A stretch of DNA of 49,831 bases, filler included, from Perkinsus olseni (Eukaryota): assembly GCA_013115125.1 (NCBI GenBank). It is 2 parts of 2 records of this genome, joined end to end, with 100 filler letters (N's around TTAATTAATTAA, not from the genome) between each part and the next. Parts side by side here need not be neighbours in the genome. Positions count along the whole stretch, not along the records: positions 1 to 24,923 come from JABANN010000503.1; 1 more part is not named here. The stretch is one strand, 5' to 3'. The translations under genes and the position numbers were made by a program. Under the pieces are notes generated by a model. The model saw only the letters and a program-made list of their open reading frames with translations, had not been told where the DNA came from and did no database searches. Positions 1 through 49,831 of this stretch are shown here, one piece after another (the stretch's first letter is position 1; every line of letters starts with the position of its first letter).

Positions 1-39
1 ACAGGTTCGTCTTCTGGCCCATACCCGATGTTACTTGCC

Positions 40-118
40 CAACCACTACGACCACGACTACCACTACTCCTACTACTACCACTACTCCTAGTACTACCAC
101 AACTACCACTACTACGAT
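40..118. repeat. Low-complexity CTA/CCA trinucleotide-type repeat; reads as a Ser/Gly/Arg-rich stretch on the minus strand, possibly part of a gene running off the window edge
   Basis: ccactacgaccacgactaccactactcctactactaccactactcc...; the minus frame is open (SSGSCGSTRSSGSSRSSGSRGRSG) to position 1. Confidence 0.5.
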
Positions 119-1225
119 TACTGAGGCAACTTGCACTTGTGCCCCATGCACTTGTGACGTTCAGGCTCATCAGTGAGTCCATCGAGAGAAGTTATCGCCT
201 GTGTGAGCGAGCATTTTCACTAATTTCAATTACGTTCAGCCATGTGTGTTTGACTTTTTTTCTTTCTTCTTTGCTGCTGTTGTTCGTCAAGAATACCGGC
301 AGTTCGTGTGTTGCCTAATTTTACTCTATGAGGGATATATTGACTTGTGTTGTCGCTCGAGTTTGATGACGACGAGACGTGAATATCAGCTATCACTGGA
401 CAGCTGGTTGAAATTCATTTCTTACCACGGGGAGTCGGCTTGGTCGGTAACTTTCGTGAAGAGAGATGCGCGATGATATCCTCTCACCACCACATGATGC
501 CCGTTGTGCGTTAAGCGAATGCTGCATAATAGTGTGTTGAAGCAGACGCGCTGAATAGTTCAACTTGAGTACGAAGGAGGGTAAAGGGTCTCAATAAGCC
601 ATATAAGTGTCGTCGTGCATTGTTTAGTCGATACCGAAGTGTGGAAGGAGTGGTATCCGGATTTACTAGCGAGTATCCAATGTTGTTGCGGGTCACGACA
701 AGAAAGCAAGCCAAGAACAGAGAACACATCTGATCTGCTAATGGGTTCAATTCATTGAGCTTGGTCGAATAGGGCGTGCGCGGATTGCGCACCGCCAACG
801 CTCTGGCTAACAAAGTTCGAGAAAGGTTTGTGGTTGGAGACCTTGACGAGTGGTTATACCCGAGCCCGCCCTCCCTCCCAACAAGCGTCACTCCTAGCCT
901 GCACGAAATACGACAAGACGACAAGGGAAGTCCAACGACCACCCGCCATTAAGTCATTTCAACAAACAGACTCGGTTACTCTCATAACTGCAATAGGAAC
1001 GGATAATAAAGTGCAACCGGATTGACCCGATATTGGTAGCAGCTCGACTGGCAAGCAAAAGTGAAGACAAGCTTGTGGTGGTGTTGTACGAGGTAGAGAA
1101 GGTCCTGCACGGATGTTCAGAGGGTACAACGGTCGTACCTGCAGATGAGGCTCAGACACCTTGGAGGGGATTCCAGTCACACGTTCAGGTGGCAGAATGA
1201 GGTATAAAGAGCCCCCTCAAGGGAC

Positions 1226-4200
1226 TCACCAGCTGCCCTTTCGGAGGAGAACAGCAGCCGCACCGAGGACCCCGACGCCCCCAATCACGAATGATGCCGC
1301 ATCGCTGCCGAAGAGAGAGTTGAGTGGACCCCCGAGCTGACAAGACCGTCGTTAGTCGTGGAAGGTGCATCGAGACTTACGAGGGCTACGAATATCTGCG
1401 GCAGGCAGATGGACAAATTGAGGGCCCCCATGTAGGTCCCGGGTTTGGAGGAATCGTCGGCAACTCTCTGGGCAATACGACCAGTCAGCGCGAAGGGAAC
1501 TGTCATCGCTAATGCTCCTCTGACGGAGATAAAGAAATTAGTACAACAAAAAACAGGTGTGATGCGACTTACAGTGGCCCAGCCAAGGCCAACCATGTTT
1601 GGACGCCTGCGATGGTGCCAGTAAAGACTCCAACAGCAAAAAGAATGGAGAGGAGGAGGATGAGAGCGAGGCCCAGGAGGGAGCATCCCCATATCATCCA
1701 CAGTCGGGGGTTCAACATCTGGGGGAAGCGGACCTGAGGGAGGTCGTGTACGGGTAGGTGGTATCTGTGGACGGAGACCGCTCACCCCGATGATTGAGAA
1801 AAGGGCAGAAGCCATCGCCGAGAGAATTGATCCGTGAAAGATACCGCGCGCCGCGATATTAAGGTTACGTTCATACACTTGACTATCGTCCGACGGGTTG
1901 GGGAGGATCTGAGAATCCAACGAGCTCATAAGATGCATGGGTCAACCTAAGATACCTGAGCTGCTATGAAATGCGAGCGATAGATGCAGAGGCTGAACCA
2001 ACCGAACCAAGATAGCGCCATAGCTCCGATGATCGTCCGGAAAGCACCGGAGTCTGTCCGAATATCTTGGTAATACTGAGTCCAGCCGGAGAACACGGGG
2101 CTCGGCTGCTCAACCTATAAAGAAGATGTTTCAACGGGATGGATGATCTTCGGGGGAGGCACCTGGTCAAGGTCCTGAGTAGTTCTTAGAGCCTCGTATC
2201 GAGCTGTATCACGAGACTTCCACAGCATAGCCGAGACAGAGATCGATGCGGTGACGAGGACGATGAAGGCGTCCACTATCACCGACACACGTAGACCATA
2301 GCACCCAGGTACGAATTCCACAGGGCAGCTTCCTCCTGAACATTTTCGAGGGCATATCTGACAGGAGCATATCAAAATATTTTCTCCGGTTTGAGGGCAC
2401 ACGAAATTAAATTGCATGCTGCGTTATAGAACACTTCATGATCGGTTCAATGCGCTCATGTTCACTCTGGCTAAGGTATACGTAAATGGTCGAATGATAT
2501 TGTTTCATATCTTCGTCGAAAATTCTTCGACATAATTTTACCCTCGATGAGGAAAAGGTCACGGAAACGAGGCACACATTGCAACGGCTCAACGGAAACT
2601 GTTCCACTATGAAGCGGAGAGATTAAGCAATTGATAGAGTCTTTCACGAGCACGGCGCGCACCGTAGGCGTCGTGATAGCCCTTGAGCTTATCCGACAAG
2701 GATGAGCAACCAGCAGATCCCCCGAGGATGTGTCATCACCAGCTTTGATCGTAGGTATTTAGAGGAAGGCTGTCGACGTTTCTGGATGAACCGAGCGACG
2801 GCACTGTGAAGAGTACGATCAACCCGTGGCACTTCGGCAAGCCCACCGTCTGCGAATACACGGCTTGGAGCGGCTTACCATGAGCTGCTCGTATAAGAAT
2901 ACCAGGCGCTGCTTGAGCTCGAGAACAGTCTAGCCGAACCGGGCAGCAACCTCCTCGGAGGAGGTTCGGGCGTCCCGTCGGGACGGTCCCGATAATCAGG
3001 CATCATAAGCCAGAGGGCTCGCACGGCTGACAAGCCTGGGACCTCTGGGACGCCATCCCGGAACTGCAGTCATGACGAAGTGTCCACTCACTCTAGCTCG
3101 TACTCGACGCAGGAGGAATGCGGCAATTCACAAACGTTGCAAGTCAGTGATCAAGTCACCAACAGTCTCCCCTGACTCCAACCTGCACCCTATAGCATGT
3201 ATGGCCCCGCAGCGAGACCAGCACAACTAGAGGGGTCAAATGTTATGAGTTTCGACCACCAACAAAATTGAAGCTCGGCAGGTGGACTGGTCACCGGCGC
3301 TACCCTGAGTTTCAGCTTCGCCCTCGGCCGGAACAGCGTCAGTCTTCCCCATCTCCGGCCGCAACCGTTAATGGCGGCCAAGGAACACCAGTCAGTTGCG
3401 ACAACTCCCCAGGGGCTGAGAAGTCGCAGGTCCATTTGAGAAATTCAGCAACGTGAGGCGAGCTTATCGCAGTACGGATACGCACGGCCAAGAACCATTG
3501 TGCTAGACATTTAGTAACAAGAGTGTCAATGGCCGATTGTCGAGCGTTCAGGATGAGAGATTAACTGATTTGAAGAAGCCATTTATATGTACGACTCGTG
3601 AGTTTCTTATCGCCTCCCAGGAGGATACCTCCGAGCCAAGATCAATCCACGATGCTTCCGACCAGTCCCGACTGGCTATCCATCCCGCACACAGTATCCC
3701 GAGATCGCTTCTGAGAGGGAGCAGTGAATGGACGAGCCACGAGTTTGCAAGCAGCAGCTCACATGAACGTTTGAGTGAAGAAGCCGGCGGAGAGATGTTT
3801 GCTGGGAGCTACGTCGACGAGGGCCGACCTGCTCACAACCATAACCACGTTGGCTGCAGCGTCGTAGATCCAAAATATGATTATTAAAACCGCCAATCCA
3901 CCAATATGGGAAGGACCTGACGTTTGTAATGGTAGAGAGTCGCAGCAGCTCTCAGGAGGCTATGCAAGATGGATATGAACGTGTTCGACCAAGCGCCCTG
4001 ACCCACCTTGATCACCGAGAAGTGCTCCCACTTCTACTGAGTATCCGATAATTACTGTACAGACACTCAGAGCCAACGCTCCTACTATTAGAAAAGGCGC
4101 CCGGCTTCGTCCGCTGCCGTGAGAGACATACCGATCGGACCAGCGACCAATTAAGGGTTGAACGATCATACCTGAGGGAGGCCGGAGAGACGAAGCAGCG

Positions 4201-4468
4201 GGAGTATACTTACCGGTGATGGGCCCGCATAACCAGACAAGAGAACTCAACGACTCCGATAACCCCATTTTGATGGCGATTGGAATGGAGAAAATTCCCC
4301 TGAGGTGAAGGGCATCGAGCACGTGGCTGCATGGCCTCAGCACTACTGCAGAGTCATCGAGCACGACGTAGCGAAGAAGGTGATGCCCGTAAGGCAGAGC
4401 CGTATCCATTCGGTAACAGAGATATCCTCTGGAATTCCCGAGCCCTCCTCGGTGGGTTCCTCCGTCAT
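1226..4468 (-). CDS. Sucrose/H+ symporter-like MFS transporter (SUT/SLC45, GPH family), multi-exon
   Basis: Spliced exons give MTEEPTEEG...LQGIFSIPIAIKMGLSESLSSLVWLCGPITGMIVQPLIGRWSDR...RAPFLIVGA, IFWIYDAAANVVM, ALSWFGWF, MTVPFAL...GTYMGALNLSICLPQIFVAL and GGPLNSLFGSDAASFVIG. These match the SUT hallmarks WLCGP, QP.+G..SD, W..WF and G...G.LN..I..PQ. Introns are GT-AG and include one of 1271 bp (2358-3628). The 3' end is approximate. Confidence 0.88.
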
Positions 4469-4804
4469 GACAAAAAACTGTTGCGAGCAGGATGTGTCCC
4501 CGGGGAACCACACCAGGTTTGTCGAAGCACTCGGAAGTATCCTAGGAATTCCGGCCCGGCGAAAGGCCAGCGAAGCTATAAAACTCTCACTGTAGTCGAG
4601 TTTGTTCCACTCCTGTAGCCGCAAATTACCATTACGACCATGATCCTCAGCAGACGGGACGACAGGCTTCGAGCTACGCTGCCCCTCCACCCCTACCAGT
4701 GCCCCGAGAGCACGGCGTGTTATATACGAGCCCTTCCTGTGTGAATAGGAACTCCACTTCAACGCAATCGTATAAGATAACTCAGAAACAGAACATGACA
4801 TGCC

Positions 4805-5165
4805 TTCTGGCCGCTAGGACCATCGAAGGTCCAGTGGTATCTTTTCCTTGACCACCTTCTTGGTAACGGGGTCTCGGACGATCCTCTCCATTGAGCCAGC
4901 CCAGAGACTATGGCGATTGGGCTTGAAACTTGACTTGTACTCCTAAAGATCAGTCAGTGCTACGTTTGCCAAAAGGAGCTCTAGTGACTGCGAGAAACCC
5001 TGAGTTCGATTCCTGGAAGATGCAATTCTCTTTCGATAAAATGTCCCCGCGGGAAACCTCGTAATCTGCATCAACGGAACTAGTCAGCGAAACTCAGAAA
5101 CTAACAGTAACTCGTTGCGACGTCGATGCGGGATGCCGGGATAGAACCAGGGGCCTCTCGATTAC
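4805..5165. pseudogene. Cluster of degenerate tRNA-like fragments (tRNA-Gly-like 5' and 3' pieces)
   Basis: Plus strand: CCATCGAAGGTCCAGTGGTA (A-box-like, ~4820-4839) and TTGCCA...TGCGAGAAACCCTGAGTTCGATTCCTGGAAGATGCA (~4966-5024). Minus strand: GAGAGGCCCCTGGTTCTATCCCGGCATCCCGCA (~5126-5160). No intact cloverleaf. Confidence 0.45.
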
Positions 5166-6343
5166 CCATTTATATTCGACATTCCTCCACCGCATAACGT
5201 CTTCCCCGCGATAGCCAAACCGTTTACTATGCTTATCCATCTTCTCATCGGGCTGATAGACAAACGAACCATTGAGGCCTCACCCATGCCATCCGCGCCA
5301 TCCGCCGACCGAGCACTTTCCACACAGAGACAGGTCGCAACGGACGAGCGGCAATCGATAACGGCGACCAGTCCATGGCCTACCAAAGACTTGTTCAATT
5401 TCTTTGGATAAGACCGCACCATGGTGACCTGTCCATTAGCCATAACTGATATCCGATATTCATCTGAAAGATACGACCTTGCTCAAGGGGGCCCTCCCTC
5501 AGCCGCGAGGATGCAAGACAGTGTGTAGTAGTGAACAAAGCATGCACGAGCACCGTGCTCTCTTGCAACAATCGGTGGTGTGCTGTTCAGCGGTAGCATA
5601 TCCGCTTACTTAGTTTGGGTTTGATATTAGGATGTACTTCAGGAGACTTCATTATCCTCCTCGTGGGACGCCTGAGGGCGACAAATTAAGATACAGCTCC
5701 CAGTGAGCCAGAGTGAGGGAAAGAGCGCACCGCACCATGAGGCTCCTTGAGAAAGACATCCGATCGAGACGCCCAAGACAAGACTGATGACGTAGCCTCC
5801 CCACACGTCACCGCAATAAGCGTGACATCAGGGTTCAGCCAGGCACGCAGTCACCACCCCGTACCGACGTCAATCGGAGCACTACAGTACCATAAATCCC
5901 GCTCATCGTGATGAGCGATGGGAGTCGGACAAGACTCCCTCACTCTAACGCACTCGCTTTCACTTTACCACATTTCCCGTGTATCCCCCCAGAAAGTAGC
6001 TGTTTCTACCCCACACGAAGTTCCCCAAGGCAGCCCCCCTCACGCAAATCCGCATGTCCGGCCAGGGGTGGTAGGAATGTATCGCCGAGCATCCATGGCG
6101 TAATGCCGGCTTCTCAATAGCCCCGCTGAGGGACGCAGAAGGGTGGCCATGCCCAGAGACCCGACACTTGATAACAAGAAAGAATTAGTGAGAGATGACG
6201 AGCCCGTTAGATGTTGATTGAGTAACACCACGACGGAGGGGATAAGAAACCCGGTAATGAGGAATACTAATGAACAGTGTGTTCAGAAATCGTGCCTGGT
6301 GGTGAGCAAAACTGCACAACATGCAGCGCTTCGCTCCGCCTAT

Positions 6344-9009
6344 CTACTCGGCCTTTTGCTCATCAAAGTGTGACTTTGCGTTGGCGAGGTCCGATACCGG
6401 TATGTCTATTTGTACACGTGCCTCCGAATCACCTGAATGGTCCACGAGAGATGAGGACGAGTTACCCCCCTCCCGCCGCTGCTGACCTGTGCGGAGATCC
6501 TTAATGCGGACCTTACCCGCCTCCCATTCACTTGGTGCTACGAACGCTATCTTATCGGCACCAACACGATCCGCATATCTGACAAGTACATCAATGAGAT
6601 TTAGTGAAGAGATGTTATGAGAGACGCTTGCACGCATGCACAAGTTATTCGCCCTACCTGAACTGCTTATCAACACGCTTGCCCGCTTCGAGCATCATGT
6701 CCACAGCGGCTCCGCCAGACCTAGAAAATTCACAACCAGAAGTGCTTCGCTCCGCTAAAGGACCTTCCCTTACCTAAGGCCAGCAGCGACCTCCAAAGCC
6801 TGACCATACATTCCCTTGTAGGCTGCAACGACGAAGTCAACCCGATGGGGGATGTCAGGAAGGAGACCACGCTCTGAAGCATTGATGATTCCCGCGCGCC
6901 ACGAAACTGCCGACACTCCTACCTAGGAGGAGCTCATAGATCACACAGTCACCAAAGCCGAATCCAACGCACGGTATCTCCGATGGGGCTCCGTACAGGG
7001 ACAGGAGTCTAAAGAAGATGCAACCTTCTTCAGCGCAGGAGGATCTCCGAGGCCCTCACCTGTCGTAACGTCCGCCACCCGCTATGGCGCGTAACTCACC
7101 CTTACGGTCGAACGCCTCCCAGACGATACCTGCTCAGTGACAATACCACCTCTCAATAAACTTAGGACAGCCAAAGCAAATGGTAACCAGCGAATCGATA
7201 CTGAGTGTATGCCGCCCACCTGTATAATATGCGAGGCCTCGGACAACAGATGCATCAAAGACGAGCCAGTCGGCGAATCCGTAGTTCTTAGCGAACTCGA
7301 AGAGCCTCTCGACGTCGGCGACATCTGAGGACAGAGAGAATACCATTTGATGACCGACTTGACCAACAAGCTGAGATCCTCCACCCTCACCTTCAGCACA
7401 GCTCTCTCCGGCAATCTCCTTGAACTCCTCAATCGAGCCAGCGGCAGTGGCGTCGACCACACGCTCTGATGGAAACGATAAGACCGACGGTAAGGAGGGG
7501 GGCTACTCACCAGCAACGGCCGTCTGCAGACCGATGTCCTCCACCATCTGCCTCACCACCTACCACGGTACACCGAGTGCCCGAGGTTGGAGGGGCTCCT
7601 AGTTCACGCTTACCTCCTCCCGTCCAACCTTATCGATCTTATCGACGACAACACAGACCTTAGCGAACTCATCAGCCCCGACACCAGAGGCCTTCAACAC
7701 AGACTGGAGGATGGCTCGGGAGTTCACTCTGAGGAGAGGTGGGGCATGATGGGCCATTGATGGATGCAAAGCGCTTCTTACTTGATACCAACATCAGCGC
7801 TGGTTAGGCCGACCTTCTTGAAGAAGCCGACCATCGTCGCGAGGAGCTCAAGCTCGGCGGTGATATCAGAAATGCCTGAGGTGAGGGAAGGGTTCGGTAG
7901 GTGGATGAACGAAGGGCGTCTCACCAACGATATCGCAGTTCCACTGATAATGTTCACGCTTACGACCACGCTGAGTCGTCTCGAATCTCCAACACTGTGG
8001 GATGGAGAACCACTTCAGAGGGAGGACCTGATGGACAGTTAGCAGGAAATAATCCTCAAGGCAGGATACGGCATCCGCGATCAGTCGGAGAATACGAAAG
8101 CCGGGCGGCTACTCGGACGCTCGAGTCTCAACAGCGGAGCGAAGCACGACGAGTGACCCTCACCTCGGCCATCTGTGCAGTGGCATTATGGCTGCCCTCG
8201 GCACTCATCCTAACCCTCGACAGGACCATCCTCGCCAGGGTCGGCGTCATCTCCGGTCGGAGCGTTACCCGATGGTCCTCCTTATCAACGAAGTTGTACC
8301 TATAACGAAGTTGTAACGGAGTCCCGATGACTAGTCAGGAATTTCGTGGCGCGCGACAACGCTTCTGGACGAGTAAAGGTTATTACGAACAAATCTCCCG
8401 AAAAACGACACAAATTGTGTGACAAAATTACTCCGATTCCAAACAAATTTCTGATCAAGGCGCCAGCCCATACGCTTAGCAGCGGCCGCAACCCATCCGG
8501 TCTCCGACTAGCACCACCCGTCTATTACATCTGCTCGACAATCTCCTCTCCAGCCTTCCTCTTGTAGAGGTCCTCATTCTCGAGTACGGGAGCGTCGTAC
8601 TCAGAAAACCCGTATTGGGTCGATACAGAGCGCCACTGACTGAAGAGCCAGTTCTGAAGAGGACTCAACATGACTAGACGAAGTGGCGACCACCATGCAG
8701 GTGGGAAGGCTGGGATGAAGACAAATCTGTTCTTCACTTACTCGAACGCGCATGTCCTCCGGGAAGAAGTCCCGAGTGCCACTAGGAGGGTCGAAGGAGA
8801 TAACTGAATTGAAGAACCTGTTAACGATTCCACCGTTCATGGCCGGTATTACCATTCTCGAATTCTGGCTGCTTGTTGCCTCCCTTCTTAGCGGCCTTCT
8901 TCGCGAGTTTCTTAGCTTGCTTCTTGGACATACCCTCAGGGACGACGAGCTTCTCGGTGGTGCTTGGCACTGCTACCTCAGGAGCGGCGGCGGCCGGAGT
9001 CGAAGACAT
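6344..9009 (-). CDS. HARS: Histidyl-tRNA synthetase, copy 1 (compact introns)
   Basis: Exons encode [97 protein letters not shown] and an anticodon-binding tail [31 protein letters not shown] at 9009, stop at 6344. Confidence 0.95.
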
Positions 9010-9548
9010 GTTTATGGTCTCGAAGTAAACCAGGCTGAACAAATCAGTCCAACTGAGTCGTGTGGACGAAGCCTCGCGAACTCTTCAAACTGTGGAGCAA
9101 TGGTGCTGGTATCGCGCTCCGCTTCTCAATGACCTCCCGCCGATCGATGCCGCGCAAGGGTTTGTATTCCGGAGAGCAAGAGCAGTCATCGCCCCGCCGA
9201 GCTAAGGCCGTGCTACCGACCACTAGAAAGAGAAATTATGCGGTAGCGGTGGATGTAGGTACGATTTCCCTTCCCTCCGACTCCCTACACGCCCCCAGCA
9301 AGATTTCAGTTGACGAGGACCCGTGCTTTGATAGGTAATATACCATCCTCTGTGGTGCCGTATACTCCCTACACAATATAAGGGACAGTGCCACCGGGGA
9401 CCTGGGACACTAATCGATCAACTGGGCGAGCGCTAAATGCGAGAGCTCTCGACAAACATACATCAATTCTTTCTTTACCGCCATACCCTACCGACCGTGA
9501 GTAACGACTATGACGATTAATTCCGATAAATTCTGGCGATTCACGCGA

Positions 9549-9585
9549 GCACTCACCGGGGATCGAACCCGGGTCCCCGCAGTTA
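9549..9585 (-). pseudogene. Isolated tRNA 3'-half-like fragment (anticodon 3' stem, variable loop, intact T-arm)
   Basis: Minus strand ACTGCGGGGACCCGGGTTCGATCCCCGGTGAGTGC: T-stem CCGGG/CCCGG around TTCGATC. No matching 5' half is adjacent. Confidence 0.5.
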
Positions 9586-10028
9586 GCTAAGAAGGTTCTA
9601 CTGGGATATGACAGCTCGCTAGTCAAAGTAACAGAGACATTCACATCGACCTCACCTGAGATTACCTTGCGGACCTGCTGCTGCTGAGCGTGACAGTATC
9701 GTGAATAGGCCACCACGGGAGGATATGGCCGCTGTCACTCGATCAGACCGTACCCACCTCACCTCTTCGATTAGACCGCCCTCTATGCGACATCTGCTGC
9801 CACGGCCGTAAACGGTTGATCACAACGTCACCACATCAAAGGGAGCTGCAGTTTTCGCGAAGACCGCAAAAGGGAGCTCATCGCACCGGAAAGGAATTCA
9901 GTTTCCTCCAACAAGACGACAGCATCTTCTCGAGAACGAGAAACTTGATCGAAAACAACAATCGCACAGGTCCAGCATGTTTTATTTCTCACGAGTAGCG
10001 GCAACATGCAGCGCTTCGCTCCGCCTAT

Positions 10029-13000
10029 CTACTCGGCCTTTTGCTTAAAGTATGACCTTGCGTTGGCGAGGTCCGATACCGGTATGTCTATTTGTACACG
10101 TGCCTCCGAATCACCTGAATGGTCCACCAGAGATGAGGACGAGTCGACCTCCTCCCGCTGCTGCTGACCTGTGCGGAGATCCTTAATGCGGACCTTACCC
10201 GCCTCCCATTCACTTGGTGCTACGAAAGCTATCTTATCGGCACCAACACGATCCGCATATCTGACAAGTACATCATGAGATTTAGTGAAGAGATGGTATG
10301 ATAGACGCTTGCACGCATGCACAAGTTATTCGGCCTACCTGAACTGCTTATCGACACGCTTACCCGCCTCGAACATCATGTCCACAGTGGCTCCGCCAGA
10401 CCTGATTACAGAGAGCAATAGGGGACTTCCTCCGCCCCGAGTGCAAAGTGGGATTGGTCCTTCCAATTATGACGAGGAAGAAAGACGCGCGCTCAGTGAT
10501 TTCTGTGAACCCTCTTTAGTATTACTCGGTGAGTAGACCAGGGCTCGACAACCAAACAACTTTGAGAGAAGAACATCCGCTACTAACACGTCACCAGCGC
10601 GCGTAAATAATTCATTAAGTGGCCTGGAAAAACTGAGGCAGCCTCAGTTGTGCGTCATCTTTCGTCAACAAGAGCTGGCTCGACCGACGCGAGATCCGAT
10701 CGCTGTTATAGAGCGGCTCTGTACTTCAGCAGTTCCCTTCTCGAACCAAACCGAGGTACCCTTTATATGATAGACCGTATTGTAGATCAGTAAGCCTGAC
10801 TAGTACACTGTTGAGAGCCGCAGTGAAGCTGCACCATCGGAACGGTGAGACGCTGAACCCGAAGGGCAAGCGACTGTGTGCATAAATCGGTCGAGCACCT
10901 AGAACCCAGGTAACATCTAAGGAAAGGCTCTCACTAGTTTCACTTCCGTATGACGAGTAGTCATTAGCTCAAGATCCACCTGATGTCCTGCAGCGTGGGC
11001 AATGTGATCGTCTCGGGCATTCTGACTCTGCGGTTGACGCCAGTGCTCCTGTAGTCTTCCACGATCCTGACCGCCCTTCGGACCGCCTGACCGCCACTTC
11101 GGGATCATCGCCATCCGTGCAGAGCATAAGTCTAACATCTCGCCTAACATCTCGCAGCCGCCGATGGCTACCGCCCAGCGAGTCTCCCCTCAGGGGAGTC
11201 CCCTGCTATCTTCTCCCGGGCAAAACGGAACTGCCAGTTTCGCGTCTGTTTCATATATTTCTCTCCAAGAATTTCAGACTGAGACCTTCGACGGCGCTGG
11301 TCATATGGAAACCGCAGCTTCCAGCAGTTTTGTGATCTCCAGATGAATTTCAGACAGCGTCTGGTGATGGTATGTGGTACAGGGCTTACCAGCTACATGT
11401 AGGATGCTTACAGAAATGTGTTGTGCAACTGCTCAGCAGTCACTCCAAGTCAGTGGCCGAGTGATAGTAGTGGTATGAGTCATCATACTACTGTAATTTT
11501 GCAGGGCATGACCGGACAGTCCGGTCAGGACTGCACGGAACAATTATTTTGGTGGTTGTTATGGAAGTAGTAACACATCTTGACTTAAGGAGCTCGAGGA
11601 AGCAGCGAATCCCAATGGTTCAACACTTATCGAGCCGGAGATAAGGAAGGATTTGTTGCGCTTCAATAAAGGCTCAGAGTGATACCGTTGGGAAAGTGGT
11701 CCACTCTGTCACAGAGTTGCCCTTACCTCAGGCCAGCAGCGACCTCCAAAGCCTGGCCGTACATTCCCTTGTAAGCCGCTACGACGAAGTCGACCCGATG
11801 GGGGATCTCAGGAAGGAGACCACGCTCTGAGGCATTAACGATTCCCGCGCGCCACGAAATTGCGGACACTCCCACCTAGGAGGAGCTCATAGATCACACA
11901 GTCACCAAAGCCGAATCCAACGCACGGTATCTCCGAAGGGGCTCCGTACAGTGACAGGAGTCTGAAGAAGATAAAACCTTCTTCAGCGCAGGAGGATCTC
12001 CGAAGTCCTCACCTGTCGTAACGTCCGCCACCCGCTATGGCGCGTAACTCACCCTTACGGTCGAACGCCTCCCAGACGATACCTGCTCAGTGACAATACC
12101 ACCTCTCAATAAACTTAGGACAGCCAAAGCAAATGGTAACCAGCGAATCGATACTGAGTGTATGCCGCCCACCTGTATAATATGCGAGGCCTCGGACAAC
12201 AGATGCATCAAAGACGAGCCAGTCGGCGAATCCGTAGTTCTTAGCGAACTCGAAGAGCCTCTCGACGTCGGCGACATCTGAACAGGATGACGATGCTAAT
12301 GAAGATAAATCTTTGTTCGCGGCAAGGAAAATAGCATTCCTGGACGAAAGTAGAGTGCAAAAGCCTGCTGCCGAGAGGTTCGCCGCTGCGAGGGAGAAGG
12401 ATTCCTTTTCTCTCCTTTCAAAAGAAGTTCCAGAATCTATTCCTAATACCCTCGAGCCTTTGTCTTGGACAGCGCTATGAGCTATGAAGCAATTGGACGG
12501 ATGCTCAGACCAACCCTCACTCACCTCTCACCTTCAGCGCAGTTTTCTCCGGCAAGCACCTTAAACTCCTCAATGGAGGTAGCAGCAGTAACATCGACTA
12601 CACGCTCTGATAACAGGGACAATTAAAACGCTCTCAACATGAAGTGGAAATGAAAATCCTTTGGCAGATCAAAGATAATTCCGATCGATTGTTCTGCCTC
12701 ACAAGGGAAAGAATGTTGATCGAAGATGAGCCTACGAAGGGAGCTCACCGGCCACGCAAATCTGCAAGGAGATATCCTCGACCATCTGCCTGATCACCTA
12801 CACAGCAGCAGGAAGGTCTCCTATCTGTCAACAAAAGTGCAGTAAAGAAGGAAGTAAATTTATACTAGTTTGGGCAGAACCGTCAACTAATGGTCTCGAG
12901 TCTCGATGGTCTCACCTCCTCCCGTCCAACCTTGTCAATCTTATCGACGACAACACAGACCTTAGCGAACTCGTCAGCCCCGACACCAGAGGCCTTTAAC

Positions 13001-15338
13001 ACAGACTGGAGGATGGCTCGGGAGTTAACCCTGAGGGGAGGTGGGGCATGATGGGCCATTGATATACGCAAAGGGCTTCTTACTTGATACCAACATCAGC
13101 GCTGGTTAGGCCGACCTTCTTGAAGAAGCCGACCATCGTCGCCAGGAGCTCCAGCTCAGCCGTGATATCAGAAATGCCTGAGGTGAGGGAAGGGTTAACC
13201 TCGGCAGGTGGATGAGGGCATCTCACCAACAATATCGCAGTTCCACTGATAATGTTCACGCTTACGACCACGCTGAGTCGTCTCGAATCTCCAACACTGT
13301 GGGACGGAGAACCACTTCAGAGGGAGGACCTGATGGACAGTTAGCAGGAAATAATCCTCAAGGCAGGATACGGCATCCGCGATCAGTCGGAGAATACGAA
13401 AGCCGGGCGGCTACTCGGACGCTCGAGTCTCAACAGCGGAGCGAAGCACGACGAGTGAGCCCTCACCTCGGCCATCTGTGCAGTGGCATAATGGCTGCCC
13501 TCGGCACTCATCCTGACCCTCGACAGGACCATCCTCGCCAGGGTCGGCGTCATCTCGGGTCGGAGGGTTACCCGATGGTCCTCCTTATCAACAAAGTTGT
13601 ACCTACACTCAGCAGTCAAAATCCCGGAAACGCAACTTGTCGTAACTACGATGATGGGAGTACGACAGTAGGCCTGTAATTTGGAACTGTTCGAATCGAG
13701 CAGTTCTTCCGATCTATTAAGTACATTTGCTCGACAATCTCCTCTCCAGCCTTCCTCTTGTAGAGGTCCTCATTCTCGAGGACGGGAGCGTCGTACTCAG
13801 AAAATCCGTATTGGGTTGATACAGAGCGCCACTGACTGAAGAGCCAGTTCTGAAGGGCATACGATTACATGACCGAATAGTTCGTATAACGACTCTGAGT
13901 CGTCGACTCAACTTGAACCAGTTCTGGAAGATGTCAACCACGGCATTTTCGGGTCAATTATAAAACTGAAACGCACGGAACTTTCCCGCTGGAATCAAAA
14001 GCGAATGCTACTTCGCCAGAAGTACTCATATCACCCCTCGCTCATGATACAGAGCGACCGTGTCAGAGTCCAGTAATACAGAACGGAGCTTATGAGAAAC
14101 GACTCATTTAATCGACTCAAGTCGATCGTTCTTGCAAAGGATCATAGTCGGGCATCATCATCCTCCATATATTGACCACATTCGAAGCGAAGTGTGAGCT
14201 TCGTAACGGTGCTGGCCGATAGACCCAGACTGCCGCCGAATCGACCATAGCCTCAGCGTACTTTTTCTGTTAAGCCTAACCGTTGTAGACATGATGTCGG
14301 CTATTGCCTCTGACACACGTAACAACGCCTCAAGTTGCCGAGGCGTTATGAGCTGTTCACTCAGTAGTTCCCGCTATTACTCGAAGCCGACGACGTACGC
14401 TAATAATCCCCAAGGGATCCTGTCCCAGACCGAGGTGTATACATGGACGCACTCCCTTCGTCATTATGCTCAGTGCGTCTTCCGGTGTGCCTGATGTACG
14501 ATCCCGAGGGCTACTGTGTGGAGACCAGCAAGTAGACGCACCCGCCTACGAGTTTCACGCCCACCCAGATCTTGACGAGGTACACATACTGTAGCTTCAA
14601 AAACGAAGTTCTCGTCGCCGGCGCCCGTGTATTGCATGATCGCCTGTCACAACTCGGAGTGGAAGTTCGCGACATCATGCTCATCCTTTCTTACGCGGAA
14701 GAAGAATTCAGAGAAGCCCCACAGAGAGTAAGAATCATGAGTATCATACGAGCACAACTCAGTGAGCTCGATGCATCAGTTGCACCTCCCCGTTTATTCT
14801 AGGTCCCATCACGTCGCGCCCGCCGTCAACAGTACCGTCAACGAGGGAACAGACCCATGGGCCGTCGCCGTGCGTCATATCGTATTGGAGTACTAGCCAG
14901 CGGCTTCTTACACCAGGCTGGCATTCCTAGCAGCGCTAATAGCGGCATAATGCCCATCAGCTCCCGGTGAGAATGTCACAGGACATCAAAAGAGAGACTT
15001 AAAGGCTGTGGATTTCACAGGGAAAAATTCGGATGCCAATGTTAGTCGTTATCGCAAACCAACTATGCTCCTACGGCCGAGTGCGGCGCAACACCAAAAT
15101 GCCGATTTTCGACTCACACCCGACACCTACCCGTATGCGCATATCCTCTGGAAAGAAGTCTCGGGTACCACTCGGTGGGTCGAAGGAGACAACTACAACA
15201 GAGTACGCCGAGAACATTTGATACCCCCCCCCCCCTACAACTTTTGAGGTCAGTTCCGCGCTTTTTCTTAGCAGCCTTCACGACAAGCCTCTCAGCCTGC
15301 TTCTTGGTAAAGCTGGTGGCGGCCGTCTTCAACGTCAT
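10029..15338 (-). CDS. HARS: Histidyl-tRNA synthetase, copy 2 (tandem paralogue with expanded introns)
   Basis: Same exons and intron positions as copy 1 ([47 protein letters not shown], ...YFKQKAE*). Long introns at 10402-11726 and 13850-15130. Start taken at [15 protein letters not shown] (15338), uncertain. Confidence 0.9.
10840..10900 (-). mobile_element. Degenerate reverse-transcriptase fragment inside a HisRS copy 2 intron
   Basis: Minus frame reads [16 protein letters not shown], resembling the Y...LPFG...SP motif of LTR/DIRS-type RTs; surrounding frame is interrupted by stops. Confidence 0.5.
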
Positions 15339-15549
15339 GTATACAAACACATGAAAGGACCGCTGACGAATCGGTCCAGCGAGACTCCACCCCCCAGATA
15401 CCGGGCCATCGTTTGCAGCCAGCACCAATATGATCCGAGTCACGGAGGCGAAGAATAGCAACCCCAGTATCCCCGAGGAACACAACAGTTGGGTCCAATG
15501 ATGAACGTTCGCCGCCACAAGCAGCAAATGCTATAAATGAGACGGCTCC

Positions 15550-18500
15550 TCAGCCCATTCCGGGAGGTGGGGCGTGGAGATTTCCCATCATCCCAGGTGG
15601 AGGTGCGTGAAGGCTTCCTCTTCCTCCACCATACCTCCCCGAACTCTCCGCCGCGGCGATCTCGGACTCAACGCGTACTTGGTCCTTCGGGATGAACAAA
15701 CGCTGGAAAATAACCACTCTGCGGATCGAACCCGGGACCTCGCCCATGCTTACCTTATTCACTTTCGCCTCAAGCTGGACATACACCTTCGTGTCCGTAA
15801 CATCAATGACGTTAGCCAGCTGGCCCTTGTAAATTCCTAACACTCTCCCATCATCTCAACCATCTCCTACTAAATGCACCCTCACCTTTAATAATCCGTA
15901 TTCTCTTTCCGACCAGCCTCGAATCTCCCTTGCCTCCCTTTCCTCCACCATGATGACCTCCCTTACCACCACTACCCTTTCCACTACCCTTCTCGTGGTG
16001 ACCCCAGGATGAAGACGACGAACCACCAGCATTCCATCCCCAACTCTTATCATTCCCACCGCCCCACTGAGATCCCCAGCTGCCTCCAGAAGACTGATGC
16101 TGCTGCTGCTCATTGCCAGATCCAACTTGCGGTGCCAAGTCATCCGGTCGAACACCGCCTCGACCTGTCACAAAGATTCCTCAATTGCAACCACTCACTC
16201 TAGGACCTCACCCTTTCCTTTGCCGCCCTTTCCACCCTTCCCACCAAATGCTCGATTGGCAACAAGCTCCACCTGGTGGCCCGTGATTGCTACTATACCT
16301 CCGTCCTCAAGACGATCGTTAACCTGTCGAATCCAAATCGATCAGCGGGGCGCGCGCTAAGTCAACTCCTTACCTTCACCCACGCTACATTGCTCATTAT
16401 ATGCTTCACCTGGGCTCCTCTACCGGCTAACGGATGTGGTGCAAGAATCTTCAATAGAGCTCTAAAACACAGCAAGTCCTATATAAAAATACCCGCACTG
16501 GGAATCGAACCTGCGACCCCCTACACCAAGCGACAGACCTACCCCGGTTTAAATGGGTTATTATTAACATCCATCAGGAACACCACTTTAGAGTCTCGAT
16601 GCCGGCCCAGGCTCCCCACAGGCACGTTACGTGGCCTGTTGTCATTACCAATAATCTTTGCCGTCGTACCTGCCGCATCAGAAACTCAAAAGCTGAGAAT
16701 CCCGAAATATCGAACGACTTGCTGTCGACAAGCCAAGCAGCGAGGAAGGAAACTCCCATGAAAACTAAAAACCCCCACCTTAGCGTGAATGTCCGAACCA
16801 GGGAGAGAACAGCGTACGGATTCCAGATCCGCCTCGCGCCTCACCCCCAACTTACCACTGGCCGCGATGCTGACAATAACCCCCACGCCGGAGGAACCGC
16901 TGACGTTGAGGGTAACCAAATCACCGACCTTGTACTGGCCGATCCTGAACGATCACGACACTCGATTACGATTAATGTTCCCCCAGCCTCCCACGAAGCG
17001 TGACAGTGCGGACGCCCGAAGTCGATTACTCTTCCTCAGAATCTTCCCAGACCCTTCTCTGCGTATTTATGGACTACTCACTTTTCAATCCCCTTAGACA
17101 CCTCTGCCGTCAACTTTAGGTTGGAGCTTTGGCACTTCACCTCCCGAGGCTCGTTGTCAGTAAGAACAGTGGCCACGGACCCACTCAGTTTAATCACCGT
17201 ACCAGTATCCCCAGCAGACGCACCTGAACCAAACGAGAAACTGATACCATCCCGATCACGGCTTACCGGCATTCAACCAAACCGAAGTAACCATCAGTAA
17301 AGGTTGAGAATTAACAACACTTTCATAGCGAGTGGCCTCTACGTCAAGCTCTATTGAATCGACATTCGCCTTCCCTATATGGCTGGCGATGGGTCCGATT
17401 CCACCAACAAATTCGATACCATAACTCCCAGACTTTGCGACCCTCTACCACTACGATAATTTCTCCCTTCACCGCGAGAATGAAAATCCCGTCTGAGCGT
17501 TCTTTAAAACGTGGGTTCTTCCTCCCTCGACCGAATTTGATAGTAATGGCGTCCCACCAAAGGACTCACCGTCCAGAATTTTGACATGATCCCCCATCTC
17601 GAAGTGCTTGCTAAGGTCCTTGATAGCCACCGTAACTTGGGCTCGTCCGTGACCAGGATCCACATTCACACGTTTTCTATCAGTATCGATAGTAACCTGA
17701 CAGAAACAGCGGAGCGAAGCAATTCATTTTATACCATTTTACGACACAGGCCACTGCTCTAACAACCGTGAGAAGTAGCGTTAGCTCGATCACGAGTCAT
17801 GGCGAGAACCGAAATGAGAGCTACCCTCTGTGCTCAATAAACTTGCCCTAAAATCATCCTCTTGAAACAAGATGCATCAGCGGTCCTAGTCGCACCAAAT
17901 CGTCTTTCGGCATTGGACTTCAGACCCACACGCACAGTCACGGAGCCACCACCATTTCAATCACCGAAAGAACCGAAGTATCAATTTAGCAGATTGATGC
18001 CACAACGACAAGACGATAATCAGATTTCCTTCCGCGACCACTCATTTCGTCCAGATTATTACCACTTTCCCTCTCAAGTTCTTCATATCACCACCATTAA
18101 CAACTACCGAGTCGCCAACAGACAACGCCGCTGCTGCACGACTGCCCGACGCCTCGGACTGCACAGGACGACAGAGAAATAAAAATAACAACAAATTTCT
18201 GAGGGAATTTCCTTACAAATTGGGAATTTCTGGAGAAGGTGTTTGCGAGCTCTCAACCTCTCCTGCGAGCTCCAGTGAAAACCCTTCGCACACTCGCCTC
18301 AATTTTCTTTATATTTTTCTGTATAAAACTTCTCCCTTCTATTCTCTATCACAGCACAGACCATCACGCACCCCGCAATTCCTGGTCAGATTAGTCAAAA
18401 GTTTTCGGACACGACAAGTCCGAGAAAGTTTCCGAACGACCGTTCCCTCCCGTTACTACCATAGACGCAGCGGCAGCAGCTAATAAGGCTTGTCCTTCCC

Positions 18501-21500
18501 CGCCTGAACGAGAAGATGATTTGGGGGAAAGTTGGTATGAGATCTCACCTGCCGCTGCACTTCCCAAGAATTCCGAGATCTCAGTAATACTCGGCTGGAC
18601 ATCATCCCCGGTGAGCAAAGCATTCCGCTTGAAGCGTCGATAGAGATATCCATCCTGCGATAATTATTCGTACCACACCTTCACCAACTCTTCCGCAATT
18701 CACTCACCTTATATCTCTCGTTCCTATACTGATCGAAGATCTCGTTGGGGTTCGTTGCTGTGCGGTATCGCACTCGCTCGACCGCTCCTTGACCTGAGCT
18801 CAAGGCACCGAAATCTTCGCTGTGCGCAGAGTATCTTTATCCACTAAAGATTTCCACCACCAACCCTAGTCTCACACAAAATAGGATACATCATCGGTGA
18901 CACGCATCACTCAGTATAGCCATTGCCCCTGCACTACCTCCCCTATTCTCAGCTTCTATCGGATCAAAGAAGCTAGCATGAGGTCTTGGCTTCTTGGTAG
19001 TCCTTCGACCGAACAACGCCGAGTGGGCTTCCCTGATGATGCGTTGTTGTTCAGTCAACATAAACAGCCATGCTCACTACCTTGGATCCTCATCATAGTT
19101 AATCCTCGGACGAATCTTTACCTCCACGTCCATATCGAAGGACTCCACCACTTGGGCAAGATCGTTCTGATCGCACAAATCTACAACTAGCATTCCTAGC
19201 GTCCATCAGGTAGGAGAATAACGAGGTCCACTGGGCATGAGCCTGCCTCACGCTTCAACGATCCATGATTGTTGCCGTTGAAAGCGCGATCATAATAGAC
19301 TCAATATTCAGTTTATTCGTGGCACTCTAAAACACGGCTGACTCGCCGTGATAGCCTACTCGCTCGCCCTGAGGATTCCTCAGTGAGGAAACACCTCGGG
19401 CTGTTCTGCAGTACACTGTGAGGATTATGAGATGGGAAGGATTATGAGGATGTATGATGTATGAGGATTACTTTATATATTGCTAATTCAGTGACTGTGG
19501 CTGCAGTACACTCCTTAGCCATCTTGGCTGTTCTGTAAGCATAGTTGATGTGTGCCACTCTGATGTTATTCATGGTTGCGCGGTGGCACGCATAGACAAC
19601 AGCGTGATCCGTAGCGGGATCGATATTATCGCATACAGTGTACGTATGCACATAGTTACATCCGTCTTTGTGGCCTCTTGTTGTGTCAAAAGTGCGGGAA
19701 CGGCAAGCGAACTACATAGCATTGCCTTAAAACGGAGTGCCGCTGGGCAGCTGCTATAGCGAGCCGAAATGCCCGTAAACGCTACCCAGTATACTTACAC
19801 TGTACACAGGATGCCTCTTTATCCGCACCCACTCCCCCATCTTCAACGGCACAAAGCGGCCCTTCGCTGCCTCCTGTGCTGACCGGAAGACTCCAAGCAT
19901 CTCACTGGCCGGCACCACCTTCACGGAGTTACTAAATAGCAGAAAAAAATTCTCACTTTGCACCGCTGCAACAAAATAGAGCACAAGCGTTACAAAGTCG
20001 ATGAATTCCCTCAATAAATCACATGAAACTCTTCAGAAATCCTCAGGCGTTCTGCTTCAATATCAGTCTAATCGTGCTGTGCATGCGTGCATAGCTACAA
20101 CTCCAGTCCCCGGTGGAAAGACTTCACCCTCCTTCCCGCCTTGCCTCACTATGAGCAACAACGGAGAAGCCACAGTTCCTTAGATGGTATAGAGTTCAAC
20201 GTTAGTGTAAGATTACCACACGGAGAAGACTCTAACCTCCACCTGTTGGTCTCCCCACTTACGCATTGATCTGCCTTATTCCTGTCACGAACCGTTTGAT
20301 GTGGTTCACACTCTTCCCTTCAATGTAGATATAGCTCTTCAAATTATCACTAGCGAATGCCGACAAGATACCTGCCAAATCGATCACGTGATCGATCATC
20401 CCTCATCGTGAACATACGACTGTCTGCAACACGAACGTGCCTTCCCCGTCATTCCCAAATAGCGTTTAAATTACCGCCGGAGTTTTCAAGTGAAGCGAAA
20501 ACAGCGACCACGACGAGCCCCTCAAGTTTCCCATCATTACCAGTCTTAACGCCCTTCTTCCGGAACTGCTCGTACTTGGTGCTCAGTCGAGTGATGATCT
20601 CCCTCTCATGTCCAATATCGAAACACTTTACCTGAAAAGAGAAGCTAGAGGTGTCAGAAAAACCCAAGAAGACGGTAAAATTCAGAATTGTGTTTATCAC
20701 AGTGGAACGCTCATTGGCCGGTTTCAGTCAAAATCGGATCGATCACGCGATCGATTTTATAAGATACCATCCTCAACCCAGTATCTTACAAGGAAGAGCT
20801 TCGAGTCCGAAGGCTCGGGAAGCGGACCAGCTTCAGGCAACTCGCCCAGAGAATCTGCCGAACATCGTCAAATCGGACAAGCAATCTCACTACTACCATA
20901 TCCCCCCTCATCCGCAGAGGAGTACATCGGCTCCGACGGAGGCGGCGGCGACGGCGACGCCGTGCCGCTGATATCAACGGTAAAAACAAAGCCGGACAGC
21001 TTCGCTCCGCCTACCTGCCAGTTTTTCTGTGCCTCTCGCCCTTCCTACGCTCCCTTCGTTCAGCATCAGAAGGAGATGGCGAGCTCGCCGAAGCCCGCTG
21101 AAGAAATGAACCATACGCAAGCCCAACGGACGGCCGCCGCGGCCAAGACTAATACCAGCAACACGTGCGGTTTGAACCTCCGCACGTTCAATGCGCACAT
21201 TCTAGAGACTATGGTCTTCCCTATTAACGTACGCGCCCTCCTCCTACCTGTTCTCTTCTCTTGGCCGCTCTCCGCTCCTCATGATGTCTCTTACTACTAC
21301 TGCTACCCCCACCACCCTCCCGTTGCCGGCTGGGGTGCATCACCTTCGCAGCAGCCGCAGCAGCAGCCTGTCGTCTGATACAGTTATGGACGTACGACTT
21401 CTTTCTGACACCTCTAGCTACGACTACCGAGCTTCCATCTCTCGTCTCTGCTGGACGCTCTCTCGCCTTTGCTCCTGTTCCGCTGCGGCATGCTCAGCCT

Positions 21501-22330
21501 GTTGCTCCTCGTTCTTCGCTCGCTCCTCCCATCTACCGTGATTTGGGCAAGTTTTGGTATGACGCACACACACGCCTGTCTACCTCTGAATGAGATCGCC
21601 AAATCTCTTCTGACCACGATTCGGCCGACTCGCCCAGTCTTCCTGCTGCTGATGATGGGCCGCTGCCCGACCTGAACCAGTTCATCCCGGGAACCTCTAC
21701 CCCAAAGATACCACCTTTAGAACGCCCGGCCTCATCCTCGAAGTCCTCCTCTTCGTCGGAGTCCTCTTCACCAGCCTCTAGATCGAGGAACTTATACCTA
21801 GTGAGGAATCGTCCGCGGTGAATCGGTGAAGGAGTGGTAGGAGACGCTACGCTTTTGATTTCTTCTTTTTCGCAGGCCGTTGTTGTCCACCGTTGTCAGC
21901 AGGCACCTCCTTCCGTTTGCGCTCCGTGACCTGCAAAGCAACGGTAGGGAAAATCTAAGCGACGCGTCACGAGCGTTAACGAACAATCACATAGGGAAGG
22001 GGATAGAATCTGTTTCCATGAATAGCGAAATAGATGGTATTAGATATTCGCTTAATGCAAACGTCGCGTGTGAGGTTCGAACCCGGGACCTCAACTCTGA
22101 TACACCGTGCAAGTCCCCCTTCTCCCTCGGCACAGCCGTATGTGCGACGCTGTCATCCATCTAATACCGTTCCTCCCCCCGGTATTACCTTGGCTGCCGC
22201 CTTCCTTCTCCTCTCCGTCGGTGACGAGTCAACACTGGAAGCATCATCGGACACGCTTGAGGCCGCCGACGAGGAATCGCTGACATCATGAACAGTAGGA
22301 TCAGTAGGAGTACCATAATACCACTGGTAC
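15550..22330 (-). CDS. SPT5: Transcription elongation factor SPT5, multi-exon
   Basis: Acidic N-terminus (KFLDLEAGEEDSDEEEDFED), NGN domain (VKCFDIGHEREI...SYIYIEG...VVPASEM), successive KOW motifs (GEWVRIKRH, VGDSVVVNGGDMKNLRGKV, FEMGDHVKILDG, GKRIRIIKG/YKGQLANV). Stop at 15550; 5' end approximate. Confidence 0.92.
19336..19660 (-). mobile_element. Putative LTR remnant with PBS-like sequence inside a ~610 bp SPT5 intron
   Basis: Minus strand begins TGTAAC (19660) after a purine-rich run, contains ATATATAAA and ATCCTCATA repeats, and ends ...TATCA (19349). It is followed by CGGCGAGTCAGCC, resembling a tRNA-Arg PBS (TGGCGAGCCAGCC). Confidence 0.4.
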
Positions 22331-22872
22331 TACTACTATCAGTCAGTAGGCACTTAGGTACATATAGGGGACGTGACCGTCTCGAATGACGGTAAATTTG
22401 TGGCGGGTAGCTCTACAACATTCCTCCGATCGCCCCTCCACCCTACTACCTTCCGCTGCCCTCCCCTTCACTACTGGATACAGCCTTATCGTCGTCCTCT
22501 TCTCGAACCATAGGAGAAGAACAACTCGATAATGACACCAATAATGAACCACTACAACGCAACGCCCATACTAGTTGGCACGGAACCCGAGAGGTAGCCG
22601 GGAGAGGCAGAAGCCTGGACTATCAATCATGATGGTCGAGAAGATTGAAAGCACCTGTGTCGGGGAGAGTCGACAAGACCACTTTGTCGCTGTACGACAT
22701 GGGAATGCAAGGGGAAGGCCTATTAGCAGCTTCGAGTCTTCAACCACAACTGACGGCCGAACAACAACAACTTTTCGACGTATGAGGACACCCCTCGGAT
22801 ATTATCACGATCTGGTTGATCTCGGACAATCCCTCACTACCATAGCAAACAATTACGGCTGAGCGAGGGTAT

Positions 22873-22960
22873 GATTTAGGAAAAAGTTGGTACGAGACTT
22901 CACATGCCGCTGGGCTCCCCAAGAATTCCGAGACCTCCGAGAGTAATACTCGATTGGACG
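22873..22960 (-). pseudogene. Degenerate duplicated fragment of an internal SPT5 exon/intron junction
   Basis: aaagttggtacgagacttcacatgccgctgggctccccaagaattccgagacctc...agtaatactcgattggac aligns with 18519-18600 (aaagttggtatgagatctcacctgccgctgcacttcccaagaattccgagatctcagtaatactcggctggac). Confidence 0.75.
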
Positions 22961-23226
22961 GTTAAAGATCCCAGCATGAATTTGAAGTAGAAAGTGAACT
23001 CTCGAAGGACCGGTACCCGGACTCGAAAGTACCATCACGAATCGAAGGTCTACGTGCAAAATAGAAATGTCCGTTCCAGCGTCGTACGCCCAACCTCGCT
23101 GACCTCCGCGATTTTGACGCGATAGATCCCTTCTGAGTATCAGGAACGCTCTTAGAATTTTACAAGTTAAACTCAATCCTGAAATTCCAGCGAGGTCTGT
23201 TGAGCAGCCCGTCTTTTTCTAAACTA

Positions 23227-23869
23227 CACCTTTTTCCCGAGCAAATAAAATATTTTTTCGTTCGGTTTAAACCATTTTGATAGCAATTTAGCGAGTGTCA
23301 TGGGAATTAAAGAATTGTCAAACCAAACTGGTTTTGTCACCCAAATTAAATTTATGAGCAAATGCGATTTAACACGTGCCATTCTATTTAAATAGATTTC
23401 GATCCAATTTCGATATCTAAATCATTCTGCTACTGCGACCTCCTTCCTGCATCTGGGACATATACTCATGAAACACGGGAGAACTCTACAGCTGCCGCTT
23501 TTTGTCGCTCTTTACTTCAATGATTCGAATTGGAGGAGCGCTGCCACGTGCCAGATGCCGGAGCAACTCTGTGAATTACAGTACATACCATATCGCACGT
23601 TACCCTCAGCGAGTATTGTGCCTTAGAAGGCCGACGCGACTGGCGGTGATTATATTGAGGCAAGAGCTAGAGTATAAAAACTTGACGATGTGGCACGCAA
23701 TTAACAACGAGCATGCGCGCAGCTTCGCGCGCTCCCTTCAATTTCACAACTACTTTAGAATATTTCAAATTGCATGGAAAGTGGATGAAAACTATTTTAA
23801 AATGAAATTCGGTTTTTCGTACTCTTTTAAATCAAATGATAAAACATTTTATTTGCTCGGGAAAAGGTG
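23227..23869. mobile_element. Non-autonomous TIR element (MITE), Tc1/mariner-like, 643 bp
   Basis: Terminal inverted repeats of about 45 bp: left CACCTTTTTCCCGAGCAAATAAAATATTTT..., right ...AAAACATTTTATTTGCTCGGGAAAAGGTG. TA dinucleotide on both flanks (23225-26 and 23870-71). AT-rich, no transposase. Confidence 0.8.
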
Positions 23870-23910
23870 TAAACGCACTCCATCGGTAACAGCGAATTGT
23901 TATTAGAAGT

Positions 23911-24074
23911 TGTAACTGGTTCCCGGGTGTTTGGTCGTCACTGCTCATACACAATAGGTTGGTTGGTGGGAAATCTTGTCTATAACGAATACTTTGGTAC
24001 TGATATCTGCGTCACACGGCGACGCGTGCTATCAAGGACAACAAGATAGCAAGTTATACTTCACTTCAGTGACA
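23911..24074 (-). repeat. 3' LTR (164 bp) of a Gypsy-like retrotransposon
   Basis: Minus strand TGTCACTG...CAGTTACA (TG...CA ends, 7/8 inverted terminal match), immediately preceded by a polypurine-tract-like AGGTGGCGGGAG overlapping the integrase stop. Confidence 0.8.
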
Positions 24075-24084
24075 CTCCCGCCAC

Positions 24085-24923
24085 CTAGTGATTACGAATA
24101 CACCGCTTTCCCAGCACCTTACATAAAAATTGGGATTTGGTGTTACGAAATCGATCGACTAGTAGACTATCAGTCTCGTGCCATACCATACATTTCGAAC
24201 ATTGAACCCATGAAGTAATTGAAGGATCAGAAGCACGAGGATAGTACCTAGTCAAATTAGCATAAAGTTGGATTGGCGAAATATCCCTAGAGGCACTGTG
24301 ACCTCCTACGGGCAAAATTTTGCATGTACTCGGACTGATACATTCGACGATACGAAAGGGACCAGAAAAGTCCGGACATGCTCGCTCCTTAGACGGAGTA
24401 AAAACTAGGACGAGATCGCCTTCCTTGAAGGAAGGGGTCTGGGCCGCACCATATTTTCGTTGAAGTGCTGCTTGTTGTATCTCCTTCTGCTTCTTCCAAT
24501 ATAGTTGGTAATCAGAGAACTGAGTTTTAGTGATAGCAACAGACTCAGCATGTAACTTAGTTAAGAACTCCTGCTCCACGGGGTTCAATAAATGTTGTAC
24601 ACCAGAGACCAGATTGGATAGATCTTCTGTTGGATCAGATGGTACATCACAGGGTATTCTGCCAGCATAGGCATAAAAAAGGTATAACGGGCATAGGCTA
24701 CTCTGAGAATCATAAGGGGTACTATTCATGATAAGTTGGAAATGAGCAATACGCTCGGGCCAAGCCTCAGGCTCACTGCCAGTTAAGAAATCTGCCTGCA
24801 GAGCTTTACGTACAAACCTATGACACGCCTCGTACCAGCCAGCATAACCTCTAGCGTAGGGTGGTAATATGGCAATTTGTATTGCCTTTTTTGCACCCCA
24901 CGCTTTAAGCTTCTGATATTGGC
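24085..24923 (-). mobile_element. Ty3/Gypsy-like integrase C-terminal half with GPF motif and terminal CW-type zinc-finger-like domain; 5' part lost in the gap
   Basis: Open frame from the gap: ILPPYARGYAGWYEACHR (catalytic-E helix), MNSTPY..LCPLYLFY, FKEGDLVLV, FSGPFRIV (GPY/F), then WVQCSKCMVWH...FLCKVLGKRC*, followed by PPT and LTR. Confidence 0.85.
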
Positions 24924-25022
24924 NNNNNNNNNNNNNNNNNNNNNNNNNNNNNNNNNNNNNNNNNNNNTTAATTAATTAANNNNNNNNNNNNNNNNNNNNN
25001 NNNNNNNNNNNNNNNNNNNNNN
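24924..25022. other. Assembly gap with artificial TTAATTAATTAA six-frame-stop spacer
   Basis: N-run, ttaattaattaa (24968-24979), N-run. Confidence 0.97.
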
Positions 25023-26520
25023 NGATGGCACCGCAGAGTGGCTCATGTGAGTCCTCTTCGCTCGAATTGCGAGGCCTGCCGTAGTTCGGCAGGCGCATCG
25101 CGGCTTCTACCGCTTCAACAGTGTCGTACGGTTCGAAACGCGGCCCTTCGTCTGTGGTGGACCCACAAACCGGTACAAATACCGTGCTGAAGTCGCCTTT
25201 ATGACGCATCTTGAGAGCCTCAGTGATAACGATTTCTTGTACCTCGAACATCAGGTGTACATCGTTTGTACTGAAGCCGCATCGTGTCGTGAGGACGCGG
25301 TCGTAGCATTCCTTGGTAGTCAAGCAAGATATATCTTCCACTCTAAAGCCTTCCAAGCATGTCTCGTTATTTCCAATGCCGATTAAATTCTTTGAGATGT
25401 TACTCTTGGCGAACTGGCTAGGCGTAGTGAAGTACGGTAAGCCTGCTGATATGAGGCCTATCCACACGGGCTTGGGCGAGGCCTGGATCACATGGGACAC
25501 GACTCGCACATTCCAGTCAGTCAGCTCTACTGAGAACTGGCTGAAACGATAAAGGTTGTGTTTCTTCGCTGTAGAGTGATACGAATGGACATAGGCTGTG
25601 TACATGCTTGCGAGGTAAGTGGCGAGATCCTCAGAAACGGAACCAACGATAGGGAGCGTTTTGCACCAGCAAGAGTTGCCCATCCAAGAAAGAGTCGCTC
25701 TATTGAAGATCCAGAACCTGAATATGGCCCGCGATACGCTGATAATATTTACCAGAATGTCGCGATTACGCAAGACGAAATGCATACATAATAGGCAAAA
25801 ATCGAAGAAGCGAAGGTTAATAATGGGCCTGCTTCTCAGGGGCAAATGTGCTGTTTGAATGCAAGTAACTCCTGAACTTCAGGACCTCAAGTTGCCTTAA
25901 TTGAAGTAAACTTGTGAAACAGGCCCAAAGCCGAGAGATCAGGGGGAGCTCAACGCCTTACAATGGGCTCTGTTGTTGGGTAGCATGATTCTCAATCTCA
26001 ACGAGGTCGCTGAACACTTCGACCGACGTGCGCGGCTCAGGAGCCGTGACGTTAATGCCAATCAGAGCGTTCATGCTGTTCATTTGCCTGACTGAGGTTA
26101 CCTTGGAAGATGCGGCGGAGAATTCTGAGTTCTGAATTCATCATGGAGAGCTCACGAGGGTTCCGCAGGTTGTTGTTCAACGTGTTGCGGAACTCGTCGA
26201 GCGAACGAAGAGAATGTATGATTGTGTCAAGGATTAGCGGTGGTTACTCGGGAGTGAGCTCGGGCTTCAATCGGGTCTCCTCGCCAGAGGTGACGAGGCT
26301 GAGATTAATGCCGAATAGTAAAGGAAGAACTGTAACCACCAGGACCATGAAAACCTGAATCAATGCGTGCACCCCTACTTGCCGATGTAGCCGATCGTAC
26401 TGGGCAACATAGCTCCATTATGGTTGCGACAGGGTGGCGTCTCTTGACACGGTAATTCTTCATGAGCAATGCTTTGAGCTGAGAACCGGCTCCTGAATGA
26501 TGCTCTGCCTCTGCTGTCAT
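25023..26520 (-). CDS. ABC transporter subfamily A, 5' part (first TM plus extracellular domain), truncated by the gap
   Basis: First exon MTAEAEHHSGAGSQLKALLMKNYRVKRRHPVATIMELCCP matches the ABCA N-terminal signature QL..LL.KN....R......E...P. Next exon VFMVLVVTVLPLLF (TM1); a long exon ends EPLCGAI at the gap. Confidence 0.75.
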
Positions 26521-27129
26521 CTGCTCGACGTAGTCGGCCGAGCTTCCACGTGTTGTACCGCCCGTAATGCGATCATGCGCATGCACACAATCACTACCAC
26601 ATGAAGTAGCAACCGGCGGTTCGTCCATAATGAGAAGTCGCGAACTTCCATCAGCGGTGTCACGGGGCAAGCTCTGATGGACTTCCCAGAATTTATGCCA
26701 AACCAACGCGCGAGCGCCGTCCAGGATTGGCGATTCGCAGCAACTAGCTATGAGTTCACGCTGAGCTGCTCGCGTGAGTACCGACTCGCAACCCAACACG
26801 AGATTCATCGCGAAAAGATAGCCACAAGAGGTAGTATTAATTCCGGAGTGCTGGTGGCAGGGAAGGACCAATGTCAATATCGCCAAGTACTGGGGAATGG
26901 GCAATACCGCAGCACCGCCGGACACCACGCGACCATTAGATCGGTCACGTCAGTCACAGAGTCACTGAGGTACTCTGTAATCATGACGGGGGAAAAGGAT
27001 TGAGTAATAATGCCTGACTGATGAAAAGCCTCGTAATGGGGCCACTCTATGAAAGAACGGGCAACGGCTGGAATACCGCTAGTAGAGAAGCGTGACCGCC
27101 ATCTGCTACCAATTTTAGCTGGGTACTCT

Positions 27130-27543
27130 CTAGGGGGGACAGCCGTTTTTCACGAGGGCCTCTGTGTTGCCCTCGAACTGAACCTTCACCGCCTCAGCCG
27201 TAGGGTCATAATCAAATGTGTACAGGTCTCCGTCATGAGTGCGGTACGGACATCTGGCATTCACTTCTGCTATGAAGGCTTGATAATCTGCCATACTGTT
27301 CTTCGCAATTTGGTAGTGGTATTGGGTTGGCTCGTTCAGGTGAAGCGTTTCTGACGTGACGCCGTAGCCACATTCAAGATAGAGAATCATTTCGCGGGTC
27401 TCGTTAGGCAACCATTCAACTTCGAGGCAGTCCCTGGGAGCCTACACCACCTTGGAATACTTCCCTTGAGGAGGATGAGCGTGCTGGGCTTCAGGTAGGG
27501 TGGGCAAGGCGAGGGCAACGCAGAGCACGAAGAAGGACCACAT
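27130..27543 (-). pseudogene. Small secreted protein gene with an in-frame TAG at codon 34
   Basis: MWSFFVLCVALALPTLPEAQHAHPPQGKYSKVV*APRDCLEVEWLPNETREMILYLECG...LVKNGCPP*: signal peptide-like start, with the frame continuous across TAG at 27442-27444. Confidence 0.65.
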
Positions 27544-29773
27544 GTAAGCAGGGTATGCTGCGGAACTAAAGAACGCTGCAGGAGCACAGCTGGCGTCATG
27601 AATTACCCTGACGAACTGCCGCCTCAGGATGCGTAGCAGGAGAGCAGCTCAAGAACGCTTAATCGAACTTGCGAACGTGCGATGTTATAGCTAAGCCACG
27701 CTATCTGAAGGCCAGCCCAGTTCTCTCATTTGATCTGTACAGCTCCACAAATAGTAAGAGCTAGCTCAGCAGACGTGCTTCCCAAGGTGATAGCACAGAA
27801 TGCCAAATTCAATATCCGAAGTCGTAAGGGGACCCGGTACTTCTGGATCCAAGCGACTCACGAATGGAGATCAGATCCTCATGTCTGGCAGCCAGACTCT
27901 GGCTACGCAATGTGCTTTCAGCTGAGCGCGTGCATGCACATTCGCTAAGACGCTAGTGCAACTGCGACAAGACGATCTGACGCTGATACAGCGACTGCGC
28001 CACGGAACTGAACGATCAATTTCGCTACGATCAACTGTTCCCCGATATTGTCGGGTGCAGCACGAGTATTGCCGGTAGGTGATCCAAGCTGGCACTCGTT
28101 GCGATCTCCGGGCAGGTCACAGGGTACTCCGAATCCTCATGGAGTACATAGCTGAACACTTCACAGTTGGCTACAGTACCTCTCAGCTCGCCTCTCCAGC
28201 TGCTCCCGAGCTCCCTCAGCTAAGCAACTTCCTACGACTTGACAGCTCTCGCTTTGTGGGCAGACAGTAGGCTGGTGACTGCCATTGTCAGCCTATAACG
28301 TCCATCTACCCTCTATTGAAACCCGTCACATGGTTGATCCTCCATGCTCTTGTCAAGCGGGATTGACTTGCTGGAATATGCGAACCCCCATCTCTCTCTT
28401 CATTGCACAGGGGCACACCCTTAACCCTCAAAAGTGAACCCGAACCATGATCGAGACGAGTCAAACTCAGAGCGCAAGGAAGGGTCCGCTCAACTTCAGG
28501 GCAGTCGGATGAAGGATAATCTACCTTGAAGGTCATTCTTGTTGGTGGGAAACGAACCTAATCAGCCGATGACGGCGGTAGTGTCGCTGTCCTGTACTGC
28601 GACTGATGATGGGTGACCAGGTGAGTCGCCAGGCGCACTCTACTAGGGAGACAGCGCGTCAGTATGTAGTGGGATGTTGCGCACTTCGTGTGTATGCGTG
28701 CTTTATCAGATCTATAGCTAATCGGCGCGGCTGGTGTAGTTGGTCGTCGTTCCAGCTCTTAGCGCCCTCAATCGTCACTCCTCTCACTAACCACTTAACC
28801 TAAGGCTCCTCGCGGTTGTGTTAACTGAATCTGGGCACTAGAGTCACCACTAGTTATACCCGATACGAACCCTACTACAAGTACATAGCGGGATCCACAC
28901 GCACGCAACTATAGCTAATCAGTTGAGAAATGAGCTCCAGGTGAGAGGAGATTAATGGTCTCATAAACTTACTATAACAGAGGTGTTAAGTCATGATCAC
29001 AGGATCGCTATGGCACTGAATCGAGCACTCACTACTCCTCGCCAATCCTCCTTGTCGGCTAGGGTGACGCAGAGACTGACCACGTGTTGACGCTCACGTA
29101 CACGAGGCATCTGACACGCACTCATCAGAATCAGAGCCACCATCGTGCTCAACATTTAATTGGGAGAAGTGCTGTATTACCAGCGGGCCTCGAATGTTGC
29201 ACAGTAGAGGCTTGTGGCAATGTACGCTGGTTGACGGCGGTCCAGAGGACGATGCGCGCAATGCGCGTTGACAACTGACTTAAGAATTGCAAGTAAGAGC
29301 AAGAATTACAAGATCGCAAACTGTGTGCGCTTTGCGCCGAATATGGTATCCCGTTCAACAGTGGCGATCATTTTCAGTGTGGAACAGCAAAGCTTCCCTT
29401 AACGGCGCAAACCTTACCTCCCACTTCGCCCCTAGTTGACCCCGATTTGAAATTATTGATCGAACTTCGTTTCGGTGCAGCCGGAGAGTCTTGTGTCATA
29501 GTGCCCAAATTGCCCTCGGCCGAGTGCCCCTGTTACCGCTGGGCTGTAGCCCACCGTGCGGGAGGTCGTTGTTGGTCATTGCGACTGCTCAGTTGATACC
29601 AAGTGATCATCATCTTCTTTGTTATTGTCGTTGTTGTTGACGTCTTTGGCTTCGAAGCTTGTGATATTGATAGACTAACGATATCCACAAGAAACCCCTG
29701 ACAAAACGTCTAACAGTAAGCCGACGACGATCATGATGAGCCTCTATCGATCCAGGACTAGACCCTCATAGGT

Positions 29774-32700
29774 ATGACAAATGGTGAAACGAGTACCCCT
29801 ATGAAGTCAACGATGAGTGGCGACTTGAAGGCTCTCCTGAGCAACTCCTTGGCAAGCATCAGTGTTGATGCCGCTGACGTGGACTCTCCAGCACGCTCGA
29901 TGACGCCCTTCAATGTGAATGCCGCTGAATTTATACCGCAGTCGGCTAGGAAGGCAGATGGGAGAGTGAGTCTTCGGATGGTCCTTTCTACTGGTCGAAT
30001 ATTCTCTTCTAGGATGATGCCGGCAATACATCGCTGAATGCGAACGCTCCTGTGTTTGTGCCTGGCGGTGCCGTTGCTGCTGCTGCCGACCTCGCAGCTG
30101 GTGGTAACGGACGTAATGCAGTGCCTACAGACCCGAGTGAGACGGTTAAAGAAGAGATATGCCAGGTTCCACTGCCGCTGCCAGCGAGTCTTTTCTTTCA
30201 TCACCTTTATTGTAGATTATTCATTCCATGGGAATGACTGGCATACGCGTAACGCAGTTGCCGCATCAGTATCGGAGATGTACCGGCAAGTGGCTCATCC
30301 TATCGGACACCAAGTTCTCAACACTCTCTGACGTTGTCGATGATATTAAAGTTGGTTGCTTCTTCGCAATTATCGAGTCATCATGGCACGCTTTATAGGC
30401 TCGCATCGAGTTCATCGATACCCCAGGGAGGCCCTCTACTGATAGGCATCCCGCGTCAACCACTGCCTCTACTGCCAGTGACAAGAAACTAGTAGTAGAA
30501 CCCTCAGTCAACGCTCCAGGTAGCGTTACGGGTTATTCCTTCGGAATGCTAGGCAGAGTGTTTCATCAGGAGCAGCGGCCTGCCCTCCCCTAGTGATAGG
30601 GCATCATGCAGACCGCATAGTAATGGACAAGTATTTCGGCCACTACTCGGAGGAGCTAAATTTTTTTAGACAGCTCGTCGTCGCGGTTGTTAGGTAGTCG
30701 TACCGATTTACGCTGGTTGGTGGAGCATTATTTCTGTCAGGGATTTTTGCCTTCGAAATCAGTGCGCGAGTGGCAGTCAAGGGGATGTGAATATCAGCAG
30801 CTCAAGCCCGATCGACGCTCACTCTAACACTCGGAGAGCCCCTCCTCACCAGCGACCAGCTGGACTAGCGCTTTCCCTGTTCGCCGCTGAATGGGATAGG
30901 TTAGGCTATGGTTTTGTGACGGCGTTGGTAGGCGGTTTTTGAGGTACTTTCACGGAGCACACGGGCTTAAGGAGATGCGCGAACGGTTTGGGGTTATGAA
31001 GCTGATGCCCTTCCTCCATTCTATAAAGGAATTGGACATTGTTGGGACGCATCCTGAGGTAGTACTTGTCTCAAGAGTCCTCGTCCTTATCGCAAGTCTG
31101 GTGCAGGTCCGAGTTCGGATGAAGCCAGAGTATCTCTACTCGTGCCCTTCAGCTGCTAGTACTTCTCCAACCACTCCGAAGTCTCTTGCTGCTCGCGCTG
31201 CCAGTCATGCCCCCCCGGGCTTCGATCCGAGTGAGATGCTTTTGCCCAACAATTTAGCGTATCTTGTAATCTCAGGAGCTCCTGTGGTGAGTGATGGGCA
31301 CTTCCACGCTGGGAATCCTCGGCCGGCACCCCCTCCTCAAACGAACGTAAAAGTGTGGCCCCTTGAGGTCTCGCCTCACCGTCTGTGTTAGAGTCATCGC
31401 CAAGATTATTCTACCCAAGCGACAGCCACGGCCCTTCTTGCACAGCAGCTGCTGCAATCTCAACAGCAGCTCATGGCGGTGATAAGTCACCAGCAGCAGC
31501 AACTAGCGATGATGGGAGCACCGACTTCGGTAGTACGATATTGAAGTACGCGGTAGAGGTGGCCAGGGTTCTTTCGTAGGGCCAGGCGACGGAGTTGGAG
31601 TCCCTCCTGTCGAGCTTGTTGGCCGGTATGGATAACGCGCATGCTGGAGCTGCCAATGGCAGTGCCATCAGCGCGACCAACGATTCTGAGGTGAGGCCTG
31701 GGGCGCGTTGTGGGCGATTTTGCTCAGTTCGTTCTCATTGAGAGCCCTCTACACTTCTACGGGAATTTCAATGAAATCTTGGTCTCTCTTGAGGAACTGA
31801 ACCTCCACTGTAAGCAAAGATTCTCCGAACTGAATTTTCTGGTAGGGTATACCAACGGCACCGGCCATTTGGTGCGTGGATATCTCTGTTGATCCAATCA
31901 CTTGCCAAGCTGATTGTTCAAGCTCGACTGGATTGAGCTCTTGTCGTTGTTGGCTCATATTTTGTGGCAGCTATGAGTGTGGGCTTAGGTACCTCAGCAA
32001 CCTTCGAGCACGTCACCGACACCTGTAGAGAGTCATGGCACATTAGTATCATCGGCTCTCATTTCTAAAGACGACCTGAAGCAGCTTCTCTTGAGCGTGA
32101 GTGCTGCCCTGAGGAATCCCTTGTGGTTTATCACGTGTACTGTTTAGGTTGTGGACGGAGTCTGTGGTGAACAGGCAAGGGCTTGGGACGCTCGAGAGGA
32201 TTTCCTTTCGGTTCTCACTGCTGCTGCTGGAGATGAGTCTGACTCTAGCGACAGCAGTTCGTACAGCGATGGAGGCAACTCTGATTTGAGGTAGTGTGAT
32301 TGTCACAGGAGAAGACTGCCGAATGACCGTGTCCTGCGGTGCTCAGCTTCCGACGTACTGAGATGGATGCTAAGTTGGCTTCCCTTGGAGGCAGTATACC
32401 GGAGTCGTTGATTACAGCAGAGAGGGAGATGCAGGCCCAGTCGAAGAGGTCCGTCTCTACCCACTACTACAGGCATCGTAGTGTACTGCTCAGGAACAAG
32501 ACAGTGGGCATGCCGGTATCGTCTGTGAAGCGAGCGTGGAAGAGGGCTTATCCCAGCCTCAATCCTCTCGATTTTTATATGACCTACTTTGGCATCCGCA
32601 AGCTCAAGTTCCTACTGCTGGAGATACCGCAGTTGCTGCTTATTGGTAGCTTTCAGTGCTGCCGCGGTCTAGGAGTATCGATGGTTGATTTCAGGCAGCG

Positions 32701-34899
32701 GCGGGTCGATGAGGGTGGCGACCTTCGCTCACGCCTTGAAGTACTGTGACCCTTTCCCTTCGGACTGTCGATCGGGCGCCACTGGGTTCGACTCGGACGA
32801 GGTATTCGCCGGCAAGAACGGTCTCCGCCAGCAACTTCATAAGTAGTAACTGCTCAGTGTGATGACGACCGTGATGATGATGCAGGTTGTTATTCGATCT
32901 GGTGGCGGAGAAGTGCCAGGAGCAGCAGCTGGCAGAGCTTACAACTAGGGCCACGCTGGGTGATGCTGAGGCCCGGGGATTGTTGGAGAGGTACAGCGAG
33001 GCAGGACAGAGTCTGTCGAAAGAAGCCGAGAGAGCGAAGGTACTTTACGGTTGTCACGGGAGAGTTACTCGGTGTCTATGGCAGGACGGCGTGGTGCCTC
33101 CGAGTGTTCGTGGTAAGCCGGCTCCGATCGATACCACTACGGCGACCTCGGCTGATGATGACAGTATGGAGGAGATAATAAGGATGGTTCCGGAGGTACG
33201 GCGGTGCTGCTGGGTGAGCCGCTCTCGGAGGAGGAGACTTCTCTTGGTCAGCCTGAAGGGGTGCCAATCAGCGATATCGAGAGGCTGTGGTATGAGAAAT
33301 ATGAGAAACATCTGCAGCCAATGTTGGAGCATGCTGGATATAGGAACGTAAGATGCGAGGACGAATTGAGGGGTTCTCATCACTGGTGATTTCCGTAGGC
33401 GAGTCGTCTCATCCACACTTGCCCTGGGCTGAGAGTCTTCGGTCATGGTGTCTGCATGAGATGCCGGGTCGGCAAGAAGGTAGCAGCATCGATGCTGTCG
33501 TCGTTTAGGTGGATTGGATGCTTCTCAGGCGTCCCTGTCGTCACCGAAGACGGTGGATACCAGGCCATCGATTATCACTCCTGAGACGGTGCCGTTGCCC
33601 ACACCGATGAAACAACAACAGCAACAACAGCAGCAGCAAGGCTTGACGAAGACCCCAATTTGTCTGGCAGATGATCTCCTTCCTAGTGCTGTTGAGGTAC
33701 TAAGGCGCCTCGCCGTCACCGAGTGTATCGATAGTAACTCTCACCACAAAATGAGCGGGCAGGATATGCAGTTCTCGCCACACACCGTTGGCGCCTCAGG
33801 AAGGATCTGGAATCAATTTGAGTATCTTTTTTCGTGATCTTAACAGTGGAAACTTCAATTCGGAGTGCTCTATGTAAGCAGATAATTTCAAGATGCAGTT
33901 ATGGCGACCTCGTGCTCGGGATCTTCAACACAACACGAATCAAGATTAGTGTTTCTGGATCCTGGTGCATCATCTCAATCATCCTGACCCTTGAACTGAA
34001 GATCTAATTTCACTTTAATTCCCAATTCCGTACGAGGGTTGCCTATCAGCTTGGGACGAAAATGGTGCGGCCTTCTCTTGAAAAATTGAAACGTGTAGTA
34101 TACGGCATGATGATCTTTTTACTGTTCGTCTGGTTTGCAGTAGAGAGTGGGTATAAGTGTCTCCGCATTCCTCGGGACAGTATTTGAATGCAATTGTAGA
34201 CACTCCACCTCTCTGACGGATTGCTCTCTGTTTCAGTCCCCGGTTGGGATGATGAATGCTGGCCAGTCTGGCACTTCGGCTCGTAGCTCCACTTCCTCGA
34301 GGGCGACCCCGGCAGCGGAGGGAATATTTGCACAGCGCTTGACGGCAACCAACAGTAACGCTGATTTCATACCAGCTGCCATAGCCGGTCTGTACGGGAG
34401 TGATGCACCACCTGCAACTCAGCAAGCATCTTATACGACCGACGCGGACGCCCTCCTTGAACTCTTGTCGCTGCCTTGTGATGGGGTCACCAATACCGTC
34501 TCCACTGGTACTAATCCGTACGATCTCTATGGCTACTCTGATATTAATAATACTGACAATAGCAACAGCTTCTTGCAGCACGTAAGGCAGCGGTACTGTG
34601 TCGATTGTGGGATAAGTGGATCTTCTCCTCAGTCCCCTATGTTGTCGGTCGAAGGGCTCCTGGATGAAGTTGATACGCCGCCAACGAGAGTCACACCGTT
34701 CGGGGCATCTCCTTCTAACGAAACGCAGACTGCTTTGGACTCGGCCACAGCGGGCAATGATATGATGGGTCGTTTGTATACTCGAGAGGCTGTCCGCGGT
34801 ACTGCTACGACTAGCGATGCTGCTGCTGCTGCTGCCCAGGAGGTGTCATCTATCTGGAAGGATCCCGAAGAGCTCCACAAGCCGCTCACGGCCATATGA
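29774..34899 (+). CDS. PAM2-motif plus three LOTUS/OST-HTH domain protein, paralogue 1 (multi-exon)
   Basis: PAM2-like FNVNAAEFIP (29909) and LNANAPVFVP (30034). LOTUS-like GLALSLFAAEWDRYF...FGVMKLMPFLHSIKEL, GMPVSSVKRAWKRAYP...FGIRKLKFLLLEIP and GVPISDIERLWYEKYEKHL...AGY. Poly-Q at ~33612. Joining of the 34238-34899 exons is inferred from splice sites. Confidence 0.7.
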
Positions 34900-35933
34900 G
34901 GACTCCAATCCCAAATTAAGCATTTTCCTCTTCCTATTGAAGGAAGTCACGTTGTGGATGTTGATGGTTGTTGTTGTTATTGTGGTTGCCGATTGGAATC
35001 ACTCAGTCGTACTGCTGTCTTGCTACGATCTCCACTACTATTACCAAACTACTGCTTCATCACTGTGAAACAATATCTTAACGATAGTCATGAGAATAAT
35101 AATAAAAGAAAATATGATGTTAATACCTCTGCACCTGCAGTACACTGGGGGATAGTTCCCACTATCAACGTCAGTGTAGAAGGTGGCGTGGTGTCAATAT
35201 CGTCACTTCCATCTTAGCAACAGTATTACCATGTTACCACTCTTATCGTGGGCTTTGCCACTGCCACCGTGCAGTTGTGTGAGTCCCTTGAAGGATGCCC
35301 TGGGTCAATGATAATGACTCCCTGCAGGGTGATGATGATATTATGAGTGCTGCTTGTTACTGCTGCTGCTGCTTCTGATGGGTTTCGCTTCTCCTGCTGC
35401 ATATGGTGGGGAAGTACTGTTATTGTTAATATCGGCAACATCAGCATCGTCGAGGCTAGGAACCCCTTTTCTCGCATTTATGCCACCTGTTGGGTTTGAC
35501 AAGTAGTCGGAAGGAAAAAGTGCCGGCCGCGGGGATTGAACCCTGATCATTTGTCACTAGTCGGGAACTTTCATGCAAAATGCACGAAAAGGGCACGTTC
35601 TTTTGTCCTGTGGCTGTTGGCTGGCGACCAGCGATGTGCCGTGATAGGAATCCTATTCCGTCAGTAGTAGCCAAGTGGATGCGTGTGGGAGTTCAAGAGA
35701 GCATAGAGATGGAGGTCTCCTTTTCAATAGCATTTGGCTAGGAGCGAGCGAGAGGGAACAGCCTCAATTGAAAATCGGTCGTGCTACTTCGCAGTTAACT
35801 TTATCGTTACAGTACCGTTGCTGCTGCGGCAAGCAACAAGCCATTATTCTTACAGGTCTATTACTAATACAGAGGTAGGTCTGTCGAAAGCATACTCATC
35901 CGTGAAGTACACGGTTCGACCTAAGATACCACT

Positions 35934-49831: not shown

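Follow-up and report, generated by a model that had tools for sequence, protein, structure and literature searches.

Does the integrase of a retrotransposon from the protist Perkinsus olseni end in a histone reader and, if so, in what class of element and to what effect? The question was raised by a stretch of DNA of 49,831 nucleotides (the window), for which an earlier note had proposed, from the sequence alone, that a Gypsy-type integrase ends in a CW-type zinc-finger-like module at the position where chromoviruses carry a chromodomain. Insertion of LTR retroelements is set by tethers, which include the chromodomain, LEDGF, BET proteins and TFIIIB, and the chromoviruses (Ty3/gypsy elements, e.g., Tf1 and MAGGY) are known for their chromodomain-bearing integrases. 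A CW finger on an integrase, if true, would constitute a new natural tether with a predictable target, namely nucleosomes in a given H3K4 state.

The window contains on its minus strand a stop-free pol frame of 278 amino acids (24088-24921), which according to alignments with homologues is the 3' part of pol and encodes the C-terminal half of an integrase. This fragment begins within the catalytic core, where the string GWYEACHR has the presumed catalytic Glu, and its 5' side is cut by a contig linker. At its other end the final residues, ...SWVQCSKCMVWHETDSLLVDRFRNTKSQFLCKVLGKRCIRNH, are directly followed by the TAG stop codon of pol (24085-24087, minus strand); the C-terminus reads SWVQCSKCMVWHETDSLLVDRFRNTKSQFLCKVLGKRC-IRNH, and the C-terminal string in full is ...ITSWVQCSKCMVWHETDSLLVDRFRNTKSQFLCKVLGKRCIRNH. 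The string that had been given for this end was correct as far as it went but lacked the final four residues, IRNH. Upstream of the tail lie the motifs FKEGDLVLVF and GPFRIVE, part of the predicted SH3-like beta-barrel of the integrase with its GPY/F region (FKEGDLVLVF...GPFRIVE...ISPIQL; 24244-24429, minus strand). In an AlphaFold model of 129 amino acids the strands at residues 21-76 form this barrel, for which the best Foldseek matches were the Ty3 integrase 7q5b (E 0.027) and Tudor, Agenet and chromo-barrel folds, none of them at E≤0.001; this comparison is dominated by the barrel and is uninformative for the tail. Relatives of the fragment likewise give weak SH3_Tf2-1 and Integrase_p58_C matches in this region. 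The barrel is followed by the CW-like, putatively single-zinc module (W-V-Q-C-x2-C-x2-W...RF...F-x-C-x6-C; 24100-24210, minus strand), which was delimited by conservation and predicted fold and corresponds to fragment residues 238-274.

The contig that bears the element ends immediately upstream of this pol fragment. Two runs of 44 N each (24924-24967 and 24980-25023) flank the twelve letters TTAATTAATTAA, which contain stops in all six frames, and from the form of this string we take N44-TTAATTAATTAA-N44 (24924-25023) to be an artificial six-frame-stop linker between contigs and no part of the element. Sequence read across 24924-25023 is thus no real adjacency, the gene neighbourhood included. 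Because the element is cut at 24923/24924, inside the integrase, only the final 278 codons of pol and the sequence downstream of them are present in the window. Beyond the linker, in the other contig that starts at 25024, no pol domain was found in any frame; a string TDEGPRF in that sequence is coincidental and belongs to another contig.

The class of the element has to be read from its relatives, as the region that would hold the diagnostic domain PF05380 ('Pao retrotransposon peptidase') falls, for the window's own copy, beyond the contig end. An all-against-all HMMER search with the 278-residue fragment returned 48 proteins at E≤1e-3, four of these at E≤1e-30, and a word-indexed search with best-match alignment returned eight at E≤1e-5. 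Identity to the fragment is about 100% for P0001, 69% for P0050 (1333 amino acids, from a Logan assembly), 45% for P0002 and 40% for P0003. By their source names P0001, P0002, P0004, P0005 and P0049 come from P. olseni, and P0003 and P0006 from Perkinsus chesapeaki. Full-length relatives show the domain order aspartyl protease, RVT_1, PF05380, Integrase_H2C2 and integrase core, with PF05380 above its 22.3-bit cut-off in P0003 (E 2e-15), P0049 (E 2.2e-14) and P0050 (E 4.9e-18). In these same three proteins the gypsy-type RNase H models PF17917 and PF17919 gave no match at E≤0.1, and a chromodomain was not detected on the window fragment at E≤10. The presence of PF05380 and the absence of gypsy RNase H in the full-length relatives indicate a family that is BEL/Pao-like and not gypsy-like. 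Among the 30 relatives of at least 683 amino acids, to which the marker count is confined (of the 18 shorter ones, only P0001, P0002 and P0005 were scanned), 24 carry PF05380, five are gypsy-type and one has neither marker.

This distribution bears on the class named in the earlier note, which has to be given up. A Ty3/gypsy, chromovirus-like integrase in which the chromodomain had been swapped for a CW finger would agree with the existence of the GPF/GPY motif and the SH3-like region, and the five gypsy-type relatives (recognised by PF17917/PF17919 and/or SH3_Tf2-1) do match the fragment, but they align only over query residues 141/161-227. The PF05380-type relatives, by contrast, align over most of the 278 residues and carry Integrase_H2C2 and rve; together with the composition of the full-length proteins this makes a gypsy origin very improbable. 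We read the element as the terminal 3' portion of a BEL/Pao-like LTR retrotransposon from P. olseni, truncated by the contig end. BEL/Pao was described as a metazoan subclass, with the Pfam model PF05380 used as marker (PMC3118150). In BEL/Pao elements PF05380 follows RVT_1 and is in turn followed by Integrase_H2C2 and the integrase core, an order found in the Perkinsus relatives and also in the nearest relatives outside Perkinsus. The Perkinsus family differs in residing in an alveolate protist, in its sub-threshold rve matches and in the extra C-terminal zinc module. No report of BEL/Pao-type elements in Perkinsus was found in the literature searched, where variants of the name may escape a match. 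Their occurrence in a protist parasite of molluscs would prompt the question whether they are of ancient standing there or have moved between host and parasite. Two features of P0003 were observed in passing: where a CCHC knuckle is usual, its gag region (residues 288-311) has strings of the CCCH zinc-finger type (zf-CCCH, E 0.0011, under the cut-off), and its residues 1545-1643, over the SH3-like region, give a marginal match to the EVE domain (23.5 bits, cut-off 23).

Conservation of the tail was assessed on an alignment of six sequences, the window and P0050, P0002, P0005, P0049 and P0003, whose tails are 80, 46, 30, 40 and 42% identical, respectively, to that of the window. By these identities, conservation of the tail roughly equals that of the integrase. 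All six tails share R1, W10, Q12, C13, C16, W19, R29 and F30 (alignment numbering), so that the Cys and Trp residues whose variability would have spoken against the proposed module (C13, C16, W10 and W19) are invariant. The second Cys pair, C-x6-C, is present in five of the six; the exception, P0003, is an incomplete record, whose sequence runs into a Gly-rich string and stops short of the pair. The first Cys pair reads C-x4-C, not C-x2-C, in P0049 and P0003. Ahead of the third Cys stands F in four and V in one of the five tails that extend so far, and P0005 has Ile in place of the His that follows the second Trp. The module shares its reading frame with pol and recurs in six copies, which represent one genus and at least two species, and no stop interrupts this frame before the end of the tail in the window, P0002, P0005, P0049 and P0050. 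Every database score of the tail lies below significance, as would suit a chance arrangement of Cys and Trp in a pol tail without function or in sequence reached by read-through. Such an origin is nevertheless extremely improbable given that six copies keep the pattern, four of them at only 30-46% identity, that five copies keep the frame open, and that the six-frame translation of the 49.8-kb window contains the expression W.QC.{2,4}C..W once, whereas 200 shuffled windows do not contain it at all.

The distribution of the module among the relatives is narrow. Only four of the 48 align beyond query residue 230, and one, P0012, has a Pro-rich end that is devoid of the motif. Most BEL/Pao-type relatives stop about 15-30 residues past the SH3-like part, which makes the module an addition specific to the Perkinsus clade. 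That it was 'captured', as had been suggested, is unproven: a search with the tail profile against 5.8 billion proteins of more than 100 amino acids, aimed at further tails and a host donor, returned only the five known Perkinsus proteins, and because this search needs shared five-residue words the absence of others is weak evidence.

What kind of zinc finger the tail represents was addressed by profile searches. On the window fragment the Pfam model zf-CW (PF07496) matched residues 238-267 with an E value of 0.07 and 13.6 bits, over profile positions 2-29 of 47. Its gathering cut-off of 27.5 bits was reached neither by the window (13.6-14.5 bits) nor by P0005 (14.8 bits). When the six tails were scanned singly, zf-CW was found in three (best E 6.1e-4), PHD_ash2p_like in two and PHD in one, so that zf-CW is the commonest Pfam match among the tails but none of the matches reaches threshold. 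A profile of the six tails gave 11 matches in the PDB at E≤10, eight of them to the CW domains of MORC3 and MORC4 (best E 0.046) and three to PHD fingers, in an alignment confined to a 14-residue core. No sequence match is significant alone, because the domain is too short.

These searches left room for a PHD finger. The tail might derive from a PHD finger, as a remnant or in variant form, or be some other treble-clef finger, and not a CW domain: phmmer with the window tail against the PDB returned PHD fingers only (six of six matches: ASH1L, MLL5 and 1wee, E 0.056-1), and PHD_ash2p_like (E 0.028-0.057; 0.057 for the 71-residue tail) scores slightly above zf-CW on this sequence. PHD fingers that read H3K4me, such as those of ASH1L and MLL5, are locally similar to the tail over (I/V)QC-x2-C-x2-W, and the two folds are related. 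However, a PHD finger needs eight ligands (Cys4-His-Cys3) for two zinc ions, while only four Cys are conserved here, which makes one zinc site possible; the first Cys pair and the His-x2-Cys of PHD fingers are missing, no Cys pair occurs within 35 residues upstream, and the candidate His is the residue replaced by Ile in P0005. With CW domains (the PF07496 family of H3-tail K4 readers that includes MORC3/4, ZCWPW1/2 and SDG8/ASHH2) the tail shares the core spacing and four Cys, here putative zinc ligands in the arrangement C-x2/4-C...C-xn-C, and two Trp on a predicted beta-hairpin, the cage tryptophans of the W-x-Q-C floor and the C-x2-W wall (W10 and W19 in 6/6). A further hallmark of CW domains is a third conserved Trp just before the third Cys, which in the Perkinsus tails is F or V, and the loop between the third and fourth Cys, of six residues, is shorter than is usual in known CW domains. 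Since the score is below the cut-off and the third Trp is missing, the tail is classified as CW-like and not as a member of zf-CW. The module is also set apart from CW domains by its context, at the C-terminus of a retrotransposon integrase.

The predicted structure of the tail was compared with solved folds. An AlphaFold model of the 55-residue tail, built on the six-row alignment (mean pLDDT 77.1), places strands at S-W-V-Q and W-H-E-T, along with two short helices; six sequences make for a shallow alignment, and the motif by itself may have been enough for AlphaFold to reproduce CW structures. Foldseek against the PDB placed the CW domain of SDG8 (5yvx) first, with a probability of 0.95 and an rmsd of 1.1 over 33 columns, and CW domains in nine of the first 11 rows, no row reaching E≤0.001. 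A VIA-align 2 search of 48,161 representative chains gave 13 matches at Z≥2, none of which reaches 5; CW domains (SDG8, MORC3, ZCWPW2 and MORC2) occupy ranks 1-7 and 9, headed by SDG8 (Z 3.9, rmsd 2.5, 42 residues aligned), and the remaining five rows are PHD fingers that read H3K4me. These five of 13 rows again bring PHD fingers into consideration, yet CW chains outrank all PHD chains in both searches (Foldseek ranks 1-3; representative search ranks 1-7), and together with the ligand count this renders a PHD identity quite improbable. In an atlas of language-model features, three zf-CW clusters head the matches of the window tail (0.94, 0.92 and 0.91) and zf-CW accounts for 18 of 30; the tail of P0049 gave no usable match, so that one of the two tails tested points to zf-CW. 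For the tail model, then, CW domains are the nearest solved folds, though at low scores (Z 3.9). Of the proposal that the integrase ends in a CW-like module, the conserved Cys4/Trp pattern in the last ~40 residues and the closeness to CW over other kinds of finger can be retained, whereas the profile scores remain sub-threshold.

In CW domains, H3K4me3 sits in an aromatic cage, and MORC2, in which the 'floor' Trp is replaced by Thr496 and Trp505 forms the 'right wall', shows no binding (PMC5811534). Once the first Trp is lost, as in MORC2 with its Thr496, H3K4me3 is no longer bound (PMC7596504, PMC5811534). The MORC4 counterparts are W426 and W435, which enclose Q428 and D430, and the MORC4 CW domain also binds DNA (PMC7596504). 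The spacing of the Perkinsus tail (W, Q+2, C+3, C+6, W+9) equals that of MORC4 W426, Q428, D430 and W435, and this spacing, together with the invariance of both Trp, leads to the proposal that the module binds the H3 tail. We consider it probable, by a modest measure, that the module represents a CW-type zinc finger of divergent sequence, is fused to a BEL/Pao-like integrase and serves as a tether to the histone H3 tail. A single-zinc Cys4 module of ~40 residues would here follow the usual SH3-like barrel of the integrase and would consist of a beta-hairpin with W-x-Q-C-x2-C-x2-W, a short helix with the conserved RF and the C-x6-C pair. Its ligand may be the N-terminal tail of histone H3, with one K4 methylation state probably preferred, and H3 binding could tether the integration complex to nucleosomes that bear the mark. 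Both the preference for a methylation state and the effect on integration are proposed by analogy with chromodomain-bearing integrases.

A real and conserved CW-like zinc module might alternatively bind DNA, a host protein or another component of the intasome, and not histone tails; stabilisation of the integrase multimer would be one such role. The CW domains of MORC2, which binds no histone peptide, and of MORC4, which binds DNA, offer precedents (PMC5811534, PMC7596504), the third wall of the cage is not conserved as Trp in the Perkinsus tails, and the end of the tail is basic (KRC-IRNH, RECRR). Against a non-histone partner, both cage tryptophans are invariant in all six tails, and it is the loss of such a residue that explains the failure of MORC2 to bind; we therefore regard a non-histone function as unlikely, while giving it real weight. 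A bolder extension of the H3-tether reading, that a BEL/Pao-like lineage outside animals acquired a CW-type reader of H3K4 methylation and inserts next to active gene starts, is possible but on the doubtful side.

If the H3-tether reading is correct, the role of the module would be analogous to that of the chromovirus chromodomain, with another fold, in another class of retrotransposon and presumably for another mark. Chromovirus integrases likewise place a small histone-mark reader after the SH3-like/GPY-F region, with a presumed tethering role. They differ in using a chromo barrel instead of a zinc finger, in being Ty3/gypsy instead of BEL/Pao-like, and in recognising H3K9me where the Perkinsus module would recognise an H3K4 state. 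The Perkinsus family would exemplify the capture of a reader domain in a second retrotransposon class and, on the bolder reading, a second, independent invention of histone-mark-guided integration, with a reader fold not known from other integrases. In the literature searched, a body of text with most subscription journals outside its coverage, no description of a retrotransposon integrase with a CW finger was found. The module also represents a compact candidate histone-binding module in Perkinsus, in which chromatin readers have been little studied.

The sequence downstream of pol fits the end of an LTR element. Directly 3' of the stop lies the purine-rich GTGGCGGGAG (24075-24084, minus strand), a candidate polypurine tract by its position, followed by a candidate 3' LTR of 164 bp, TGTCACTG...CAGTTACA (23911-24074, minus strand), which bears out the earlier note in placing a polypurine tract immediately after the frame. 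The candidate LTR, of the form TG...CA, was delimited by contig ends and word depth, and its terminal inverted repeats agree at seven of eight positions. Contigs from public sequencing runs, compared over 22000-24923, have loose ends at 23911 and 24075, that is, at both ends of the candidate LTR, and a 35-kb contig that represents another locus aligns with 23909-24065 at 17 differences. Word depth in the DNA-like run X2, which is 44 for the unique flank and 50-95 along the pol part, reaches 343 over 23960-24057. Loose ends, the match at another locus and depth are together consistent with a short LTR of a low-copy family. The LTR had been described as intact, which cannot be shown from the one copy in the window; no second copy occurs there because the contig ends inside the integrase.

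Between the candidate LTR and the next gene sits a high-copy inverted-repeat element of 647 bp (23225-23871), with terminal inverted repeats of 47 bp (TACACCTTTT(T)CCCGAGCAAATAAAAT...) that are 87% identical and a word depth in run X2 of 1257-2877, the flank having a depth of 44. This MITE-like repeat is separate from the retrotransposon. A further run, X11, which has a different organism code, contains three short contigs identical to 22187-22280, 22762-23025 and 23856-24093.

The position of the element, placed by the earlier note about 1.6 kb upstream of SPT5, had been taken as consistent with insertion near promoters. SPT5 KOW models match two of the seven minus-strand ORF pieces downstream (KOWx_SPT5, E 3.8e-4, 16689-16952; KOW5_SPT5, E 3.2e-4, 15553-15855) and the other five pieces gave no match; the two matches indicate an SPT5-like gene downstream of the element in the same orientation. 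That part of the description stands, but the distance is only approximate. A single insertion near one gene has no statistical weight for targeting. The SPT5-like gene (15553-21895, minus strand) shows many short exons with KOW-type pieces, and an acidic ORF in its region (21536-21895) has no Pfam match.

Some indications of transcription come from the same public runs. Contigs of runs X1 and X8 omit the 170 bases 22280-22449, which have GT..AG ends on the minus strand and are retained in the DNA-like run X2. Because the GT..AG segment is skipped in X1 and X8 and not in X2, the former two are probably spliced RNA, no run being recorded as RNA; 22280-22449 is a spliced intron of a transcript that lies upstream of, or belongs to, the SPT5-like gene. 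The cover by run contigs continues past this intron to 23282. In run X1 a contig of 1467 nt spans 24329-24923 with three differences and extends 872 nt further into pol, a weak hint that a copy of the element is transcribed; the kind of run is itself a guess. Within and upstream of the SPT5-like gene, a direct repeat of ~100 bases (18501-18600 and 22856-22959) occurs in two copies that are 79-80% identical and 4.4 kb apart.
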